NCBI GenBank assembly: GCA_023659935.1 | Contig: JAGXOK010000001.1 | Coordinates: 9,569 to 73,568 of the forward strand | Origin: Candidatus Aenigmarchaeota archaeon LH_S6 | GTDB taxonomy: Archaea; Aenigmatarchaeota; Aenigmatarchaeia; QMZS01 | Reading direction: 5' to 3' | DNA length: 64,000 nt | Part shown: positions 1-64,000 of the stretch, in pieces | Layout: every line of letters begins with the position of its first letter | How positions within the stretch are numbered: the first letter of the stretch is position 1 | Notes under the pieces: generated by a model | The model's input: only the letters and a program-made list of their open reading frames with translations | The model's database searches: none | What the model was told of the DNA's origin: nothing | Program-made: the position numbers and the translations under genes

Positions 1-48
1 AGGGGTGGTTGATAGCCCCGAATGTTCATTGTATAAAAAGGTGAAAAA

Positions 49-1506
49 ATGAAAAAAATAAATATATTTGGAAAACAAATTTCAGCAATAATTTTAGGAT
101 TAACCTTAATGGCAGCTTTGGCTTCAGCAGGTCTTTTGACTTATTTCGGGATGATTACAGGAACAGCAGAGGTTAGCCAATCAGTAACTTTAGATAATAA
201 GCAATGCGGTGGATCTTTCCCAGAATGTATAGTAGAAGGAGCATGGAATGGAGCTACTACAGCAGGAAATACAATTATAGACGCACACAACTTAAGCAAT
301 AATGCAGAAGTTCCAGCAACAGTAGACTTCAACACAACTTGTGAGAATTCAATAGGGGCTGATAGTTTATCACCAAGTACAGATGAATACATAGATTGGG
401 CAACTCATTGTGATGGAATAACAACAAGATATGTAGAGTACTTTGACGATGCAGGAGCAGATTTGAATAGTTATGAAGCACCAGCAACAGCAGATTGTGA
501 TATAACAGTAGATACTTCTGGAAGTATTCAAACTGCAATAAGTGGTGCAAATTCTGGCGATACAATTTGTGTGGAAGCGGGGACTTATGATGAGACAATA
601 CTGATAAATAAAAATGTAAACCTTGCAGGGGCAGGCACTGATAATACAACTATTGACGCATCAGGTGTAGAAGTGCAGGCGGCAATAAATGCCTACTCCC
701 AGTCCTCCGTCTCTGCCGTAGCGATTACCGCGAGTGATGTCACATTTCAGGGTTTTACAGTGAAGAATGCTGGAGTAGGTGTTTCTGGTGTTGACGCTAG
801 AGGCATATTCGTAGGTGGACAGTCAGATCTCACTGGTGTCAAACTGCTGAATAACAAAGTGATAAATAGCGAAGCTAGTGGAATACAGGTCCAATACGCT
901 GAGGTCGAGGTAAAGGATAACGAGGTGACCAACAACCAGTGGGACGGCTTTGTAAGCTTTAACCTCGAGATTAGCACCATCTCGGATAATATCTTCTCCA
1001 ACAACGGACCTAGCGAGCAAGAAGGTTGGAACGATGCTGGGATAGAAGTCGGATTGGTTGACGGCGCTACTGTAGCCATTTCCAGCAATACCATAAAGAA
1101 TAATGGAGGTAGTGGCCAGTCCAATGGTGTCGGCATTTACCTCAGAGAGGGCATCACTGCCAATGAAGATGTCACCATTGAGCAGAATGTCATCAACACG
1201 AACGGAGACTATGGCATCCTATCTAAAGCCAACCCTTCCAAGATAGATATCCACTACAACAACATTGTCAATAATGGTGAATACGGTGTAAAGAATAACA
1301 TAGCGAATGACCTTGATGCCACCAATAACTGGTGGGGCACAGATGGTATAAGTGTTTCAGAAAATGTAAATGCAGATTGGATGACAAAGACAGATATGAC
1401 ATTGGCAGCAGGAGAAACAGATTACTTCGGAATAGTTAACGAATTCGATATTGCTTTGATTCCAGATAGCTATACAATAAGAACAAAAGTTATTCCAGTA
1501 CAGTAA
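49..1506 (+). CDS. secreted protein with right-handed parallel beta-helix repeats
   Basis: N-terminal hydrophobic signal/TM segment. Many G/N/T/V-rich repeats typical of the pectin-lyase/NosD-like beta-helix fold. Confidence 0.45.
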   Translation: MKKINIFGKQISAIILGLTLMAALASAGLLTYFGMITGTAEVSQSVTLDNKQCGGSFPECIVEGAWNGATTAGNTIIDAHNLSNNAEVPATVDFNTTCENSIGADSLSPSTDEYIDWATHCDGITTRYVEYFDDAGADLNSYEAPATADCDITVDTSGSIQTAISGANSGDTICVEAGTYDETILINKNVNLAGAGTDNTTIDASGVEVQAAINAYSQSSVSAVAITASDVTFQGFTVKNAGVGVSGVDARGIFVGGQSDLTGVKLLNNKVINSEASGIQVQYAEVEVKDNEVTNNQWDGFVSFNLEISTISDNIFSNNGPSEQEGWNDAGIEVGLVDGATVAISSNTIKNNGGSGQSNGVGIYLREGITANEDVTIEQNVINTNGDYGILSKANPSKIDIHYNNIVNNGEYGVKNNIANDLDATNNWWGTDGISVSENVNADWMTKTDMTLAAGETDYFGIVNEFDIALIPDSYTIRTKVIPVQ

Positions 1507-1602
1507 GTTTGGTAAACTAAATAGCTGAAAAAGATTTTTTTTTCTTTTTTTTTAATTTTTTAAATTTAAAATGCTGAAAACCCGAGAGGGGATAAATTTA
1601 AT

Positions 1603-3966
1603 ATGAGAGGAAAAACCAGGAAGTTTAGGGTAAATTTAAATTTATTTGCAGTCCTGTTTATCTCTTTTTTTCTTGTTAATATTGGTTTTGGTGCCACTTT
1701 GGATTCCTATGGGACAGTTTCCGGCACAATTACAATTTTGGATAATGTCCCGCCGGAAATTTCAAATGTTACTTATCTTGTTGCGACCCCTGGAGAGCCA
1801 AATAACAGGAGTGTAATAATTAGGTGGGAAACAGGTGAAAAGGCAGATTCTACTGTTGAATTTTTGGAAGGGGGGAGTTGGTCTGTTAAGGCAAGTAATT
1901 CTTCTTTTGTTGAAAACCACAAAATAAAAATCTCCGGGCTTTCTGAAGGAAACTACACTTTCAGAGTAAATAGTTCAGATGATGAAGGCAATAGTGCAGT
2001 TTCTGGTAATTACAGTTTCACAATTGAAAAGATGAAAGAAATTAGTGGGCATGTTGTGATTAATGAAATAAGTTTAGGGGCAAATAATTTTGAATGGGTG
2101 GAATTGTATAATCCCACAGAAGAAGATATAAATTTTAGTGAAAAAGTTCATCTTGTATATTATTCTTCAGGCAGGGATTGGAATGATTCTTATAGACCTG
2201 CAGAAAAGAAATTATCTGGAATTATTCCTGCCAAAGGTTTTTATTTGGTTAAAATTGATGGGAATGGCACAACTGGAAAACCAGATTTAGAACCAACTCC
2301 AGATTATGACTGGGATTATAAGGGAGATGCAGATACTTTATCTAATAGCGATGGCACAGTAGCAATTTTCCCTTTTGACCCAGACATAAAAAACGCTGAA
2401 GTAGCAAAAACAGGAAGAATAGATGCTGTTGCTTGGGGTGAAGTAAATCTTAAAGAAGGCTCTTCTGCACTAGTCCCACAAAAAAATAAAAGTATTGAAA
2501 GAAAACTCCATGGCTATGATACAGATAACAATTCCGCAGATTTTGTTATCAGGGAAACACCAACCCCGACAAATTCAAGCCCTCAACAAGTGCAAGAAGC
2601 AGATATTGTTTTAAACGAGTTCCTGCCAATTGCCGGGAATTATTCTGAATTTATTGAATTTTACAATAAAGGAAGTGGCTCTGCAAATATGGAAAACTGG
2701 ACAATTGAAACAAACAACCACAACATTACAATAAATGAAAGTATTCTGTTGGCTGGATTTGAAAACACAACGATTGGAGCAGAGGGTTCTGACAGTGAAT
2801 GGCTTGTTATTGATTTATCAAAAGTTGGGGGTAATTTACTTAGAGAAAATGACACAATAACTCTTTATGATAATGAAAGCAGGGAAATAGATAAAGTATC
2901 CTACACAAATGCGACAATGCAGGATAAATCTTATGCAAGAATGCCCGATGGAGAGCCAAACTGGGTTGACCCACTTCCTACTCCAGGGAAACCCAATAAA
3001 CTGGAAAATCAAATAATAGGGGAACAGATTAATGAAACAGGAGGAAATCAAACCGTAAACCAATCTATCAATAATACTGCAAATCAGACTTATAACATGA
3101 CCAATCTAACTTCAAACCAGACAGAAGGAAATGACACAAATTTAACAGAAAATATAACTTATAACGGAACAAATCAGACAAATTCAACCTGTAAAGAAAA
3201 CCAAACTGGAAATCAGACAGAAGGAGCAAATGAAACCAAGCCAAGAATAACAATAATTTCTCCTGAAAATAAAATTTATAACCTTACAGAAATAGAATTA
3301 ATTGTTGAAACTAGAGGAGAAATCCAGGAATTGTGGTATTCTTTGAATAATGAGGAAAATGTGAGCTTTGAAGCAAATACAACAATAAATACCCGAGAAG
3401 AAACAAATTATCTTGTTGTCTATACAAACACAAGTTTTGGGGTTATAAATGAAGAAGTATATTTCTCTGTTAATATTTCCGGGGAGGATTTGGGTAAGGG
3501 TGAAGAAGACTTAACTAATAACTTAACAAACCAGAGTAATCAAACACAAAACAATCAACCAGATAATGATACTATTTCTCCAGATGTAAGTAACACTTCA
3601 AATAATTCAGTTACACAAGGAAATGACTCAGATGAGATAAACAATCAATCAAATACTCCTGAGGAGATGGAAATGGTTGAGGAGGATTCTGGGGAAGAGG
3701 AGCCTTTAGATGACAAACAGGAGGAAACAGGAGAAAGTGAGCAGGTACATTCTTCAGAAGAAGAATTACAGGAAGAAACTGGTTCTGAAGAAGAAGGAAA
3801 TTCAGATGTTGAAAAAGACGATAAAATTGAGGATGAAAGGAAAACTGCGAAAGTTGAAGAAGAAGTTGAGGGTGTTGAAATGGTTAATAATGTAGATCCG
3901 GAGGAGGAAACCGAAGAATATAAAAAAGAAGTTAAGGAAGCTGTAGGTTCAGGGGGTGGAAAATGA
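1603..3966 (+). CDS. surface protein with two lamin-tail domains, N-glycosylation-sequon-rich stalk and acidic C-terminal tail
   Basis: Signal peptide. Two LTD signatures (VVINEISLGANNFEWVELYNPT and IVLNEFLPIAGNYSEFIEFYNKG). A long N-x-S/T-rich Asn/Thr region. Glu-rich C-terminus. Stop overlaps the next start (ATGA). Confidence 0.55.
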   Translation: MRGKTRKFRVNLNLFAVLFISFFLVNIGFGATLDSYGTVSGTITILDNVPPEISNVTYLVATPGEPNNRSVIIRWETGEKADSTVEFLEGGSWSVKASNSSFVENHKIKISGLSEGNYTFRVNSSDDEGNSAVSGNYSFTIEKMKEISGHVVINEISLGANNFEWVELYNPTEEDINFSEKVHLVYYSSGRDWNDSYRPAEKKLSGIIPAKGFYLVKIDGNGTTGKPDLEPTPDYDWDYKGDADTLSNSDGTVAIFPFDPDIKNAEVAKTGRIDAVAWGEVNLKEGSSALVPQKNKSIERKLHGYDTDNNSADFVIRETPTPTNSSPQQVQEADIVLNEFLPIAGNYSEFIEFYNKGSGSANMENWTIETNNHNITINESILLAGFENTTIGAEGSDSEWLVIDLSKVGGNLLRENDTITLYDNESREIDKVSYTNATMQDKSYARMPDGEPNWVDPLPTPGKPNKLENQIIGEQINETGGNQTVNQSINNTANQTYNMTNLTSNQTEGNDTNLTENITYNGTNQTNSTCKENQTGNQTEGANETKPRITIISPENKIYNLTEIELIVETRGEIQELWYSLNNEENVSFEANTTINTREETNYLVVYTNTSFGVINEEVYFSVNISGEDLGKGEEDLTNNLTNQSNQTQNNQPDNDTISPDVSNTSNNSVTQGNDSDEINNQSNTPEEMEMVEEDSGEEEPLDDKQEETGESEQVHSSEEELQEETGSEEEGNSDVEKDDKIEDERKTAKVEEEVEGVEMVNNVDPEEETEEYKKEVKEAVGSGGGK

Positions 3967-5756
3967 AGAATAAATTTTTTTTGATTGGATTAATCACAAT
4001 TTTGCTAGTTTCAAATATTAATTTTGCTTCTGAAATTTATCCTTCTATTTATGATAACATTAAAGTGGAAAAGAGCATCTCTGAGAGTCTTGTTGCAGGC
4101 TCAACAGACCAGATTAAAATCTCTTTTGAAAGTTTAGTCCCAGTAAATAACACACTAGTTGTAATGGTAAATATTAGTTCTGAAATACCAATAGAGTCAA
4201 ATGATTTTCAAATAAAAGGAAAATTAAATTCAACAATTATAAATACAGATTACTCAGAAATAAAAAATTTTTCCTGCTCTCAACTAAGCACAAAACCGGG
4301 AATATTTTACTGCCTGAATCTAACTGATATAGAAGTAAAAAATTGTTATGAACAAGGAAATATAACAATTTGTAATGTTACTGGAAATAAAACAAATCCA
4401 GTTTTACCTTTATCTGAAAATAAACTAATTTTAAATGTAACTCCAAATATAGCTCTAAAACCAGTGGATTATTCTTTTAAGGTCGGACTTTTTTCCGGGA
4501 TAAGAATTGAGAATATATTAAAAGAAAATCAAACTATAACTTTAAGGAAAAATATATCAAACTCTACAAAATTCTTAAATGAACTTTTGGAACTTAATCT
4601 AACTTCAGAAGAAAATAAAACCATATCTTTAAATTTAACTTTCTACAATCTTAGTTTGAAAAACTTAAACCTGCCCGGGATTTCAATTCCTATTTTATTT
4701 GACCTTTCTGCAAATGACACAGAGAACCTATCAAATATAGAGATAAATATTAATTACAGTAAAATTGGATTACCTTCAAATTTTAATGAATCCAGTATGG
4801 AATTATACTATTATAATAAGACCACCTACACTTGGGAGAAAATAGAAGATTATAGTGTAAATAAAACCGGAAAATATATCTGGGCAAAGTTACCTCATTT
4901 AAGTTTATATGGAGCATTTGGAGAGAAAATTATTATTCCAGATATTTATACTGCAGGTGGAGGTCACCCTGTAGAATTAAGAAAATCCTATTTAACAATA
5001 ACCCCAACAGGAGCAACAATGGAGCAAAATAAAACCAGAGATTTTGAGATAGAAGTCAGAAATATTGGGAACAGGGATATAGAAAGTTTTGAAGTGGTTG
5101 CAGAGGATTCTGAAGTAGAAAAATGGATTAATATAACTCCAAGTGAGGAAAAATTAGGGGTTGGAGAGATAAAATTCTGGACAATGACAGTTTCTGTCCC
5201 CTCTGAGGCAGAACCTGGAGTTAAAGGTTTCACAATTTATGCAAAAGGAGATAAACTCTCTTTATCTGTTAATTTTACCTTAACAATTGTAAAGAAACCA
5301 GAAGTTTTTATAAAAGAAGAAAAACCAGAAATTCCTGAAAATATAACTGGTCTGGCTCCAACCAACCTAACAGTTGTAATCAATGATGGAGTAGAAACAA
5401 CAAATTCCAGAAATGTAACTTTAACTTTCTCAGCAACAAATGCAACACAATGCAGATTGAATAATGATGGAATAAGCTGGAGTAACTGGTTCAATTATAC
5501 AAAAACAAGAGATTGGACTTTATCAGAAGCCCCGGGAACAAAAACAGTTTATTACCAGTGCAGGAATAAATTTGGTAATTCAACAATTGTTTATGACACA
5601 ATAGATTTTGTTGCTCCAAAAACAACTCTCCCAACAGGTTATGCTATTTTAACAAACCCTGCTATTTTAGGTTCAATAATTGGAGGAATTTTATTGGCAA
5701 TATTGGCTTTCTTGAGGTATAGAAGAAAACTTGGGATAAACAAGGAGTTAAAATAA
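3963..5756 (+). CDS. secreted glycoprotein-like surface protein with C-terminal transmembrane anchor
   Basis: Signal peptide and many N-x-S/T sequons. C-terminal hydrophobic helix followed by RYRRK. Translationally coupled to the upstream LTD protein gene. Confidence 0.45.
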   Translation: MKNKFFLIGLITILLVSNINFASEIYPSIYDNIKVEKSISESLVAGSTDQIKISFESLVPVNNTLVVMVNISSEIPIESNDFQIKGKLNSTIINTDYSEIKNFSCSQLSTKPGIFYCLNLTDIEVKNCYEQGNITICNVTGNKTNPVLPLSENKLILNVTPNIALKPVDYSFKVGLFSGIRIENILKENQTITLRKNISNSTKFLNELLELNLTSEENKTISLNLTFYNLSLKNLNLPGISIPILFDLSANDTENLSNIEININYSKIGLPSNFNESSMELYYYNKTTYTWEKIEDYSVNKTGKYIWAKLPHLSLYGAFGEKIIIPDIYTAGGGHPVELRKSYLTITPTGATMEQNKTRDFEIEVRNIGNRDIESFEVVAEDSEVEKWINITPSEEKLGVGEIKFWTMTVSVPSEAEPGVKGFTIYAKGDKLSLSVNFTLTIVKKPEVFIKEEKPEIPENITGLAPTNLTVVINDGVETTNSRNVTLTFSATNATQCRLNNDGISWSNWFNYTKTRDWTLSEAPGTKTVYYQCRNKFGNSTIVYDTIDFVAPKTTLPTGYAILTNPAILGSIIGGILLAILAFLRYRRKLGINKELK

Positions 5757-5760
5757 TGTG
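5724..5760 (+). repeat. direct repeat copy 1 (about 33 bp), comprising the last codons and stop of the surface-protein gene
   Basis: agaaaacttgggataaacaaggagttaaaataa recurs at 7686-7721 with one indel. Confidence 0.8.
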
Positions 5761-5927
5761 GGAAAATATTTATATTATACCCCCAAAGGAGTTGGGTAAA
5801 GAAAATAACACAAATGAAATTCTAGCAATTTTCTTATACAAGAAAAAGGATTTAAAAAAATTGAAATAAAGCAATATACCTATCCAGTTTCAAAAATTAT
5901 AAATAGTTAAGTTTACATTTATTATTT

Positions 5928-6647
5928 ATGGGAATTGCAACTAAATTAAAAGAATATGTTGAGGATGGTGAAGTCTTAACCTATGAAATTATTAAAGATT
6001 TCAATCTCACCTCTGAAACCTCCCTGAAAGTTATTCTTTCAAATATGATTAAAATGAAAATCATTTTATCTCCTAAAAAAGGAGTTTATGTGTCTAAAAA
6101 TTTTAATCCTTTTAAAATTGCCCCCATCTTAGAGCCAGGATATATTACATTAACCACAGCATTTTATCATTACAATTTCATCTCCGAATATCCTTTCAAT
6201 ATATATGTTGGGGCTAAAAAATGGGCGGAGTATAGTTTGGGCAATTATAAATTTATTTATTTCCCCACCACAAATTTCAAATTTATTGACTTGGAAAGTA
6301 AAATTGCATTACCGGAAAAAGCTATATATGATTCTTTAAAATATTATAAAATTGTCCCTTTCAAGAAAACATTAGAAGCAATCCATCATGCAAGAAAGGT
6401 AAATTGGGATAATTTCTTGGCACTACTTTCTGAAGAAAAATCTTCTTTTTTACAAAGAACAGGTTATTTATTTTCAATTCTACCAAAAAAAAATAAAAAG
6501 ATTAAAGAAGTAATAATTTTCTGCAAACAAAACATGAATAAAGAATCTAAAATTTATCTTTTTGGAAGAAGTAAAGGAACTTTTATAGAAGAATGGAATA
6601 TTATAGATAATATTAGGGAAGAGGAATTATTATCATGGTGGAAATAG
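5928..6647 (+). CDS. AbiEi-like antitoxin / transcriptional regulator (type IV TA)
   Basis: Same size class as AbiEi and has a KGVY motif. It overlaps the downstream AbiEii-like gene by 13 nt. Confidence 0.4.
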   Translation: MGIATKLKEYVEDGEVLTYEIIKDFNLTSETSLKVILSNMIKMKIILSPKKGVYVSKNFNPFKIAPILEPGYITLTTAFYHYNFISEYPFNIYVGAKKWAEYSLGNYKFIYFPTTNFKFIDLESKIALPEKAIYDSLKYYKIVPFKKTLEAIHHARKVNWDNFLALLSEEKSSFLQRTGYLFSILPKKNKKIKEVIIFCKQNMNKESKIYLFGRSKGTFIEEWNIIDNIREEELLSWWK

Positions 6648-7318
6648 TTTTTAATAAAGAAGAAATAAAAAAATATTCAGCAGAGGCTGGTTTAGGATTC
6701 AATTTTATAGTAAAGGAAGCTTTTTTATTTTCAATCCTGGATGTTTTGAGAGATTATGATATTGTGTTGAAAGGAGGCACCGCAATAAACAAAATATTCC
6801 TTAAAGATAAACAAAGATTTTCAGAGGATTTGGATTTTGATACGAATTTAGGTCTAAAAGAAATAACGCAGATATTGCAAAAAGAAAAATTGAAAATAAA
6901 GAAGAGATATTATACAAAACATGCTCATGGTTTTGAAATTGCTTACACCTATGAAAACATAAAAGATGTTATTAGACTGGATTTTTCAATGCCAATAAAA
7001 GGTAATTGTTCTATTTCTACTTTAAAATCTGAGTTTTTACCTTTATCTATAAGATTTAGAGCTTATACTTTGAAGGAACTAATAAAACAGAAAGAAACAA
7101 CTTTCTTAAATAGAAAGGAGTGGAAAGATTTATATGATCTCTTCTGGATTTCAAAATTTTACCCAGACCAATTTAAAATTTCGGACAAAAAAAAATTTAT
7201 AGAAATTTTAAGTAAAATCAAAGTTCCAAAAATTGCAAATGCCTATATACCATTAAAAAATAGAATTGAGGGGAGGATTATAATTGAAGAATTTTTAAAG
7301 ACACTAACCAAAAAATAA
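6635..7318 (+). CDS. AbiEii-family nucleotidyltransferase toxin (DUF1814)
   Basis: Motif LKGGTAINK...RFSEDLDFD is the GGT plus RxSxDxD signature of AbiEii NTases. Confidence 0.6.
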   Translation: MVEIVFNKEEIKKYSAEAGLGFNFIVKEAFLFSILDVLRDYDIVLKGGTAINKIFLKDKQRFSEDLDFDTNLGLKEITQILQKEKLKIKKRYYTKHAHGFEIAYTYENIKDVIRLDFSMPIKGNCSISTLKSEFLPLSIRFRAYTLKELIKQKETTFLNRKEWKDLYDLFWISKFYPDQFKISDKKKFIEILSKIKVPKIANAYIPLKNRIEGRIIIEEFLKTLTKK

Positions 7319-7685
7319 TAAAAATGTTTCAGCTGTGGCAATCCTGCTAATCTTATACTTAACCAAAGGCAAGAAAACTCCCGATTTAAATCGTGTAGCT
7401 CAATTGTCCTTCAATACTTTTAAAACATAATTAAATATGGACATACAGGTCCTGTATTGTCTTCTGGGTATATCTTGGAAGACGGGGTTGCTGACCCTAC
7501 AATAGTGAAATAAGGCGTCTGAAAAAAGTGACTCAGCCCTAAACTAAAGCGTGTCAGATCAAAACCTCTGCTATGGTAAGTTTTGTTAGCGACTTTAGAA
7601 CCTCGTTAGCCTTCTGTATTCAAAACAGTGTTTTGGTTAAGGAAGCTCCTGAATTTATTCAGGGAGAGGAAGTCACTGTACAAAA

Positions 7686-7721
7686 AGAAACTTGGGATAA
7701 ACAAGGAGTTAAAATAAAGTG
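7686..7721 (+). repeat. direct repeat copy 2 (flanks the AbiE islet)
   Basis: Near-identical to 5724-5760. Confidence 0.8.
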
Positions 7722-7750
7722 ATTGTTGATAATAATTAAAATACAATATT

Positions 7751-7966
7751 ATGCCTGAAGATATTTCCAATAATAATGTTATCACAGAAAATGAGCATAA
7801 GTTTATAAAAGTATATTCAGATATCCCTGTAAGTTTAAGGAGAGAAATTATCCTTGTTATAGATGATGAACCACTCACTTGGAATGCTGCTTATGTGGAA
7901 ATTAAAAACAGGACAAAATTAGGAGAAAGGATATTGGGTAAATTAATAGAGTTGGAGTTTATATAG
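7751..7966 (+). CDS. hypothetical small protein upstream of gatD
   Basis: ORF only. 4 bp from the gatD start. Confidence 0.25.
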   Translation: MPEDISNNNVITENEHKFIKVYSDIPVSLRREIILVIDDEPLTWNAAYVEIKNRTKLGERILGKLIELEFI

Positions 7967-7969
7967 ATT

Positions 7970-9253
7970 ATGGGTGGAAAATCAGTAAGAACAGGTGATT
8001 TTGTTGTTATTGAGAAAAATAATAATCAATGGAAAGGGATTATAATACAGGTTGGTAGAAATTTGATAACCTTGAAATTGAAATCAGGGTATAACATAGG
8101 AATTAGAGTTGATAATAAAACAAAAATAGAAAAGACCATAGGAGAAAAAATAGAGAAACACAAACCAGTAAAATTTGAATTAAAGTTTGATAAAACAAAA
8201 CCTTTAGTTTCTATCTTATCTGCAGGGGGGACAATTGCTTCCTCAATTGATTATAAAACAGGAGCAATCTCATCTTCTTATCCTGCAGAACAGTTGGTAA
8301 ATACTGTCCCAGAATTAGTTAATTTTGCAAACATAAAAACAGAAAAGATTTTAGAAGAAATGAGTGAAAATTTGATTCCAAAAGATTGGAAAAAAATTGC
8401 AAATTCTGTTTTTAAAGAGTTGAAAGAAAGTGAAGGAGTTATTATTACTCACGGAACTGATACTTTGAGTTATACTTCCTCAATGCTATCCTTTATGTTA
8501 AGAAATCTGAATAAACCGGTTGTGGTGACCTTTGCACAGAAAAGTTCTGATAGGGGTTCTTCAGACGCATCAATGAATTTAATTTGCTCTACAATAACAG
8601 CAACAAAAAATCTTGCAGAGGTAGTTGTTGTTGGTCATGGGACAGTAAGTGATGATTATTGTTTAATTAACAGGGGAACTAAAGTCAGAAAGATGCACTC
8701 AAGTCAGAGAAATACCTTTAGGCCAATAAATACCTATCCAATTGGAAAAGTTTATCCTAGCGAAAAAGTAGAGTTTTTAAGTAAATACAGAAAAAAGGAA
8801 GAGGTAAAAGAAGAGCCTTACTTAGATGACAAAATTGAAGAAAAGGTTGCAATAATTAAGGTTTATCCAGGAATTAATCCAGAAATAGTTGATTTTTATG
8901 TTGATAAAGGTTACAAAGGACTCATCCTGGAAGGAACAGGGTTAGGGCATGTTAATACCGGAGAGATATCAATGTTACCCCAGATAAAAAGGGCAATCGA
9001 GCAAGGAGTGATTGTAGGGATGACAACTCAAACAATCTATGGAAGAGTTAATCCTTATATTTATTCTCCTGCAAGAGTATTATCAAACTTGGGAGTGATT
9101 TATTTAGAGGATTTACTCCCGGAAACAGCTTATACAAAGTTGATGTGGGTTTTAGGCCATACTCAGAATAAAGAGGAAGTGAAAGAAATGATGCTGAAAG
9201 ATGTGGCAGGGGAATTTAATAAAAGACTGCAACCTAATCAATTTTTATATTAA
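7970..9253 (+). CDS. gatD: Glu-tRNA(Gln) amidotransferase subunit D (asparaginase-like)
   Basis: Asparaginase motifs LSAGGTIAS and ITHGTDT. The length and the N-terminal extension domain are typical of archaeal GatD. Confidence 0.7.
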   Translation: MGGKSVRTGDFVVIEKNNNQWKGIIIQVGRNLITLKLKSGYNIGIRVDNKTKIEKTIGEKIEKHKPVKFELKFDKTKPLVSILSAGGTIASSIDYKTGAISSSYPAEQLVNTVPELVNFANIKTEKILEEMSENLIPKDWKKIANSVFKELKESEGVIITHGTDTLSYTSSMLSFMLRNLNKPVVVTFAQKSSDRGSSDASMNLICSTITATKNLAEVVVVGHGTVSDDYCLINRGTKVRKMHSSQRNTFRPINTYPIGKVYPSEKVEFLSKYRKKEEVKEEPYLDDKIEEKVAIIKVYPGINPEIVDFYVDKGYKGLILEGTGLGHVNTGEISMLPQIKRAIEQGVIVGMTTQTIYGRVNPYIYSPARVLSNLGVIYLEDLLPETAYTKLMWVLGHTQNKEEVKEMMLKDVAGEFNKRLQPNQFLY

Positions 9254-9690
9254 GTGATTCCTGAATGACTTCTATTAAATTCTTTCCCAGTTACCTTTTT
9301 CTATCTGGGCTACTTTACATAAGATTCTCCAAAAAGTAACTCTGTGTAGTTAGGTATACACTTCATCGGGTGTGATTGTATGTGGTAAACTGCACCTTCT
9401 GGTTTTTTTCTTCTCTTGGAGGTACACGAATAACTGCCTTGGATATATTTTCTAAAGGAGAACCTTCTGAAGTAAAACTAACAACATTTGCTCCTTGTTC
9501 CCCCCTATCTTTGCAGCATTTAAGGGAAAATCTTCACCTGAAACTGAAAAAATAATGAGACTATCACCTTCTTCCAAAGCTATTTCTCCTCTATCTCTAA
9601 AAAAATATGTTGGTCTTTTCTTGTCTTTCTCAACACAATGAGAGAATCTGGTAGCAAACATAGAACCATACTCTCCTGAAAGTCCAGTTC

Positions 9691-9888
9691 CTACAATAAC
9701 ATTGTTCTAAAGGAATGAAAAATTGAGTTATATGCAGATATTTCTGTAATTTCATATTCTTCTATTTTGTAAGTTTTATTTGCTGTATTCAAAAATCTTT
9801 CTGCAATTTTAATGGATTTCTGGATTCTTTCATTTGCTTTATAATCTTTTCTTATCAAACCTTTTTCCAAGCACTCTTTAAAGTTCAT
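9691..9888 (-). pseudogene. HEPN-domain protein, apparently truncated or frameshifted
   Basis: The 65-aa ORF ends ...SAYNSIFHSFRTMLL, which matches the HEPN helix AYYAMFHAARALLL. The expected C-terminal Rx4-6H part is missing or out of frame. It overlaps the upstream MNT gene by 4 nt. Confidence 0.4.
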
Positions 9889-10430
9889 AATTCCACTCCT
9901 TTGATAAGAATATAATTTTTTAAAACACTATTTGAAAAAGAGTCATTTTTTTTCTTCATAGTTTCCCATTTATAATAAGGAATAACTGTGAGTTGAATTT
10001 CCTTATTGCTCTTATTTTTTATACTTATCAATTTTTTATTGTTTATATCTTTGTTTTCACCAATTACCAGAATATCAATATCACTTTTTTCATCAAAATT
10101 TCCAGAAGCATAACTTCCATATATTGCAAGAGAATCCTCGTTTTTAACAATTTCTTCTATTCCTAGTTCCTTTAAATATGTTAAATAGTAAGCCTTTTTG
10201 TATTCTCTTGAAATATAATTTTCATTGTCTAGTCTGAATAGTTTTAAATTGGCTTGTTTCTTTTCTTTTAAAATATTTTCTTTTCTGAGTAAATAACAGT
10301 AAGTTTTTGCACTGCCAACACTTATCCCTAATTCTCTTGACAATTTCCTTATATGAATCTCTCTTGATGGATTCTTTAAAAAGAATTCCAGGACCATGAA
10401 TCCAACAAATTTCCTGAATTCTGATAGCAT
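9885..10430 (-). CDS. minimal nucleotidyltransferase (MNT) with N-terminal wHTH, partner of the HEPN fragment
   Basis: GSYASG...SDIDILVI Pol-beta NTase motif. N-terminal HTH-like region. Confidence 0.6.
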   Translation of the reverse strand: MLSEFRKFVGFMVLEFFLKNPSREIHIRKLSRELGISVGSAKTYCYLLRKENILKEKKQANLKLFRLDNENYISREYKKAYYLTYLKELGIEEIVKNEDSLAIYGSYASGNFDEKSDIDILVIGENKDINNKKLISIKNKSNKEIQLTVIPYYKWETMKKKNDSFSNSVLKNYILIKGVEL

Positions 10431-10493
10431 AACATATTAAACAATTGTTTAATATAAAAAACATTTGTTATCTTAAATTATTCGTATCTGCTA

Positions 10494-10722
10494 ATGGGGT
10501 TTCAATTTTTTAAAAAACGTAAAATCAATACTTGGAGTAGAAACCAGTTAGCAGGATATATAACCTATAAATCAGAAGATAGAGGAAAACCAACTATAAA
10601 AGTAAATCCTTACAAAAACAAGCCAGAGATGTTCTAAATGTGGGTATATCAAAAAAAGTAATAGAAATCACAAGATTCCATATCAAGTTTTCAGATTTGA
10701 GAAATCTGAGCCTATAATTTAG
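10494..10722 (+). pseudogene. IS200/IS605-family TnpB (OrfB) C-terminal fragment, degraded
   Basis: Two frames read WSRNQLAGYITYKSEDRGKPTIKVNPYKNKPEMF*, which lacks the TSQ-C of the consensus, and then SKCGYIKKSNRNHKIPYQVFRF. Together they resemble the TnpB C-terminal motif W..QL..YI.YKAE..G..V..V.P.YTSQ.C..CGY...NR. No N-terminal part is present. Confidence 0.45.
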
Positions 10723-10741
10723 ATAAACTTTAAAAGATTAT

Positions 10742-10962
10742 GGACCTGTAGCTCAGTAAAACTGCAAACAGTTTCCTTTAGAAATAGGCTTGATAAGCTT
10801 TCAAATTGCAGTTTTGGGTAATTGGATAGAGCACTTGCCTCCTAAGCAAGGGGTCGTCGGTTCAAAACAGGGGCTTTTTTACTTGAGGTTTTTGGAATAA
10901 GTGACAAAAAGTCAGTCAACCAAAAACAAATAAAAGTCTCTCTGAGAATCCGACCAGGTCCG
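10742..10962 (+). tRNA. tRNA-Arg (anticodon CCT) with two non-canonical introns: D-loop (about 10758-10824) and T-loop (about 10867-10948)
   Basis: 5' ggacctg-ta-gctc-ag. After a 67-nt insert comes ttggata-gagc-a-cttgc-ctcctaa-gcaag-gggtc-gtcgg-ttcaaa. After an 82-nt insert comes t-ccgac-caggtcc-g followed by an oligo-T. The spliced product is a canonical 74-nt cloverleaf. The acceptor and T stems pair perfectly only after splicing. Confidence 0.6.
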
Positions 10963-10973
10963 CTTTTTAGAAA

Positions 10974-11882
10974 ATGAGAATAATTAAAAAAGAGAAAGAA
11001 GAAATAAAATTGATTCCAGAGAACCTAAAGGATTTGTGGTTTCTATACAACAGATTAGATAATTTGGTGATTGAGCAGAAAAGTTTGAGGACAAAATCAA
11101 TTAATAGAAGGGGGGAAATTTTAAAGGGGAAAAAAATTCCTCAGATAATTGCAATAAAACTTGAGAAAAAAAAGTGGGAAAGCGACAAAATCAGGGCAAC
11201 AGGAAAAATTGTCTCAGGTTCGGACAAAAACAAGTATCATTCTCTAAATTTGGAAATAGATAAAAAGTTAAAGGTAGAGGGAGAATTAAAAAACCTGCCA
11301 AAGGAAGAAAAATATGAAATTTTAATCTGTGTTGTTGATAAGAAGAGGGCAGATTTCAGAATTTACAAATCCGGAAAACTCAGGGAGACAAAGAAAATTC
11401 CTTCAAAAGGCAGGGAAAATAATTTTTATAAAGAAGTTGCTTCAAATTTAAAAAAAGAAAGCAGAGAGATTTTAGTTGCTGGCCCTGGAAACACAAAAGA
11501 TAAAATTTCAAAGTTGTTAGATAAAGATGTTGTATTGGATAACTTGTCTTACAGTGGTGAAAAAGGAGTTAAAGAATTGCTAAAAAGGGGGAGTATTAAA
11601 AGAATAATTGAAAAACTTAGAGACCGGCAGGAGGCAGAAATAGTTAAAAAGTTTCTCGTTGAGATAAAGAAAAATCCAGAGAAAGTGTGCTATGGATCAG
11701 CTGTTGAAACACAAATTAAAAAGTTCAAAGAAATTCTAATTTTAAGCCCTCTAATTACAAAATATGAGAGAATTTTAATTGAGGCAGAAAAAAATGGGAC
11801 AGAAATAAATATTGTTCGGAGTGAAAAAGAATATTGTGAGGAAGTCAGAAAGTTTGAAATTATTGGGATTTTATGGTGGTAG
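10974..11882 (+). CDS. pelA: Pelota/Dom34-like mRNA surveillance factor
   Basis: Central ILVAGPGNTKDKISKLL (Pelota VVLAGPGF.KE.F). C-terminal eRF1-domain-3-like VCYGSAVETQ...EIIGILWW. 302 aa. Confidence 0.6.
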   Translation: MRIIKKEKEEIKLIPENLKDLWFLYNRLDNLVIEQKSLRTKSINRRGEILKGKKIPQIIAIKLEKKKWESDKIRATGKIVSGSDKNKYHSLNLEIDKKLKVEGELKNLPKEEKYEILICVVDKKRADFRIYKSGKLRETKKIPSKGRENNFYKEVASNLKKESREILVAGPGNTKDKISKLLDKDVVLDNLSYSGEKGVKELLKRGSIKRIIEKLRDRQEAEIVKKFLVEIKKNPEKVCYGSAVETQIKKFKEILILSPLITKYERILIEAEKNGTEINIVRSEKEYCEEVRKFEIIGILWW

Positions 11883-12574
11883 GAATTATGGAAGAATACA
11901 AAAAAGAATTTATTGATTTTTTCTTAGAAAAAGAAGCTCTGAAAATAGGCAAATCTGAGTTGAAAAATGGAAGGGTTTCTCCATATCCTGTGGATATAGG
12001 AATGTTTGATGATGGAGAGAGTATTAGGAAGTTAGGATATTCTTATGCAAGTAAAATAGCAGATAGTTTTAAACCAGAAGAATATGATATCATATTTGGA
12101 CCTGCATATAAAGGAATTCCTTTATCAGTAGCAACTACTATCGCTTTAAGTAGTGATTTTGGTATAAACAAGGGCTATTCTTTTAACAGGAAAGAGCCAA
12201 AGGGTCATGGTGAGGCCCCCAAGGAAGACAGACAAAAGAACTGGATAGTTGGACATAAAATTGAAGATAGGGATAGAATTCTGATGATAGATGATGTTTT
12301 CACAACTGGGGGTACGAAATATGAGTCTGTTGATTTATTGAATAGAGTCGCGGATAATCTCCATTATGTAGGATTAATTATAGCAGTTGACAGAAAAGAA
12401 ATTGGAGAAGATGGGAAAAGTGCAATTAAGCAATTTGAGCAGAAAACAGGAATACCTGTTGAGTCAATTGTAAATATAACTGAAACAAAAAATTATTTGT
12501 CAGATAAAGGAAAAATTTCTGAAGGAGATTTAAAAATAATTGATGATTATTTAGGAAAATATGGAAGAGATTAA
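11873..12574 (+). CDS. pyrE: orotate phosphoribosyltransferase
   Basis: FGPAYKGIPLSVA and the PRPP-binding loop ILMIDDVFTTGGT. Confidence 0.7.
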   Translation: MVVGIMEEYKKEFIDFFLEKEALKIGKSELKNGRVSPYPVDIGMFDDGESIRKLGYSYASKIADSFKPEEYDIIFGPAYKGIPLSVATTIALSSDFGINKGYSFNRKEPKGHGEAPKEDRQKNWIVGHKIEDRDRILMIDDVFTTGGTKYESVDLLNRVADNLHYVGLIIAVDRKEIGEDGKSAIKQFEQKTGIPVESIVNITETKNYLSDKGKISEGDLKIIDDYLGKYGRD

Positions 12575-12753
12575 GAGAAATTTATAAAATCAAAAAAAAC
12601 CCTTAAAAATACAATAATTAGCAAATCAACAAAAATACTTATCAAAGCAGCACTTAAATCCCCACTCACTAAATCGCTGCTACAGCAATTGTTTAAAATA
12701 GGAATCAATAAAAACAAAAATCAGTATGGCTTTTTGTGGATTAAAAAATTATC

Positions 12754-13082
12754 CGCCGAGAGCAGGATTCGATTGCATAAGCCTTTCTGGTTAATTCCTC
12801 TATTGCAACCTTACAAACAGGAAATTGGTTAATAGGGGGTAGGTAAAGGTAAAAGCGGAAAAATGAAATTGGTTTTGGCTTGAATCTTTCGCTTAAATTT
12901 TTTCCCAAAAAAGGCTTTACCTGCGTTTCCTTACGGAAAACTAGTCTCAAGCCAGCCGCGTTAGGTCGCAAATAGCACCATCTGGGGTGCAGTTCTTGTT
13001 TTTTCAGAGAAAAAACAGATGTTCTATCTTTGATAGAACAACCTTTTTTAAAGGATTGCTTAGACCACTCCGCCATCTCGGC
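12754..13082 (-). tRNA. tRNA-Ser (anticodon TGA, class II) with two long non-canonical introns: D-loop (12961-13059) and T-loop (12773-12918)
   Basis: Minus strand: gccgaga-tg-gcg-gagtggtctaa[99-nt intron]cgc-g-gctgg-cttgaga-ctagt-tttccgtaaggaaa-c-gcagg-t[146-nt intron]tcgaat-cctgc-tctcggc-g. All stems pair and the spliced product is 84 nt. The six-frame ORF 12741-13076 coincides with this locus and is rejected. Confidence 0.55.
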
Positions 13083-13349
13083 ATAATAAGTTAAATAATT
13101 AATTTTTAAGAGTAATTTAATATCCCTGATATAATTGATAATAATAAGAAATAATATTGCAAAATTCTGTAAGGGATAGGGTCCAAAAAAAGAGCTTTCT
13201 TGATAAAAATAAAATAGATGAACTTTCTTTGGAGGATAAAGATTTAATCAAAGATGAGATTATCTATTAAAAAAACTCAAGCAAAAACAGAGAGATAATT
13301 TTGTTATCTGTGATTCAGATCCTGTAAATTCTTAAAAGTTATTATTAGT

Positions 13350-14543
13350 TTACTCTAATTTCTTTTTTAGATAAATTCTCTCAATTCTTTCCATTTTTTT
13401 GAATTTATCCAGTTTTTTAATTACTTCTTGGGGCAATGTTTCAAAAACTCTTGACAATTTAAAAGTATCTAATCTAGATAATTCGTTCCACAGGTTATTT
13501 TCTCTTATTATTTTTTCAACTTGTTCTCTTTTTTCATCATTCTTCCTAGGAAAAGTTGCAACATCTTTCACCCAGATTCTTGAGATACAACCAGAGCCAT
13601 TAACAGAAGTCACTCCTTCTCTTTTACTATATTTTATAAGAGCCTCTTTTACCTGCTCAATTTCAGAATCAATTTTATTAAGAAATCTTTCCCTCTCATT
13701 TTTAAGTTTTACATATTTATTCACCAAATTCACTCCTGGTTCCCCAAGGAATTTGTTTGATTCAAGAGATTCTGTTTTTACCAAGTGTTTCTGTTCTGGG
13801 CATATATCCCTAAACTCGCACCAGTTGCAAAGATTTGAAACTTTTTGCTTAAATTCTTTTTCTTTTTCTATTCTTTTTATTAATTCTATTGTGTCTGATT
13901 TTAATTTTTCAAGTTCTCTCTCTGTTTTTTCTATAGTAACCTCCTTGTCTGCGGACAGAAAATGCCAAACTAATTTTACTCTTTTTGCATCCTGATAATT
14001 TTTAAGAACTGCAATTGCATAAAGAGCAAGCTGCCTGTCCCTATGCAAATATTCTTCTCGAGGAAGTTCAAAACTTGTTTTGTAATCATGAATTTCATAT
14101 TCTCCTTTTCCTGTTGACATAAGTCTGTCAATGAATCCCTGTAATTTGTATTTTCCTTCCAGGTCAAGGGAAATAATTACTTTTTTCTCAAGACCTATTA
14201 TTTTCCCTTTATCAAATGGATAATATCTATTATAATAATCCTTAAGATATTGCTCGCCCATTTTCTTGAAGTTCTCCTTGGTATATTCTTTTTTTACAAT
14301 CAGGATTGAATCATTCCAGTTTTTATTCCACAACCTGTTGTAAAATTGTAGTATTTCTTTAAGAGAATTTTCTTTCTTAAATTTAATATCTTTGTACACT
14401 TTTTTAAGAGTCATATGAACCATATTTCCCATAAATGCCTCCACACCCTGCTGAATCTTTGGCTCTAATCTATCTATATATTTGAATTTAAATTTCAGTG
14501 GACACTGCTCAAAACAGGAGAGCCTTGAATGTGAATAAATCAT
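13350..14543 (-). CDS. PD-(D/E)XK nuclease, Cas4/AddB-like with Fe-S cysteine cluster and K/E-rich C-terminal extension
   Basis: N-terminal YSHSRLSCFEQCPLKFKFKYI. The pattern D...EIHDYKTS. QLALYAI (the QxxxY motif). C-terminal CNWCEFRDICP. Confidence 0.6.
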   Translation of the reverse strand: MIYSHSRLSCFEQCPLKFKFKYIDRLEPKIQQGVEAFMGNMVHMTLKKVYKDIKFKKENSLKEILQFYNRLWNKNWNDSILIVKKEYTKENFKKMGEQYLKDYYNRYYPFDKGKIIGLEKKVIISLDLEGKYKLQGFIDRLMSTGKGEYEIHDYKTSFELPREEYLHRDRQLALYAIAVLKNYQDAKRVKLVWHFLSADKEVTIEKTERELEKLKSDTIELIKRIEKEKEFKQKVSNLCNWCEFRDICPEQKHLVKTESLESNKFLGEPGVNLVNKYVKLKNERERFLNKIDSEIEQVKEALIKYSKREGVTSVNGSGCISRIWVKDVATFPRKNDEKREQVEKIIRENNLWNELSRLDTFKLSRVFETLPQEVIKKLDKFKKMERIERIYLKKKLE

Positions 14544-14622
14544 AATTAATACTAAAAATTTCTATTGGAGAATGAAGTGTAATTGATAATACCCTTATTT
14601 TTAAAGGTTGACAAAAGTTGAA

Positions 14623-15210
14623 CTATTTTAGAAATTTATCTTTAAATTTTGATATATTGAATTTTAATTTTCGATAAAAAAACAAAAATTCCTGGGTTTC
14701 CTTTTTTATGTAATCAAGAATTTTTTTGTATTCTCTATCCTTATACCATGCAGGAATTATTGCTCCTGAATGTTCCTTTCCTGTAAATTTATCCAGGCTA
14801 CAACCTTTAAAATTAAAACCATTCATTGCCAGACATATTGGTTTGAGATCAATTACAGGCAAATTATGATAAATAAACCAATTATTATAATTAATTCCAT
14901 AGATTTCTGCCCTATGCTTGAATATACCCAAATCAAAACAAACATTAAAACCAACAGGAATAAATTTCCATTTGTTTTCTGGGCATAGAATTTTTGAGAA
15001 TTTTTCTATAATCTCTTTTTCAGAGGACTCCCATTCCTTTAAGATTTTTAAATCTCCGACAGGCCCTCCATACTTGCCGATTTCCTGGTATTGAATTGTT
15101 ATAATCTTACTTTTTTCTGGGTCAAATGGAACCCTCTCCTTCCTTCTTAATTTTTCCACAATTTCTGGATCAGTATATCCTATCTCTATATCAAGATAAT
15201 ATTCAGACAT
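14623..15210 (-). CDS. RNase H-like (DEDD-type, YprB/COG3359-like) exonuclease
   Basis: YLDIEIGY (Exo I, DxE) and FNVCFDLGIF (Exo II). Overlaps the upstream paralog by 8 nt. Confidence 0.4.
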   Translation of the reverse strand: MSEYYLDIEIGYTDPEIVEKLRRKERVPFDPEKSKIITIQYQEIGKYGGPVGDLKILKEWESSEKEIIEKFSKILCPENKWKFIPVGFNVCFDLGIFKHRAEIYGINYNNWFIYHNLPVIDLKPICLAMNGFNFKGCSLDKFTGKEHSGAIIPAWYKDREYKKILDYIKKETQEFLFFYRKLKFNISKFKDKFLK

Positions 15211-15697
15211 ATTCTTTCAAGATAATTGAGTATAGTTTTTCAGAGGCCTGCAAATTTTTTATAACAGCTTCTTCCATTTTCTGATAGTCTTTATTTTTAT
15301 AAAAATCCAAAATTTTTTCTTCAGGAACAGCCATAATATTATACCTCTGACAATAATACTTAAAACTTTTTATTTCTTTTTTTAAAAAAATCAAAACTGC
15401 AAACAAATCCAAAATATTAGAACGGTTTAATTTTAGATAAAATTCATCAAATTTTTCCAGAGAAGAAAGTTTTAATAATAAAAGAGGAAAGTCAAATTTC
15501 AGTATATTATACCCAACAAATATTTTGTCATTTTCTTTTAAAAACCAGTCTCTAAAATTTTTAAGGAGATTTTCTTCACTACTAAATTTCCAACTCTTCC
15601 AGATTCTTATATTACTCAGGCCTCTCTTCTTGACCTGAATAGTTAATATTTTTGCGGAATAGGATATTCCCTCAGTTTGAATATTTAGAAAGAGCAT
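15203..15697 (-). CDS. RNase H-like exonuclease paralog with substituted catalytic residues (NxQ instead of DxE)
   Basis: LFLNIQTEG (Exo I degenerate) and YNILKFDFPLL (Exo II). Tandem with 14623-15210. Confidence 0.35.
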   Translation of the reverse strand: MLFLNIQTEGISYSAKILTIQVKKRGLSNIRIWKSWKFSSEENLLKNFRDWFLKENDKIFVGYNILKFDFPLLLLKLSSLEKFDEFYLKLNRSNILDLFAVLIFLKKEIKSFKYYCQRYNIMAVPEEKILDFYKNKDYQKMEEAVIKNLQASEKLYSIILKEYV

Positions 15698-15751
15698 AAA
15701 AGACTTAAATAATTTATAGATATGAAACTTAATTTATTAAAAGATATAATT

Positions 15752-16687
15752 ATGTTTGAACTTTGGACGGAGAAATACAGGCCAAAAAAACTGGATGATA
15801 TAGTTGGTCAGGAGGATACAACAAAAAGATTAAAGGCATTTATTTCAAAAGGCTCAATTCCAAACCTGCTATTCGCTGGGATACAAGGAAGTGGTAAAAC
15901 AAGTACTGCTTTAGCTTTGGTTAATGAAATTTTTGGGAATACGGAGAATTTTATTGAGTTAAATGCCTCTGATGAGAGGGGAATAGACACAGTCAGGATA
16001 AAAATAAAAGATTTTGCAAGAACAAGGCCAATTGGAGAAGGAAGTTTTAAGATTATTTTGCTTGATGAGGCTGAGGCTCTTACAAAGGATGCCCAGCAGG
16101 CTTTAAGGAGAACGATGGAAAATTATTCTGAAACCTGCAGGTTTATTCTAGATTGTAATTATTCTTCAAAACTAATTGAGCCTATCCAATCAAGGTGTGT
16201 GGTTTTTAGGTTTAAACCCCTTAAAAAAGACTATATCAAAAAATATTTGGAAAAAATAGAGAAAGGAGAGGAACTTAAAATAGAAGAAGATGCTATAGAA
16301 GCAATTTTTAAGGAGTGTGGGGGTGACTTGAGAAGAGCAACAAATATTTTACAGGCTTGTGCTTCAATGAACAAAGAAATATCAGAGAATAGTGTTCTTG
16401 AAGTTGTTGGAAAGGCTAAAGGCAGGGACATTGAAGAACTGCTAAAACTTGCAATAGCAGGCAAATTCTTAGAGTCAAGAAAGAAACTTTACAATTTGAT
16501 GATTGAACAGGGAATAAGTCCTGATGATTTACTGAAACAGATTCATTCCCGGATTTTTGAATTAGAGATAGATGATAATGAAAAACTTAGAATTATAAAA
16601 TTACTTGCAGATTACGAATTCAGGGTTGTTGAGGGCTCAAATCCTTTAATTCAGGTAGAAGCATTTCTGGCAAGTTTGAGTAAATAA
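15752..16687 (+). CDS. rfcS: replication factor C small subunit
   Basis: WTEKYRPKKLDDIVGQ. Walker A GIQGSGKTS. LLDEAEALT. The SRC motif region QSRCVVFRF. The ORF track starts 30 nt earlier at 15722. Confidence 0.8.
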   Translation: MFELWTEKYRPKKLDDIVGQEDTTKRLKAFISKGSIPNLLFAGIQGSGKTSTALALVNEIFGNTENFIELNASDERGIDTVRIKIKDFARTRPIGEGSFKIILLDEAEALTKDAQQALRRTMENYSETCRFILDCNYSSKLIEPIQSRCVVFRFKPLKKDYIKKYLEKIEKGEELKIEEDAIEAIFKECGGDLRRATNILQACASMNKEISENSVLEVVGKAKGRDIEELLKLAIAGKFLESRKKLYNLMIEQGISPDDLLKQIHSRIFELEIDDNEKLRIIKLLADYEFRVVEGSNPLIQVEAFLASLSK

Positions 16688-16800
16688 TTTTAGAATAAAT
16701 GATTTGTTGGATTTATTTTCTTAGCAATTAGTATTGTTTTGATTATTTTCAGAAAAAAGGAAAGTTAAATAACTTATTTAAATACTTTATATATATTATC

Positions 16801-19533
16801 ATGGTAAACAAACTATATGTATTTTTAGGTCTGGTAGTTTTAGTCTTTGGATTATCTTTAGCAGTTGCCCAGGAAAATATTGGTGAAGAGAGTAATATTA
16901 TACCAAATGCTACATCTAGAGAGGGCCTCCCTAGTGAAGAAGGTAATGTTACTTTGGAGGGAGCGGCATTTCCAGTTCCCCATTCTCTTAAGGACGATAT
17001 CTCCCAATATAGACGAAGCATGCCTGAGCTTCCTGTTAATGCGTTTCTTTTGGTTGCGAAAGATAATCTTTCCTTGGTCTTCACTCATGAAAAAGTGAGT
17101 AAAGGTCTTGCCACTGTTGAGGGTAAAAAACTTTCTTACAATCTACCCTGGAAAAATACTGAATTGTCAGTGATAAAAGCAGATACTGTATCGGTTAGAA
17201 AAGAGGGCGATCCAGCTACAATCAATGATATACTGTCAAACCCAGATGCATATAGGCTGGAACTTGTTAAACTAGACACCACACTAAGACAAGTCTCCAC
17301 CCTTTATGACCCTGATGATGGTTCTGGGATTGAATTTCCCATAACAACTGGCGTAGTCGTTAACTCCCCACGGAATCCTGTAGATTTCGTTGATGATATG
17401 TCCAGAAAGGTTAGAGAATTTCATGATAATCCTTCCAGAAGTGTTGCTGACAGGCTTCTTGGAGATACTCCAAGGCAACATCTATATACTTTTAATTTCC
17501 AGGAAGATTTCTGGATTGATTCTAAAGCAGAGGTCAATGGTATAGTCTTATATCCCCAAGGTACAGTTGTTGATTTGATCGAGAACCTAGAGACAAGCGA
17601 ACTCGAACTCGTTCATACAGATAAAAATGTACTGCTTTACGTTGTAAAAACTGATATGAAGGCTACACATGTTACGTCTGTAAATGAGATAACCACTCAT
17701 TCAAAGAAATACATGGGAAAAGTTGTCAAATTTACCGCCTTTGGTAAAGGTGGAACCACCAGCATCCAAGAGATGATCAAGAAATCTGGGAAATATCCTC
17801 CAGTAGATGTTCTTCTACATGGAGTTGTTGCATGGAACAGTATTAGTGTACCACCAGAGAGAAATGATATCATTTTAACTACTGGTGCCTCATCTCATCA
17901 CCAGGACAGGGTCTTTGCGCCTGTTGAGGGTAAATTTAACTACATTGGAAAAATCGTTTCGTCCAAGCAGGTCAACGAATCATTGCCAGAAGGATTAGCT
18001 CTAATTACTTATGCTAGGAATAAAACAGGTGAATTGGATTATGAAAAGTTACCAGAGTCCGCTAAAGAGATGATCAAAAGGGAGTACTCCAACCTAAATG
18101 CATCTCTAGGGGGTGCTGCTCCAATCGAAATATCTACCCCTAAAGAGACGGCTCCAACCCCCACTGCAACACCTACTGCAACTCCGACACCTACACTACA
18201 ATCTCATTATCCAGGGAAATGTACTCAATTAGAAGACTTGATAGAAAAGAAAAAACATTATGAACGTTTATATAACTTATCTGAGGAAGAACTTGAGGAG
18301 AAGGGATATAGTAAAGGAAGAGAAGGTATTAAAAAAGTACTGGAAAAACTTGAAGAAAGAATTAGAAATATTAAACCAGAGTGTGAAAATTATACAAATT
18401 ATACAGCTTATACAAATAGATGTGCTGAATTAGAAGACTTGATAGTAAAGAAAAAACATTATAAACATTTATATAGCTTATCTGAGGAAGAACTTAAAAA
18501 GACGGGATATCCTCAAGGAAGAGAAGAGGTTAAAAAAATACTAGAAAAACTTGAAGAAAGAATTAGAGAATGTGAAGAAGTTAGATCTCGGGTAATTCAG
18601 GGAAACATATCTAGAATTAATGGTACGCCAAAGTATACAAATAGATGTACTCAATTAAAAGACTTGATAGTAAAGAAAAAACATTATAAACATTTATATA
18701 ACTTATCAGATAGAGAACTTAAGAAGAGAGGAGATAAAGGAAGAGAAGAGGTTAAAGAAATACTAGAAAAACTTGAAGAAAGAATTAGAGAATGTGAAGA
18801 AATTACAGCCAGATCTGGTGGTAGAAAAGGTCAAGGTGTTAATGTTTCTCAAGAGAGATACCCTGTAGTAAAACCTAGTAATGTAAGTATAACAAAACCT
18901 ATAGTAGCAGAATCCGGAAGGGAGATAACAGATTATTACACATCTAAAATCACCACCATAATGAAAAAAGAAACAAATGTAGAACAACAGGTAAAAGAAC
19001 TAAAAGAATTGAGAAATGAAGTTGATAAATTAATAGAAGAATTGATAAAAAGTAAAGATGAAATAAATACTGAAGAAGTGGATGAGTTGGTTTCAAAAGT
19101 AAAAATAAAACCCGGTAAAATAAAAGCTGATAATGCTATTGTAAATTCTACTAATAAAACAATAATAACAAAAGTCAATAAAAAGAATCTAACAATAAAA
19201 CCAACAAAATTGCATGTTACTATCCAAGAGGGAAAATATGAAATAAAAGCTCCTGAAATAAAGGTACAAAACAAGACATTAGTAGTTGGAAACTCTACTG
19301 TTAAACTTACAGCAAGTGATATTGTAGAAAAAACCAAGGTTGAGCCAAAAGATATTGAACTGAAAGAGGAAAATGCAAAAGCAGTCTATAAGATTAAAGC
19401 AGATGAAAACAGAAAATTGTTTGGATTTATTCCAGTAAAAGTTGAGAAAGATATGACTGTAGATGCTGGGGATAGAGAAGTAAAAGTTCTTAAAGAAAAG
19501 AGGCCTTGGTGGAGTTTTTTAACATCCAAATAG
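16801..19533 (+). CDS. secreted 910-aa protein with PT-rich linker, three tandem ~70-aa Cys-containing repeats and K-rich C-terminal region
   Basis: Signal peptide. PTPTATPTATPTPT linker. Three repeats beginning C(T/A)(Q/E)L(E/K)DLI(E/V)KKKHY at about nt 18221, 18421 and 18643. Coiled-coil and Lys-rich tail. Confidence 0.5.
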   Translation: MVNKLYVFLGLVVLVFGLSLAVAQENIGEESNIIPNATSREGLPSEEGNVTLEGAAFPVPHSLKDDISQYRRSMPELPVNAFLLVAKDNLSLVFTHEKVSKGLATVEGKKLSYNLPWKNTELSVIKADTVSVRKEGDPATINDILSNPDAYRLELVKLDTTLRQVSTLYDPDDGSGIEFPITTGVVVNSPRNPVDFVDDMSRKVREFHDNPSRSVADRLLGDTPRQHLYTFNFQEDFWIDSKAEVNGIVLYPQGTVVDLIENLETSELELVHTDKNVLLYVVKTDMKATHVTSVNEITTHSKKYMGKVVKFTAFGKGGTTSIQEMIKKSGKYPPVDVLLHGVVAWNSISVPPERNDIILTTGASSHHQDRVFAPVEGKFNYIGKIVSSKQVNESLPEGLALITYARNKTGELDYEKLPESAKEMIKREYSNLNASLGGAAPIEISTPKETAPTPTATPTATPTPTLQSHYPGKCTQLEDLIEKKKHYERLYNLSEEELEEKGYSKGREGIKKVLEKLEERIRNIKPECENYTNYTAYTNRCAELEDLIVKKKHYKHLYSLSEEELKKTGYPQGREEVKKILEKLEERIRECEEVRSRVIQGNISRINGTPKYTNRCTQLKDLIVKKKHYKHLYNLSDRELKKRGDKGREEVKEILEKLEERIRECEEITARSGGRKGQGVNVSQERYPVVKPSNVSITKPIVAESGREITDYYTSKITTIMKKETNVEQQVKELKELRNEVDKLIEELIKSKDEINTEEVDELVSKVKIKPGKIKADNAIVNSTNKTIITKVNKKNLTIKPTKLHVTIQEGKYEIKAPEIKVQNKTLVVGNSTVKLTASDIVEKTKVEPKDIELKEENAKAVYKIKADENRKLFGFIPVKVEKDMTVDAGDREVKVLKEKRPWWSFLTSK

Positions 19534-19808
19534 GTCTTAGAAGTGATAAACTCTTGCCTCAAAATTCATAATCTTTCCTTTTTTAATTTTAACTTAAAAT
19601 AGCCAAGAAGTCTATTTCCAAAATCTTAGCTAATAATACAGGATTTTGGTGGTAGCTCAATTGGCATACTAAAGGTTTTTTGCTATATTATACTAAGGGA
19701 ATGAACAAATACCGCTGGACGAGTGGGAATTCACGCCTGTGGAGATTTGACCTCTACTGCTCAGTCAGCAAGTCGAGTCGTGGAAGCAGGAACTATATAC
19801 GATGATTC

Positions 19809-20126
19809 TCAATAGCATAATTTCATCGTTGGAAGCCACTTCCAAAAATCAATTTGGTGGTGGAGGATGTCACTCCCTTCTCTCCTCAGTTTTCTAATTT
19901 TCTCGGTTTTTCCTAATTTATATCCTCTAATTTCTCTATTAGTCCCAACAACTTTATAGCATTTAATCCCTCTTAAGTTCTCATTTTTTGACAAAATTCT
20001 GCCAACTTCTCTTGGATTTAAACCAAGTTTAGAGCCAATTTCTTTATAGGTGGTAATTTTTCCTTTGGGAATTTTCTGGAGTAATCTAAAAACTTGCTCA
20101 CTTTTTGGAGTTGGTTTGTATCCCAT
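19809..20126 (-). CDS. MGMT/Ogt DNA-binding-domain protein (methylated-DNA-protein-cysteine methyltransferase C-terminal domain only)
   Basis: TYKEIGSKLGLNPREVGRILSKNE...IKCYKVVG resembles the MGMT HTH and PCHRV active-site region. Confidence 0.5.
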   Translation of the reverse strand: MGYKPTPKSEQVFRLLQKIPKGKITTYKEIGSKLGLNPREVGRILSKNENLRGIKCYKVVGTNREIRGYKLGKTEKIRKLRREGSDILHHQIDFWKWLPTMKLCY

Positions 20127-20156
20127 AACTTTTGGAAATTATCTCTATCTTCAATT

Positions 20157-21557
20157 ATGGGAAGTTTAAGAGATAAATGTGGGGTGGGATTTGTAAATTC
20201 TTGTTTAGATGCTTATGGAATGCTTAGGGGTCTAGAACATAGAGGTGAGGAAAGTACAGGAATAGCAGGGATGAAAGATAAAGAAATATATGCTATGCGG
20301 TGGCTTGGAAAGGTTTACAACAAAAATTATGAGGATATTGAAGGAATAGGAGGAGAGCAATTTGCTATTCATACCAGATATGCAACTCAGGGATCGAAAA
20401 AGGAGTTATTAAAGGATGCTCATCCTATAACAATAGATGGATATGATAATTTGAACATGGAAAAACAAACTTCTTTTACAAAGGGTGCCAGTTCTGCAAT
20501 AGTTCACAATGGACAGGTAGTTGGAGATAAGATATTTCCTAATGAAATAGAAAGTGATACAGAATTACTTCTACGAACTTACAAGAAATATGGAATTCAT
20601 AAGTTAATGGAAGAAATTCCAGGTTCTTATTCAATGATAATCTTAGATGAAGGTAATGTGATAGGATGCAGAGACAGATATGGGATTAAACCTTTATGGT
20701 ATGGAGAAAAAGATGGTTTGCCAGTCCTTTGCTCAGAAGACTTTCCAATAAAGAAAATAGGTGGTAAACCGATAAGAGAAGTAGATCCTGGGGAAATGGT
20801 TTATATAGAAGATGATGATGTGAACTTTGAGAGAGTGGTTGAACCAGAAGAAAATTTTTGTTTTTTTGAGAAAAACTACCTGTCTAACCCAAACTCTACT
20901 TTTAAAGGAAGAAAAAATTGGGCAAACTCTACTTTTAAAGAAAGAAAAAATTGGGATACAAGAAAATCTTTAGGAGAGAAACTAGCAGAAGAATTTGAAA
21001 TAGAAGCAGACATTGTAATGGACGTCCCAAATACAGGAAAACCCTATGCCATTGGTTACTCTGAAAAAAGTGGGATTCCCTATTTACCTGAGCTAAAAAA
21101 GAAAAAAGTTGAGAGGTCATTTATACAATCAACAAAGGAAGAAAGAAGAAAATCGATAAGAGAGAATTTGTATCTTGAGAGACCTGAAGTTTTACGTAAA
21201 AAAGGAGTGGTTTTTGTTGATGATTCTATAATAAGAGGGAATGTGTTAGAAAGAGTTGCTAAAATATCTGAAGAAGCTGGAATTGAAAAAATATATTATC
21301 TTTCAGGAACTCCTCCAGTAGGCAGAGATGAAAATTGTTTTTGTTGTTATGGTGTTGACATGCCTAAATATGATGAGTTTATAATGAGGAGATATAGAAA
21401 TGAAAGAGAAATAGAAAAATATTTATCCGAAAACTATGGAATTCCGTTCGAATTGGATTATATTTCTCAAAAAGGATTATTTGATGTATTAGGAGACCCG
21501 GATAACTATTGTAAACGATGTATTACAGGAGAGAAACCCATTAAATCAAGAAAATAA
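20157..21557 (+). CDS. purF: amidophosphoribosyltransferase (class-II glutamine amidotransferase plus PRTase)
   Basis: Short propeptide then CGVGF (Cys nucleophile). HTRYAT. PRPP loop VVFVDDSIIRGNV. The ORF track start at 20094 is probably too early. Contains an in-frame 33-bp tandem duplication at 20892-20957. Confidence 0.7.
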   Translation: MGSLRDKCGVGFVNSCLDAYGMLRGLEHRGEESTGIAGMKDKEIYAMRWLGKVYNKNYEDIEGIGGEQFAIHTRYATQGSKKELLKDAHPITIDGYDNLNMEKQTSFTKGASSAIVHNGQVVGDKIFPNEIESDTELLLRTYKKYGIHKLMEEIPGSYSMIILDEGNVIGCRDRYGIKPLWYGEKDGLPVLCSEDFPIKKIGGKPIREVDPGEMVYIEDDDVNFERVVEPEENFCFFEKNYLSNPNSTFKGRKNWANSTFKERKNWDTRKSLGEKLAEEFEIEADIVMDVPNTGKPYAIGYSEKSGIPYLPELKKKKVERSFIQSTKEERRKSIRENLYLERPEVLRKKGVVFVDDSIIRGNVLERVAKISEEAGIEKIYYLSGTPPVGRDENCFCCYGVDMPKYDEFIMRRYRNEREIEKYLSENYGIPFELDYISQKGLFDVLGDPDNYCKRCITGEKPIKSRK

Positions 21558-21563
21558 AGTCCT

Positions 21564-22370
21564 TTAGTCTCTACATTTTTCCAAAATTTTCTTCATCCTT
21601 AAACTATCTTGCTCAATAACAGGACTTTCAGAGATAATCCTTATATCTCTTTTATTAGTTCCAAAGCCTCTACTAAGTAACTCCTTCGCTAATTCCCTAA
21701 AAATTGGTTGGTTGGAGGAAATTACTAAATGTCTTTTTTCTCCTTTTTCAGTAAATTCAATCCCTGAGAAGTGAGTATGCAATTCTTTAAATTTTCTGAC
21801 TTTGTCCAGAATTTCAGAATAATTTATTTTTCCTCCCTGTCTCGCAAAGATATGTGCAAAATCTATTATTGGAACACAACCTTTAACTTCCCTGCAAATT
21901 TTTAGAATCTCGTCTAGAGTTCCGAATTGTGATTTTTTCCCTGTTGTTTCCAAGCCAAGAAAGACATTCCACTTATTTTTATCTATCTCTTCCCTTAGTT
22001 CCTTACAACCTTTTTTTACAAATTTATAAGCTTGCTCTTTTGGAAGTCTTCTGTAATATCCAGGATGAAAAACAATATATTTTGCTCCTAAATAATAGCC
22101 AATCTCACAGGAATCTAAGATTCTTTTCTTACTAACCTCAATTTTCTCTGGGTTGCAGAGGTTTATAAAATAAGAGGCATGGATAGATAGTTTAACTTTT
22201 AAATCCTTTGCAATTTTTCCAACTTCAATTGCCTTTTCTTTTTTCAGATAAACATTCCTTACAAATTCCATTTCAAGGGCATTCAACCCAAGTTTCTTTA
22301 CATCTTTAATTCCCTGAATTGTATCCCCTTCTGTAATTGTTGGTATTCCTGCTGGACCAAGGTAAATCAT
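21564..22370 (-). CDS. nfo: apurinic/apyrimidinic endonuclease, Endonuclease IV family (TIM barrel)
   Basis: IHASYFINL (HAPYLINL), GLETTG (GLEN) and IDFAHIF (DTCH) motif equivalents. Confidence 0.65.
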   Translation of the reverse strand: MIYLGPAGIPTITEGDTIQGIKDVKKLGLNALEMEFVRNVYLKKEKAIEVGKIAKDLKVKLSIHASYFINLCNPEKIEVSKKRILDSCEIGYYLGAKYIVFHPGYYRRLPKEQAYKFVKKGCKELREEIDKNKWNVFLGLETTGKKSQFGTLDEILKICREVKGCVPIIDFAHIFARQGGKINYSEILDKVRKFKELHTHFSGIEFTEKGEKRHLVISSNQPIFRELAKELLSRGFGTNKRDIRIISESPVIEQDSLRMKKILEKCRD

Positions 22371-22371
22371 T

Positions 22372-22620
22372 TTACTCAGAAGGAATTTTTATACCAAGAG
22401 GCTTTTCAGTATCCCATTCTACTGTGCGAGGTTCATATACATTTAATAATTTCAACTCTTTATCCCCTTTAATATATTCCTTAATTTTTTCTATATCTCT
22501 GTATTCCATATTTTTCATATAGGCATAGTCGTATGTCCTTGTAGAGCTTCCGGGTCTAGCTATGACTTCTTTTAACCATTTTTTAAACCCATCCTCTCTA
22601 CCTGTAAAGTCTATTCTCAT
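22372..22620 (-). CDS. hypothetical protein, co-oriented with nfo
   Basis: ORF only. Confidence 0.3.
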   Translation of the reverse strand: MRIDFTGREDGFKKWLKEVIARPGSSTRTYDYAYMKNMEYRDIEKIKEYIKGDKELKLLNVYEPRTVEWDTEKPLGIKIPSE

Positions 22621-22713
22621 ATTTAAATTTAATTTTAAAATTAATATTACTAATTGTTACTTCGACAATTAACGATTCTTTATTTTTTACTTCTTCTTAC
22701 AATTACATAACTT

Positions 22714-22974
22714 ATGATAGAATATAAAAAAGTAGATAAGTTTGACTGCTTATATAATGGTGAAAATCTAGAGATTGATTGTATAGTGAGTAAATTTGGA
22801 CAAACAATCTATTTAGGATCAGGATTTACAAGAGCAAGAGTTCTAAATCCAGAGACTCTTAATGAGTTAAGAAATAAGCAGAAAATTATGGCTTATGGCT
22901 CTGAGAAAATTACATTTAAAAAAGACTATGAATTTGGTATATTTGAATTTTTAGTGGATTATTATAAGATCTAA
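22714..22974 (+). CDS. hypothetical protein
   Basis: ORF only. Confidence 0.25.
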   Translation: MIEYKKVDKFDCLYNGENLEIDCIVSKFGQTIYLGSGFTRARVLNPETLNELRNKQKIMAYGSEKITFKKDYEFGIFEFLVDYYKI

Positions 22975-23002
22975 TATTCTTTACTATGTAAAATTTAGTT
23001 CC

Positions 23003-23497
23003 TTAAACTTTGTTACCTAATTTTATAGGTTCCATAAAAACACTTCCATTTAAATGAAGTAAAGGAGTAAATTTTTCTTCTCTAATCCATTCTTTTAGAA
23101 CTTTTCCAACAATTAAAAAATGATCTCCATATTCCTTTATTTCAGCAATTTTACATTCAAAAGAGATTGGACACTTAATTACTGGTGGAGAAACAAGTTT
23201 TGATTTTTCTGTAATCAAATTTGCTTTTTTAAATTTGTCTAATTCTCTACCAGAATAAGTTCCGCAGATTATTGCCTCTTCTTTCATTTCTTTACCTAAT
23301 AAATTTAGAGTTAGTTCTTTTCTCTCTTTCAAATTCTTAAAAGTATATCTTTTTGGAGAAACTGAGAAGGCTATATACTTCGGCTCAAAACTAACAGGCA
23401 TTAAAAAACTTGCTGTCATAACATTCGCTTTACCCTCCTTACTTAGAGTTACAATTAAACCAACCATTCTTGGAAATATTTGTTCTGAGATTCTCAT
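23003..23497 (-). CDS. flavin reductase-like FMN-binding split-barrel protein
   Basis: MTASF..PVSFEP..IAFSV, NLLG, AIICGTYSGRELDKF and FECKI all match the flavin reductase domain pattern. Confidence 0.55.
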   Translation of the reverse strand: MRISEQIFPRMVGLIVTLSKEGKANVMTASFLMPVSFEPKYIAFSVSPKRYTFKNLKERKELTLNLLGKEMKEEAIICGTYSGRELDKFKKANLITEKSKLVSPPVIKCPISFECKIAEIKEYGDHFLIVGKVLKEWIREEKFTPLLHLNGSVFMEPIKLGNKV

Positions 23498-23539
23498 AAA
23501 TTACATTTAATATGATATATAAAGGAATAGTAGGAGGGA

Positions 23540-23828
23540 GTTTCAATCCTTATTTCATTCGTTTTCTTTGAAAACGATGCACCGTTTTTCTTTGAAAAAC
23601 GAGTGTCTTGGACCTATCTCTAAAACGCAACCCTTTTCAAGGTAATTGTTGAAAAAGGTCTGCACCCTAAAAACTAAAATAACAGAATTATCACCCTGTT
23701 TTGGCTTGAGCCTTTTTAATTTATAATACCCATAAAAGGCTCATTTAATCCTTATTTCATTCGTTTTCTTCGAAAACGATGCACCGTTTTTCTTTGAAAA
23801 ACGAGTGTCATGGACCTATTTCTAAAAC
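23540..23828 (-). CRISPR. satellite repeat-X-repeat unit: two 85-87-nt expanded CRISPR repeats (each with a 52-nt twin-palindrome insertion) flanking a 117-nt X element
   Basis: 23540-23626 and 23744-23828 are the normal 37-nt repeat, with cattcgttttctttgaaaacgatgcaccgtttttctttgaaaaacgagtgtc inserted between cttattt and ctggacc. 23627-23743 is 95 percent identical to 25894-26009. Confidence 0.55.
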
Positions 23829-23881
23829 TTGAAAGACTTAAATATCTATTATATCATTAATAATAAATGGTGTGATGTAAT

Positions 23882-24406
23882 ATGTTTCTCAAAAAATACC
23901 TAATTCGAAAGATAGTAGAATACGATTTACTTCCTTGCTCTATTAGATGGAAAAAATCCGTTAGTGGTATTGGAAGAATGTATGCAGATATTATGAAAAT
24001 GATGAAAGAAAATTACAGTTCTGAGGGGGTTAAAAGATTAAGTAAAGTTATGTATAACATTGGTTTTACTCAAGCATCTGAGATATTAGAATTATTAGGA
24101 TTGGAAAGGAACTTGGAAGGTTGCGCATATGCCTTATTAGCTATGCATAGGATTTTCGGAATTAAAAGCAAGATCGTTAAAAAAGAAAGTAATAAAATTA
24201 TAATCCATGTAACAGACTGCTGTTGGGGTAGAAAGAAGAGGGGTTGGACTCCCCAAACATGTGCTTCAATTGGTCAATATGAAACGGGTTTAGTAAAGGG
24301 AATACTGCCTGATGCTACCCCTATATATCCTAAAAGGCATACTCTTGGACATGATGTATGCGAACTTGTTCTCACTCTAAAAGAGGAAGGTGATAAGGAT
24401 GAATGA
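23882..24406 (+). CDS. hypothetical Cys-containing protein (possibly V4R-like ligand-binding domain)
   Basis: ORF with C..C motifs. The family assignment is weak. Confidence 0.25.
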   Translation: MFLKKYLIRKIVEYDLLPCSIRWKKSVSGIGRMYADIMKMMKENYSSEGVKRLSKVMYNIGFTQASEILELLGLERNLEGCAYALLAMHRIFGIKSKIVKKESNKIIIHVTDCCWGRKKRGWTPQTCASIGQYETGLVKGILPDATPIYPKRHTLGHDVCELVLTLKEEGDKDE

Positions 24407-24926
24407 AATGGTAATACTTGTAGACGAAAACGATAGGCAAATTGGAGTGGAAGATAAAATAAACGCTCATCAAGGAGAAGGAAAATTGCATAGGGCATTG
24501 TCAATATTTATATTCAACCCCAAAGGAAAATTGCTAATTCAAAGAAGAGCTAAAACAAAATATCATTGTGGTGGTCTATGGACTAATACTTGTTGTTCTC
24601 ATCCAAGACCAGAAGAATCTTTAGAGCAAGCAGCTCATAGAAGATTAAAAGAAGAAATGGGCTTCGATTGTGATTTTAAAGAAGTGTTTTCGTTTATATA
24701 TAAAGCGAATTTTGATAATGGTCTCACAGAATGGGAATTTGATCATGTTCTTATTGGAGAGTTTGACGGAGAGATAAAAGCAAACCCAAAAGAGGTTGCT
24801 GATTGGAAATGGGTCGGTCTTAATGAATTAAAAGAAGACATTAAAGAAAATCCGAATGAATACACACAGTGGTTTAAAATTGCTATTGACAGAACTCTTT
24901 CTTATTATACCCAGTATAAGGAGTGA
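24390..24926 (+). CDS. idi: isopentenyl-diphosphate delta-isomerase type 1 (Nudix fold)
   Basis: GKLHRALSIFIFN, LLIQRRA..K, GGLWTNTCCSHP and the Nudix-like EE..GF. Confidence 0.7.
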   Translation: MIRMNEMVILVDENDRQIGVEDKINAHQGEGKLHRALSIFIFNPKGKLLIQRRAKTKYHCGGLWTNTCCSHPRPEESLEQAAHRRLKEEMGFDCDFKEVFSFIYKANFDNGLTEWEFDHVLIGEFDGEIKANPKEVADWKWVGLNELKEDIKENPNEYTQWFKIAIDRTLSYYTQYKE

Positions 24927-24948
24927 TATAGAATGGTTGATGTGTTAA

Positions 24949-25145
24949 TTTTTACGCGAGCCCATAGCTGCAGAGTATGTTGCTGGATATTTAAAATTAA
25001 AAGGATTATCTGTTGATGTAATACAGCATACAACAGAAGATGATAATGTTATATTGAATTTAATTAGGAAAGAAAAACTAAAAATACTGGGCATATCTAT
25101 TCATAGTACCCATATTTTTCCTTCAGCTGTATCTCCAGGTTGGTA
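24949..25145 (+). pseudogene. N-terminal fragment of a B12-binding-domain/radical-SAM-type gene, frameshifted and truncated
   Basis: Frame B reads EPIAAEYVAGYLKLKGLSVDVIQHTTEDDNVILNLIRKEKLKILGISIHSTHIFPSAV, which looks like a B12-binding N-terminal domain. The ATG (MVDVLIFTRAH) is in another frame. The gene ends at the CRISPR trailer. Confidence 0.35.
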
Positions 25146-25265
25146 AGGTACACTAACTTCAAATAAATTATGTAATCCCAGAAATAAAAGAGAAATTGTA
25201 ACTAAAATAACAAATCCTAAAATTACCTTATTCTCTACAATAAATTTTCTCAATTCCATAATTCA

Positions 25266-26117
25266 GTATTTTAATCCTTATTTTACTGGATCTATTTCTA
25301 AAACTGCCATATCTCCTACTACATCATCAGAACTCTCCGTTGCGTTTCAATCCTTATTTTCATGGACCTATCTCTAAAACAGAAAATTTAGAAAATCTGG
25401 CTGAAGAGTATGGTATGTTTCAATCCTTATTTTCATGGACCTATCTCTAAAACTTTCTTTTAGGTCTATGTTTCCCCCCATTCCAGCATGTTTCAATCCT
25501 TATTTTACTGGACCTATCTCTAAAACATTAGATACAAGGGAGAGAAAGCTTGAAGAATCTAAAGTTTCAATCCTTATTTTACTGGACCTATCTCTAAAAC
25601 AGGAATGCGCTCCAGAATCTATCATTACTTTTCCTTGTTTCAATCCTTATTTTACTGGACCTATTTCTAAAACACAAAGGACTTAGAGGGAACATAAAAT
25701 ACAAAACCCTGTTTCAATCCTTATTTTCGTGGATCTATTTCTAAAACTAACTCTGGAGGACGGGTTCAACGCAACTTCTGATGGTTTCAATCCTTATTTT
25801 ACTGGATCTATCTCTAAAACGAGACAGGGAAAAACCAACAACCAACACCATATCACGTTTCAATCCTTATTTTACTGGATCTATCTCTAAAACGCAACCC
25901 TTTTCAAGGTAATTGTTGAAAAAGGTCTGCACCTCAAAAACTAAAATAACAGAGTTATCACCCTGTTTTGGCTTTAGCCTTTTTAATTTACAATACCCAT
26001 AAAAGGCTCATTCAATCCTTATTTTACTGGACCTATCTCTAAAACTGTATTTTCAAGAAGGAAAAACCTTATCTCTTCTCGTTTCAATCCTTATTTTACT
26101 GGACCTATCTCTAAAAC
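25266..26117 (-). CRISPR. CRISPR array of 11 repeats; 37-nt repeat GTTTCAATCCTTATTTTACTGGACCTATCTCTAAAAC on the + strand; 35-39-nt spacers
   Basis: Repeats at 25266 (degenerate), 25344, 25417, 25490, 25564, 25637, 25711, 25784, 25857, 26010 (5'-truncated) and 26081. The reverse complement starts GTTTTAGAG and ends ATTGAAAC (a typical 8-nt 5' handle), so it is probably transcribed from the minus strand. That places the leader at 26118-26677 beside cas6 and makes the degenerate 25266 repeat the terminal one. Confidence 0.85.
25894..26009. repeat. 116-nt X element inside the CRISPR array between repeats 9 and 10 (second copy at 23627-23743)
   Basis: Too long to be a spacer. It holds two hairpins (ccttttcaa..ttgaaaagg and agccttttta..taaaaggct). 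The adjacent repeat is 5'-truncated. Confidence 0.7.
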
Positions 26118-26550
26118 AGCACCGAAATCCTTTGATTTTGGCTGTTCTTGGCGATTTTAATTCACCAATTTCGTCATATATATTATTTATCATTTTCTTT
26201 ATAAAGGAGTGCTATTGTACACATATTCGCCTGTAACAACAATCAACACACCTCATATTATAACTTGTTTTTTTTTAGGATAGAAACCCTTTTGGATTAT
26301 ATTTAGGATTTCATTTATCATCCCGATTGCCCCAATCATAAATTATAATCACTTATTTTTATAACTTCTCTAAAATCTCAAGTAATTCCTTATCTTCTTT
26401 CATCATTTTTTCTATCTGTTTATCTGCAATTTCCTTGGAAACTTTTAGTTCTTTTATACCTTTATCTGTTAATACATGTCTTATATAATACTTCCCTTCA
26501 ACTTTTTTCAATTCTCTCATAAATATAATTTGTAAGTTTATTTAAATCAA

Positions 26551-26664
26551 TTTGGGTGTTGGCCTTTTGATAGATTTAACCAATAAAGGCTGACTCTTTT
26601 TTTATTGACCAATTTTGTAGTTTGGGTGTTGGCCTTTTGATAGATTTAACCAATAAAGGCTGAC
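26551..26664. repeat. tandem duplicated 44-bp hairpin unit (period 70 bp) in the CRISPR leader / cas6 3' region, carrying a TTAACCAA loop motif
   Basis: TTTGGGTGTTGGCCTTTTGATAGATTTAACCAATAAAGGCTGAC occurs at 26551-26594 and 26621-26664. Confidence 0.8.
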
Positions 26665-26677
26665 AAGGGTTGCATAT

Positions 26678-27328
26678 TTAAACTGATTTAACTGTTCCAA
26701 AACCCTGTGAAACTCCTTTACCCAATCCAATAAATTCAGGTAATTTAAAATTGATTTTAAAATCACCAGTAAAACCAATCATAGGTACTTCTTTATATAC
26801 AACCGAGACAGGTTTAACTTTTGTCTTGACTTTTAATTCAGACAAAACAACATATTCAAATGCTTTTGCAACAGAAAGAATATTTCCAATCAGGACCTTG
26901 TGCAATAGCAATGTCTGTTCTTTTTTATTTAAACTATTATACTCTTTATAATTCTTCTCATTCAAAGCTATCCATGGTATGACAAACCTATATTTTCTCT
27001 CTTTTTCACTAAAACAAAAGTTCTGATATTTTTCTATTGTCTTTTTTTCTACAATTTTGTAACTGCTTGTTCCCAATTTAAGGTTGTCAAACTCATTCGA
27101 AATATTTTTTAAAGCAGTTGCACCCTCATTAATACCTAAAATAACTGGAGTGCCTTCTATTACTTTGTATTGTACTAGTGGATAAGTATATAGATAATTT
27201 TTCTCCAGATGATGATGTAAGATTGGTTCATCTCTAAATTTATTCCCAACAAAACCGCGGAGAAATGTTCCGGATTCTTTAACAGGTTTATTTGTTTTCA
27301 GAATTAAAGTATAAATTAAAAGTTCCAT
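26678..27328 (-). CDS. cas6: CRISPR-associated endoribonuclease Cas6
   Basis: Adjacent to the array on the inferred leader side. C-terminal glycine-rich loop GLGKGVSQGFGTV. RRM-like size of 216 aa. Confidence 0.65.
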   Translation of the reverse strand: MELLIYTLILKTNKPVKESGTFLRGFVGNKFRDEPILHHHLEKNYLYTYPLVQYKVIEGTPVILGINEGATALKNISNEFDNLKLGTSSYKIVEKKTIEKYQNFCFSEKERKYRFVIPWIALNEKNYKEYNSLNKKEQTLLLHKVLIGNILSVAKAFEYVVLSELKVKTKVKPVSVVYKEVPMIGFTGDFKINFKLPEFIGLGKGVSQGFGTVKSV

Positions 27329-27348
27329 AAAAATAAGGAATAATAAAA

Positions 27349-27738
27349 TTACCTTTTACTCCTCTGCTTGTGTCTTCTTGGACCTTTCTTGCTTCTGCTT
27401 GGTTTGTGGGGTTCTGTTCTCCTGACATCTGGAACCAGTAGATTTCTGTCATAACCTATAAATTTCTTTTTTAGTTCTTTTCCTTTAAGAGAAGCTAAAC
27501 CAATTGCTATTGCTTGTCCAACTGCTTCTGCCTGCCCTATAATCCCTCCTCCTTTCACGTTAGCCTTTATTGTGAAGTTTTCATCTTCTGCAATTAATAG
27601 GGGTTCAAGAATTTTTAATTGGATAACTTTTGGAAAATTTTCAATATCTTTATGATTAATTATTATTTTTTTATCTCCTTTTTCTAGCCTTACTCTAGCA
27701 ACCGCCCTCTTCCTCTTTCCAGTAAATAGTTTACTCAT
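27349..27738 (-). CDS. rps9: ribosomal protein uS9
   Basis: GGGIIGQAEAVGQAIAIGL... and the C-terminal PHKPSRSKKGPRRHKQRSKR. Confidence 0.8.
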   Translation of the reverse strand: MSKLFTGKRKRAVARVRLEKGDKKIIINHKDIENFPKVIQLKILEPLLIAEDENFTIKANVKGGGIIGQAEAVGQAIAIGLASLKGKELKKKFIGYDRNLLVPDVRRTEPHKPSRSKKGPRRHKQRSKR

Positions 27739-28150
27739 TATCTTTATTCCCCAAAAATTTACTTAATTCACTAACAAAAATAGACCACCTTTTTACTTTA
27801 TCAACTTGTTTGCCAATTTTCTTGAATTCAGAATTTTTATATTTATCAGGTACTCCAACAAAAACTTTTATCCTTTTAAAGGTTTTTTTTCCCTCTTTTG
27901 TTTTATAAGGGAGCATCCCTCTGATTGCTCTCATGACAATCTGGTCAGGTTTTGATGGAAAAAAAGGCCCATGCTGGGGATTTCCTCTCCTTCTTCTCTC
28001 TAAATATTTTTTAAATATGTCCTCTTTTTTACCAGAAATTACAGCCTGCTCAGAATTTATAATTATAATCTCTTCTTCCCTCTTTGCTTTTTTTGCAACT
28101 TCTGTTGCTAGCCTTCCAAGAATACAGTTTTTGGCATTTATAACTTCCAT
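27731..28150 (-). CDS. rpl13: ribosomal protein uL13
   Basis: ILGRLATEVAKKA...IRGMLPYKTKEGK...IKVFVG. Overlaps rps9 by 8 nt. Confidence 0.8.
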   Translation of the reverse strand: MEVINAKNCILGRLATEVAKKAKREEEIIIINSEQAVISGKKEDIFKKYLERRRRGNPQHGPFFPSKPDQIVMRAIRGMLPYKTKEGKKTFKRIKVFVGVPDKYKNSEFKKIGKQVDKVKRWSIFVSELSKFLGNKDNE

Positions 28151-28395
28151 CTTTAAATATCATTAAAAATCTTTATATGAAGACAGAAATAATTGTTGTC
28201 TTAAATTCAAAAAAACAGGAGATTCTAAGAGGTAATTAAGAATTAAAGTAAAATCAAAACCGGAAAATAATAAAGTTAATTAGAGGTTGAGAAATTACTC
28301 TCAAAACATCTTGGCAAAAAAGTCAGAATAATCAGAGGATTTAAAAGCAAGAGAAAGGTTGTTGAAGTACATTAACCTTAAATAATTAATATATT

Positions 28396-28695
28396 ATGGT
28401 AATCGATGTTGGAGAATCTTCAGATTTTGATGAAAGCAAAGAAGAAAAGCCTACAAAGGAAATTCCTGCATTTATGGAGGAATTAGTTGATTTAGTAAGA
28501 AAGAAATTTGAAGCACAGAATGAGCAGATAGAGAGATTAAAGGCAGAGGTTGGGATGATTAAAGAAAATGAAATTGAAACTTTTAGTAAGAAAGTAGTAG
28601 AACTAGAAAATAAAATAAAGTCTTTAGAAAATAAACTAGAGAAACAAAAACCAAATATTAATGACAAGATTCTTGATGGTCTGAAAAGAGTTTGA
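28396..28695 (+). CDS. hypothetical coiled-coil protein
   Basis: Heptad-like E/K-rich sequence. Confidence 0.3.
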   Translation: MVIDVGESSDFDESKEEKPTKEIPAFMEELVDLVRKKFEAQNEQIERLKAEVGMIKENEIETFSKKVVELENKIKSLENKLEKQKPNINDKILDGLKRV

Positions 28696-28968
28696 TTTTT
28701 TTTTGGGTTTATTTTTTCATAAAATCTACTGTAATTAGAAAATATCTGTTCCTGCAAAAATCTAATCAGGGAACTGGAAAATTATAAATATAGAGTCTCA
28801 AAGGGTTCTATTCAGGAATTACCTGTTAAATCAGAGAACGATGCTGTTGACAGTTTACGCTATAGGCTTTTTTCTTATAATCTCTCAAATCAGCAATCTT
28901 CAGAATTATGTGATGATGTTGTTAGTTGAAATTGGTAAGAATAACTTTTATAAATAATTTTATATATT

Positions 28969-29790
28969 ATGACCGTTTGTATATCTGCAATTTGTTGTGA
29001 TAACAAGCATGAAGATCCAAAAATTATAGTATCTTCGGATAGAATGATTACAACGGAATTGGGAGCCCCTGTCGAATATGAAGGAACAAGTACAAAAATT
29101 AGTGAACTGACCTCTAGCTGCGTTGTATTGTCGGCTGGAGTCACAACTTGGATAGAAGACCTTGTATACCGAACTAAACAAGCTATTAAAAATGAAAATA
29201 CTCTGGTTATTCGGGGAATTGCAAAAAAATGTGCTAATGCCTATATCGAGCTTATTCAAGATAATATTAAAAGACTTATTCTTAGTACTTATAATATGAG
29301 TTTTGAAGAGTTTAAAGATCAACAAAAATATAATTCTAGTTTTTTAGCAGAAGTAAACAAAAGTATTTCATTAACCAGACAAACTATAGGAGATAATTTA
29401 GCTTCATTAATTGCAGGCATTGATAAAAATGGTGCTGATATTTTTGGGATTAACAATGGCAATTTTTATCCATTTACCTCATTAGGTTACCAAGCATTAG
29501 GAAGTGGTCAAGCGTCAGCAGAATCAGTTTTTGTTCATAGGGGATATGATACTAAATGGGATCTTAAAAAAGCTATAATAACATTAATAGAAGCGAAAAA
29601 ACAAGCAGAAGAAGCTCAAGGAGTGGGAAAAAATACAGATATTGTTATTATATCAAGGGATGGAATAAAATACCTAGAAGAAGGAACAATTGAAGAACTT
29701 GAAAAAATCCACAGGGAATTAATGAATAAAATATCAGATACTAGAGATGAAGTAATTAAAGATAAATTAAATAAGTTAGATATATTATGA
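28969..29790 (+). CDS. proteasome beta-type (Ntn-hydrolase) homolog, propeptide-less with C-terminal coiled-coil extension
   Basis: Starts MTVCISAI (Thr2, as in HslV/Anbu). The following positions line up with those of the T. acidophilum proteasome beta subunit: SSDRMIT (the D17 region), GTSTKISEL (K33), VLSAGVTTWIEDLV, ALGSGQASAESVFV (the GSGS loop) and GKNTDIVIISRDG. Confidence 0.55.
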   Translation: MTVCISAICCDNKHEDPKIIVSSDRMITTELGAPVEYEGTSTKISELTSSCVVLSAGVTTWIEDLVYRTKQAIKNENTLVIRGIAKKCANAYIELIQDNIKRLILSTYNMSFEEFKDQQKYNSSFLAEVNKSISLTRQTIGDNLASLIAGIDKNGADIFGINNGNFYPFTSLGYQALGSGQASAESVFVHRGYDTKWDLKKAIITLIEAKKQAEEAQGVGKNTDIVIISRDGIKYLEEGTIEELEKIHRELMNKISDTRDEVIKDKLNKLDIL

Positions 29791-29796
29791 GAATGA

Positions 29797-29937
29797 AAAG
29801 AAGAGAAAAACTTGGTTTAAGGCACATATCCGAATTTGAGTTAATGGGTATTAGGTTTGAAGAACTCGGAGAAGAACTTGTAAAGAGGAGAGAACTGGAG
29901 AGAAAACTGGAAGAATTAAAAAAGTAATTTTTTAATT
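29797..29937 (+). CDS. small 46-aa charged protein translationally coupled (ATGA) to the proteasome-like gene
   Basis: MRMKRREKLGLRHISEFELMGIRFEELGEELVKRRELERKLEELKK. Below the ORF-track size cut-off. Confidence 0.2.
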
Positions 29938-30085
29938 AAAACTCTTTTTAGGCACCAAAGTCTTCTAACTTAGTTTTCATATTTTTGGAATAAATTCTTT
30001 CTTCCCTCTATTTAAGTTTTTTTCCATATGCCTCACTGTCTAAATTTGTTTTGCCTTTCTTAAATAGACCAGTGAGGCTTTAGTC

Positions 30086-30221
30086 AGCCACGGGAGGGAC
30101 TTGAACCCCCAACCTGCGGTTTACAAAACCGCTGCTCCACCAGTTACCCCAACCTTTTATTTTCCTATCGACGCTTTTTGATGGACTTAACCAATAAAAG
30201 GGTTGATTGAGCCACCGTGGC
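30086..30221 (-). tRNA. tRNA-Thr (anticodon TGT) with a ~63-nt D-loop intron (about 30144-30206)
   Basis: Minus strand: gccacgg-tg-gctc-aa[intron]ctggtg-gagc-a-gcggt-tttgtaa-accgc-aggtt-ggggg-ttcaagt-ccctc-ccgtggc-t. The acceptor stem pairs perfectly and the discriminator is U, as is common for Thr. The intron contains the TTAACCAATAAAAGG motif on the opposite strand. Confidence 0.6.
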
Positions 30222-30264
30222 ATAACTCTTTTTTGATAAAATTAAATTATTTATAATTATATTT

Positions 30265-30720
30265 ATGGCAAGGATATATGCAAGAAGGAAGGGGAAAAGT
30301 GGCTCAAAAAAAGTTGTCAGATATAAGGTCCCTGAGTGGCAGAGTTTAAAAGAAAATGAGATTATCGAAACAATAATAGAACTGAAAAAAGAAGAGAAAA
30401 GCAGAGCAGAGATTGGTCTGACTTTGAGAGATTCCTATGGAGTCCCATCTATAAGACTGGCAACCAATAAAAAACTCCAGAAAATTCTGGAAGAACAGGG
30501 CTTCAAAGAAGAATACCCCGAAGATTTGATGAACCTTATCAAAAAAGCTATAGACTTAAGGAAACACCTGAACAGGAATAAAAAAGATTTACACAATAAA
30601 AGAAGTTTACATCTAACAGAATCAAAAATTAGGAGACTTGGAAAATATTATATTAGAAAGAAAAAATTACCTAAAAAGTGGAAATATAAACCAGCAGAGG
30701 CTGAACTTCTTGTTAGGTAA
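30265..30720 (+). CDS. rps15: ribosomal protein uS15 (archaeal S15P/S13e)
   Basis: N-terminal MARIYARRKGKSGSKK and a 151-aa length typical of archaeal uS15. Confidence 0.7.
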   Translation: MARIYARRKGKSGSKKVVRYKVPEWQSLKENEIIETIIELKKEEKSRAEIGLTLRDSYGVPSIRLATNKKLQKILEEQGFKEEYPEDLMNLIKKAIDLRKHLNRNKKDLHNKRSLHLTESKIRRLGKYYIRKKKLPKKWKYKPAEAELLVR

Positions 30721-30728
30721 TTAACTGA

Positions 30729-32201
30729 TCACCAACTATTTAAAGTTTCTCTGACCAAAAAATTCTTCATTTTCTTTTCTTTGTGATAAGCAGTCCAGTA
30801 ATAAGCTTCATCCCTTGTTCCTTTTGTAATTAAAATATAAATTTTACCTTTAATTAATCTTGCAACTCTCCCCCTTCTTTGAATGCTTCTGATTTCAGAT
30901 GGAACTGGCTCATAAAATACTGCTGTTCCAACCCCTTTTATATCAAGACCTTCTTCCCCTATTGAAGTGCAAATAAGACAATTGTAAAATCCCTCCTCAA
31001 AATCCCTTATAATTCTAACCTGTTCTTTCTGGCTCAACCCGGATTTTTGGCCAATCAAGATCCCAACTTTTGCACCTTCCACTTCTTTTAATTTCTTTAC
31101 AATTTCATCAACACTCACCCTATATTGTGTAAATATAATCACCTTTTTGTCCAATTCCTTAGAAACAATTTTCATCAGTTTTTCTAATTTTGGGTGTCCT
31201 CCAAGTCCTGAGACTTTTTTATTAAAAATTTTAAATTCTGAATCAAAAAATAGTTTTTGTGAGGCTTTAGTTTTTTCTTTCTCAAGTTTTTTCAGATATT
31301 CTCTCAATTGTTTCGCTCCCTGCATCTCAAGTAGTTCTAAACAATAATCCAATTTAATTAGTTCAGCAACTTTAGAGACTGCAAAAAACAACTCTTTTCT
31401 TTTTGATTGTTTTGCTTTTTTTGAATAAAAATTCTGAAAATCAAGCAACATTTTCTTTGAGACCCTCTTTGTCGGCAAAGCTCCAATTTTAAATAAATAT
31501 TCAACTTTTTTATTAAAAATTCTTTCAAGCAATTTCTTGGCAGTTTTGTAGTCCTCAGGCAATTCTGTTTCTATTCTTTCTACTTCCTTTTCCTTTACAT
31601 ACTTTTTTACTTCTTTATCTTTTTCTACTCTTGATTCAACCTGCTCAATAAACAGATTGCTTTTTATCTCTCCAATTTTTTTTGCTTTTCCTCCTGGAGA
31701 AGCAGTCAAACCCAAAATTAAAGGATTCTTAGACTCTTTAATATATTTCTGTGCAATACTAGTATAAGCATAATTTCCAATAGAATGGTGTGCCTCATCA
31801 ACAATCAACAAAATAAAATCTTTTAAATCTATTATCCTATTTTTAATATCATTCTCTATTGTCTGAGGGGTTGCAAACACAACTCTTGCCCTCTTATATT
31901 CTTTTTCTCTTTTTTCTGGTTTCACCACACCCGTAAAAACTTTCAAATCTGCAAGTTCAGACATATTTTCAAAAGTTTTTTTATGTTGCTCTATTAAAGG
32001 TTTTGTTGGGGATAAAAATAAAATCTTTCCATCCAATTTGTTTAATCTTTCAGCAGTAACGAGCAAAGCAATTGGGGTTTTACCCAGACCTGTTGGCAAA
32101 ACAACCAGAGTATTCTTCTCTAAACAATTCTTTGTAATCTCAGTCTGGTAATCTCTGATTTCCAATTTATTCTTTTTGATTAATGGATGTGAGACAAACA
32201 T
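30729..32201 (-). CDS. Hef/FANCM-family DEAH-box helicase (helicase domains only)
   Basis: VVLPTGLGKT Walker A and IVDEAHHSIG (DEAH). Helicase C motifs are present and there is no nuclease domain. Confidence 0.6.
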   Translation of the reverse strand: MFVSHPLIKKNKLEIRDYQTEITKNCLEKNTLVVLPTGLGKTPIALLVTAERLNKLDGKILFLSPTKPLIEQHKKTFENMSELADLKVFTGVVKPEKREKEYKRARVVFATPQTIENDIKNRIIDLKDFILLIVDEAHHSIGNYAYTSIAQKYIKESKNPLILGLTASPGGKAKKIGEIKSNLFIEQVESRVEKDKEVKKYVKEKEVERIETELPEDYKTAKKLLERIFNKKVEYLFKIGALPTKRVSKKMLLDFQNFYSKKAKQSKRKELFFAVSKVAELIKLDYCLELLEMQGAKQLREYLKKLEKEKTKASQKLFFDSEFKIFNKKVSGLGGHPKLEKLMKIVSKELDKKVIIFTQYRVSVDEIVKKLKEVEGAKVGILIGQKSGLSQKEQVRIIRDFEEGFYNCLICTSIGEEGLDIKGVGTAVFYEPVPSEIRSIQRRGRVARLIKGKIYILITKGTRDEAYYWTAYHKEKKMKNFLVRETLNSW

Positions 32202-32203
32202 TA

Positions 32204-33142
32204 TTATAATTGATAAGAACTAATTGTTTCTTTCACAGCTTCTCTGACAGCCTGTTTTGATGAACTTCTTGGCTTAAAACCTAATTTTTCTAATTTAGAA
32301 ATATCTAAAAGCATTTCCTTAACATCACCTTTCCATCCTTTTCCATTATCAACTCCACCTGTGAATTTAAATTTCGGTTTTTTCTGAAGTAATCCTGAGG
32401 AAATCATCTCTTCAACAACAATTTCTGCAATTTCTTTCACATTTGTCTTGTCTCTACTTCCAAGGTTGAATATATTAATCAAATCTTTTGCTTTATCTCT
32501 TGCCATAAGCATTCCATTTATACAATCACTAACAGAGAGATAACTTTTTGTCTGTTTTCCATCACCTAAAATTTTTAATTCTTCTTTATTTTTTGAGAGT
32601 TTTCTAACAAAGTCATAAATCACACCATGGGTAGAGTTTTTTCCAATTATATTTGCAAGTCTGAAAAGGAAGCCCTGAATTTTATAGAGGGAGCAGTAGT
32701 TTGAAATCAGGGATTCACAAGCGAGCTTTGTACCTCCATAAAAAGAGATTGGTTTTGTTTCGCAGTTTTCTGGTGTGTTTAATTTAGATTCTCCATAAAC
32801 AGTGGAACTTGAAGTAAATAAAATTCTCTTGACTTTATTTTTTCTACAAGCTTCAAGAACATTTTTTGTTATTTCCAGATCCCTAAAAAAAGTTTCTATT
32901 GAAGAATCCTTTACAGAAGGGTCTGCTGCCAAATGCCAAACTTCTTCAACCCCAGAAAAATAATCATTTACATTATTTAATAAATCAACTTTGTAGAATT
33001 TTATTTTATCAAGAAAAGGTTCTATGAATTCCTTCCTGCCTCCAGATAAATTGTCAATTACAATTAGTTCATTTTTCTCAGCTAATTTTTCAATTAAGTT
33101 TGAGCCAATAAAACCTGCACCTCCTGTTATTAGGATTTTCAT
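32204..33142 (-). CDS. NAD-dependent epimerase/dehydratase (UDP-sugar 4-epimerase-like)
   Basis: MKILITGGAGFIGSNL Rossmann start. 312 aa. Confidence 0.7.
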   Translation of the reverse strand: MKILITGGAGFIGSNLIEKLAEKNELIVIDNLSGGRKEFIEPFLDKIKFYKVDLLNNVNDYFSGVEEVWHLAADPSVKDSSIETFFRDLEITKNVLEACRKNKVKRILFTSSSTVYGESKLNTPENCETKPISFYGGTKLACESLISNYCSLYKIQGFLFRLANIIGKNSTHGVIYDFVRKLSKNKEELKILGDGKQTKSYLSVSDCINGMLMARDKAKDLINIFNLGSRDKTNVKEIAEIVVEEMISSGLLQKKPKFKFTGGVDNGKGWKGDVKEMLLDISKLEKLGFKPRSSSKQAVREAVKETISSYQL

Positions 33143-33165
33143 AAAATATCTTCTAAAATATAGTT

Positions 33166-34695
33166 ATGAGAAAAATAATTTTAGTTATAATGGATGGTTG
33201 GGGAATTGCTCCTCCTAGTACAGGAAATTATATTTCTCAGGCAAAAACACCAAATTTTGATTATCTCTTAAAAAATTTTCCTTCTACTCAAAATAAAGCT
33301 TCTGGAGAATCTGTTGGTCTTCCTAAGGGTACTCAGGGGAATTCTGAAGTCGGGCATCTTCATATAGGGGCTGGAAGAGTTGTATTACAGATGTATAAAA
33401 AGATTAATAGAGAAATTAGAAACAAAGATTTTTTTAAAAACAAAGTTTTGATAAAGGCAGTAGATTTTGCAAAGAAAAATTATTCAAGTTTACATTTGAT
33501 TGGTCTTTGCTCTGATGAAGGAGTACACGCGCACATAGATCATTTGATTGCTTTAATTCAAATTGCAAAGAGAAGAGAGGTGAAAAAAGTTTTTATTCAT
33601 TTTATTGCAGACGGGAGAGATGTTCATGAAAAATCTGCGAAGAAATACATAAAAATTATAGAGAGGGAAACAAGAAAACTAAAATTAGGGAAGATAGCAA
33701 CCGTTGTTGGAAGATATTATAGTATGGATAGGGACAAAAACTGGAACAGAACAAAAAAGGCTTATAGATTGCTGACCTTGGGAGAAGGTTTTAAGGCAAA
33801 AAGCGGAATAGAAGCAGTAGAGAAAGCTTACAAAAGAGGAGACAAAACAGATTATTATATAAAACCAACTATTATTGTTGATAAAAATAAAAAACCAGTT
33901 TCTTTGATAAAAGACAAGGATTCTGTGATATTTTTTAATTTCAGAACAGACAGACCAAGACAATTAACTAAAGCCTTTATCTCTAAAAAATTTGATAAGT
34001 TTGAAAGAGAAAATCACCCTAAGATTTTATTTACAACAATGACAGAATATAGTAAAACTTTCAACTGTCCCTTTGCTTTTGAGGAAGAAGTTGTAAAAAA
34101 TAATCTTGGCCAGATTTTGGCAAAACACAACTTAAAACAGCTTAGGTTTGCTGAAACAGAAAAATATGCTCATGTAACTTATTTCTTTAATTCACAGGTT
34201 GAGAAACTAAATAAAGGAGAAAAAAGAATTTTAATTCCTTCTCCAAAAGTTCCCTCTTATGATAAAAAACCAGAGATGTCTGCTTATAAAATAACAGAGG
34301 AGTTAGTAAAACAAATTAAAAAGAAAAAATATGAGTTTATTTTAGTCAATTTTGCTAATTGTGATTTGGTTGGTCATTCTGCAGTAAAAAAAGCAATTAT
34401 AAAAGCAGTTGAAATAGTTGATGATAATACAGGAAAAGTTGTAAAAGTAGGATTGGAAAATGATTATACTCTTATTTTAACTGCAGACCATGGAAGTGCA
34501 GAAGACAAACTATATCCAGATGGAAAACCAAAACCCTCACACTCAACAAACCCTGTAAATTTTATAGTTGTCTCAAATGATTTGAAAAAAATAAAGCTTG
34601 GTAGAGGAGGACAGAAAGATGTTGCACCAACTATTTTAGATTTGATAGGGATAAAAAAGCCAAAGGAGATGACAGGAAAAACGTTAATTTTATAA
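33166..34695 (+). CDS. gpmI: 2,3-bisphosphoglycerate-independent phosphoglycerate mutase
   Basis: IMDGWGIAP. Ser/His metal-site motifs (ADHG, CDLVGH). 509 aa. Confidence 0.8.
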   Translation: MRKIILVIMDGWGIAPPSTGNYISQAKTPNFDYLLKNFPSTQNKASGESVGLPKGTQGNSEVGHLHIGAGRVVLQMYKKINREIRNKDFFKNKVLIKAVDFAKKNYSSLHLIGLCSDEGVHAHIDHLIALIQIAKRREVKKVFIHFIADGRDVHEKSAKKYIKIIERETRKLKLGKIATVVGRYYSMDRDKNWNRTKKAYRLLTLGEGFKAKSGIEAVEKAYKRGDKTDYYIKPTIIVDKNKKPVSLIKDKDSVIFFNFRTDRPRQLTKAFISKKFDKFERENHPKILFTTMTEYSKTFNCPFAFEEEVVKNNLGQILAKHNLKQLRFAETEKYAHVTYFFNSQVEKLNKGEKRILIPSPKVPSYDKKPEMSAYKITEELVKQIKKKKYEFILVNFANCDLVGHSAVKKAIIKAVEIVDDNTGKVVKVGLENDYTLILTADHGSAEDKLYPDGKPKPSHSTNPVNFIVVSNDLKKIKLGRGGQKDVAPTILDLIGIKKPKEMTGKTLIL

Positions 34696-34751
34696 ATTTA
34701 GAAATATTCCAAATAGATCTATTATTTTTTAAATAATTTGTTAATCAATTT

Positions 34752-35033
34752 ATGGAAGAAATAAATCTTGAAGTGGCAATTACAAAAGTAAAGAATTTTT
34801 TTGCAGAATTAAAAGGTGTTGATTTAAAGGTTGAAGGAAATATAAAATTGATAGATTTACTTGATTTTGATGTTTTGAAAACTGAAGAAACTAAAGAAGA
34901 ATTCATTATCAATTGTGAAGTTAAAGAAAATTTGTTTTCTCCCAAAAAATTGGAATATAAAATTGAAGTAGACAAGAAAACTGGAGAAATTAAAAATGTT
35001 GAGAAAAATCCGGTTCACACTGATATTGAATGA
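34752..35033 (+). CDS. hypothetical small protein, overlaps downstream PIN gene start (ATGA)
   Basis: ORF and coupling only. Possibly an antitoxin. Confidence 0.25.
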   Translation: MEEINLEVAITKVKNFFAELKGVDLKVEGNIKLIDLLDFDVLKTEETKEEFIINCEVKENLFSPKKLEYKIEVDKKTGEIKNVEKNPVHTDIE

Positions 35034-35488
35034 AAAATGAGATTGTTCTGGATACAAAACCAGCCTTGATGGTACTAGCTGAAATTTTTAGAGTAAGTTC
35101 CAATTCAGATAGGATTACAAAAAAGTATGGTGAAGGAAAGTGTAGATTACTTTGGGAATTTTTAAAAAACAAAGAAATTTCAACAATTCCTCAAGTTTTT
35201 TCAGAAGTTTATTCCTTTGTCAAAAATATAGATGAGAATTTAACAAAAATTTTTTTGAGAAACCTAAAACAAACTTTTAAAGAAGGAATAAGAGAGATTT
35301 ACATTGGGAAAGATGAAATAATTGTAGATAAAAAATTTGAGGATCTTGGGTTTACTGATATTGGATTAGTAGAAGCATCAAAAAATAAGTGCTTGTTAAC
35401 ATCTGATGAGAATCTCTATTTATATGCTAGAAATAGAGGAATTAATGCAAAACACTCAGATGAAATCTTTTTCAAACCTGGAAAATAA
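35030..35488 (+). CDS. PIN-domain protein (VapC-like nuclease fold)
   Basis: N-terminal IVLDT and the LLTSDENLY...ARNRGI acidic-residue pattern of PIN domains. Confidence 0.45.
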   Translation: MKNEIVLDTKPALMVLAEIFRVSSNSDRITKKYGEGKCRLLWEFLKNKEISTIPQVFSEVYSFVKNIDENLTKIFLRNLKQTFKEGIREIYIGKDEIIVDKKFEDLGFTDIGLVEASKNKCLLTSDENLYLYARNRGINAKHSDEIFFKPGK

Positions 35489-35489
35489 A

Positions 35490-36101
35490 TTATTTATTTT
35501 TATTATTTTTTTCTTCAAGAATTTTTTTAATAGATTCCTCATCTTCAAGACGTTTTGTGGTTTCCTCATCACCTTCAACAGCATCTTTATATAATTCAAG
35601 TCTTAACTTATAAGGGATATCTTGGATAATAGGTGGGTTCCTACGCAACCATCTTTCAAAACTCTCTTTACTTTCAAATGCATCTTTCCATTTATTAGGA
35701 TCAGAATTATATTCCTGCTCGTAACAACTTCTTTCATATTCCTTCAGTTCTTTTCTGGTAGGGTCTCTATCACCAATTTTATTTTGAACTTCTTTGGCAA
35801 CTTTTACAGAATGCCTTGCTGAGTATCCTTTAAATTTTTCTCTATTTTTTTCCATTTTAATATAATTTTTTTGTTTCTCTTCTAGTTCTTGTAAACCTAC
35901 TTGCAAATCTTCAGTAGAAACACCAACCCTTTTTCCTAACTCTATCGCTTTTTCCCCATATTTTTTTGCATTCTTATAATGTAATCTTCCAACATAGTAT
36001 CTATCTCCTTTTATATATCTCTCAAACTCTTGTTTAAACTCTTCAAATTTATCTTGAAATGACCATTTATTCCACCCATACTTAATCTTAAGTGTCACCA
36101 T
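35490..36101 (-). CDS. hypothetical charged protein
   Basis: ORF only. Confidence 0.3.
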   Translation of the reverse strand: MVTLKIKYGWNKWSFQDKFEEFKQEFERYIKGDRYYVGRLHYKNAKKYGEKAIELGKRVGVSTEDLQVGLQELEEKQKNYIKMEKNREKFKGYSARHSVKVAKEVQNKIGDRDPTRKELKEYERSCYEQEYNSDPNKWKDAFESKESFERWLRRNPPIIQDIPYKLRLELYKDAVEGDEETTKRLEDEESIKKILEEKNNKNK

Positions 36102-36165
36102 AATAAAACAATATTAATATATTAATATACAATTGATGTGAATCCTCCAAAATTGTTAGTTTAGT

Positions 36166-37188
36166 TTATTTAATCTGTTCTCTCCATTCTTTTACAAACC
36201 CACTTAAAATATATCTTGTATTTCTAAGTTCTTCAAGATTTTTAGCTCCAACCAAAAACATCACTATTTTTAATTCCTTTTCTAATTCATCAATATATTT
36301 TAAAACTCCCATCTCACCTTCTTTCTCATAAATTTTTAAAAAAGGGAGAGCAATCCCGCAGATTTTTGCTCCAAGAGTTAAAGATTTTGCAATGTCTACT
36401 CCATTTCTTATTCCCCCGCTTGAAATCAAATCAATTCCAAGATTTTTTAATTCTAATAGGGAGCATGGGGTTGGAATTCCAAAATTTAAGAGATTATCTG
36501 AAATTTTTCCACCCCTTAATTTTTCAACTTTTATCCAGTTTGTTCCCCCTGTTCCTGAAACATCTATTCCTCTAACTCCACAATCTTTTACTATTTCACC
36601 AACCTCTCTGCTGATTCCCAGGCCAACCTCTTTTACAACAACAGGATATTTTATCCTCTCAACAACTTTTTTTAAATTTTTAGCAGAATTTTTAAAATCT
36701 AAATTACCCCCTATTTGTGTAACTTCCTGAGCAGGATTTAAATGAACAAACAAAGCATCTGCCCCAAATTTATCTAGTGCTTCTTCTATTTCTTTAATTT
36801 TCATTTCTTTTAAATTAACTATTCCAATATTTCCAAAAATTAAAGTAGAAGGAGCAACATCCCTCACAAAGTAAGTTTCATCCAATTTTTTATTTTCAAT
36901 TATCGCCCTCTGTGAACCCAAAGCAAAACCTATTTTTTTCTTTTCAGCAATTTTAGCAAGAGTCTTATTTATTTCCCTGGCTTCTTCTGTTCCTCCGGTT
37001 AGAGAAGAGATTATTAGCGGTAAATTAAGTTTTTTCCCCAAAAAATTAGTTTTGGTATCTATTTTCCTAAAATCAATATCTGGCAGAGCATTATAAACCA
37101 AGTTAATATCATTAAAATAGTTTTTTCCTTCAACTTCTTTATTTAAACAAATCTCCAGATGCTCCTTTTTTCTTTTTGATATTTTCAT
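36166..37188 (-). CDS. fni: isopentenyl-diphosphate delta-isomerase type 2 (FMN-dependent)
   Basis: KKEHLEI, SSLTGGT, GADALFVHLNPAQE and SSGGIRNGVDIAKSL (TIM-barrel FMN protein). Confidence 0.75.
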   Translation of the reverse strand: MKISKRKKEHLEICLNKEVEGKNYFNDINLVYNALPDIDFRKIDTKTNFLGKKLNLPLIISSLTGGTEEAREINKTLAKIAEKKKIGFALGSQRAIIENKKLDETYFVRDVAPSTLIFGNIGIVNLKEMKIKEIEEALDKFGADALFVHLNPAQEVTQIGGNLDFKNSAKNLKKVVERIKYPVVVKEVGLGISREVGEIVKDCGVRGIDVSGTGGTNWIKVEKLRGGKISDNLLNFGIPTPCSLLELKNLGIDLISSGGIRNGVDIAKSLTLGAKICGIALPFLKIYEKEGEMGVLKYIDELEKELKIVMFLVGAKNLEELRNTRYILSGFVKEWREQIK

Positions 37189-37600
37189 AATATGTTATGA
37201 AGAAAGGTTTAACAATGGGTGTACTATTTTGGGTACTTATATTTTTTATAGTACTTATTGTTTTTGTCTCTCTTGCCCTGTGGAGTAAAGGTTTTGGTTT
37301 AAATATTTTAAGTGCTTTATTAGGCTCAGTACCTTAGTATGGGGAATATAGGTTTGATAATATTATATGTTGTTTTGGGTTTAGTGTTTATTCTCCTTGT
37401 ATTTTCTGTTGGTTCAGCCCTCTCTTTAATATGAAAAGAGTTTTTTTTTGCTTGAGCCTTTTTAGTAAACTTAACCAACAAAAGGCTTATATGAAAGGAA
37501 TAACTATCGATATGATTGCGAGTATTATAATTTTATTTATGGTTTTTATAATCCTTACTGTAATTTTTATAGCAATGGGTAATGCAATACCATCCCCAAC

Positions 37601-39343
37601 ATGAGAGGAGTTGTGATTACTAAGATACAGGGAGTTATTTTCGTATTAATTTTTTTAGTGGTTATATTTTTAATTATTACCTATCTTTTCTCAGGACAAG
37701 AAAAAGAAGGCTTTATGAATTTACCAAGAGGAGTCGGGATTTCTTTGGAATCAGCAGATACAAAGATTTTTGTTTTACCTCCAGTTGTCTGGTTTGGAAA
37801 AACTCTTGGTTTGAATGTAAATTCTGTAAATTTTGATGAGGTGTTTGATGAGGATAATAGTAAATCAACAGATTTTATTTTCCCTACCAATAATGTTTAT
37901 ATAAAAAAGCCTACAACTGGAGGGGCCTTGACAGCTTTGGAATTAATATTTTTTTCTAACCCGACTGTTATAGTATTATCTGATGTGTTAGGCTTTTCAG
38001 GAAATATAGATTTTAAATTCAAAACCACTAAACCAATTTCTCCTGTAATTGCATTTTATCCTTTAGTTACTGATAATTTTGATTCTCTAGTTTCTAATGC
38101 ACCCGCAAAATCTGATTCAATAAATGGACAAGATATCTACTATCTAAATTCTAAAAAACCCTTCGGCTCTGTAAATTTTACTTTAACAATTGATCCAAAA
38201 GAACTTTACAAACATTATAGCCTAAAAAATGAAAAATTTGATAAAGCCAAAGCAGATGAAAATATAAAATTATCTGTTAGTTATTTTACTGATAAGAGCT
38301 CAGAAAAATATTATAATTCCAAAACAGTTGAACTTGGGATAGGTAAAACAAAACTAGGGAATTTGGATGGAAAGGATTATGAAATTACATTAACAAGTTG
38401 CTGTGATCCTCCTGAATTAAAAGTTGAATATGGTGGGGGAACAGAAACAGGAATCCTTATTAAAAATGAAATCGTAACAATAGCTGGATTAGATATCTAT
38501 ACAAAAAAAGCGGAACATAGGGATACAGAAGTTCAAGTAGGTGCAGCAAGAACTATAAAGGATTTAATAGATAGTGGAGAGTGTAAAGAAGATTCTGATA
38601 AATATAATTGCTCTTTTAGTTTTAATACTAGTGAGAAATGTTGTCCAGATTATGTATATATAAAACCAATTTTCAGAGTAAACTTAAGTAAAGGAAAGTT
38701 ACAGAGGTGGAAAGAAGAGGAAATAGATCCAATATATTTCCAGATTGTTTATTACTTAGATGTCCTTGAAGATAAAGATTTTATTTTTGAGAATTTTAAA
38801 GATATTCAAAATTTATATAAGGAAGAAGATGAAGATAAAGTAAGTCCTGTTAAAGATATTTTAATTTATCCTTGTAGGGCAATAGCAAGATTAGATAAAG
38901 GTCAAATTTCCCTATTACCGTCAAGAGTTAAAAGTTTTGATAAAAAAATAATTGACTGGAGTGAATGTGAGTCTGCAACCAGTAATTTTATTCAACTAAA
39001 ATATAAGAATTTGTATCAGAACTCTACTTGGTTTTGTAAAAATTCTGGAGGAGATTACCTTCTTTACAATCCTTATGCTTTCTGCAGACTTAATGGAGAA
39101 GGGTTGCCAGAAATCCCAACTCCTACATATTTACAGGGAATAATTCCAAGCGGGAATCTTTCTGTTAAATGGGGACCTTGGATAATACCAGATGTAACTT
39201 ATAAGGAATATCATGAAGCTGCTTTAATCTGGGCCTTTCATATGATTGATACTGTCACAGAGACTTTAAAAAATGGCGGTAATATAAACTTCCCAGAGGA
39301 TGATACTATTGGTATAATAAATGTTACCTATAATTTTAATTAA
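37601..39343 (+). CDS. secreted/membrane-anchored Cys-containing hypothetical protein
   Basis: N-terminal TM helix. No recognisable domain. Confidence 0.4.
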   Translation: MRGVVITKIQGVIFVLIFLVVIFLIITYLFSGQEKEGFMNLPRGVGISLESADTKIFVLPPVVWFGKTLGLNVNSVNFDEVFDEDNSKSTDFIFPTNNVYIKKPTTGGALTALELIFFSNPTVIVLSDVLGFSGNIDFKFKTTKPISPVIAFYPLVTDNFDSLVSNAPAKSDSINGQDIYYLNSKKPFGSVNFTLTIDPKELYKHYSLKNEKFDKAKADENIKLSVSYFTDKSSEKYYNSKTVELGIGKTKLGNLDGKDYEITLTSCCDPPELKVEYGGGTETGILIKNEIVTIAGLDIYTKKAEHRDTEVQVGAARTIKDLIDSGECKEDSDKYNCSFSFNTSEKCCPDYVYIKPIFRVNLSKGKLQRWKEEEIDPIYFQIVYYLDVLEDKDFIFENFKDIQNLYKEEDEDKVSPVKDILIYPCRAIARLDKGQISLLPSRVKSFDKKIIDWSECESATSNFIQLKYKNLYQNSTWFCKNSGGDYLLYNPYAFCRLNGEGLPEIPTPTYLQGIIPSGNLSVKWGPWIIPDVTYKEYHEAALIWAFHMIDTVTETLKNGGNINFPEDDTIGIINVTYNFN

Positions 39344-39380
39344 ATCTGAATTTAATATTTTATTGATAATTAAATAATAG

Positions 39381-39447
39381 AGGATGTGAAATTAACCAAA
39401 TTAATAGAGGGAAGAAAGTAAATTGATAAGGAGTATTAATAAACATT
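39381..39447 (+). repeat. ~67-nt conserved element, copy A (copy B at 47648-47710)
   Basis: A is attaaccaaattaatagagggaag..agtaaattgataagg..ttaataaaca. B is attaaccaaattaataggtggaag..agtaatttgataagg..ttaataaaca. Confidence 0.75.
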
Positions 39448-39523
39448 TATACAGATTTCTCGCCTTGACAGTCGTTCTTAATTACTCACTATGTTCGCTT
39501 GATGGAATACCCAAAAGTTATTG

Positions 39524-41344
39524 TTATTTCTCTGAAGAGTTCCATTCCTCAATATCCTTCCAGGGCTCTCTGCTCACCTTAAAGTTCTCTCCACTGAGAA
39601 CCTGCCTATAATTTCTCCAGAGGAATCTTTCATCCAGATAGACCACCACAGCCTTGTCCTTTTCTGACCTTATTGCTCTTCCACTTGCCTGGATTGCTTT
39701 TTGTACTGCTGGATAGATATATCCATATTCCATTCCTTTTCCATAATTTTTGTTATAACAATCTATCCTACTTTTTGTTTCTAAATCTGGCATGGCAAGG
39801 GCAACTCCTGCAATTATTATACACTTGAGAGAATTATTTGGAAAATCAATTCCTTGGTCAAATGAGCCAGATTGTACCCCTAATAATAATCCTTTTTCAG
39901 AACCTATAAATTGTTTGAGTAAATTGGTTTTCCGCTCTTTTGTTAGTTCTTGTACTTCCTTAAAAATGTTTAACCTACTATCTAAAAAATTACTCACTTG
40001 ATTCAGAAAATAATAGGATGGAAAGAAAATTGCTGTGTTTCCATTAACAGCATTGAATATTCTGCTTATGATGTCCGCATAATTCTTGTATTGTGCTTCT
40101 CCTCTCCTTGAAAACTTTGTTGTTGCAATTGGCGCAACCAGATTTAGCCTGTTTTCTTTTGGGAAAATTGATTTAAAGGAAATTGTCTCATAATTTTTAA
40201 CTCCTAACAGATTAGCATACATTTCCAAGGGTTGCAGGGTTGCTGACATTAAAATTGTTGAATAACTATTATTAATTATATCTGAAGTTATTGCTGCTGG
40301 CAGTAAAGCATTTAACTTTAATTCAATCTGCTTCCCATATTTTGTATCTTTTTTTCTTATTATTCTTGTAAAGTTCTCATCGCTGTTTATCCAGTTTTCA
40401 ATAAATTTTGATAAACCTGAGCAGTAACTTTTCTCCTTTCCCTCTCCCCTAACCAAATCTGAAACTTCCTGTAATTCATCCAAAAATTCAGGGCTAAGAG
40501 AATTCAGAATTGATACTATCTCTTCCTTACTGACATAAGCTTCATTATTATGCTCTAATCTATCCTTTGCAAGTTCCTCTATTCTAATCCTAAGATTATC
40601 AATATCTTGACTAACATCCCTCTGCATTCCGCTGGCCTCCTTAATAGCAGTGTTTAAAACAAAAGTTGTCAGTTTTGAGGAAATCAAATCTGTTGCCCTG
40701 CCTGGAAGCTGGTGTGCCTCATCAACAATAACTATGGAGTCTTCAAGGTTTTTATTTATTTTTGCAAGGAAAGTTCCTGAAACAAAAGGATTAAAAAGAT
40801 GAAAATAATCCGCAACAACTACAACACTTCTCTTTGCAGACTGGCAAACAATTTCATAGGGACAAAAATCCTTGCATTTCTTCTTTAGTTCTTCTGAATT
40901 TAGAATTTCCTTAGAGACCTCATTAATTTTGGTTTTTGCTTCTTCTGTGAGTTCTCCTTTTTTGAAAACTTTATTATAAAATTCACATTTCTCTTCTTTT
41001 TTTAGATAATTGCAGAGTTCCTGAAAATCTGATGAACCCAAATCATCATAAAAATAATTACAAAACCACCTTTTTCCTATTATATTAACAGTTTTTATTT
41101 CTCCGATTTTCTTTAGAGTTTCAAGGGCAATCAGATGCTGGGAGTGTCTCGGCGTCAGAAAGAATACTGTTAATCCAAGTTCAGATGCTAACTTTACAGC
41201 TGGATAAAGAACTCCGGCAGTTTTTCCAATTCCAGATGGTGCGTGTATCAATAGATTTTTTCTATTTTTAATGCAATCTTCAACTCTCTGAACCAACTCA
41301 TCCTGATTTTCCCTTTTTTTCTGAAATGGAAATTTCAATGACAT
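39524..41344 (-). CDS. xpd: XPD/Rad3-family 5'-3' DNA helicase with Fe-S domain
   Basis: LIHAPSGIGKT. A four-Cys cluster (CNYF...C...C...C). VIVDEAHQLP. The C-terminal helicase motifs. Confidence 0.75.
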   Translation of the reverse strand: MSLKFPFQKKRENQDELVQRVEDCIKNRKNLLIHAPSGIGKTAGVLYPAVKLASELGLTVFFLTPRHSQHLIALETLKKIGEIKTVNIIGKRWFCNYFYDDLGSSDFQELCNYLKKEEKCEFYNKVFKKGELTEEAKTKINEVSKEILNSEELKKKCKDFCPYEIVCQSAKRSVVVVADYFHLFNPFVSGTFLAKINKNLEDSIVIVDEAHQLPGRATDLISSKLTTFVLNTAIKEASGMQRDVSQDIDNLRIRIEELAKDRLEHNNEAYVSKEEIVSILNSLSPEFLDELQEVSDLVRGEGKEKSYCSGLSKFIENWINSDENFTRIIRKKDTKYGKQIELKLNALLPAAITSDIINNSYSTILMSATLQPLEMYANLLGVKNYETISFKSIFPKENRLNLVAPIATTKFSRRGEAQYKNYADIISRIFNAVNGNTAIFFPSYYFLNQVSNFLDSRLNIFKEVQELTKERKTNLLKQFIGSEKGLLLGVQSGSFDQGIDFPNNSLKCIIIAGVALAMPDLETKSRIDCYNKNYGKGMEYGYIYPAVQKAIQASGRAIRSEKDKAVVVYLDERFLWRNYRQVLSGENFKVSREPWKDIEEWNSSEK

Positions 41345-41506
41345 AATTGTTTAGATTGATATTTAGTTTTATTTCTTCTCTTCATTCAATAATTACTAAA
41401 ACTTTTAAATCTATATACTACAAACTATATATTCTATCACCGAAACCTTTATATAATTTAAATACATATATTTAAATGCTCTTTTTTAACTAAAAAGTGG
41501 TGTAAC

Positions 41507-42460
41507 ATGTTTAAAAGAAAGAAAGAATTTGGTTTGAAATGTCCCGAATGTGGGTCAACAGAAATATTAGTGGATAATGAAAAAGGAGAGAAGACATGCT
41601 CAAAATGCGGATTAATACTGAATGAAAGCATGATTGATACACAACAGGACTGGAGGGCTTTTGATACTGAGGAATTGGAGAAGACTGCAAGAACAGGAGC
41701 TCCATTGACAAAGATGAGACATGATAAAGGAATTGGGACAGAAATCGGAAAAAGCAAGGCAGAATTGTTTAAAGTTTCTGCTGGAAAAAGAGGACAATAC
41801 TTCAGAATAAAGAACTGGCAGAAGAGACTTGTAAGTGGTAAGGACAGAAATTACGGTTATGCTTTGTCTGAATTGGAAAGAATTGCCTCTGCTTTGAGCC
41901 TGCCAAAGAATTTGCAGGAAGAAATAGGGTCAATGTATGAAAAAGCTTTGGAAGAAGGTTTAGTAAAAGGCAGGAGTATTGAAGCTATTATAGGTTCCCT
42001 CGTTTATGCTTTATCAAGAGAATATGGTAGTCCAAGGCTGATGTCAGAAATCTGTGATGTTTCAGGAGTTGACAAAAGAGATTTAGGAAGAACTTATAGG
42101 TATGTTGCAAGAAAACTAAATCTAAGAGTTATTCCTGCAAAAGCAGTTAATTATGTCCCAAGATGTGCAACAATCCTTAAATTGGGTGATAAAACTCAAA
42201 TTAAAGCAAAGCAATACCTGAAAAATATAAAAAGTGAAGAAGACATTTCAGGAAAGGGTCCTATAGGGCTTGCTGCAGCAACTTTATATATTGCAGCAAT
42301 AATGAATGGAGAAATTGTATCACAAAGAAAAATTGCAGAAGCAATTGGAGTAACAGAAGTTACAATTAGAAATAGGTGTAAGGACATTGCAAAAAGTTTG
42401 GGTATAGAGGAAAAAGTTGAGCAGAAGATTAAAGAATTAGAAAATTTGCAGAAAGAATAA
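41507..42460 (+). CDS. tfb: transcription initiation factor TFB (TFIIB homolog)
   Basis: N-terminal Zn ribbon CPECGS...CSKCG, B-reader and two cyclin repeats. 317 aa. Confidence 0.85.
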   Translation: MFKRKKEFGLKCPECGSTEILVDNEKGEKTCSKCGLILNESMIDTQQDWRAFDTEELEKTARTGAPLTKMRHDKGIGTEIGKSKAELFKVSAGKRGQYFRIKNWQKRLVSGKDRNYGYALSELERIASALSLPKNLQEEIGSMYEKALEEGLVKGRSIEAIIGSLVYALSREYGSPRLMSEICDVSGVDKRDLGRTYRYVARKLNLRVIPAKAVNYVPRCATILKLGDKTQIKAKQYLKNIKSEEDISGKGPIGLAAATLYIAAIMNGEIVSQRKIAEAIGVTEVTIRNRCKDIAKSLGIEEKVEQKIKELENLQKE

Positions 42461-42570
42461 TGTCAGCCTTTAGAAAAGGCCGACACTCCAAACAAGGAAA
42501 TTTTGTTTTTTTCTAGTTTATACTAAGTTATTAATTTAAAATTTCAAAAATAAAAAGAAGATTAAGGAGG

Positions 42571-43143
42571 TTATCCTCCTGGTGGTTGTCCTCCTGCTGG
42601 TTTTCCTCCTTCTGCTTGTTCCTTGCCTGCGCCCATTACAAACCACATCATTACTCCAATTACTGCCAAGATTATTATTAATGCAACTAAATCCTGTCCT
42701 GCAAATCCTGAATACCATCCAACACCTCCTGTTAATCCACCTAAGATTGCCCAAGCAGCGAAGATTATTATTACCAGTAACAAACCCTTTTTACCTTCTT
42801 TTATACTACTCACATAACCTGGTACTGCCAGTTCTATAACCAAAGCAATTCCTAAAACTGCAACCAAAAACATCATTGTCATTCCTGAAGCAGATATAAA
42901 GAATTGACCAACTGAAGAACCCCAGGGAGTAAATGATACTAGGAAAAATCCTAAAGCCAAGGCGATTAGTCCTGAAGCTCCTCTTGCTGTTGTCTCACTA
43001 GATTCACCAAACAACTTTGACTTCATTAATAGTCCGAAGATTATTGCGAATGTCAGAACCCATGGAAAAATCACTTCATACAACAGCGTACAAAGTTGTC
43101 CACTAATCCCAAGTACAGTACAAGCTGTGTAACTAACTACCAT
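42571..43143 (-). CDS. integral membrane protein with Gly/Pro-rich C-terminus
   Basis: Several hydrophobic helices and ...GGKPAGGQPPGG. The antisense ORFs in the region are rejected. Confidence 0.4.
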   Translation of the reverse strand: MVVSYTACTVLGISGQLCTLLYEVIFPWVLTFAIIFGLLMKSKLFGESSETTARGASGLIALALGFFLVSFTPWGSSVGQFFISASGMTMMFLVAVLGIALVIELAVPGYVSSIKEGKKGLLLVIIIFAAWAILGGLTGGVGWYSGFAGQDLVALIIILAVIGVMMWFVMGAGKEQAEGGKPAGGQPPGG

Positions 43144-43173
43144 AATATTATTTTAAAGTATTTATAAGTTATT

Positions 43174-44616
43174 ATGAAAGATAAATTAAAGAAAATTTCT
43201 GATGTAGAATATTTGGTTTCAAAAGAAGTAAGGGAAAAAATGAGGGTAAATGCAAAGATACTTGTTACCAATAAAATTATTGAAGCTGCTGAGGATGAGG
43301 CAATAAAACAACTCACAAATGTTGCCTGTCTGCCTGGGGTTGTGGAGCCTGTCTACGGCATGCCTGATATTCACTGGGGTTATGGTCTGCCTATGGGAGC
43401 TATAGGGGCTTTTAACTCTGAGGAAGGTGTAATTTCAAGTGGGTGCACTGGTTTTGATATTAACTGCGGAATCAGGATGATTAAAACAAATTTAACCTAT
43501 AAAGAAATTAAACCAAAATTAAAGCAATTAATTAATGTTTTGTTTCATAATGTTCCAACAGGGGTTGGCTCAAAGGGGAAATTGAGATTGTCAAGAGATG
43601 AATTAGATGAAGTTCTTGTTAAAGGAGCAAGATGGGCTATGGAAAATAATTATGCAACAAAAGAAGATTTGCAACATATGGAGGAATACGGTAATATGTC
43701 TGGTGCAAGTGTAGATAAAATTTCTGATTTGGCAAAAAAGAGGGGTCTTCCACAATTAGGAACTTTGGGTGCAGGGAATCATTTTCTGGAAATTCAGAAA
43801 GTTGACCAGATTTTTGATTCTGAAACTGCAAAAATTTTTGGTGTTACTGACAAGGATCAGATTATTGTAATGTTACATTGTGGTTCTCGTGGTTTGGGTC
43901 ATCAGATTGCCACAGATTATTTGAAAATTCATGAAAAGGCTGCAAAAAAATATAATATCTGGCTTCCAGACAAGCAACTTGTTTGTGCTCCTGCAAATTC
44001 TAAGGAAGGACAGGATTATTTTGAAGCAATGAAAGGAGGGGTAAATTATGCTTTTACAAACAGAACTGTGATGACAGATTGGATTAGAGAGAGTTTTGAA
44101 AAAGTTTTTGGAAAAACTAGAGAGGAAATGGATATGAAACTAATTTATGATGTGTGCCACAATATTTGTAAACTGGAAGAACATGAAGTTGAAGGTGAGA
44201 AAAGAAAATTATATGTTCATAGGAAAGGAGCAACAAGAAGTCTTCCTGCCGGACATGAGTTATTACCAGAAACTTACAAAAAAGTGGGGCAGCCTGTTTT
44301 AATTGCGGGTTCAATGGGAACTGCAAGTTATATTTTAGTTGGAGGTGAAAAAGCAAAGAAAACTTTTTACTCGAGTTGCCATGGAGCAGGAAGAGTAATG
44401 AGCAGGAGCAAAGCAATAAGAGATTTCAGGGGGAATACAATTAGAGAAGAATTAGCTAAAAGAGGAATTACTGCAAAGTCCACAAGCCCAAAAATTCTGG
44501 CTGAAGAATCACCAAATGCTTATAAGGATATTGACGAAGTTGCAAAAGCAGTTGACATTGCGGGAATCTCAAAGAAAGTTGTTCGGGTTGTTCCTGTTGG
44601 GGTTGTTAAGGGATAA
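43174..44616 (+). CDS. rtcB: RNA-splicing ligase RtcB
   Basis: HWGYGLPMG, NCGIRM, GAGNHF and SCHGAG motifs. 480 aa. Confidence 0.85.
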   Translation: MKDKLKKISDVEYLVSKEVREKMRVNAKILVTNKIIEAAEDEAIKQLTNVACLPGVVEPVYGMPDIHWGYGLPMGAIGAFNSEEGVISSGCTGFDINCGIRMIKTNLTYKEIKPKLKQLINVLFHNVPTGVGSKGKLRLSRDELDEVLVKGARWAMENNYATKEDLQHMEEYGNMSGASVDKISDLAKKRGLPQLGTLGAGNHFLEIQKVDQIFDSETAKIFGVTDKDQIIVMLHCGSRGLGHQIATDYLKIHEKAAKKYNIWLPDKQLVCAPANSKEGQDYFEAMKGGVNYAFTNRTVMTDWIRESFEKVFGKTREEMDMKLIYDVCHNICKLEEHEVEGEKRKLYVHRKGATRSLPAGHELLPETYKKVGQPVLIAGSMGTASYILVGGEKAKKTFYSSCHGAGRVMSRSKAIRDFRGNTIREELAKRGITAKSTSPKILAEESPNAYKDIDEVAKAVDIAGISKKVVRVVPVGVVKG

Positions 44617-44617
44617 A

Positions 44618-44994
44618 ATGCAAAGTCTAAAACATTATAAATCTATAAAAGGACTAATTTTTTATAATAATAAGTTTCTTATTTTAGAAAAGGAAAATTT
44701 ATTCCTAGGGGAAGAAAAAAAGAGAAAGAAGAAACTGATGAAGGAACTTTGAAAAGAGAGGTAAAAGAAGAAGTTGGACTTAAAATTGAAATTCAAAGAG
44801 TATTAAATGAGTGGTCTTTAGATTTGCCAGAGAAAGGAATTCATTTGGATGGAAAAACATATCTATGCAAATCTAACTCAGATAAAATTATTTTAAGTGA
44901 GGAACATATAAAATACAAGTGGATTGAAAAAGAAGAGTTAAAAGACCTTGATTGTCCTGACTGGAAGATGCAATTTCTAAATTATAAATCCTAA
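44618..44994 (+). pseudogene. Nudix hydrolase interrupted by a -1 frameshift near 44690
   Basis: The first frame gives MQSLKHYKSIKGLIFYNNKFLILEKEN. A frame shifted by -1 then gives GKFIPRGRKKEKEETDEGTLKREVKEEVGL (a Nudix box) through to the stop at 44994. The shift lies in a run gaaaaggaaaattt. Confidence 0.5.
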
Positions 44995-45062
44995 AACATA
45001 AATAAGTGAAAACTGCGACTGCCAATAAAGACAGGTATACATTATTAAAGTTAGAAATATGC

Positions 45063-45755
45063 TCACTTCTTTCTCTTTCCAGTTCTTTTTGGAGCAATAG
45101 AACCTATTTTCTGTCCTGGAGGTGCATTGGCTGAAACTGAAGTGGAGCTTCCTGGTTTTGTTTTACCTCCATAAGGGTGGTCAACAGGATTCATCTTGCT
45201 TCCTGAAGTTCTAGGATAAAGTTTTCCTTTTGATTTCATAAACTTCCATTTAGTTCCTGCCTTTAGAAAAGGTTTTGTATTTCTGGCAAATCCTGCAGGT
45301 TTTCCAACAATTGCCCTACAATTCCCGCTTAGTTTCTTCATCTTTTTTGAAGGAAATATCAGAAAAGAGTATCCTTTTTCATGTGATTTTACAATTGCAA
45401 AAGAGCCTGAAGATTTACAAAATTTTCCACCATCTCTATAAACAGACTCAATAAAATAAACAGAATGCCCCACCGGAGTTCTGGCGAGAGGAAGAATATT
45501 TCCTGTAGAAACTCCTGCATCAGGAGAAATATCTATAATTTGGTCTGTTGCCAAACCAACAGGTGCAGCAATAAAACTTATTATTCCATCCTTAAATCTT
45601 ATTTTTGCAATAGGGGCATTTCTGGCAGATATATGTTTTATATCAACGACTTTTGCTTTTCCTTCTCTTTTAGGTAATTTCAACTCTAATTTACCTTTTG
45701 CTCTATAAGTTGAACTTCCTTTACCCCTTCTCCTAGCAATAATTCTTTTTCCCAT
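45063..45755 (-). CDS. rpl2: ribosomal protein uL2
   Basis: NPVDHPYGG...KPGSS and overall uL2 similarity. 230 aa. Confidence 0.85.
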   Translation of the reverse strand: MGKRIIARRRGKGSSTYRAKGKLELKLPKREGKAKVVDIKHISARNAPIAKIRFKDGIISFIAAPVGLATDQIIDISPDAGVSTGNILPLARTPVGHSVYFIESVYRDGGKFCKSSGSFAIVKSHEKGYSFLIFPSKKMKKLSGNCRAIVGKPAGFARNTKPFLKAGTKWKFMKSKGKLYPRTSGSKMNPVDHPYGGKTKPGSSTSVSANAPPGQKIGSIAPKRTGKRKK

Positions 45756-45878
45756 AAACCTTCTCTTTTATAAATAATTTAAATGCACGTCTTCGGATGG
45801 CACCCATTTGCTTCGCAAATCAGGAAGGCTCGGCTTAAGCGAAAATTATGAAATTAGTAAGAGTTACAAACACAACAA

Positions 45879-46295
45879 TTATGGACAAGTAAGACTATTG
45901 TAATAACTACATTCACCGCCACATGTTCCAGAAGTATTTATACAACAGCAAGGAGAAGTAGAAGTAAATGGAGTTTCTGTGCAATTTCCCTCTCCACATC
46001 TTATTAGATTTATTGGATTTATGTCCCTTACACATCTTCTTTTTGCGGTTATAGCTCCTTTATAATTTGCTAAAAGTCCGGGATATTTATCTACATTTTC
46101 AGAAAAATCCTTGTAACTATATCCATGTCCCTGCCAATCCATACATTCACTGTCCAACTGTGCTTCAGAAGTTACTCCTTTTGCAGTAGGAGTGAATGTC
46201 CCAGAAAAGAATAAAAGTATAGTTATAAGTACCAGAGCACAGATAACAATTACAATAATTGTTTCAATAGACAGAGATACTCCTTTTAGTTTCAT
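45879..46295 (-). CDS. type IV pilin-like protein (class III signal peptide), Cys-rich C-terminal domain
   Basis: MKLKGVSLSIETIIVIVICALVL fits the archaeal prepilin motif KG|xSxIE plus a hydrophobic stretch. The ORF track starts 17 codons earlier at 46346. Confidence 0.45.
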   Translation of the reverse strand: MKLKGVSLSIETIIVIVICALVLITILLFFSGTFTPTAKGVTSEAQLDSECMDWQGHGYSYKDFSENVDKYPGLLANYKGAITAKRRCVRDINPINLIRCGEGNCTETPFTSTSPCCCINTSGTCGGECSYYNSLTCP

Positions 46296-46299
46296 AATA

Positions 46300-46608
46300 T
46301 TATTTAATTTCTTTAAGTTTACCAAACATTTTCTTATAAACTTCAAATTTTTTTAAAGTTAGCAAATGTAATTCAAATTCGTAAGGTAATTTTAATTCTT
46401 TCCTTATTTCTGCGATTATTTCGGCTCTTCTCAAACCTTTTTCTGGAATAGAGGACGAGCAAATTAAAATATCTATATCACTGCAGGCACTGTACTTTTT
46501 TTTAATTACACTACCAAATCCATAGACATGAGTATCACCTAAAATTTTTGTACTTAGTTTTTTTATTTCTTTTGCATAAGTCTCCCAATTTTTGAAAACT
46601 TCATTCAT
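46300..46608 (-). CDS. minimal nucleotidyltransferase (MNT antitoxin-like)
   Basis: GFGSVIKKKYSACSDIDILI matches the GS..x..DxD motif. Confidence 0.6.
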   Translation of the reverse strand: MNEVFKNWETYAKEIKKLSTKILGDTHVYGFGSVIKKKYSACSDIDILICSSSIPEKGLRRAEIIAEIRKELKLPYEFELHLLTLKKFEVYKKMFGKLKEIK

Positions 46609-46979
46609 TCTACTAACCGTATAATTTTCTGAACTACTTCTACAAGTTTTTTTATCTCCGCTATTTCAAACTCTCTGGCAAAATACCTTGATGTTATATA
46701 TGCATCTTCTAATAATGCTAATCCTAAACTTTCATCCTCCAATAATTTTTTTGCTCTTTTATCCAATTCTGCTACCTGTGATAATAGAATCCTCAAAGAA
46801 TGTGTTTTTGGATAATATCCTTTTTTCTCTAACAAAAAAGATTTTAAAAAAAGTTGTGCCGCCTGCTCCAAATTAAAAGCTGCTAAATCAAAAATTTTTT
46901 TATTTGCTAAACTTTCAGCATTTTCAAAAAAATTTCTCGCCTTCTTTTTTAACAAGTTTGTTTCTTCTTTTGAACCCAT
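46605..46979 (-). CDS. HEPN-domain protein, partner of MNT (4-nt overlap)
   Basis: LEQAAQLFLKSFLL...KTHSL...YITSRYFAREF shows the HEPN helical pattern. Confidence 0.55.
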   Translation of the reverse strand: MGSKEETNLLKKKARNFFENAESLANKKIFDLAAFNLEQAAQLFLKSFLLEKKGYYPKTHSLRILLSQVAELDKRAKKLLEDESLGLALLEDAYITSRYFAREFEIAEIKKLVEVVQKIIRLVE

Positions 46980-47007
46980 AACTAAATATTTAAATACTAC
47001 TTAATAA

Positions 47008-47545
47008 ATGAAAGGAATCAGTTTGACTATAAATTCTGTAATTGTAATTACTCTTGCAATACTGGTTCTTGTTTTCTTAGGGTACATGTTCATCACAGGA
47101 ACAAATCCTTTTGTTTCAGTAGGATATGAAAGTGCTCTAAATAATGGTTGTAAAACTTATCTACAAAGTAATCAGTCAGTAGAAAGTATTATGGTTGGGG
47201 ATATAACTAAGGATGGAAACCCGGATAATTTACTTACTGCCTGCAGGTCGTATTACTCAAATGAAAGTATGGAAGCAGAGGGATGTGAGCAGAAATGTAG
47301 AGACAGATTTCCTTTTGGTTCTACTAGTTAAATCTAGTGGTGAGAGCCTTCCTTCATCTTTTGTTGGAATAGGTAAATGCTGTGATAAAGGAAGTGAAGG
47401 TAATACAGAATGCTCAACAGGATTATGGTGTAGAAAAAAAGATTATATTTATAGCAGATGTAGAAAAAGTTGTGCCAAAGGAATTTGTGTAAAACAAAGT
47501 GGAGTATCTTCTTGCCATCCTAAGGAAGAGTGTAATTATAACTGA
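47008..47545 (+). pseudogene. type IV pilin-like protein, apparently split by a frameshift near 47300
   Basis: MKGISLTINSVIVITLAILVLVF is a class III signal peptide. The Cys-rich C-terminal part (GKCCDKGSEGNTEC...CHPKEECNYN) continues in another frame and resembles the C-terminus of 45879-46295. Confidence 0.35.
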
Positions 47546-47647
47546 TTATCAGGTTATTGTAACTCTAACAACAAATGTGAATAAATTCTTTTCTCATAGT
47601 GCTACTCTGATATTTAATAAGGATTTTATAATTTAATAAAAATACTG

Positions 47648-47710
47648 GGTGTAGGGAATTAACCAAATTAATAGGTGGAAGTTAGTAATTTGATAAGGTT
47701 GTTAATAAAC
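47648..47710 (+). repeat. ~63-nt conserved element, copy B
   Basis: See the 39381-39447 entry. Confidence 0.75.
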
Positions 47711-48002
47711 AAAGAGATAGTTCCACCACAGAAAGGCAGAGGTAGAAGCATAAGGTGAAACTACAAAAACCAAATCGGTGGTTCCACATTGTGGAGGCTA
47801 TGGAAATCTAGCGAGAATAAGAGTATTGATTTATCAGAGACTTAAGGAGTTCAATAACTGTCAGATAAACAAATACTTAAAAGCCAATCAGAAAGTAAGA
47901 AGGAACCTTGGATTAACAGAAGTCTCCGAATTCTTTTATTTAGTAAGAAGAAACAACCAAACCGGAATAAATAAAATCTCTTTTTTATCAATTTCTTCTT
48001 TC

Positions 48003-48725
48003 TTAAACAAATCTTTTGTAACAACAATACCTTTTTTTTAACTTAAATTTATCACAGAACTTTAAAAGACTTCTCAAATCATTTTTAGTAATTTGCGACT
48101 TATACTTAACTTCTATTGGAATTAATTTATTTTGTTTCTTAAGGATTATATCTACTTCATCTTTTTGTTGGGTTCTCCAAAAGGAAATTTTTTCAAGATT
48201 ATTTACCATAAGGGACTCCACCAGATGTCCTGAAACTTCTGTGTTTATAACTTCAAAAGGATAATCCAACAAACCCAAAACAATAGAAGGATGAGCAATA
48301 AAGTGTTTCTTGTTTGCTCTCACCTGCTTGGCAACACTCGCAGTGAAATTGTAAACAATTCTTATCAAATATGATTTTTCTAATAAGTTAATATAAAAGG
48401 ATACAAGATTTCTGTTAATTTTTAAAATTCTTGAGATATTTATTATTTCAAATAATTGTGCATTACTATTTACCAAAATTCTAAATAATTCATAGATTAC
48501 TTTTTCGTTAGAATCTGTAATTCTTGCTATATCACTAATTGCTTTTTCAACCACAGATTCTTTTATATATTTATTGATAAATTCCTTATCTTTTATTTCA
48601 AGCAATTCTGGAAAACCTCCTTTTACCAAGTAATCCTCAAATAATTTCTTATACTTTTCTTTCTTTGTTATAAATTTTAATTCATATTCTCTAAATAAAT
48701 TTTTTGCAGATATATCCTCTTTCAA
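48003..48725 (-). pseudogene. 5'-truncated COG1373-type ATPase (AAA_14/DUF4143 family), C-terminal half only
   Basis: It starts inside the family at the conserved GGFPE motif. The Walker A N-terminal half is absent and only 92 bp separate it from gatC. Confidence 0.45.
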
Positions 48726-48817
48726 ACCAAAATATCTTACAAATTCTCTAAAAGTAAAAATTGGAAGATAAAAGGTAAGTATTCTCCCAGCAAGTGTTTC
48801 CTTATATTTTTTTAACT

Positions 48818-49093
48818 CTAAACTTTTGGCCCCTTAAAAAAGTTTTTCTCCCTGTGTTCTGTATTTGAAAATGTATCCTCAACAGAAAATCCTCTCTTCA
48901 CTTTATCCTTTCTTACTACATTTTTCAATTCAACAGGCTGAAAGCATGGTCTTTCTTTAACTTCAATTTTGTCGATTTTATCAAATTGTTTCTTAACCTC
49001 CTGTAAATCTTTTTTAAATTTTTTAATTTCTTCCTCAGTTAATTTTAACCTCGCCAGTTTAGCAATTTCCCTAACTTCAATTTCCTCACTCAT
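48818..49093 (-). CDS. gatC: aspartyl/glutamyl-tRNA amidotransferase subunit C
   Basis: EVREIAKLARLKLTEEE...DL..V...FDKID and a 91-aa length fit the GatC pattern. Confidence 0.55.
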   Translation of the reverse strand: MSEEIEVREIAKLARLKLTEEEIKKFKKDLQEVKKQFDKIDKIEVKERPCFQPVELKNVVRKDKVKRGFSVEDTFSNTEHREKNFFKGPKV

Positions 49094-49116
49094 AAATTTA
49101 GTAGTAAAAGAATATT

Positions 49117-52100
49117 ATGACTGAAGAATATTTTAAAAATCTAAAATTACAAATTGATAAGTTATACTATATTGCTGGGAAAGCTAAGGAGAGTGGGAAA
49201 GATTATGAACTTTTTGTAGAGAGTAAAAGGGCTGCTGACAAAGATAATAGGTGTATTGATATTTTAGCAATAGTTTATCCTCAGTTAGATAAACACAGAG
49301 AAGAGATAATTTCCAGAATATTGGAACTAGAAAAAAAATATAGCATTGGTGGGGATGAGGTTGCTTTGGAGATATCAAAGGAAATAGCCACAGAAAAATT
49401 TTGCAAGTTTGAATCCAAGGAAGAGGCAATTTTAGCTGGTTTGAGATTAGGATGTGCTTATAATACACAGGGAGTTGTTGGAGCCCCAATAGAAGGAATA
49501 ACAGGAGTAAAAATAGACCCAAAAGAGAATTTTCTTTATGTTTATTACGCTGGACCTATCAGGACAGCAGGAGGAACAGCCCAGGTATTTACCTTATTTA
49601 TTGCGGATTATTTGAGAAAAACCCTTGGATTAGAAAGGTATAAGCCAATAAAGGCAGAAATAGAAAGGTATTATACTGAGGTTACGGATTATTTAACTTA
49701 TGTAACAAAAAAGCAGTACAAGCCAAATGAAGAAGAAATTAGTTTTCTTGTTAGAGGAGTACCAATTTGTATCACTGGAGAACCAACAGAGAAAAGAGAG
49801 GTATCAAAGTACAAAGACTTAAAGAGAGCTGAAACAGCAAGAATAAGGGGTGGAATGTGTTTGATTTATTTAGATGGTCTATCCCTAAAAGCAAACAAAC
49901 TACTTAAAAAACTAAAAAGCTATGGAGCTCGGTTTGGTCTAACAGAGACTTGGAACTGGCTTGAAGATTTTATAAAACTGAAGGAGAGTAAAGCAGAGAA
50001 TACAGAAGGCTCTAAAGAATACAAATTCCTTGAAGAGGTTCCCGCAGGCAGGCCAGTATATTCCATGCCAACAATGAAAGGAGGTTTCAGACTGAGGTAT
50101 GGAAGAACTAGAAATACAGGTTCAGGATGCTTTGGTTTCCACCCTGCAACTTTAGAAATACTCGACTCTTTTCCTGCAATAGGCTCACAGATGAAAATTG
50201 AACTTCCAGGAAAAAGTTGTACTGTTGCAGTTTGTGATTACATAGAAGGACCTATTGTTAAACTAAAAAGTAGGAATGTTATTAAAATAGATACAATAAC
50301 AAAGGCAAGAGAAATTAAACAGGAAATTGATAAAATTCTTTTTATTGGAGATATTCTAATTTCTTTTGGAGACTTCTATGAAAACAGTGAAAAATTAATT
50401 AAGAGCCCTTATGTGGAAGAAGAGTGGAAACTTGATTTGGAAGAAAAAATAGAAGAAACTTCAAAATTAATTGGTGAGGAAAGAGTAAAAGAATTAGTAA
50501 AAAACCCAAAAGACATAAATTCCGAGGAAGCAATAAAACTCTCTCAGATTTTGCCTTTACACCCAAAATATCTTTATTTCTATGATAACTTCTCTTCAGA
50601 AGAATTGGCAAGTTTAATAGAATATCTGAATTCTGGAGAGAAAAAAGATAATCAACTAATCCTAAGAAATAGGGAGGAAAAGAAACTACTTGAAAAAGCA
50701 GTTATTCAACACTTTGTTTCACCAGACAAGTTATATATTATTATTGAAGATTTTTTACCTATTCTAAAAACTTTTGAGGGAGTTGATTTGATAGAACTTA
50801 GGAAAAGTGATTTAAGTGGTTTTGCTCTTGTAAATAAATTCTCAAAACTTGAGATTAAAGACAAAGTTACAAGATATATAGGAGCAAGAATGGGAAGACC
50901 GGAGAAAGCACAAGAGAGAAAGATGAAGGGTTCCCCACAGATATTATTTCCTGTGGGTCAGGAGGGTGGTAAGATGAGAAATATGGTTGAAGTTTCCCAG
51001 ATTACAGCAGAAACAAGTGATTTTACCTGTCCTGAGCATAGGAGTTCAATATTTCCTTACTGTCTTAGATGCGGAAAACATCTGAAAAACCCAAAAATTG
51101 TTAAGAAAAAAATAAATGTTACAGGTTTGTTAAATGAGGCTTACAAAAACTTGAATGAGCACAGATTACCTCTAATAAAAGGGGTTAGAGGAACCAGTTC
51201 AAAACACAAGGTCCCAGAGCCAATAGAAAAAGGTATTTTAAGAGCAAAACACAATTTATATGTTTTTAGGGATGGAACAATTAGATATGATATCGTTAAT
51301 GCTCCTTTAACACATTTTAAACCAAAAGAAATTCAGACATCTGTTGAAAAATTAAGGAAATTGGGATATAAAAAAGATATTTATAGGAAGGAATTGGTAA
51401 GTGAAGAGCAAGTATTAGAACTTTTTCCGCAGGATTTTGTAATTTCCAACTATGGTGAAAAGAGTGCAGCTGATTATTTTTTATCTATTACAAAATTTGT
51501 TGATGAAGAACTTAAAAATTTTTATAAAACTAGACCTTTTTACAATGTAAAAAAGAAAGAGGATTTGATAGGACACTTGTTTCTGAATATTGCCCCTCAC
51601 ATAATTTCTCCTGTTGTCTGCAGATTAATTGGATTTACAGCAAACAGGTGTCATTATGCACATCCTTATCTATTTGCTGCAACTAGGAGGGATTGCGATG
51701 GAGAAGAAAATGGTATAATTTTGATGCTTGACTGTCTTCTGAATTTTTCAAAAGAATATTTACCAGCCAAGAAGGGGAGTATATCTGATGCTCCTCTGAC
51801 AATAACAACAATATTAGATTTGGGAGAAGTAGATGATGAAGTTTATGATTTAGATATTGCTTTTAGATACCCAAAAGAATTCTATGAAAAAACAGAAAAA
51901 CAGGTTTATCCATCAGATGTTAAGATAGAGAGGGTTGCTGACAGACTTAATTTAGAAAATAAATATTCTGGTCTTGGATATACAACAGAAACAACAGATT
52001 TCAATACAGGGGTTCATTTGACAAGATATAAGGATGTTACAGATATGGTTGAAAAAGTTATGATCCAATTAAAACTAGCAGAAAAATTGAAATGTGTTGA

Positions 52101-52434
52101 TGAAAAACTTGTCGCTTACAAAATTCTATCAACTCATTTTTTGAAAGACTTAAAAGGAAATTCCAGAACATTCTTTAGACAAACATTTAGATGTATTAAC
52201 TGCAATACAATCTATAGGAGACCTCCCCTATCTGGCAAATGTCTAAAATGTAGTGGTAATCTTGTTTTAACTGTTTCAGAAGGTACAATCTCAAAATATC
52301 TGGAAGCAAGCAAAAAAATTGCAGAGCAATATAATATTCCAGACTATACAAAAGAACAACTAAAACTTTTGGAGAATCAACTGGAAAATGTTTTTGGAAA
52401 GAAGCCAAGGCAGTTTTCTCTGGGTGCTTTTTAA
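49117..52434 (+). CDS. polC: DNA polymerase II (PolD) large subunit DP2, no intein
   Basis: 1105 aa with overall PolD-DP2 similarity. Conserved cysteine clusters near the C-terminus (CINCNT...C..C). A small-subunit gene is not adjacent. Confidence 0.85.
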   Translation: MTEEYFKNLKLQIDKLYYIAGKAKESGKDYELFVESKRAADKDNRCIDILAIVYPQLDKHREEIISRILELEKKYSIGGDEVALEISKEIATEKFCKFESKEEAILAGLRLGCAYNTQGVVGAPIEGITGVKIDPKENFLYVYYAGPIRTAGGTAQVFTLFIADYLRKTLGLERYKPIKAEIERYYTEVTDYLTYVTKKQYKPNEEEISFLVRGVPICITGEPTEKREVSKYKDLKRAETARIRGGMCLIYLDGLSLKANKLLKKLKSYGARFGLTETWNWLEDFIKLKESKAENTEGSKEYKFLEEVPAGRPVYSMPTMKGGFRLRYGRTRNTGSGCFGFHPATLEILDSFPAIGSQMKIELPGKSCTVAVCDYIEGPIVKLKSRNVIKIDTITKAREIKQEIDKILFIGDILISFGDFYENSEKLIKSPYVEEEWKLDLEEKIEETSKLIGEERVKELVKNPKDINSEEAIKLSQILPLHPKYLYFYDNFSSEELASLIEYLNSGEKKDNQLILRNREEKKLLEKAVIQHFVSPDKLYIIIEDFLPILKTFEGVDLIELRKSDLSGFALVNKFSKLEIKDKVTRYIGARMGRPEKAQERKMKGSPQILFPVGQEGGKMRNMVEVSQITAETSDFTCPEHRSSIFPYCLRCGKHLKNPKIVKKKINVTGLLNEAYKNLNEHRLPLIKGVRGTSSKHKVPEPIEKGILRAKHNLYVFRDGTIRYDIVNAPLTHFKPKEIQTSVEKLRKLGYKKDIYRKELVSEEQVLELFPQDFVISNYGEKSAADYFLSITKFVDEELKNFYKTRPFYNVKKKEDLIGHLFLNIAPHIISPVVCRLIGFTANRCHYAHPYLFAATRRDCDGEENGIILMLDCLLNFSKEYLPAKKGSISDAPLTITTILDLGEVDDEVYDLDIAFRYPKEFYEKTEKQVYPSDVKIERVADRLNLENKYSGLGYTTETTDFNTGVHLTRYKDVTDMVEKVMIQLKLAEKLKCVDEKLVAYKILSTHFLKDLKGNSRTFFRQTFRCINCNTIYRRPPLSGKCLKCSGNLVLTVSEGTISKYLEASKKIAEQYNIPDYTKEQLKLLENQLENVFGKKPRQFSLGAF

Positions 52435-52674
52435 TTGCTCTACGGATTAATGAAATAAAACTATTTATTGTTTTCGGTTGTGGAATATATATATTGAATA
52501 CTCAAAATCTTTAAATATTTTATCTATATATAAAAAAAATGAGATACGACGAAGATGAGGAATCTGAAGACGGGGAGGATGAATAAATCTAATTTATAAA
52601 TAGAGAAATATAGTGAAGACCCAAAGATTTTTATTTTTTATTTCGTTGTTTTTTTAAAAGATTTAAAGATATTT

Positions 52675-53037
52675 ATGGTATTTTGGCACTTGAGAAGTAG
52701 GAAAAAGAAAACCGGAGGCATAGCAAAAAAAAATAGGAAAAAAAAGAAGTTTGAGAGGGGAGGTTATTTTATTTCAACAAAAATAGGGAAAAATAAAGTA
52801 AAGGTAAATAGAGTTAGAGGTGGAAATACTAAATTAAAGTTGCTAACTACAGAATTTGTTAATGTTGGAGGGAAAAAATACAAAATTCTCCAGGTTTTGG
52901 AAAACAAGGCAAATTTTTGGTTTGCGCGGGAGAAAACAATCACAAAAGGAGCAATTATTGAGATTGAGAAAGGAAAAGTCAGAGTTACATCAAGACCAGG
53001 ACAGGATGGTTTGGTTAATGGAGTTTTTGTTGAGTAA
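52675..53037 (+). CDS. rps8e: ribosomal protein eS8
   Basis: N-terminal W.LRSRKKKTGG and a basic composition. 120 aa. Confidence 0.65.
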   Translation: MVFWHLRSRKKKTGGIAKKNRKKKKFERGGYFISTKIGKNKVKVNRVRGGNTKLKLLTTEFVNVGGKKYKILQVLENKANFWFAREKTITKGAIIEIEKGKVRVTSRPGQDGLVNGVFVE

Positions 53038-53127
53038 AAGAGTAATATTAAAGAAATTGCAGATATTAGTAAAGAAACTTTCTATATCAATTTCATACAT
53101 CGCATTATATAATATTTTTATATATTT

Positions 53128-54198
53128 ATGAACAAACGAGTTTTATCTTTCCTAGAAAAGAAGTGCCAACAACTTGTCAAAAAATATCCCCTAATTAAGG
53201 CAATTTTTGTTTATGGTTCATCTGTTAGAAAGAAGAAGATAACCAATGATGTTGACTGCGCTATAATTGTTGATGATACCTCTGAGCAGTTTAAGGAATC
53301 AATTCTTGATTATCTGGAGGGGGATATGGGGATTATTTCAAAAGAAGGAGACGAGAAATATAAGGTGGATATGCACTTTCAGTCCCCAAAACCTTTATCT
53401 ATGTGGTGGGATTCACTTAGAAGTGGAGAACCATGGGTAATAACATCTTTAAAAGACGCTTATGTTATCTATGATCCTTCTGATTATATAACTCCATTAA
53501 AATCTTTAATTAATCAGGGAAGAATGACTGGAACTAAAGAGAAGGCTCAGGCTTTGATTGAGAGGGCTCCTTATAGATACAAAGAAGCACAGAGAATGAT
53601 GCTTGATGAAGTAACAGAAGAATTATTATCTGCAATGGTTGAGACAGCACAAGCAGTTTTAATGTTTTTTGGGATTGCACCCCCAGCAGCAAGAGATATT
53701 CCAAAAGAATTAAGAAAAAATTTTGTTAGCCGGGGTCTGTTAAAGGAAAAAGTCGCAGACTGCATTGAGGATTTCTATGAAACAACAAACAAAATAAACC
53801 ACAGAGAAATTACAAAATTAAGCGGAAAAGAGATAAAAAAACTTTTGAACAGAGCAATTCTTTTTATTGACAAGATGGACGATTTGTTTTCCATACTTGA
53901 AGTTGCAAAAAAGAAAGACATTATTGAGAAATCCTATGAGAAAGCAATTAAAGTTTGCAAAAAGGCTCTGAAACTGAAATCGCCCAAATTAGATACAGAA
54001 ACCATGAAAAAATTCAAAAAAGAATTTGTTAATACAGGGATGATTTCAACAGATTATTTAAATCTGCTAAAAAAACTCGAAAAAATGAAAAATCTTGCAG
54101 AAAAAGGAAAACTTGGGAATATCCCAGAAAGAGACATTTATTCCTCAATTATTTACACAAAAAGTTTAGAGGAGATTTTAATGAAAAGGAAGAAATAG
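53128..54198 (+). CDS. Pol-beta-superfamily nucleotidyltransferase with extended helical C-terminal domain
   Basis: FVYGSSVRKK...NDVDCAIIVDD. A paralog is at 55556-56341. Confidence 0.45.
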   Translation: MNKRVLSFLEKKCQQLVKKYPLIKAIFVYGSSVRKKKITNDVDCAIIVDDTSEQFKESILDYLEGDMGIISKEGDEKYKVDMHFQSPKPLSMWWDSLRSGEPWVITSLKDAYVIYDPSDYITPLKSLINQGRMTGTKEKAQALIERAPYRYKEAQRMMLDEVTEELLSAMVETAQAVLMFFGIAPPAARDIPKELRKNFVSRGLLKEKVADCIEDFYETTNKINHREITKLSGKEIKKLLNRAILFIDKMDDLFSILEVAKKKDIIEKSYEKAIKVCKKALKLKSPKLDTETMKKFKKEFVNTGMISTDYLNLLKKLEKMKNLAEKGKLGNIPERDIYSSIIYTKSLEEILMKRKK

Positions 54199-54240
54199 GT
54201 ATTTAAATAGTTTAAATATATATTATGGCAAAAGAACTTG
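54163..54240 (+). repeat. ~78-bp segmental duplication copy 1 (copy 2 at 55130-55207)
   Basis: ttagaggagattttaatgaaaaggaagaaata.gtatttaaatagtttaaatatatattatggca.aagaactt, with a few mismatches. Confidence 0.8.
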
Positions 54241-54578
54241 GAAAAAAACAGGTCTATACTACTGGGGTTGAGCAGGTTCCAAAAACTACGGACTACAGAA
54301 ACGAAAGACTGGTATACAAAGTATATGAAAGTGCAAATAATCTGCTAAGTCGTAGAGGAGGTCCTAAGGGAGAAATAGAAGTTTTTGGGTATAAGAAGTC
54401 TGAAGAATATACCACAGAAGATGGTAAAACTGCTTTCAAAGTTGAACCCATCACTGATGAAAAAGAAAAGGTACGGTTAAGTAGGCGTTTAATACATACC
54501 GTTGCAGATAAGGTAGTAGCATATGGATCAGGAGATAGATGGTACCAGGGTAAGAAAACCAAAGATAACTATACCTAA
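54225..54578 (+). CDS. hypothetical protein
   Basis: ORF. Its start lies inside the duplicated segment. Confidence 0.3.
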   Translation: MAKELGKKQVYTTGVEQVPKTTDYRNERLVYKVYESANNLLSRRGGPKGEIEVFGYKKSEEYTTEDGKTAFKVEPITDEKEKVRLSRRLIHTVADKVVAYGSGDRWYQGKKTKDNYT

Positions 54579-54622
54579 TACTAATTTTTTTTAATTTTTA
54601 ATATATTAAAACAAAATAAATT

Positions 54623-54886
54623 ATGGAGAAACAAATAGAAAAGTCTCTTCACAGAGAATTAAAAGGAATAAACCCAAAAATTTTTGCAGAGTCAAGAATA
54701 ATTGAAGAATCTGTTTTTCATCTTCTAAGAGTCAGAGAAGAATTAGATGATTTTATAGATACTTTAGAAATGTTATCTGATGAAAATTTTAGGAAAAATT
54801 TGGAGGAAGGGTTAAAACAATATAAAAATAAAGAAACCATTCCAACAACCCTAAATAATTTAAGAAAACAATTAAAAGATGAGTAA
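54623..54886 (+). CDS. putative antitoxin of the RelE/ParE module
   Basis: 87-aa acidic protein that overlaps the start of the RelE-like gene by 8 nt. Confidence 0.4.
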   Translation: MEKQIEKSLHRELKGINPKIFAESRIIEESVFHLLRVREELDDFIDTLEMLSDENFRKNLEEGLKQYKNKETIPTTLNNLRKQLKDE

Positions 54887-55134
54887 TTATCAATTAGAAT
54901 ATACAAAACTATTCATAAAGAAGCTAAAAAAGTTTGAATCTAGGATTAGAGACAGAATTTTACAGGCTATTGAAAACATCCTGGATAATCCTTACAATGG
55001 TTCTCAACTAGTTTTTTCCAAAGAAAAACTGTGGAAGTGGAGAATAGGGAATTATTTATAAAATAGATGAGAAAGAACCTAGAGTTGTATTAATCGTTGT
55101 GAACCACAGAAAACGGGTTTATAAAAGATTTTAG
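54879..55134 (+). pseudogene. RelE/ParE-family toxin with a frameshift near 55056
   Basis: One frame reads YQLEYTKLFIKKLKKFESRIRDRILQAIENILDNPYNGSQL...LWKWRIGNYL*. A frame shifted by +1 continues KIDEKEPRVVLIVVNHRKRVYKRF*. Joined, they make a typical ~85-aa RelE. Confidence 0.5.
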
Positions 55135-55207
55135 AGGAGATTTTAATGAAAAGGAAGAAATAAGTATTTAAATAGTTTAAATATATATTATGGCAGAAGA
55201 ACTTAGA
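55130..55207 (+). repeat. ~78-bp segmental duplication copy 2
   Basis: See the 54163-54240 entry. It includes an identical MKRKK*-promoter-MA.EL segment. Confidence 0.8.
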
Positions 55208-55525
55208 AAAAAAAGAGAAAACGTAGCAGAATATCTAACTAAGATGGTAGATTACACAAAGCAAGGTGAGGTAGATAAAGCAGATAGCAACTATCAAAAT
55301 GCAATGTCTCATTTAGACTATAATTCAAAAAAGAAGTTACACAAACTTGAGGATAGTGTAGGCTATAAAAGCGATACGGCTCCTGTAGCTAAAGGAGCTA
55401 GTGAAGTTATAAAATCGTATGCAAACTATATCAACAGAGAAATAAAAGAATTGAAAAAAGAGCAGAAAGAAGCAGAGGCAGCAGAAAAAAAATTCGCGAA
55501 AGTTAGAAAAAAATTAGAAAAATAA
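55190..55525 (+). CDS. hypothetical coiled-coil protein
   Basis: ORF. Its first 8 codons are duplicated from the 54225 gene. Confidence 0.3.
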   Translation: MAEELRKKRENVAEYLTKMVDYTKQGEVDKADSNYQNAMSHLDYNSKKKLHKLEDSVGYKSDTAPVAKGASEVIKSYANYINREIKELKKEQKEAEAAEKKFAKVRKKLEK

Positions 55526-55555
55526 TTTTTTCTTTTTTAATATATAAACACTATT

Positions 55556-56341
55556 ATGTCCCCAAATACTGCAAAAATTGAAGAAAAACAAATTAATGCA
55601 GTAAAGGATTTTTGCTCGAAGATTCTAAAAGAATATAGGAGAGTTATAAAAGCAATCTGGTTGCTGAAACAGGAAACCGAGAGGTCCAAGGATTTGCTGA
55701 CAATTGTTTTACTTGATGACACAAAAAAAGTTGATGGAATTACAAAAAAGAAAATTGAAACAAAAGTTTTAGAAGAGGAAAGGAAGATCAAAAAGAAATA
55801 TGGAATTTCTCTTTATTCGAGTTTTTATTTGCTTTCTGATTATTGGGAGTTGATAAAACATGGTTCCCCAACAGTTTTCTGTGAAATCAGGGAAGGAATC
55901 CCAGTTTATGATCCAAGCGGGTTTTTTGTTCCTTTGAAAAAATTGTTGCTGCAGGGTAAAATTCCAGGAACAAAGGAAGCAATGAGAGATTTAATTGAAA
56001 AGGCTCCTGTAAGGATAAAGAGAGTTGAGACCCTGTTTAAAATTAAAATTCTAGAGCATTTGTTTAATGCTGTTGTTGAGGCGGGTCAGTCTCCTCTAAT
56101 CTTGGTTGGAGTTGCCCCTCCAACACCAAAAAAACTCGCAGAAAACCTGAAAATCCACTTTATAAGGAAAAAACAACTCGAGCCTGAATATCCAAAATAC
56201 TGCGAGCAGATTGTCAAATACTGGAAAGAGTACGAGCATAGTGAAATAAAAGTTGACTGGGAAGACATCGATGAAATTGCTGAAAAAACCGCAAAATTTG
56301 TTTCAAGAATGGAAAAATTAATGGAAATTGTTGAAAAATAG
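55556..56341 (+). CDS. nucleotidyltransferase-family paralog with degenerate catalytic motif
   Basis: Shares the central domain with the 53128 gene (...YDPS..PLK.L...G...GTKE...LIE.AP.R.K...). Its NTase motif is LLTIVLLDD and lacks the GS. Confidence 0.4.
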   Translation: MSPNTAKIEEKQINAVKDFCSKILKEYRRVIKAIWLLKQETERSKDLLTIVLLDDTKKVDGITKKKIETKVLEEERKIKKKYGISLYSSFYLLSDYWELIKHGSPTVFCEIREGIPVYDPSGFFVPLKKLLLQGKIPGTKEAMRDLIEKAPVRIKRVETLFKIKILEHLFNAVVEAGQSPLILVGVAPPTPKKLAENLKIHFIRKKQLEPEYPKYCEQIVKYWKEYEHSEIKVDWEDIDEIAEKTAKFVSRMEKLMEIVEK

Positions 56342-56481
56342 AATATTATTTCAATTAACAGATTATGAATATCAAAAATTTAGGAAAGGAAATAATTAAA
56401 AAACTGAAGGGTATAAACTATTTTGATAAACTTATCTTTGTTTATGTTTTTCTTCTAGTTTAGATTTATAATCTATATTAA

Positions 56482-58770
<2,289 letters not shown>

Positions 58771-59003
58771 AATTAAAACTTTTTATCTTTTAAATACTTT
58801 TTCTTTTAATCCAGACAGATTAATTTATTACTAAAAGGTTTTTTTTTCCCAATCTTGTAATACCCTACGGAACAAGAAGATTACAGTCACATAGGGATTT
58901 CATTTTTCTTATACTATCTTCCACCTATAACACTGATCTCCATGCAAACTTTTCTACTTCTTCTACAGTACTAAAAGTCTTGTACACAATTAGGTATATT
59001 AAT

Positions 59004-59417
59004 TTATTTTACTAATCCAAAAAAACTTTTTCCAAAGCAGTCACTAATTTCTATTTTTACACCTTTTACTCTTTCCAGTTTAGTTTCAAATACTATTGTC
59101 TTTTTTTCGGATTTTTTAAGTGGAGTTGTTATTTCCTTTACTTTTTCTTCTAAATCACTACTGGCGAAAACATAAACATTATACCTATCTATAGTTGGCC
59201 CTGTATTTTGTATTCTAAAGCTACCCTCTTTTGATGAAGAATCATAACTTACATTAAGAAATTCTACATTTATATCTTCACACAATTCTATATCTGTTAA
59301 CTGACCCTGTGTATAGCCCATAGCCCAAGTTCCGACAACTGCAGCAATTGCAGTACTAAACGCTATTAAAAGGACACTTGCAACTATCGGAGAAATTCCT
59401 TTTAATTTGTATTTCAT
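59004..59417 (-). CDS. type IV pilin-like protein (class III signal peptide)
   Basis: MKYKLKGISPIVASVLLIAFSTAIAAVV. Confidence 0.45.
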   Translation of the reverse strand: MKYKLKGISPIVASVLLIAFSTAIAAVVGTWAMGYTQGQLTDIELCEDINVEFLNVSYDSSSKEGSFRIQNTGPTIDRYNVYVFASSDLEEKVKEITTPLKKSEKKTIVFETKLERVKGVKIEISDCFGKSFFGLVK

Positions 59418-59455
59418 ATATATATTTATTCAAATAAATATAGTATAAATTGGTA

Positions 59456-60775
59456 TTATTCAGCTAAAATCCCCCTACCAGCCAAAATACCTGTTGCCGC
59501 AGCATTTATAATATCTCTTGATAAACCACACCCATCTCCTGCTGCATATAAATTCTTAACTGAAGTTTGCATATTTTTATCAATATTCAGCTTTATTGCA
59601 TAAAATTTTACTTCTGGGGCATAAAGCAGGGTTGAATCAGATGCAACTCCCGGAATAATTTTATCCAGGACTTCAAGACCATCTAAAATATCTTTTACAA
59701 TTCTATGAGGCATGGCCATTGAAATATCTCCTGGAGTTACCTCTTCCAGACTATTATTCACAGGATTTCGCTTTATTTTATCCCAGGTTGACCTCCTTCC
59801 TCTCCTCAAATCACCGAACCTCTGTATTAGTGGTTTTCCTCCTCCAATCGTGGTTGCAAGTTTTGCAATTGACCTTCCATATTTTGTTGTGTTCTCAAGT
59901 GGCTCTGTTAGATTAACCCTAACCAAAAATGCAAAGTCTGTATTCTCTGATTTTGTTTTTCTAAGAGAATGCCCATTTACAGTCACAAAACTATCCTGCT
60001 CTTCCTTAACAACAAACCCTCTCTCATTAGTACAAAATGTCCTGACAAAATCATCATAAGTTTTTGTGTAAATATGAAATTTCGGGTCTCTGTTTATTTC
60101 TGTTATAGAATTTGTAAGTATTGCGGGAACTTCTATTCTCACTCCAACATCAATCTTCCCATAAGAAAATTCAATTTTGTGTTTTTCAACCAAATTATTT
60201 ATAAACTCTGCACCAACTCTCCCGGGAGCCAACAAAATTTTTTCTGCTCTTACTTCTTCCCCATTTTTTAGAATCACTCCGTTACAGCAGTTATTTTCAA
60301 TAATCAAACCAGAGACCTCGGAATTCAACAAAAATTCTACACCCCTTTTTTCAAGGTTTGATTTAAAATTTTTTATAACTTCCGGAGAATTATCAGAGCC
60401 AATATGTTTCTGCCTTATTTCAACAAATTTTGCTCCATAAGATAAAGTTACTCTCTTTAGTCTTTCTATCTTTGTAGGATCATAATATTGTAAATCTTTT
60501 GGAGTACCATATTTAATAAAAATTTTATCAACTTGGTTAACTAAATTCCATGATCCTATTCTGTTTGTAAAATCCATAAGATTTCCACCTATTTCCGGAT
60601 TTAAATTTAAGGTTCCGTCAGAGAAAGTCCCTGAGCCTCCAACACCACACAATATATTTGTTCTTTTATCCACATCCTTGCCTTTATCAACAATTATTAC
60701 ATCTTTTTTACCTGCCAATTCATTTGCTGCAAATAGACCAGCCTGTCCTGCTCCTATTATTAAAACATCTTTCAT
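59456..60775 (-). CDS. FAD-dependent dehydrogenase (COG2509-like)
   Basis: VLIIGAGQAGLFAA Rossmann start. GGSGTFSDGTLNL motif. Confidence 0.55.
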   Translation of the reverse strand: MKDVLIIGAGQAGLFAANELAGKKDVIIVDKGKDVDKRTNILCGVGGSGTFSDGTLNLNPEIGGNLMDFTNRIGSWNLVNQVDKIFIKYGTPKDLQYYDPTKIERLKRVTLSYGAKFVEIRQKHIGSDNSPEVIKNFKSNLEKRGVEFLLNSEVSGLIIENNCCNGVILKNGEEVRAEKILLAPGRVGAEFINNLVEKHKIEFSYGKIDVGVRIEVPAILTNSITEINRDPKFHIYTKTYDDFVRTFCTNERGFVVKEEQDSFVTVNGHSLRKTKSENTDFAFLVRVNLTEPLENTTKYGRSIAKLATTIGGGKPLIQRFGDLRRGRRSTWDKIKRNPVNNSLEEVTPGDISMAMPHRIVKDILDGLEVLDKIIPGVASDSTLLYAPEVKFYAIKLNIDKNMQTSVKNLYAAGDGCGLSRDIINAAATGILAGRGILAE

Positions 60776-60930
60776 AATATTCTTTTAACTTAAAAACTTT
60801 CTTTCTTACTCTTGAAAACCTATTTTTGTTTGTGGTTTTCTGTAATTTTCTCTGAGTTTGGTTTTTGTCTAATTAAGATTCCCTAAGATACTTTAATTAG
60901 AAAACATTTAAAATTAAAACAAAAAATCTT

Positions 60931-62421
60931 ATGGAATTTGGCACAGTTGTATGCAAAGATGAAACACCCAATACAACTATATTTTATTTTGTTGCAACAA
61001 AGGAGAGTAAAGTGAAGAGGGGTTTATTTGTTCAGACAAAGACGAGGGAAGGGTTGCTTGTTGGAAGAATTGAGGAGATAACAAAGACAAACAGGTACTT
61101 TATGCAGCCTGAGACAATTTCAAATTATGAGACAAACATTAACCTACACTTTCCAACAGACAAATGGGAGTTTCTTTTGTGCAAAGTATACTGTCTCGGA
61201 ATTTTGGATGAAAGAGTAAGAAAAGCCAATTATCCTGTGTCCCCTGGAGAAGCAGTCAAACTTGCAGAGAATAAAAATTTAGAAAAATTGTTTAAATTTG
61301 ATGAGCAGGGATTAAAAATTGGTAATGTGAGTGGTCATGCTCTAGAAGTAAAACTGAATTTAAACAGACTATTTCAGAAACACATTGCTATTCTTTCTTT
61401 GTCTGGGGCAGGGAAAAGTTATGCAACTGCTGTTTTGGTTGAAGAACTGTTAAACAGGACTGATGAGCAGGGTAAAGTTGGTGTTATTATAATTGACCCT
61501 CACGGAGAATATTCAAGTTTTGCTTATGATGAAAATTTTTCACAAAAGGCAAATCTGATTAAAGGCAGGGATATCAGAATTGGAATTCCACACCTTTCCA
61601 GTTATTATTATAGACTTTTTCTTCCGAACTTGAGTTTTGCACAAGAAAGAGATCTGATAAAAATTATTGAAGAACTGAAAAAAACCGAGGATGTTTTTGG
61701 AATCAAAGAGATAATCCAAAAAATTGAGGAGAGTGAGAGGATAAAACAGGCGACAAAAGATGTTTTAATCCAGAATTTTTATTTTCTTAATTCTTTAAGA
61801 CTATTTGGTTACTATGATATCCCTTCTGTAAATACTATAATTCTCCCTGGACAGGCTTCTATTCTGGACATTTCTGAAATAACAAATGATAAGAAAAAGA
61901 AGATGGTTGCTGCCTATTTTCTAAGAGAACTTTTTAACAAAAGAGCAAAAAGAAAAACTCCTCCCTTTATTGCTTTTATTGAAGAGGCACACAATTTCGC
62001 TCCTGAAGGAAGTAGCAAGGAAAATTTCTCAAAAAATATTATAAAAAAGATTGCAAGAGAGGGGAGAAAATTCAATGCTTTACTTTGTTTAATTTCCCAG
62101 AGACCTGTTCATTTATGCACAACAAGTCTATCCCAGTGTAACACTTTTATGTTTTTGAAGATAACAAACCCTTATGATTTGAAACACATTTCAGAGAGTA
62201 GTGAGGGGATAACTAGTGAACTCCAGAGACAGATTACCTCCTTAGATGTTGGCGAGGCTGTTTTAGTTGGCGAGGCAAGCTCGTTTCCTTTGTTTATAAA
62301 AATCAGAGAGAAAAAAGTTATTGATGCAGAAACAAATAAGAGTCTTGAAGATGAGTGTATCGAATATTTGGAGAAAAAGGAAAATAGGAAGAAAGACGCA
62401 AGGGATTTGATGGGCAGATAA
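60931..62421 (+). CDS. herA: HerA-like ATPase (DUF87; FtsK/HerA superfamily)
   Basis: N-terminal barrel-like region. Walker A ILSLSGAGKSYA. Walker B VIIIDPHGEY. 496 aa. Confidence 0.55.
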   Translation: MEFGTVVCKDETPNTTIFYFVATKESKVKRGLFVQTKTREGLLVGRIEEITKTNRYFMQPETISNYETNINLHFPTDKWEFLLCKVYCLGILDERVRKANYPVSPGEAVKLAENKNLEKLFKFDEQGLKIGNVSGHALEVKLNLNRLFQKHIAILSLSGAGKSYATAVLVEELLNRTDEQGKVGVIIIDPHGEYSSFAYDENFSQKANLIKGRDIRIGIPHLSSYYYRLFLPNLSFAQERDLIKIIEELKKTEDVFGIKEIIQKIEESERIKQATKDVLIQNFYFLNSLRLFGYYDIPSVNTIILPGQASILDISEITNDKKKKMVAAYFLRELFNKRAKRKTPPFIAFIEEAHNFAPEGSSKENFSKNIIKKIAREGRKFNALLCLISQRPVHLCTTSLSQCNTFMFLKITNPYDLKHISESSEGITSELQRQITSLDVGEAVLVGEASSFPLFIKIREKKVIDAETNKSLEDECIEYLEKKENRKKDARDLMGR

Positions 62422-62453
62422 ATAGAAGTTTTCATAAAATATCTATTTAAATA

Positions 62454-63422
62454 ATGGGAGTTAACTTATCTTCAATAATACAGTCACAAAAGGTAGATTT
62501 CAATTTTTTGGTTGGGAAGAGTTTGGCAGTTGATAGTTATAATATAATTTATCAGTTTCTTTCAAGTATTAGGCAAGCTGATGGGACTCCTTTGAAAGAT
62601 GGAAAGGACAGAGTAACCTCACATTTATCCGGACTTTTTTACAGGACAATAAATCTAACTTGTAAGGGGATTGATCTGATTTTTGTTTTTGATGGGGAGC
62701 CACCTGATTTTAAAGAACAGGAAATTGAGAGGAGGAAAAAAATAAGAGAGGAGGCGAAAGAGAAATGGGAGATTGCATTGAGTGAAAGGAAAATAAAAGA
62801 AGCACAAAAATATGCGAGAATGAGCTCTACCCTCTCAGATGAGATGATTGAAGAAAGTAAACTTCTGCTAAGTTATCTTGGTTTTCCTGTTGTTCAGGCT
62901 AAAAGTGAGGGAGAAGCCCAGTGTGCAAAAATCTGCAGGGACGGAAAAGCATTTGCAACAGCAAGTCAGGATTTTGATTCCTTACTTTTTGGCTCACCAA
63001 GGATTTTAAGAAATCTCTCGATAAGCAGGGCAGAGTCCTTAGAACTAATAGAATTGGAAAAAATAGGTTTGACTAAAGAAAAGCTAATTTTGATAGGATT
63101 ATTAATTGGGACAGATTACAATCCTGGAATAAAAGGGATTGGGCCAAAAAAAGCTGTAGAATTGGTCAAAAAAACAACTTCTCTAAAGGAAATAGAAACG
63201 GAGGTAAAATGGGATTTTGGAATCTCTTTGGAAACCTTATATAATTTCTTTCTAAACCCTCCAATTTTTGAAAAATATGAGATTAAATCCAGAAAACCAG
63301 AACCAGAGAAAATAAAAAAAATACTGTGTGAAGAGCACAATTTTTCAGAGGAAAGAGTGCAGAAATTCATTGATAGATTAGGGGAAAAAGGAGGGAAACA
63401 GAGTAGTTTGGGTAGTTTTTAG
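62454..63422 (+). CDS. fen: flap endonuclease 1
   Basis: MGVNLSSII... N-domain, I-domain, acidic catalytic residues and the H3TH region. 322 aa. Confidence 0.85.
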   Translation: MGVNLSSIIQSQKVDFNFLVGKSLAVDSYNIIYQFLSSIRQADGTPLKDGKDRVTSHLSGLFYRTINLTCKGIDLIFVFDGEPPDFKEQEIERRKKIREEAKEKWEIALSERKIKEAQKYARMSSTLSDEMIEESKLLLSYLGFPVVQAKSEGEAQCAKICRDGKAFATASQDFDSLLFGSPRILRNLSISRAESLELIELEKIGLTKEKLILIGLLIGTDYNPGIKGIGPKKAVELVKKTTSLKEIETEVKWDFGISLETLYNFFLNPPIFEKYEIKSRKPEPEKIKKILCEEHNFSEERVQKFIDRLGEKGGKQSSLGSF

Positions 63423-63679
63423 TATTTACCTTATATTAACCTTCTGAATAATTTACTGGTCTAATTTTACTAGTTGTAACTTGGATTATAAACTCTCACA
63501 ATAAAAAATGTGAGTTAATATCAAAATATATATTATTTGTAATATATATAGTATTATATTTAATATAATAATTATAATAATTAGTATATACTTTAAACTA
63601 TATATATAGTAGCAACGATTGAAAAATCGCTATAAACTATTCAGTCAGGTTTTATATATATTTATATATATAAATAATT

Positions 63680-64000
63680 ATGGAAAAAGAAAAGGAGAGG
63701 TTTAGTGCATTATCTCTATTTTTAAGAGAGAAGCCTGCAAAGTTGTTGTTGGCATTAGGTACAACTGGAAAGAAAGCAAAATATGTGAGTACACTCTCAA
63801 AGGAGATAAACTGCACATATTCCCATAGTGTAAGACTTTTGGACGAATTCAAGAAATTTGGATTGGTTAAATTTATGAAAGTCAGCAGGGTAAAATATAT
63901 AGAATTAACAGAGGAAGGTAAGGATTTAATGTTGCAGTTGGAAGGGATTATCAGAAAATTGTCAAAACTCAACCCAACAGAGCTTAAAAACAAGGAAAAA
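63680..64000 (+). CDS. winged-HTH transcriptional regulator, 3'-partial at the window edge
   Basis: MEKEKERFSALSLFLREKPAKLLLALGTTGKKAKYVSTLSKEINCTYSHSVRLLDEFKKFGLV... has a wHTH-like pattern. The ORF runs off the end of the window. Confidence 0.35.
   Translation, partial: MEKEKERFSALSLFLREKPAKLLLALGTTGKKAKYVSTLSKEINCTYSHSVRLLDEFKKFGLVKFMKVSRVKYIELTEEGKDLMLQLEGIIRKLSKLNPTELKNKEK

What the first reader, a model, noticed from the sequence alone, without database searches (positions are those of the whole stretch)
10742..10962. tRNA-Arg(CCU) with introns in both the D-loop and the T-loop
ggacctg/caggtcc acceptor halves and gtcgg/ccgac T-stem halves are separated by a ~67-nt insert after tagctcag and an ~82-nt insert inside the TTCAAAT loop. 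The second insert contains oligo-T runs that would normally terminate transcription. The spliced product is a canonical 74-nt tRNA. The intron architecture matches the Ser and Thr genes, so this looks like a lineage-wide feature. The gene abuts a TnpB remnant upstream and is followed directly by pelota.
Basis: seen in the sequence. Interest (0 to 1): 0.75.

Follow-up and report, generated by a model that had tools for sequence, protein, structure and literature searches.

The report
Two-intron archaeal tRNA-Arg gene
This is a genuine arginine tRNA gene of a tiny (DPANN, Aenigmatarchaeota) archaeon, interrupted by two protein-spliced introns; such introns are a known archaeal feature that standard tRNA finders miss, and close relatives show one of the two was gained very recently.

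Summary
Window 10742-10962 (+) encodes tRNA-Arg(CCU) in three exons (10742-10756, 10822-10866, 10949-10962). They are separated by a 65-nt intron in the D-loop (position 15/16) and an 82-nt intron in the T-loop (59/60). Joining the exons gives a 74-nt sequence that ARAGORN calls tRNA-Arg(cct). It is 69/74 identical to an intron-less ortholog that scores 74.5 bits on the Rfam tRNA model. Both junctions fold into the bulge-helix-bulge (BHB) motif cut by the archaeal splicing endonuclease: strict for the T-loop intron, relaxed for the D-loop intron. The ligase RtcB is encoded in the same window. A relative with 92% identical pelota lacks the D-loop intron exactly at the predicted junction, so that intron is a recent gain. 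More distant orthologs carry their intron at 37/38 or 53/54 instead. Oligo-T runs are common inside genes here (36 T6+ runs in 34 long ORFs), so they are not obligate terminators. Non-canonical and multiple BHB introns are already documented in DPANN and Thermoproteales, so this is a new member of a known kind. One extra lead: the intron cores belong to short hairpin-element families that recur in other tRNA introns, in intergenic DNA and in the CRISPR array. A 50-nt twin-hairpin element also shows clean empty and filled sites.

The parts
10713..10720 (+). A/T-rich box TATAATTT at -29..-22 from tRNA position 1; candidate archaeal TATA box of the single upstream promoter
   Evidence: Read directly. 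The upstream ~35 nt (ATAATTT(T)AGATAAA...AAAAGATTAT) are conserved in L001, L065 and L006. Promoter function is inferred, not tested.
10742..10756 (+). Exon 1: acceptor 5' strand, U8 A9, D-stem 5' strand, A14 G15 (GGACCTGTAGCTCAG)
   Evidence: Identical in L001, L065 and L067.
10757..10821 (+). Intron 1, 65 nt, D-loop position 15/16. Relaxed BHB: H = GCUC/GGGU (4 bp), bulges AG|U and AA|U, h' = 10 bp (AAAACUGCAA/UUGCAGUUUU), h only 2 bp
   Evidence: BHB scan, fold. Precisely absent from L001, whose D-loop reads AGTTGGATA without interruption. Present with 1 substitution in L065/L066.
10822..10866 (+). Exon 2: rest of D-arm, anticodon arm (anticodon CCT), variable loop, T-stem 5' strand and T-loop positions 54-59
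   Evidence: The 29-nt core is identical in 55 genome loci, mostly DPANN tRNA-Arg(CCU) genes.
10867..10948 (+). Intron 2, 82 nt, T-loop position 59/60. Strict hBHBh': h = T-stem GUCGG/CCGAC, H = UUCA/UGAG, bulges AA|A and AA|U, h' = 10 bp after one C-C mismatch. Contains the T6 and T5 runs
   Evidence: The orthologous intron in L001 and L065 is the same sequence plus a ~55-nt internal insert that carries the 50-nt twin-hairpin element.
10949..10962 (+). Exon 3: U60, T-stem 3' strand, acceptor 3' strand, discriminator G73; no encoded CCA
10964..10968 (+). T5 run two bases after the discriminator; likely transcription stop for the pre-tRNA
   Evidence: Termination function is inferred from established knowledge of archaeal oligo-T termination.
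43174..44616 (+). RtcB, the tRNA-splicing ligase that would join the exon halves
   Evidence: Pfam PF01139, E=1.8e-171.

Best explanation
A single-copy tRNA-Arg(CCU) gene is transcribed as one ~225-nt precursor from the A/T box about 26 nt upstream to the T5 run just past the discriminator.

In the precursor, each exon-intron boundary pair folds into a bulge-helix-bulge motif. In the T-loop the geometry copies a canonical anticodon-loop intron. The T-stem plays the part of the anticodon stem, UUCA pairs with UGAG, and the cuts fall after the second base of each 3-nt bulge, at 59/60. In the D-loop, the 5' strand of the D-stem (GCUC) pairs with GGGU at the intron's 3' end, next to a 10-bp intron helix, and the cuts fall at 15/16.

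The archaeal splicing endonuclease (EndA) cuts all four sites. RtcB, encoded in this window, ligates the three exons and probably circularises the introns. RNase P, RNase Z and the CCA-adding enzyme finish the 74-nt tRNA.

Shown here: the sequence anatomy, the BHB geometry, the cloverleaf of the spliced product, the presence of RtcB, and the exact intron-less allele in a relative. Inferred: transcription as one unit, cleavage by EndA and the order of steps.
For: 1. The spliced 74-mer is called tRNA-Arg(cct) by ARAGORN. It is 69/74 identical to the intron-less ortholog in L052, which scores 74.5 bits on Rfam tRNA against a gathering score of 29. By my reading of the two sequences, the stem differences are compensatory.
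2. Both introns meet the BHB pattern: a 4-bp H helix with two 3-nt bulges. Intron 2 has h=5 and h'=10; intron 1 has h=2 and h'=10.
3. The precursor folds much better than shuffles (z=-4.33, 0 of 200 shuffles as good). The MFE structure contains the acceptor stem, the anticodon stem and both intron helices. A conformer with both BHBs enforced lies at -61.9 kcal/mol against -67.8 for the MFE.
4. L001 (pelota 92% identical) has the same gene with the D-loop uninterrupted exactly where intron 1 is predicted to be removed. L065/L066 (96%) have both introns. The exons are identical in all three.
5. Other DPANN tRNA-Arg(CCU) genes with the identical 29-nt exon core carry introns at 59/60 and in the D-loop.
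6. RtcB is encoded at 43174-44616.
7. AGG makes up 193 of 622 Arg codons in the long ORFs, so a decoder is needed.
8. A 59/60 intron of a DPANN archaeon (ARMAN-2) has been cleaved in vitro by its endonuclease (PMC3239211).
Against: There is no RNA-level evidence. EndA was not found among the 38 window ORFs of at least 140 aa that were scanned, so its presence and type in this genome are unknown. Intron 1 has only a 2-bp outer helix with one G-U pair, so it needs a broad-specificity enzyme. The T6 run in intron 2 could cause some premature termination. tRNA-Arg(UCU) might also read AGG, so the gene need not be essential. The double-BHB conformer lies 5.9 kcal/mol above the MFE.
Confidence: 0.88

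Rival explanations
1. Split-tRNA expression: the T6 run in intron 2 ends a first transcript, a second promoter drives the 3' piece, and the pieces are joined in trans as in Nanoarchaeum or Caldivirga.
For: T6 (10875-10880) and T5 (10889-10893) runs lie in intron 2. An A-rich stretch (AAACAAATAAAAG) lies about 20-30 nt before exon 3. The long h' helix resembles the complementary leaders of split tRNAs.
Against: The pieces are contiguous and colinear. The 3' piece would be only 14 nt. The T6 run and the A-rich stretch are the two strands of the same h' helix. Of 34 long ORFs, 21 contain at least one T6+ run on the sense strand, so read-through of such runs must be routine here. Only the upstream promoter-like region is conserved among orthologs that carry different introns.
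Confidence: 0.03
2. Dead gene: a tRNA-Arg(CCU) gene disrupted by two insertions of small mobile elements and no longer functional, with decoding taken over by another tRNA.
For: The intron cores resemble short elements that also occur outside tRNA genes. Intron 1 is a recent insertion. Only 64 kb of the genome is visible, so another copy cannot be excluded.
Against: All 74 exon positions are identical in three genomes whose pelota genes differ by 4-7% at the nucleotide level, while the introns did change. Both insertions sit so that intact BHB motifs form, with cuts that restore a perfect cloverleaf. The gene keeps its syntenic place between gatD and pelota across relatives down to 54% pelota identity.
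Confidence: 0.06
3. The inserts are self-splicing (group I or II) introns or some other ribozyme, not BHB introns.
For: Group I introns occur in bacterial tRNA genes and have been reported in archaea (titles listed).
Against: At 65 and 82 nt the inserts are far too small. There was no Rfam intron or ribozyme hit even at E<=10. Both junctions fit the BHB rule exactly.
Confidence: 0.01

Closest known systems
ARMAN-2 (Ca. Micrarchaeum, DPANN) disrupted tRNAs: pre-tRNA-Cys(GCA) with a 59/60 intron and pre-tRNA-Pro(GGG) with two T-loop introns (Fujishima et al. 2011, PMC3239211)
   Same: DPANN host. Intron at 59/60 in the T-loop bounded by a BHB motif. More than one intron per tRNA gene. Genes missed by standard finders.
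   Different: The second intron here lies in the D-loop at 15/16, a position not named in the papers I read. The introns are longer (65 and 82 nt, against 13 nt for the 59/60 intron that was assayed there). The host is Aenigmatarchaeota, and its endonuclease type is unknown (epsilon2 in ARMAN-2).
Thermoproteales multi-intron tRNAs and tRNA-intron transposition (Sugahara 2008 and Fujishima 2010, as summarised in PMC4090602)
   Same: Up to three BHB introns per gene at non-canonical positions (20/21, 53/54, 59/60 and others). Related intron sequences occur at different positions and in different tRNAs, which implies recent gain. Here the introns of Arg, Thr, Ser and Ala genes share cores with p<=0.002.
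   Different: A different superphylum (DPANN, ~31% GC). Related core sequences also occur free-standing outside tRNA genes, including in a CRISPR array. A filled/empty pair for a whole intron is seen between genomes with 92% identical pelota.
DPANN alpha4-type EndA with the L3 loop and raised tRNA gene disruption (Kaneta et al. 2018, PMC5829648)
   Same: That paper reports marked tRNA gene disruption and incomplete predicted tRNA sets in DPANN genomes. This gene is the kind of hidden gene it anticipates.
   Different: Aenigmatarchaeota were not among the DPANN genomes whose tRNA genes were newly predicted in the passage I read. The enzyme of this organism was not seen here.
Split and tri-split tRNAs (Nanoarchaeum equitans, Caldivirga maquilingensis)
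   Same: The same BHB-based joining chemistry, with long complementary helices next to the junctions.
   Different: Those pieces lie at separate loci with their own promoters. Here all three exons are contiguous under one promoter-like region.
Euryarchaeal tRNA-Trp intron that doubles as a box C/D guide RNA
   Same: A long structured intron in an archaeal tRNA gene.
   Different: I saw no C (RUGAUGA) or D (CUGA) box pair on reading either intron, and Rfam gave only a 9.8-bit chance-level snoRNA hit in the region. No function for the excised introns is indicated.

Membership tests
Archaeal BHB (bulge-helix-bulge) tRNA intron | Two 3-nt bulges on opposite strands separated by a 4-bp helix, with cleavage after the second bulge base on each strand | tested here: met
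   Intron 1: H = GCUC/GGGU, bulges AG|U and AA|U. Intron 2: H = UUCA/UGAG, bulges AA|A and AA|U.
Archaeal BHB (bulge-helix-bulge) tRNA intron | Strict hBHBh' form: stable outer helices on both sides | tested here: met
   Met for intron 2 (h = 5-bp T-stem, h' = 10 bp after one C-C mismatch). Intron 1 has h' = 10 bp but h of only 2 bp, so it is the relaxed HBh' form, which needs a broad-specificity enzyme.
Archaeal BHB (bulge-helix-bulge) tRNA intron | Removal at the predicted sites gives a canonical tRNA | tested here: met
   ARAGORN calls the 74-nt product tRNA-Arg(cct). It is 69/74 identical to an intron-less ortholog that scores 74.5 bits on Rfam RF00005.
Archaeal BHB (bulge-helix-bulge) tRNA intron | An intron-less allele exists with the junction exactly at the predicted splice site | tested here: met
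   L001 reads GCTCAG|TTGGATAGAGC without interruption. For intron 2 only more distant intron-less orthologs were found (L034, L052).
Archaeal BHB (bulge-helix-bulge) tRNA intron | The host encodes the splicing endonuclease EndA and the ligase RtcB | tested here: inconclusive
   RtcB is found in the window. No EndA domain was found in the 38 window ORFs scanned. The rest of the genome was not available.
Archaeal BHB (bulge-helix-bulge) tRNA intron | Spliced tRNA and excised (circular) intron detectable in RNA | not testable with these tools
   No transcript data were available.
Split / tri-split tRNA | Pieces encoded at separate loci, each with its own promoter and a complementary leader | tested here: not met
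   The three exons are contiguous within 221 nt. One conserved upstream A/T box is seen. The 3' piece is 14 nt.
Transposing tRNA-intron families (Thermoproteales type) | Significantly similar intron sequences at different positions or in different tRNA genes | tested here: met
   Local alignments at p<=0.002 against shuffles link Thr 15/16, Ser 54/55, Arg 59/60, L002 and L008 Arg 37/38, and L007 Ala D-loop introns. Arg intron 1 shares a 14/15 match with the L007 Ala D-loop intron.
Group I / II self-splicing intron | Conserved ribozyme core of hundreds of nucleotides | tested here: not met
   The inserts are 65 and 82 nt, with no Rfam hit at E<=10.

The most novel reading that the evidence does not exclude
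The two introns may be tolerated insertions of small DNA-level mobile elements rather than idiosyncratic spacers. Both are built around copies of a ~45-nt hairpin element, which I call E (AGCCUUUU-loop-AAAAGGCUYRAGCCAAAA). E recurs at positions 15/16, 37/38, 54/55 and 59/60 in at least five tRNA genes of related Aenigmatarchaeota. It also occurs free-standing in this window (37440-37488, 23698-23742, 25965-26009, the last two in the CRISPR array region).

A second element, which I call M, is an exactly 50-nt twin hairpin. It inserts at A|AA sites in E loops, in CRISPR repeats (23556-23605, 23758-23807) and in an IS5-like transposase ORF. It is missing from this window's intron 2 but present in the two closest relatives.

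If this reading is right, the lineage offers filled-site and empty-site evidence for how archaeal tRNA introns arise and change: a mini-element lands in a tRNA gene and survives where a BHB motif lets EndA remove it.
Probability: 0.3. Interest if true: 0.7.

Novelty: new member of a known kind. Interest (0 to 1): 0.38.

Why it matters
It matters in three ways.

1. Annotation. ARAGORN and Rfam see none of the three intron-containing tRNA genes in this window as complete genes, and find only part of one of them. Genomes of this lineage will therefore look as if they lack essential tRNAs, which skews completeness and codon-capacity estimates.

2. Timing of intron turnover. The orthologous tRNA-Arg(CCU) gene shows five different intron layouts across relatives. 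One intron is present or absent between genomes whose pelota proteins are 92% identical. That is an unusually sharp snapshot of tRNA-intron turnover outside the Thermoproteales.

3. Intron origin. The intron cores are shared with free-standing copies and with a CRISPR array, and a 50-nt element has clean empty and filled sites. This makes the long-standing question of where non-canonical archaeal tRNA introns come from testable in this group. The basic phenomenon itself is already known.

Tried and rejected
- Raw scans. ARAGORN with and without the intron option and Rfam at gathering and E<=10 thresholds found nothing at the locus. This shows detection failure, not absence.
- Alternative splice register for intron 1. 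H = CUCA/UGGG with cuts at 16/17 would give an 11-nt D-loop (AGUAUUGGAUA). It is rejected because L001's uninterrupted D-loop is AGTTGGATA.
- A mirror-image BHB with the bulge 5' of the central helix. I rejected it on geometric grounds; the canonical motif has the helix first and then the bulge on both strands.
- My BHB-plus-ARAGORN solver failed on the distant two-intron loci L011, L016, L021, L026 and L043, and on the D-arm intron of tRNA-Ser. Those were read by eye instead.
- C/D box, H/ACA or hammerhead motifs in the introns or in the 50-nt element: I saw none on reading the sequences.
- BHB motif at the ends of the 50-nt element: none could be drawn, because the flanks are not conserved. 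I first took the frame offsets around the element in the transposase ORF as evidence for RNA-level removal. I then saw that a recent DNA insertion gives the same pattern, and two of the four copies carry further frameshifts.
- IS200/IS605-type target rule for the 50-nt element: there is no conserved 4-5-nt target on its 5' side, only A|AA.
- IMG/VR scans for both elements. One gave 0 hits. The other gave 56 hits, none with the element's upstream hairpin arm, so I take them as chance matches.
- The 386-388-aa ORFs upstream of the tRNA in L002 and L004 are not TnpB. They have no Pfam hit and no similarity to the window remnant.
- Arg intron 1 shares an exact 12-mer with a CRISPR repeat variant (p about 0.001). 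This is left unexplained.

Full report
**1. What is in the sequence**

Window 10742-10962 (+) reads GGACCTGTAGCTCAG, then 65 nt, then TTGGATAGAGCACTTGCCTCCTAAGCAAGGGGTCGTCGGTTCAAA, then 82 nt, then TCCGACCAGGTCCG. The gene is invisible to standard tools as it stands. ARAGORN finds no tRNA anywhere in the 64-kb window, with or without its intron option. Rfam finds nothing at this locus even at E<=10.

Joining the three pieces gives a 74-nt sequence that ARAGORN folds as a normal cloverleaf, tRNA-Arg(cct). It has U8, A14, G18 G19, a 5-bp anticodon stem, the loop CUCCUAA, the T-arm GUCGG-UUCAAAU-CCGAC and discriminator G. No CCA is encoded.

I could not run a covariance model on a custom sequence. 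As a proxy, intron-less orthologs with the same 29-nt core score 65-74.5 bits on Rfam tRNA, against a gathering score of 29. The spliced product is 69/74 identical to the best of them, and by my reading the stem differences are compensatory.

**2. Is it more than chance?**

I wrote a scan for the BHB geometry: a 4-bp helix H, a 3-nt bulge on each strand 3' of H, and cleavage after the second bulge base. Loose BHB candidates are common, about 8,000 per strand. I spliced out 33,586 single and paired candidates and passed the products to ARAGORN. It reported tRNAs at only two places in the window: this locus and the tRNA-Thr gene at 30086-30221. The 221-nt precursor also folds far better than dinucleotide shuffles (z=-4.33, 0 of 200 as good). 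Its MFE structure contains the acceptor stem, the anticodon stem and both long intron helices.

**3. Anatomy of the two introns**

*Intron 2 (10867-10948, 82 nt)* is a textbook hBHBh' motif moved into the T-arm. The T-stem GUCGG/CCGAC is the outer helix. UUCA pairs with UGAG as the central helix. The bulges are AA|A and AA|U. A 10-bp helix follows after one C-C mismatch. The cuts fall at 59/60 and restore the loop UUCAAAU. The layout is the exact analogue of a canonical 37/38 intron in the anticodon arm.

*Intron 1 (10757-10821, 65 nt)* uses the 5' strand of the D-stem, GCUC, as one strand of the central helix. It pairs with GGGU at the intron's 3' end. The bulges are AG|U and AA|U, and the inner helix is a perfect 10 bp (AAAACUGCAA/UUGCAGUUUU). 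The outer helix is only 2 bp (A9-U, U8-G), so this is the relaxed HBh' form. A one-base-shifted register was possible on paper. Comparison with a relative ruled it out (section 4).

A conformer with both BHBs enforced has -61.9 kcal/mol, against -67.8 for the unconstrained MFE.

**4. Relatives**

The pelota gene downstream places the window in Candidatus Aenigmatarchaeota (DPANN). Contigs carrying pelota homologs gave the orthologous tRNA locus in several genomes.

| Locus | Pelota identity | tRNA-Arg(CCU) intron layout |
|---|---|---|
| L067 | identical DNA at the locus | same as the window |
| L065/L066 (GCA_023659955.1) | 96% protein | both introns; intron 1 differs by one base; intron 2 is 137 nt |
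| L001 (GCA_023658875.1) | 92% protein, 93% nucleotide | no intron 1 (D-loop reads GCTCAGTTGGATAGAGC); long form of intron 2 |
| L002/L003 | 72% | one 111-nt intron in the anticodon loop (37/38) |
| L009 (partial contig) | 64% | 37/38 intron like L002, as far as the contig reaches |
| L004/L005/L006 | 73-74% | one 16-nt intron at 53/54 (H = CGCA/UGCG by my reading) |
| L008 | 54% | one 45-nt intron at 37/38 |

L001 fixes the splice register of intron 1 at 15/16. By parsimony, intron 1 was gained after the split from L001. All 74 exon positions are identical in the window, L065 and L001.

A genome-collection scan with the 29-nt middle-exon core returned 55 loci. Among the DPANN loci, several carry a D-loop intron just before TAGAGC, which I read as about position 20/21, together with a 59/60 intron: L011, L016, L021 (Micrarchaeota), and L026 and L043 (Aenigmatarchaeota). 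Several carry only the 59/60 intron: L015, L025 and four Nanohaloarchaeota. Many have none. So the tendency is lineage-wide, but the positions are not fixed.

**5. Other intron-containing tRNA genes in the window**

tRNA-Thr(UGU) lies on the minus strand at 30221-30086. It has one 63-nt intron at the same 15/16 position and with the same central helix GCUC/GGGU.

tRNA-Ser(UGA) lies on the minus strand at 13082-12754. It has a 98-nt D-arm intron and a 146-nt intron at 54/55. My manual splice is accepted by ARAGORN as tRNA-Ser(tga).

**6. The T-runs**

Intron 2 has T6 (10875-10880) and T5 (10889-10893) runs. On the sense strand of 34 stop-to-stop ORFs of at least 200 aa (44 kb) there are 130 T5+ and 36 T6+ runs, and 21 of the 34 ORFs hold at least one T6+ run. 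Such runs therefore cannot be obligate terminators in this ~31% GC organism.

The T6 run is one strand of the h' helix and pairs with the AAAA of ...AAAUAAAAGUCUCU. It is conserved in L001 and L065. A T5 run follows two bases after the discriminator and is the likely real stop. Partial termination inside the intron cannot be excluded without RNA data.

**7. Surroundings and machinery**

- The upstream TnpB remnant is real. Read across one frameshift, it matches PF07282 at E=1.4e-10.
- Compared with L001 and L065, the window has an extra ~1.4 kb between gatD and the tRNA. It holds a nucleotidyltransferase/HEPN pair (9691-10430, minus strand) and the TnpB remnant.
- RtcB, the tRNA-splicing ligase, is at 43174-44616 (E=1.8e-171).
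- No EndA domain was found in the 38 ORFs of at least 140 aa that I scanned. The endonuclease must lie elsewhere in the genome.
- AGG supplies 193 of 622 arginine codons in the long ORFs.

**8. How it most likely works**

One precursor is made from the conserved A/T box at -29..-22. EndA cuts the four bulge sites, and RtcB joins the exons. RNase P, RNase Z and CCA addition complete the tRNA.

- Shown here: the anatomy, the spliced cloverleaf, RtcB, and the intron-less allele.
- Inferred: single-unit transcription, cleavage by EndA and the order of events.
- Supported from the literature: a DPANN endonuclease cleaves a 59/60 BHB intron in vitro (PMC3239211). Non-canonical positions including 20/21, 53/54 and 59/60, and up to three introns per gene, are established (PMC4090602; PMC3239211). 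DPANN lineages with L3-loop EndAs show marked tRNA gene disruption and incomplete predicted tRNA sets (PMC5829648).

I found no paper in the held library that treats Aenigmatarchaeota tRNA introns specifically. Position 15/16 is not among the positions named in the texts I read.

**9. Rivals**

*Split expression* is unlikely. The pieces are contiguous, the 3' piece is 14 nt, and the T-run and the A-rich box are the two strands of one helix.

*A dead gene* is unlikely. The exons are perfectly conserved while the introns changed, and both insertions preserve exact BHB geometry.

*Self-splicing introns* are excluded by size and by the absence of any ribozyme match.

**10. Beyond the finding: modular intron cores**

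Pairwise local alignment against shuffles (p<=0.002) links the following:
- the Thr 15/16 intron;
- the Ser 54/55 intron;
- the core of Arg intron 2;
- the L002 and L008 Arg 37/38 introns;
- the L007 tRNA-Ala D-loop intron;
- two sequences outside tRNA genes in this window: an intergenic copy at 37440-37488, and a 117-nt segment lying between CRISPR repeats whose E copy is at 23698-23742, with a second copy at 25965-26009.

All share one hairpin element, AGCCTTTT-loop-AAAAGGCTYRAGCCAAAA, which I call E. Its 3' motif occurs 4 times in the window against 0.38 expected by chance. Arg intron 1 shares a 14/15 match with the E copy at the start of the L007 Ala D-loop intron.

The ~55 nt by which intron 2 of L001 and L065 exceeds the window's intron 2 contains a separate element, which I call M. 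It is a twin hairpin that starts with CAC and ends with ATG. It has one bulged base three pairs from each outer end, and its two ends are inverted repeats of each other.
- *CRISPR repeats.* M interrupts two CRISPR repeats in this window (23556-23605 and 23758-23807, minus strand). Deleting exactly 50 nt restores an intact repeat; the core matches the variant ...GGTCCATGAAAATAAGG... seen elsewhere in the array.
- *Other tRNA introns.* A metagenome scan found M in tRNA introns at three positions, in both AT-rich and GC-rich archaea. One tRNA (L093) has two introns with the same scaffold, one with M and one without.
- *A transposase gene.* M also sits inside an IS5-like transposase ORF. Deleting the 50 nt there restores a continuous stop-free reading frame of 250-259 aa across the junction.
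- *Target site.* All insertion sites read A|AA.

I could not draw a BHB at M's ends. A DNA-level insertion element is the simplest reading. Its absence from the window's intron 2 is then a near-precise loss, one A off within an A-run. Neither E nor M was found in IMG/VR. This part is a lead, not a conclusion.

**11. Verdict**

[quoted passage not shown] Its added value lies in three things: standard tools fail to detect it, one intron is demonstrably a recent gain, and the intron cores look modular and possibly mobile.

Noticed in passing
window 23556-23605 and 23758-23807 (minus strand), within 23542-23828: Two CRISPR repeats are each interrupted by an exactly 50-nt twin-hairpin element (CACTCGTTTTTCAAAGAAAAACGGTGCATCGTTTTCRAAGAAAACGAATG). 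Deleting it restores an intact repeat whose core matches a variant seen in the main array. The same element sits in the T-loop intron of the tRNA-Arg gene of L001 and L065, but not in this window's intron 2.
   Followed up: partly
L077, L080, L092, L101 (metagenome contigs), around the match to ACACYCGTTT...AAACGGTGC: The same 50-nt (49-nt in L101) element lies inside an IS5/DUF772-like transposase ORF at GCA|AAC. Removing it gives a continuous 250-259 aa stop-free reading frame in L092 and L080. L077 and L101 carry further frameshifts. Whether it is removed or bypassed at the RNA level is unknown.
   Followed up: partly
L129, L088/L079/L094/L116, L070, L093/L068, L119: The twin-hairpin element also occurs in tRNA introns at D-loop, anticodon-loop and T-loop positions, in both AT-rich and ~54% GC archaea. 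In L093 two introns of one tRNA share a scaffold, one with the element and one without. All insertion sites read A|AA.
   Followed up: partly
window 37440-37488 (-), 23698-23742 (-), 25965-26009 (-): Free-standing copies of a hairpin element (AGCCTTTT-loop-AAAAGGCTCAAGCCAAAA) that also forms the core of several tRNA introns (Ser 54/55, Thr 15/16, Arg 59/60, L002/L008 Arg 37/38, L007 Ala D-loop). Two copies lie inside over-long 'spacers' of the CRISPR array region.
   Followed up: partly
window 30086-30221 (minus strand): tRNA-Thr(UGU) with one 63-nt BHB intron (30144-30206) at D-loop position 15/16, using the same central helix GCUC/GGGU as Arg intron 1. Rfam sees only the 3' two-thirds of the gene (32 bits).
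   Followed up: yes
window 12754-13082 (minus strand): tRNA-Ser(UGA) in three exons (13082-13059, 12960-12919, 12772-12754), with a 98-nt D-arm intron and a 146-nt intron at 54/55. ARAGORN accepts the manual splice. My strict BHB rule did not fit the D-arm junction.
   Followed up: partly
window 26551-26594 and 26621-26664: Two identical 44-mers just downstream of cas6b (minus strand: GTCAGCCTTTATTGGTTAAATCTATCAAAAGGCCAACACCCAAA). They resemble the 5' part of the tRNA-Thr intron and of the L002 Arg intron. Their nature is unknown.
   Followed up: no
window 10776-10788 vs CRISPR repeats (e.g. 25660-25671, 23815-23826): Arg intron 1 shares the exact 12-mer TTTAGAAATAGG with a CRISPR repeat variant (p about 0.001 against shuffles of the intron). 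It could be chance or a link through the hairpin element family. Unexplained.
   Followed up: partly
window 9376-10740 compared with L001 3667-3780 and L065 850-977: Relative to its two closest relatives, the window has ~1.4 kb extra between gatD and tRNA-Arg: a nucleotidyltransferase/HEPN pair (9691-10430, minus strand) and a frameshifted TnpB C-terminal remnant (~10505-10720).
   Followed up: partly
window 25248-26117 and 26678-27328: A CRISPR array (37-nt repeat, Rfam CRISPR-DR7) with cas6b next to it. One unit of the array is double length (152 nt spacing), and a ~150-nt stretch of it is duplicated at 95% identity at 23609-23757.
   Followed up: no
L004/L005/L006, L019, L044, L054: The orthologous tRNA-Arg(CCU) gene in these relatives carries a 16-nt mini-intron at 53/54 (GCAGG|TGAGTTTCTCTGCGAA|TTCGAG). 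By my reading it has H = CGCA/UGCG and a 3-bp inner helix.
   Followed up: partly

Follow-up and report, generated by a model that had tools for sequence, protein, structure and literature searches.

A tRNA-Ser(UGA) gene with two probable non-canonical BHB-type introns in an Aenigmarchaeota-like archaeon and intron turnover among its relatives

Disrupted tRNA genes in archaea

The canonical intron of archaeal tRNAs, exemplified by that of Haloferax tRNA-Trp, is located at position 37/38 and is removed by EndA cleavage followed by RtcB ligation. Its splice sites lie in a BHB motif, in which two 3-nt bulges are separated by a 4-bp helix (helix H) and the splice site follows the second base of each bulge. 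Helix H is formed by four exon bases ending 2 nt before the 5' site and four intron bases ending 2 nt before the 3' site. The strict form of the motif is written hBHBh', and its relaxed forms are HBh' and hBH. Multiple-intron tRNA genes of the Thermoproteales were reportedly described by Sugahara in 2007 and 2008 and by Fujishima in 2010. In members of this group, such as Pyrobaculum, Thermofilum, and Caldivirga, as many as three introns of the BHB type can interrupt one tRNA at non-canonical positions, among them sites in the D and T arms. Their BHB motifs are relaxed and need an endonuclease of broad specificity, and the occurrence of similar intron sequences at different positions has been read as intron transposition (PMC4033280; PMC4090602). 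Archaeal tRNA introns are mostly shorter than 100 nt (PMC4033280). For several DPANN lineages, a 46-species survey describes a marked rise in non-canonical and multiple tRNA introns, links the presence of a loop-bearing EndA (with an extra loop) to increased tRNA gene disruption, and states that undetected disrupted tRNA genes probably remain to be found by manual curation (PMC5829648). Loop-bearing EndAs of DPANN archaea include the epsilon2 EndA of ARMAN-2 and alpha4 EndAs with an L3 loop (PMC3239211; PMC3488258; PMC5829648). Among the DPANN genomes that were added in the survey, none is from Aenigmarchaeota (PMC5829648).

The locus described here, at positions 12754-13082 on the minus strand of a stretch of 64,000 nt (hereafter the window), belongs to the known class of disrupted tRNAs of Thermoproteales and DPANN archaea. 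It resembles the Thermoproteales genes in having multiple, non-canonical introns with relaxed BHB motifs. In contrast to them, its host appears to be a DPANN archaeon of the Aenigmarchaeota-like kind and not a crenarchaeon, the introns are long compared with the usual length of less than 100 nt (99 and 146 nt, and 165 nt in a relative), and modules of the intron interiors recur in CRISPR-adjacent repeats. The disrupted tRNAs of DPANN archaea with loop-bearing EndA represent the same phenomenon in the same superphylum. Compared with the canonical 37/38 intron, the same splicing chemistry is expected, and two of the orthologous tRNA-Ser genes, L023 and L024, do carry an intron at that position; the window gene has none there, and both of its introns are non-canonical with a missing or irregular outer helix. 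As in the split and permuted tRNAs of Nanoarchaeum equitans and Caldivirga, the tRNA body is discontinuous and BHB-like structures guide the joining, but a split or permuted gene is ruled out for this locus, whose three exons are collinear, following each other 5' to 3' on a single strand over 329 nt, and are thus separated by cis-introns. The initial annotation had described D-loop and T-loop introns as rare outside a few archaeal lineages. This is a fair statement, yet DPANN archaea are already among those lineages, so that the locus is less exceptional than first thought. Its novelty is mild and lies in the phylum, in introns as long as 99-165 nt, in how densely non-canonical introns occur, and in a very recent turnover, which is seen between genomes whose neighbouring proteins are 91-95% identical (the window and the loci L016 and L021).

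The tRNA-Ser(UGA) locus and other split tRNA genes

Read on the minus strand from 13082 to 12754, the locus shows the order exon, 99-nt insert, exon, 146-nt insert, exon (GCCGAGATGGCGGAGTGGTCTAA, 99 nt, CGCGGCTGGCTTGAGACTAGTTTTCCGTAAGGAAACGCAGGT, 146 nt, TCGAATCCTGCTCTCGGCG; Table 1). To judge from this sequence and from those of related loci, it is very probably a functional, endonuclease-spliced tRNA-Ser(UGA) gene with two non-canonical introns of the BHB type. The joined exons comprise 84 nt with a G+C content of 58%, compared with 32% in the window, and ARAGORN identifies them as tRNA-Ser(tga) with a class-II cloverleaf. The spliced product exhibits a perfect acceptor stem of 7 bp (GCCGAGA/TCTCGGC), a D stem of 3 bp (GCG/CGC), an anticodon arm with two G.U pairs (GCTGG-CTTGAGA-CTAGT), a variable arm (TTCC-GTAA-GGAA), and a T arm (GCAGG-TTCGAAT-CCTGC); its discriminator is G and CCA is not encoded. 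An 84-nt class-II tRNA-Ser(UGA) obtained by dropping 99 and 146 nt is what the initial annotation had proposed, and its exon boundaries, intron lengths, cloverleaf stems, and UGA anticodon were reproduced, apart from the 1-nt shift of intron 1 described below. Of the tRNA finders it had suggested, ARAGORN recognizes the spliced form only: the unspliced locus gave no call, even with the option for anticodon-loop introns switched on, and no Rfam match at gathering thresholds or permissively up to E = 10. A search of the long introns for C/D box sRNAs and other known RNA families in Rfam likewise returned sub-threshold noise only. Unconstrained folding of the whole 329-nt locus yields the acceptor stem and no cloverleaf, and is uninformative with regard to the splice sites.

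To place the splice sites, every boundary register giving the same spliced product was scored for its fit to the BHB motif. The ends of the D-loop intron are ambiguous over five registers because CTAA is present at both ends, and only one of the five fits (Table 1). The length of 99 nt and the spliced product are as first described, and the position of the intron moves 1 nt upstream. In this register, helix H consists of exon GGTC (13066-13063) and intron GACC (12967-12964) with all four pairs formed, the bulges are TA|A and TA|A, and the inner helix is GCAA/TTGC (4 bp). The motif is also present in the unconstrained minimum free energy (MFE) fold (ddG 0.0). Its outer helix is irregular, as a 4-nt/3-nt internal loop lies between the motif and the closing D stem, and the D-loop BHB is accordingly a relaxed motif. 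For the T-loop intron a single register is possible. Here, helix H is GCAG/ATGC, with three Watson-Crick pairs and one G.A, the bulges are GT|A and AA|T, and a 10-bp inner helix begins with AAGCC.../...GGCTT; the outer helix is irregular, and the BHB-constrained fold lies 5.0 kcal/mol above the MFE. The T-loop intron thus shows the relaxed BHB form only and is the weakest element of the case. Owing to the G.A in the central helix and the energy difference, it could be a poor splicing substrate in this genome. The BHB structures that had been predicted at the junctions are therefore clearly present for the D-loop intron and present in relaxed form for the T-loop intron.

As a background control, all position pairs of these precursors were examined for a complete helix H (4/4) flanked by a helix of 4 bp or more. 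This strict geometry occurs at 0.12-0.23% of position pairs, so that chance would not be expected to place it at the few registers that the cloverleaf independently dictates. The arrangement of 3-nt bulges and a 4-bp helix was found at all 13 distinct intron junctions that were scored.

Two further split tRNA genes are located in the window. The tRNA-Arg(CCU) gene was missed by both ARAGORN and Rfam, and its spliced product was confirmed. In the corresponding gene of L016, the D-loop intron is precisely absent (GCTCAG|TTGGATAGAGC) and the T-loop intron contains 55 extra nt. In the case of tRNA-Thr(UGU), Rfam sees only positions 30086-30153, since the 15 nt at the 5' end, comprising the acceptor strand and the start of the D-arm, are located upstream of the D-loop intron; after splicing, ARAGORN identifies the product as tRNA-Thr. 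A scan for G+C islands in all intergenic regions of the window revealed no hidden tRNAs beyond these three loci. In about 90 kb of related contigs, no tRNA was found by ARAGORN and two partial ones were found by Rfam. One of the two, a tRNA-Gly(GCC) gene of a more distant relative (L030) that Rfam matches at model positions 8-63 only, contains a 50-nt T-loop intron at 59/60 in its best BHB register, with three of the four pairs of helix H.

In total, the three tRNA genes of the window harbour five introns, all at non-canonical positions. Across archaea, 0.21 introns per tRNA gene have been counted with tRNAscan-SE 2.0, and 0.84 in Thermoproteales (PMC8450103). This comparison hints at a lineage with an extreme intron density, with three genes as a very small sample. 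ARAGORN detected none of the three genes and Rfam detected part of one. As tRNA finders miss such split genes, annotation pipelines for metagenome-assembled genomes (MAGs) will under-report the tRNA sets of this phylum and may annotate spurious ORFs across the tRNAs.

Table 1. Positions of split tRNA genes and associated features, with the introns of related loci
Feature	Source	Position	Strand	Description
tRNA-Ser exon 1 (22 nt)	window	13061..13082	-	acceptor 5' strand GCCGAGA, U8 G9, D-stem 5' strand GCG, D-loop to ...GGTCTA
tRNA-Ser intron 1 (99 nt)	window	12962..13060	-	D-loop, approximately Sprinzl 21/22 (numbered by hand)
tRNA-Ser exon 2 (43 nt)	window	12919..12961	-	D-loop end, CGC, anticodon arm (UGA), long variable arm, GCAGG, T54
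tRNA-Ser intron 2 (146 nt)	window	12773..12918	-	T-loop, between T54 and T55 (54/55); no 37/38 intron in this gene
tRNA-Ser exon 3 (19 nt)	window	12754..12772	-	TCGAAT, T-stem 3' strand CCTGC, acceptor 3' strand TCTCGGC, discriminator G
Six-T run	window	12743..12748	-	5 nt past the discriminator; read from the sequence
tRNA-Arg(CCU)	window	10742-10962	+	two introns
tRNA-Arg D-loop intron (65 nt)	window	10757-10821	+	helix H GCTC/GGGT, 10-bp inner helix
tRNA-Arg T-loop intron (82 nt)	window	10867-10948	+	helix H TTCA/TGAG, T stem as outer helix
tRNA-Thr(UGU)	window	30221-30086	-	one intron
tRNA-Thr D-loop intron (63 nt)	window	30206-30144	-	helix H GCTC/GGGT
RtcB RNA ligase gene (480 aa)	window	43174..44616	+	Pfam PF01139, E = 1.8e-171, match 1-426/426, full length
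tRNA-Gly(GCC)	L030, more distant relative	5474-5692	-	T-loop intron
tRNA-Ser orthologue	L016, GCA_023658875.1			PRTase 91% identical; D-loop intron 72 nt; no 37/38 intron; T-loop intron 33 nt at 53/54
tRNA-Ser orthologue	L021, GCA_023658915.1			nuclease 95% identical; D-loop intron 72 nt; no 37/38 intron; T-loop intron 33 nt at 53/54
tRNA-Ser orthologue	L022, JGI metagenome contig			nuclease 80% identical; no D-loop or 37/38 intron; T-loop intron after TTCAAA, contig ends inside it
tRNA-Ser orthologue	L023 (= L027), ENA and JGI metagenome contigs	1545-1870 (L023)		nuclease 69% and 64% identical; D-loop intron 34 nt; 37/38 intron 90 nt; T-loop intron 85 nt at 59/60
tRNA-Ser orthologue	L024-26, GCA_023134135.1 and others	11212-11600 (L024)		nuclease 69% identical; D-loop intron 36 nt; 37/38 intron 165 nt; T-loop intron 76 nt at 59/60
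tRNA-Ser orthologue	L028/29, ENA metagenome contigs			nuclease 61% identical; no D-loop or 37/38 intron; T-loop intron 34 nt at 59/60

Orthologous loci and the splicing of the precursor

The tRNA-Ser gene is situated between genes for a phosphoribosyltransferase (PRTase) and a PD-(D/E)XK nuclease, and orthologous loci were reached through homologues of these two flanking genes. Exact-pattern scans of genome and metagenome contigs with the 18-nt anticodon arm gave, among the matches listed, chance hits in coding DNA only; the anticodon arm of the closest relatives differs from that of the window by one base. PRTase homologues with an identity of 77% or less are found in other synteny and without an adjoining tRNA, and the useful synteny anchor was the nuclease gene that flanks the tRNA on its opposite side.

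After splicing, five orthologues were all called tRNA-Ser(tga) by ARAGORN, with 83/84, 83/84, 79/84, 77/84, and 71/84 positions identical to the window (85-99%). Exon 1 is identical in L016 and L021. Across the alignment of the orthologues, all 120 stem cells are paired (120/120), compared with 33-47% in slid controls, and three pairs are changed on both sides, namely acceptor pair 7:66, pair 27:43 of the anticodon stem, and one pair of the variable arm. Unguided RNAalifold analysis recovered the acceptor, anticodon, variable, and T arms. No D-loop intron is present in L022 and L028, and their contiguous sequence ...GGTCTAACGCG... corresponds exactly to the junction predicted for the window. 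An orthologue without a T-loop intron was not found at the loci reached; all of them carry one, at 53/54 or 59/60.

Covariation also extends across the exon-intron borders. The D-loop helix H is GGTC/GACC in the window and GGCC/GGTC in L023 and L024, so that a T-A pair is replaced by C-G, and at the 59/60 site of the T-loop the variants TTCG/CGAA, TTCG/CGGA, and TTCA/TGAA are observed. The 33-nt T-loop intron of L016 and L021 is unrelated to that of the window and located 1 nt upstream; its helix H (CGCA/TGTG, 4/4) is complete and its inner helix comprises 9 bp. The intron interiors are unalignable or rich in indels and the exons are conserved; relative to L016 and L021, indels are confined to the introns. 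Between the window and its closest relatives, the flanking sequences also show about 95-97% identity, and exon conservation is consequently informative only in the more distant orthologues. Taken together, conserved and covarying exons and BHB helices next to freely changing intron interiors point to purifying selection on the spliced tRNA, unlike what is seen in a decaying pseudogene.

Over the series, the D-loop intron measures 0, 34, 36, 72, or 99 nt, the T-loop site is 53/54, 54/55, or 59/60, and the 37/38 intron is present or absent. Introns of this tRNA thus appear to be gained, lost, and resized unusually fast among close relatives of the window, as far as the compared sequences tell. 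L023 and L024 each contain three introns in tRNA-Ser(UGA), including the canonical one at 37/38; to our knowledge, no archaeal tRNA is reported to have more than three. The orthologues offer a natural time-course in which introns are gained, lost, and expanded, and this series could help to test how BHB introns spread.

The locus might alternatively be regarded as a dead tRNA-Ser pseudogene, broken by two insertions, with a precursor from which splicing produces no working tRNA. The imperfect T-loop BHB of this genome (helix H 3/4, ddG 5.0 kcal/mol) would agree with such a fate, as would the observation that the exons are no more similar to those of L016 (83/84) than the flanks are. Against it, the cloverleaf is maintained with compensatory changes at loci where the neighbouring nuclease is only 61-69% identical, the BHB helices are kept by covariation between exon and intron, and indels fall exclusively within the introns. 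In addition, all tRNA genes seen, both in the window and across the approximately 90 kb of related contigs, are split in a similar manner, and these genes cannot all be dead. A pseudogene is therefore considered very improbable.

The remaining interpretation of a functional, spliced gene involves an assumption about the enzymes. The window encodes archaeal proteins (GatD, a Pelota-like protein, the small subunit of RFC, RtcB, TFIIB, ribosomal proteins L2 and S8e, and the large subunit of PolD, DP2) as well as Cas6b together with a CRISPR array. The host appears to be an Aenigmarchaeota-like DPANN archaeon, since the named homologues of the flanking PRTase and nuclease stem mostly from Candidatus Aenigmarchaeota/Aenigmatarchaeota. 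The rtcB gene on which the initial annotation had relied, encoding the 3'-phosphate RNA ligase, is indeed present at 43174 (Table 1). Next to it, a divergently oriented ORF of 190 aa (42571-43143, minus strand), considered as a candidate for a splicing factor of unrecognized family, has no Pfam match even at E = 5. A splicing endonuclease (PF01974/PF02778) was found neither among the 57 ORFs of the window compared with Pfam, including permissive scans of ORFs without hits, nor among the genes listed for the related loci. Both the enzyme and its specificity are thus assumptions, and a relaxed, broad-specificity EndA in this host would be in line with the DPANN survey (PMC5829648).

Removal of the inserts by a route other than BHB endonuclease and RtcB, that is, by group I-like self-splicing or another nuclease, could be invoked on the grounds that EndA was not found in the window and that the T-loop junction is no textbook BHB. 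Group I introns share a conserved catalytic core (P3-P9), typically exceed 200 nt, and are represented in Rfam as Intron_gpI. At 99 and 146 nt, the inserts are too short for this core, and no intron family was detected in the Rfam scan of the locus up to E = 10. The signature geometry of the archaeal endonuclease was found at 13/13 junctions scored and additionally, in the 3/4 form, at the tRNA-Gly junction, and RtcB is present in the window. Such a route is accordingly rated as extremely improbable. The third proposal, that the locus encodes a protein of 111 aa (12741..13076, minus strand) and resembles a tRNA incidentally, has next to no chance of being correct, as the initial annotation had already concluded in calling this ORF a mis-report: the uninterrupted, ATG-initiated ORF does exist, but its frame is not conserved, with length differences of 28 nt and 113 nt inside the ORF in L016 and L021 (where neighbouring proteins are 91-95% identical), longest ORFs of 38-54 aa over the locus in these closest relatives, and conserved parts that coincide exactly with the tRNA exons.

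For the endonuclease-spliced gene, the following pathway can be envisaged. Oligo-T runs terminate archaeal transcription, and the T6 run downstream of the gene is likely such a stop. Transcription would yield a single precursor of about 330 nt that ends at this run, 5 nt beyond the gene. For each intron, a 4-nt stretch of the 5' exon would pair with 4 nt close to the 3' end of the intron, thereby exposing both splice sites in 3-nt bulges. EndA would cut in the two bulges of every intron and generate 2',3'-cyclic phosphate and 5'-OH ends, and the RtcB encoded in the window would ligate the exons and probably circularize the introns. The 5' strand of the T stem is engaged in helix H of the T-loop intron, so that the T arm can form only once this intron has been excised. 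Since CCA is not encoded, it would presumably be added after splicing.

Upstream of the nuclease, L028 contains a full-length PolB gene of 762 aa. At the equivalent place in the window (14623-15697, minus strand), two short adjoining ORFs of 195 and 164 aa match only exonuclease domains of family-B DNA polymerases, which suggests a truncated or fragmented polB.

Shared hairpin modules in introns and CRISPR-adjacent repeats

Several intron interiors are related to each other and to sequences elsewhere in the window. Module A (GCAAYCCTTT...AAAGGTCTGCACCC) is found in diverged form in the tRNA-Ser D-loop intron of the window, twice in the tRNA-Ser T-loop intron of L022, and in that of L024. It also occurs on the plus strand of the window at about 23630-23672 and at 25894-25940, the latter copy being located directly after a CRISPR repeat, inside an over-long spacer of 95 nt. 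Module B, two hairpins around GGTGCAYC, constitutes the 55-nt insertion in the tRNA-Arg T-loop intron of L016 and matches the anticodon intron of the L024 tRNA-Ser at 32/36 positions. Module C links the tRNA-Thr intron with a twice-repeated 44-nt element at 26551-26664 and with 37445-37490.

These relationships, together with the gain and loss of introns, the 1-nt slide, and the shifts between D-, anticodon-, and T-loop among genomes with 60-95% identical neighbouring proteins, raise the tentative and rather doubtful possibility that the tRNA introns of this clade form a fast-moving, semi-autonomous population, with interiors assembled from hairpin modules of about 30-55 nt. If so, a MITE-like family might use BHB introns as safe landing sites from which insertions are spliced out, or excised introns might re-insert elsewhere. 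The matches between modules are short (17-36 nt), with E-values of 1e-7 to 1e-2 in small databases, so that mobile modules are offered here as a hypothesis and not as a finding. Intron turnover and the question of mobile modules are the part of this analysis worth following. Nested BHB introns were considered as an explanation for the extra modules in introns and CRISPR-like repeats and were rejected, as no register restores an uninterrupted sequence with BHB geometry.

The main CRISPR array of the window extends from about 25268 to 26117. Its 'spacer' at 25894-25988, like the one at 23627-23743, departs from the usual length of 36-37 nt; it measures 95 nt, begins with GCAACCCTTTTCAAGG...AAAAAGGTCTGCACC, and may represent an insertion into the array and not a true spacer. 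Two CRISPR-repeat-like units are located at 23542-23626 and 23744-23828. Both carry about 51 nt of module B in the centre of a repeat whose ends are TTCAATCCTTATTT...GGACCTATCTCTAAAAC. Between these units, a stretch of 149 nt (23609-23757) shares 95% identity with positions 25876-26024 of the main array. Between the array and cas6b, two identical 44-nt hairpin repeats (26551-26594 and 26621-26664) are situated 70 nt apart, and their reverse complement matches the tRNA-Thr D-loop intron at 21/23 nt. A further hairpin repeat, D7, is present in three copies in the window (23699-23744, 25966-26011, and 37445-37490), the last of which matches the same stretch of the tRNA-Thr intron as the 44-nt repeat at 16/17 nt.

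What the first reader, a model, noticed from the sequence alone, without database searches (positions are those of the whole stretch)
12773..12918. Recurring TTAACCAA(N)4-5AAAGGC motif in tRNA introns and intergenic hairpins
The core TTAACCAA, usually followed by AAAGGC(T) and often inside a GCCTTTT...AAAAGGC stem, occurs at 12787-12794 and 12825-12832 (both in the tRNA-Ser T-loop intron), 26576-26583 and 26646-26653 (tandem hairpins in the CRISPR leader), 30187-30194 (tRNA-Thr intron, opposite strand), 37471-37478, 39392-39399 and 47659-47666. Eight hits of an 8-mer in 64 kb are far more than chance allows, even at this AT content. This looks like a small repeat or mobile hairpin family, or a shared protein-binding or promoter-like site that also colonised tRNA introns.
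Basis: seen in the sequence. Interest (0 to 1): 0.65.

Follow-up and report, generated by a model that had tools for sequence, protein, structure and literature searches.

The report
Hairpin repeat family colonising archaeal tRNA introns
The TTAACCAA motif is the loop of a roughly 35-base hairpin repeat found only in Aenigmarchaeota genomes, which is scattered through non-coding DNA, changes in copy number between close strains, and makes up much of the unusual introns that split this organism's tRNA genes.

Summary
The bare 8-mer is only weakly enriched: 14 hits on both strands against 7.0±2.7 expected.

The extended motif is real. A 10-bp stem (S)GCCTTT(T)/(A)AAAGGC(S) encloses a 17-nt loop that ends in TTAACCAAY (4 hits against 0.00 expected). 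A covariance model finds 10 units in the window.

The window comes from an Aenigmarchaeota archaeon. Across 185,579 species genomes, full-stem copies occur essentially only in five Aenigmarchaeota assemblies.

A second Ser intron and a D-loop intron of tRNA-Thr also contain units. All fit relaxed bulge-helix-bulge motifs, and removing them in silico restores tRNAs that ARAGORN detects. The unit stem supplies the inner helix of four of the five D-loop introns and of the window's Ser T-loop intron.

Units also lie outside tRNAs: next to cas6b, in CRISPR spacer positions and between small ORFs. At 37456 relatives carry 0, 1, 2 or 3 copies, and the filled site is flanked by an 8-bp direct repeat of the empty site.

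Best reading: a non-autonomous, mobile and recombining palindromic repeat that colonises non-coding DNA and expands tRNA introns. The enzyme that moves it is unknown.

The parts
12773..12918 (-). 146-nt intron at position 54/55 (T-loop) of tRNA-Ser(UGA). It is a composite of one reverse and about two forward degenerate hairpin units. Its ends, AAGCCUUU and AAAGGCUU, pair as the inner helix h' of the bulge-helix-bulge (BHB) motif.
   Evidence: Removing it in silico, together with intron 1, gives an ARAGORN tRNA-Ser(tga); the unspliced sequence gives none. BHB parse: H GCAG/AUGC (3 of 4 pairs), bulges GU^A and AA^U, h' 10 of 12 pairs.
12962..13060 (-). 99-nt intron at 20/21 (D-arm) of the same tRNA-Ser. 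It carries a D-type unit stem (GCAAUCC...CUGCACCCC) with other small hairpins nested in its loop.
   Evidence: H GGUC/GACC 4 of 4 pairs, bulges UA^A and UA^A. The orthologous intron in CSMAG_2865 (L081) is 65 nt and holds an intact TTAACCAAT unit antisense to the tRNA.
12754..13082 (-). tRNA-Ser(UGA) gene. Exons at 13082-13061, 12961-12919 and 12772-12754.
13249..13307 (-). Degenerate unit (TTTTTGCTTGAG-TTTTTTTAATAG...) about 170 nt upstream of tRNA-Ser.
   Evidence: Covariance-model hit, 21.2 bits, E=0.008.
23621..23691 (-). D-type unit (GGTGCAGACCTTTTTCAACAATTACCTTGAAAAGGGTTGC) inside the 117-nt block between two interrupted CRISPR repeats.
   Evidence: Covariance-model hit, 35.4 bits, E=1e-6, not in the training set.
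23679..23749 (+). B-type unit with a variant loop (TGAGCCTTTT TAATTTATAATACCCAT AAAAGGCTCA), next to an interrupted CRISPR repeat.
   Evidence: (family D8).
25888..25958 (-). D-type unit in spacer position of the main CRISPR array.
   Evidence: Covariance-model hit, 32.5 bits, E=8e-6; repeat D6 is 95% identical to 23609-23757.
25946..26016 (+). B-type unit with a variant loop, next to the degenerate repeat at 26014.
26531..26599 (+). A-type unit 1 (TTTGGGTGTTGGCCTTTTGATAGATTTAACCAATAAAGGCTGAC) with two G·U pairs on the plus strand.
   Evidence: (D20, 100% identical to the second copy).
26600..26670 (+). A-type unit 2, a tandem copy 70 bp from the first, lying 8 nt from the cas6b stop codon.
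   Evidence: LH_S7 (L008) has a single copy here. L005 and L006 have none and instead carry an intact 71-aa cas4-like ORF.
30144..30206 (-). 63-nt intron at 15/16 (D-loop) of tRNA-Thr(UGU). It is essentially one C-type unit (plus-strand hairpin 30169-30205, loop TGATGGACTTAACCAAT) lying antisense to the tRNA.
   Evidence: Removing it gives an ARAGORN tRNA-Thr(tgt). BHB parse: H GCUC/GGGU 4 of 4 pairs, bulges AA^U and AA^C, h' CAACC/GGUUG. Conserved in L002, L003 and L031.
30086..30221 (-). tRNA-Thr(UGU) gene. Exons at 30221-30207 and 30143-30086.
37425..37495 (+). B-type unit (T9 GCTTGAGCCTTTT TAGTAAACTTAACCAAC AAAAGGCTTA) inserted at the stop/start junction of two small membrane ORFs. It is flanked by ATATGAAA direct repeats at 37432-37439 and 37489-37496.
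   Evidence: Best covariance-model hit, 72.1 bits. Copy number at this locus is 0 in L106, 1 in the window and L002, 2 in L101, L103 and L104, and 3 in L042.
42456..42512 (-). A-type unit whose 17-nt loop is reduced to 3 nt (GTGTCGGCCTTT TCT AAAGGCTGAC). It lies between the convergent TFB gene and a minus-strand gene.
   Evidence: Covariance-model hit, 30.6 bits, E=2.5e-5, not in the training set.

Best explanation
The TTAACCAA motif is the most common loop variant of a family of short interspersed palindromic repeats specific to Aenigmarchaeota.

**The unit.** A full unit is about 55-70 nt. It has an upstream (W)ACCAAYTT box, a run of 4-9 T, two or three G/C bases, and then a ~37-nt hairpin. 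The hairpin has a 10-bp stem (core GCCTTTT/AAAAGGC; subfamilies A-D differ in the outer stem) and a 17-nt loop that often ends in TTAACCAAY.

**Shown.**
- The units are dispersed in non-coding DNA.
- They form tandem arrays that expand and contract between strains.
- They recombine into chimeras.
- They occupy the splicing-endonuclease (bulge-helix-bulge, BHB) introns of many tRNA genes. There the unit's stem strand, abutting the 5' splice-site bulge, forms the inner helix h' in four of five D-loop introns and in the window's Ser T-loop intron.

**Inferred.**
- The unit is a non-autonomous selfish element. It spreads at the DNA level by insertion with a short (~8 bp) target duplication, followed by unequal crossing-over and gene conversion.
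- It survives only where it does no harm: in intergenic DNA, CRISPR flanks, and introns that the host endonuclease and ligase remove from the RNA.
- The near-universal antisense orientation within tRNA genes reflects selection against the unit's T-run, which on the sense strand would act as an archaeal termination signal.

The enzyme that moves the unit has not been identified.
For: **Real and specific to one lineage.**
- The extended motif has 4 hits in the window against 0.00 expected.
- A scan of 185,579 species genomes gave 100 matches. Of these, 27 fall in 21 loci of five Aenigmarchaeota assemblies.
- 25 of those 27 have 9-10 of 10 stem pairs, against 2 of 73 matches elsewhere.
- The matches in viral contigs lack the stem.

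**The hairpin is maintained.**
- 92.7% of stem cells pair, against 75.8% in shuffles. Six of 10 pairs change on both sides. The covariation score is 0.448 against 0.132, and 0 of 500 shuffles reach it.
- Stems vary in a compensatory way: GAGCC/GGCTC, TAAGCC/GGCTTA and AAACC/GGTTT.

**Mobility and instability.**
- At 37456, a 57%-identity ortholog (L106) has the empty site ccaATATGAAAGGAtta with overlapping stop and start codons. The window has ATATGAAA-AGAG-T9-hairpin-ATATGAAA-GGA.
- Close relatives carry 1, 2 or 3 tandem units at this locus.
- The loop difference between the window and L002 is explained by each keeping a different unit of the two-unit array still present in L103.
- Downstream of cas6b there are 0, 1 or 2 units in different strains.
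- Tandem arrays are present in L040, L042, L052 and L096, and L096 also holds a B/D chimera.

**Introns.**
- All eight introns examined parse as a 4-bp helix H, 3-nt bulges and an inner helix h'.
- Removing them in silico restores tRNA-Thr and tRNA-Ser that ARAGORN detects.
- Units lie in introns at 15/16, 20/21, 37/38 and the T-loop of Thr, Arg, Phe, Ala, Trp, Gly and Ser genes.
- The 54/55 intron of tRNA-Ser is 34 nt without a unit in CSMAG_2865 and 146 nt with units in the window, so units expanded a pre-existing intron.

**No consistent regulatory placement.** Free-standing units are intergenic but lie in mixed orientation and at mixed distances relative to genes.
Against: - Only one locus gives a clean comparison of empty and filled sites. 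Its 8-bp duplication could partly reflect selection, because both overlapping ORFs need the ATGA junction.
- A more distant ortholog (L108) has a different unit variant at the same junction, so the history of this site is not simple.
- No transposase or integrase was found in the window or in about 230 kb of related loci. Pfam scans covered 30 window ORFs, and a crude HUH/Y1 regex covered 341 ORFs.
- The hairpin arms are internal inverted repeats, not the termini of the insert delimited by the duplication.
- The T-run explanation for the antisense bias is weakened by the window's tRNA-Ser, whose introns carry U5-U6 runs on the sense strand.
- G·U pairs favour folding of the TTAACCAA strand (15 forward-only pairs against 5, and about 8 against 2 independent events). 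That strand is antisense to the tRNAs. This hints at a single-stranded DNA or antisense-RNA stage that this model does not explain.
- Conservation of TTAACCAAY among the retrieved copies is partly by construction, because the search pattern required it.
Confidence: 0.6

Rival explanations
1. The hairpin is mainly a functional RNA module of bulge-helix-bulge (BHB) introns. Its GCCUUUU/AAAAGGC stem provides the inner helix h' that positions the splicing endonuclease. Similar introns spread among tRNA genes by intron transposition or gene conversion, as in Thermoproteales. Free-standing copies are then decayed introns, halves of split tRNA genes, or endonuclease processing sites in other transcripts.
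For: - The intron starts within 0-1 nt of the unit's stem, which forms h' in four of five D-loop introns and in the window's Ser T-loop intron.
- D-loop 15/16 introns of 60-63 nt in Thr, Arg and Phe each consist of one unit plus a tail that mimics the D-stem.
- L008 has a unit next to a lone tRNA 3' fragment beside a CRISPR array.
Against: - Free-standing units at 37456, 26562 and 42466 have no H helix or bulge partners in either orientation, judged by inspecting the flanking sequences.
- The window's tRNA-Ser intron 2 contains units in both orientations.
- G·U pairs favour the strand antisense to the tRNA.
- The short 54/55 intron in CSMAG_2865 splices without any unit.
- The insertion flanked by a direct repeat at an ORF junction has nothing to do with tRNA.
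Confidence: 0.15
2. The unit is a REP- or PATE-like element moved as single-stranded DNA by an IS200/IS605-type Y1 transposase (TnpA or RAYT) encoded elsewhere in the genome. The enzyme would recognise the imperfect hairpin on one strand.
For: - The unit resembles REPs: a ~35-nt imperfect palindrome with conserved flanks, found singly and in clusters in intergenic DNA.
- G·T wobble pairs concentrate on one strand.
- There is a strong orientation bias in tRNA genes: about 10 genes antisense, none purely sense.
- An IS605-type tnpB is present in relative L040, and a 95.7%-identical remnant of its right end lies in the window at 19690-19873.
Against: - IS200/IS605 and REP elements insert without a target duplication, whereas the 37456 insertion is flanked by an 8-bp direct repeat.
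- No HUH/Y1 ORF was found in 341 ORFs, though the test was crude.
- The right end of the tnpB element (GGAAGCCACTTCC...GGATGTCAC) does not resemble the unit.
- Units in the window lie 6 on the plus strand and 4 on the minus strand, so there is no replication-strand bias.
Confidence: 0.12
3. The unit is a regulatory signal on DNA or RNA: a terminator (T-run plus hairpin), a promoter or TFB/TBP site, or the operator of a DNA-binding protein. It recurs because many genes use it.
For: - The forward strand carries a run of 6-9 T, which is an archaeal termination signal.
- At 37456 the T-rich 5' arm lies about 28 nt upstream of an ATG, the right distance for a leaderless promoter.
- The loop-less copy at 42459-42487 is the only unit scored as terminator-like.
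- The 3' part of the loop, TTAACCAAY, recurs across stem subfamilies.
Against: - Orientation and distance to flanking genes are inconsistent across 21 free-standing units.
- The T-run precedes the stem instead of following it.
- Copy number at one locus ranges from 0 to 3 among close relatives whose flanking genes are unchanged.
- Loops differ completely in some subfamilies (ATAATACCCAT, GAAGTAATTGAC).
- A position inside tRNA introns antisense to the gene is hard to explain as regulation.
- The recognisable promoter element upstream of genes in this window is TTTAAATA (repeat D7), which the unit lacks.
Confidence: 0.08
4. The recurrence is a chance product of AT-rich sequence composition.
For: The bare 8-mer is only about twofold enriched, and 1 of 100 shuffles reaches the observed count.
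Against: - The extended motif has 4 hits against 0.00 expected.
- Covariance-model hits reach E=1e-16.
- The same hairpin recurs in five other Aenigmarchaeota assemblies with compensatory stem changes.
Confidence: 0.01

Closest known systems
Transposed bulge-helix-bulge (BHB) tRNA introns of Thermoproteales (Fujishima et al. 2010, recalled from memory and not re-read here), and non-canonical or multiple archaeal tRNA introns in general (reviewed in PMC4090602 and PMC4033280)
   Same: - Introns lie at non-canonical positions (D-loop, D-arm, T-loop), often several per tRNA.
- Introns of different tRNAs share sequence.
- The junctions carry relaxed BHB (H-bulge-h') motifs.
   Different: - Here the shared sequence is a discrete hairpin repeat that also occurs outside tRNA genes.
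- It forms tandem arrays and is polymorphic between strains.
- It lies mostly antisense to the tRNA.
- The introns are long (60-146 nt and more).
Bacterial interspersed palindromic repeats (REP/BIME, Correia, RUP and ERIC elements) and archaeal MITEs or PATEs
   Same: - Short (35-70 nt) imperfect palindromes with many copies per genome.
- They are confined to non-coding DNA and occur singly or in clusters.
- No coding capacity.
- Copy number varies between strains.
   Different: - Found in a DPANN archaeon.
- Embedded in tRNA introns and contributing to their splice-site structure.
- No REP-type GTAG box.
- No associated transposase identified.
- An 8-bp flanking duplication at one site, unlike REPs and PATEs.
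Introner elements of eukaryotic algae and fungi (transposon-derived spliceosomal introns; own knowledge)
   Same: A repeated mobile sequence makes up a large share of the introns of a lineage and carries part of the structure the splicing machinery needs.
   Different: - The splicing system differs: a protein endonuclease recognising BHB, not the spliceosome.
- The one clear comparison shows expansion of a pre-existing intron (Ser 54/55).
- Creation of a new intron by a unit has not been shown.
C/D box sRNAs encoded in archaeal tRNA-Trp introns
   Same: A small structured element lies inside a tRNA intron, and some copies contain UGAUAGA or UGAUGGA and CUGA-like strings.
   Different: - The box-like strings are not conserved across units (alignment A4).
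- They lie on the strand antisense to the tRNA.
- Their geometry does not fit a kink-turn.
- Rfam gives no match.

Membership tests
Archaeal splicing-endonuclease (bulge-helix-bulge, BHB) tRNA intron (applies to 12773-12918, 12962-13060 and 30144-30206) | Interrupts a tRNA gene, and precise removal restores a canonical cloverleaf. | tested here: met
   ARAGORN finds tRNA-Thr(tgt) and tRNA-Ser(tga) only after the introns are removed in silico.
Archaeal splicing-endonuclease (bulge-helix-bulge, BHB) tRNA intron (applies to 12773-12918, 12962-13060 and 30144-30206) | A BHB or relaxed H-bulge-h' motif at the exon-intron junctions: a 4-bp helix flanked by two 3-nt bulges that carry the splice sites. 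| tested here: met
   All 8 introns parsed, 3 from the window and 5 from relatives, have H with 3-4 of 4 pairs, 3-nt bulges and an inner helix h' of 4-10 bp. None has a fully paired outer helix (stretches of at most 2 pairs), so these are the relaxed form. The junctions were chosen by me using tRNA logic, not by an independent predictor.
Archaeal splicing-endonuclease (bulge-helix-bulge, BHB) tRNA intron (applies to 12773-12918, 12962-13060 and 30144-30206) | Cleavage by EndA and ligation by RtcB in vivo. | not testable with these tools
   No RNA data are available, and the endonuclease gene was not looked for outside the window.
MITE (non-autonomous DNA transposon) | Many dispersed, near-identical short non-coding copies. 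| tested here: met
   10 units in 64 kb. 41 hits in 169 kb of related loci, although those loci were selected for the motif.
MITE (non-autonomous DNA transposon) | A target-site duplication flanking the insert, and an empty site in a relative. | tested here: inconclusive
   One locus (37456) has an 8-bp ATATGAAA direct repeat and an empty site in L106. No clear duplication was seen at other singleton copies. Selection to keep the overlapping stop and start codons could bias this one case.
MITE (non-autonomous DNA transposon) | Terminal inverted repeats at the ends of the insert. | tested here: not met
   The 10-bp inverted arms form the internal hairpin. The left end of the insert at 37456 is AGAG followed by T9, which does not mirror the right end.
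MITE (non-autonomous DNA transposon) | A related autonomous element that encodes the transposase. | tested here: not met
   None was found among 30 window ORFs scanned with Pfam, nor in related loci by a crude motif scan. Sampling is limited to about 300 kb.
REP/RAYT or IS200/IS605-derived palindromic element | An imperfect palindrome of about 35 nt that is strand-specific, with an associated Y1 (HUH) transposase and no target duplication. | tested here: inconclusive
   The palindrome and the strand asymmetry of G·T pairs are present. No HUH/Y1 ORF was found. The direct repeat at 37456 argues against this family. An IS605-type tnpB exists in the lineage, but its right end is unrelated to the unit.
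Intrinsic (hairpin plus T-run) terminator | A G+C-rich stem with a short loop, followed immediately by a T-run. | tested here: not met
   The loops are 17 nt and the T-run lies 5' of the stem. Only the loop-less copy at 42459-42487 scores as terminator-like.
C/D box sRNA | Conserved C (RUGAUGA) and D (CUGA) boxes able to form a kink-turn, together with guide regions. | tested here: not met
   The boxes are absent from most units (alignment A4). No Rfam family matched at E<=1.

The most novel reading that the evidence does not exclude
The hairpin unit could be an archaeal counterpart of eukaryotic 'introners'. On this reading it is a mobile palindromic element whose own stem supplies the inner helix of a bulge-helix-bulge motif. 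Insertion into a transcribed RNA gene would then create or enlarge an intron that the host splicing endonuclease and ligase remove. This would explain why nearly every tRNA gene sampled in these Aenigmarchaeota is split at several non-canonical positions. The same universal stem might also let separately transcribed tRNA pieces pair for trans-splicing. The evidence neither shows nor excludes creation of new introns. It does show that the unit abuts the 5' splice-site bulge in the tRNA-embedded copies examined and forms the inner helix in most of them, and that units expand an existing intron.
Probability: 0.2. Interest if true: 0.85.

Novelty: new variant of a known kind. Interest (0 to 1): 0.62.

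Why it matters
How archaeal tRNA introns at non-canonical positions arise and multiply is still unresolved. The best precedent is sequence similarity among introns of Thermoproteales.

Here a discrete, countable repeat unit links three things:
- dispersed intergenic repeats that vary between strains;
- CRISPR-flanking DNA;
- the structural core of introns at four or more positions in seven or more tRNA species of a DPANN phylum.

This makes the question testable. Strain-resolved or complete Aenigmarchaeota genomes, together with circular-RNA sequencing, could catch intron gain or expansion as it happens.

There is also a practical point. Standard tRNA finders miss almost all tRNA genes in these genomes: ARAGORN found none in 64 kb and Rfam found one partial hit. 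tRNA-based completeness estimates for such assemblies are therefore misleading.

Tried and rejected
- **C/D box or kink-turn reading of UGAUAGA...CUGA.** Rejected. The boxes are not conserved, the geometry is wrong, and Rfam gives no hit.
- **Archaeal promoter reading of the T-rich 5' arm.** It fits the spacing at 37456 only. The loops lack a TATA consensus and orientations are mixed.
- **Bacterial-style promoter and terminator scan.** Uninformative.
- **Replication-origin boxes and integrase attachment sites.** Considered from the sequence and dropped. The neighbouring genes fit neither (cas6b, ribosomal proteins).
- **Search for a transposase.** Pfam scans of 30 window ORFs and a regex for HUH/Y1 motifs in 341 ORFs found nothing.
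- **Viral contig scan.** Five hits, none with the stem.
- **Metagenome scan.** It recovered only the Guaymas tRNA-Ala locus already held.
- **Target duplication as the source of both halves of the splice-site motif.** It fits only the Ser 20/21 intron (GGUCUAA against GACCUAA) and not the 15/16 introns, so I do not claim it.
- **D-loop mimicry.** The reverse complement of the loop, AUUGGUUAA, resembles a tRNA D-loop. I noted this but could not test it.
- **Literature searches.** No description of this repeat family was found.
Full report
**Check of the observation**

TTAACCAA occurs 14 times on both strands. Shuffles that preserve dinucleotide content give 7.0±2.7, and 1 of 100 reaches 14. The 8-mer statistic that motivated the finding is therefore weak.

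- Four are genuine members of one hairpin: 26576, 26646, 30187 and 37471.
- One is a degenerate member reading TTAACCAG (12787, minus strand).
- One is the upstream ACCAAYTT box of a degenerate unit (12825, minus strand).
- Two (39392 and 47659) belong to an unrelated ~80-nt repeat, which is conserved in relatives but has no hairpin.

The extended pattern CTTTTN{7,8}TTAACCAAYAAARG has 4 hits against 0.00 expected. Hairpins with the same GCCTTT(T)/(A)AAAGGC stem but other loops lie at 23710, 25977 and 42466.

**Source organism**

- The window is 31% G+C and encodes archaeal ribosomal protein S15, S9, L13, PolD DP2, RFC, TFB and CDC48.
- It also carries an orphan cas6b with CRISPR arrays.
- Proteins identical to those of the window occur in assembly GCA_023658975.1 and in Logan assemblies.
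- A scan of the motif across one genome for each of 185,579 species identified the lineage as Candidatus Aenigmarchaeota.

**A lineage-specific family**

- The genome scan gave 100 matches. Of these, 27 fall in 21 loci of five Aenigmarchaeota assemblies: LH_S4, LH_S7, CSMAG_2865, B34_G15 and Meg22_1618_Bin_66.
- 25 of those 27 have 9-10 of 10 stem pairs. Only 2 of the 73 matches in all other taxa do.
- The matches in viral contigs lack the stem. The metagenome scan recovered only the Guaymas locus already held.
- In an alignment of 33 units, 92.7% of stem cells pair, against 75.8% in shuffles. Six of 10 pairs change on both sides. The covariation score is 0.448 against 0.132, and 0 of 500 shuffles reach it. 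The slid controls collapse.
- The copies were retrieved with a pattern that contains TTAACCAAY, so the apparent invariance of that loop segment is partly by construction.
- Copies found by the covariance model or by stem search have other loops: ATAATACCCAT, TTTATCCAAT, GAAGTAATTGAC, or a 3-nt loop.
- The covariance model finds 10 units in the window at E<0.01, four of them outside the training set.

**Anatomy of the unit**

I call the TTAACCAA strand 'forward'. On that strand a full unit reads (W)ACCAAYTT, 3-6 nt, a run of 4-9 T, two or three G/C bases, then the hairpin: a 10-bp stem, a 17-nt loop and the returning 10-bp stem.

Four stem subfamilies recur:
- A: GTGTTGGCCTTT...AAAGGCTGAC
- B: CTTRAGCCTTTT...AAAAGGCTYA
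- C: GTCGACGCTTTT...AAAAGGGTCG
- D: GTGCAGACCTTT...AAAGGGTTGC

G·U pairs lie mostly on the forward strand. There are 15 forward-only pairs against 5, which I count as about 8 against 2 independent events.

**tRNA introns**

ARAGORN finds no tRNA in the window, and Rfam finds one partial hit. Reading the minus strand shows two tRNA genes.

- **tRNA-Ser(UGA).** Exons lie at 13082-13061, 12961-12919 and 12772-12754. A 99-nt intron sits at position 20/21.
- **tRNA-Thr(UGU).** Exons lie at 30221-30207 and 30143-30086, with a 63-nt intron at 15/16.

Removing these introns in silico gives tRNAs that ARAGORN detects. The unspliced sequences give none.

I parsed eight introns for the bulge-helix-bulge motif: three from the window, plus Thr, Arg, Phe, Ala and Ser introns from relatives. 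All parse the same way.
- A 4-bp helix H forms between the last exon-1 bases and the 3' tail of the intron.
- Two 3-nt bulges carry the splice sites.
- An inner helix h' follows.
- No outer helix forms. This is the relaxed form known for non-canonical introns.

In four of the five D-loop introns and in the window's Ser T-loop intron, the 5' strand of h' is the unit's own stem, starting one base after the 5' splice site.

Units also occupy canonical 37/38 introns of tRNA-Trp (at least three tandem units, L040) and tRNA-Gly (L096), and a T-loop intron in L092. In about ten different tRNA genes the unit is antisense to the tRNA. Only the window's Ser 54/55 intron mixes orientations.

The same 54/55 intron is 34 nt and has no unit in CSMAG_2865, and that tRNA-Ser has an extra 37/38 intron. 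Units therefore expand pre-existing introns, and intron content changes between lineages.

**Mobility and instability outside tRNAs**

*Locus 37456.*
- The unit lies between two small membrane-protein ORFs.
- An ortholog with 57% protein identity (L106) has the empty site ...ccaATATGAAAGGAtta..., where the stop codon overlaps the next start (ATGA).
- The window has ...ATATGAAA AGAG T9 GCTTGAGCC...AAAAGGCTT ATATGAAA GGA..., an 8-bp direct repeat flanking the insert.
- L002 has one unit with a different loop. L101, L103 and L104 have two units carrying both loop types. L042 has three.
- The apparent hypervariability of the loop between the window and L002 is therefore differential contraction of a two-unit array.
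- A 49%-identity ortholog (L108) has another unit variant at the same junction. A 42%-identity ortholog (L107) has about 185 nt of unrelated spacer there. The history of this site is not simple.

*Downstream of cas6b.*
- The window has two identical A-type units 70 bp apart, and LH_S7 has one.
- L005 and L006 have none. In the window a ~340-nt segment (the units plus a 52-aa ORF) replaces ~92 nt of a cas4-like ORF that is intact in those relatives.

*Other signs.* Tandem arrays with periods of 63-70 nt and chimeric B/D hairpins occur in L040, L042, L052 and L096.

**What the family is not**

- Free-standing units are all intergenic, but their orientation and distance to neighbouring genes are mixed. 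This argues against a directional promoter or terminator role.
- Only the loop-less copy at 42459-42487 looks like an intrinsic terminator.
- C/D boxes are not conserved, and Rfam gives no match.
- No transposase was found among 30 window ORFs or by a crude Y1/HUH scan of 341 ORFs.
- An IS605-type tnpB does exist in relative L040, and a 95.7%-identical remnant of its right end lies in the window at 19690-19873. Its end sequence is unrelated to the unit.

**Interpretation**

The best-supported reading is a non-autonomous, selfish palindromic repeat family.
- It inserts into non-coding DNA. One case carries an 8-bp flanking duplication.
- It amplifies and contracts by unequal recombination.
- It accumulates in places where it is harmless, notably introns that the host endonuclease removes.
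- There its stem has become part of the splice-site structure.

I attribute the antisense bias in tRNA genes to avoidance of the unit's T-run on the sense strand. This is an inference, and U5-U6 runs in the window's tRNA-Ser introns weaken it.

The rivals remain possible:
- an RNA module selected for splicing;
- a REP-like element moved as single-stranded DNA;
- a regulatory site.

The bolder reading, that unit insertion creates new introns, is neither shown nor excluded.

I found no published description of this family. The comparison with Thermoproteales intron transposition rests on my own knowledge of that work.

Noticed in passing
window 39367-39431 and 47634-47698: A separate ~80-nt repeat (GGRAATTAACCAAATTAATAGRKGGAAG..AGTAAWTTGATAAGG..TTAATAAACA), 75% identical between the two copies. 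The first copy is conserved in relatives L002, L101 and L104. It has no GCCTTTT hairpin. It lies downstream of genes and its function is unknown; it could be a small RNA or a shared 3' element.
   Followed up: partly
window 23541-23828 and 25894-26013: A mini CRISPR array has two repeats, each split at the same point by the same 51-nt double-hairpin insert (95% identical). The repeats flank a 117-nt 'spacer' made of two hairpin units. The same 117-120-nt block sits in spacer position in the main array, followed by a degenerate repeat. It may be an oversized spacer, an internal leader or a recombination product.
   Followed up: partly
window 19690-19873 (and L040 560-911): This stretch is 95.7% identical to the 3' end of an IS605 OrfB/TnpB-type gene and its downstream region in the LH_S4 relative. 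It looks like a solo right-end or omega-RNA-like remnant of an IS200/IS605-family element. A tRNA-like 5' fragment (GGTGGTAGCTCAATTGGCA) lies just upstream at about 19645-19672.
   Followed up: partly
window 26331-26669: A ~340-nt segment, made of two A-type units and a 52-aa ORF at 26364-26520 with no Pfam match, replaces ~92 nt of a 71-aa cas4-like ORF that is intact in L005 and L006. cas6b (26678-27328) is the only clear cas gene beside the array.
   Followed up: partly
window 28729-30081 compared with L002 1271-1577: A ~1.35-kb stretch that includes a 273-aa ORF (28969-29790, no significant Pfam match) is absent from close relative L002. It is an insertion or deletion immediately beside the 3' end of tRNA-Thr.
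   Followed up: no
L081 (CSMAG_2865), minus strand about 1100-1430: tRNA-Ser(UGA) of this relative has three introns: 20/21, 37/38 and 54/55. The window's ortholog has two. Of the tRNAs in the roughly 170 kb of related loci, ARAGORN detected only two as intact genes (Ser-CGA in L047 and Val in L085). Standard tRNA finders therefore miss most tRNA genes in this phylum.
   Followed up: partly
L008 7228-7335: In LH_S7 the far end of the CRISPR array abuts a hairpin unit, followed by a lone tRNA 3' fragment (GCCAGCAATTCGGGTTCAAATCCCGGCCAGCGCA). No 5' half lies within 8 kb. It could be a split tRNA gene or a remnant.
   Followed up: no
window 54159-54248 and 55124-55213: A 90-nt direct repeat, 94% identical, spans the end of one gene, a TTTAAATA-type promoter region and the first codons of two paralogous small genes.
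   Followed up: no
window 6635-7318 and 9885-10430: An AbiEii-type nucleotidyltransferase toxin and a second nucleotidyltransferase-domain protein, probably toxin-antitoxin modules.
   Followed up: no
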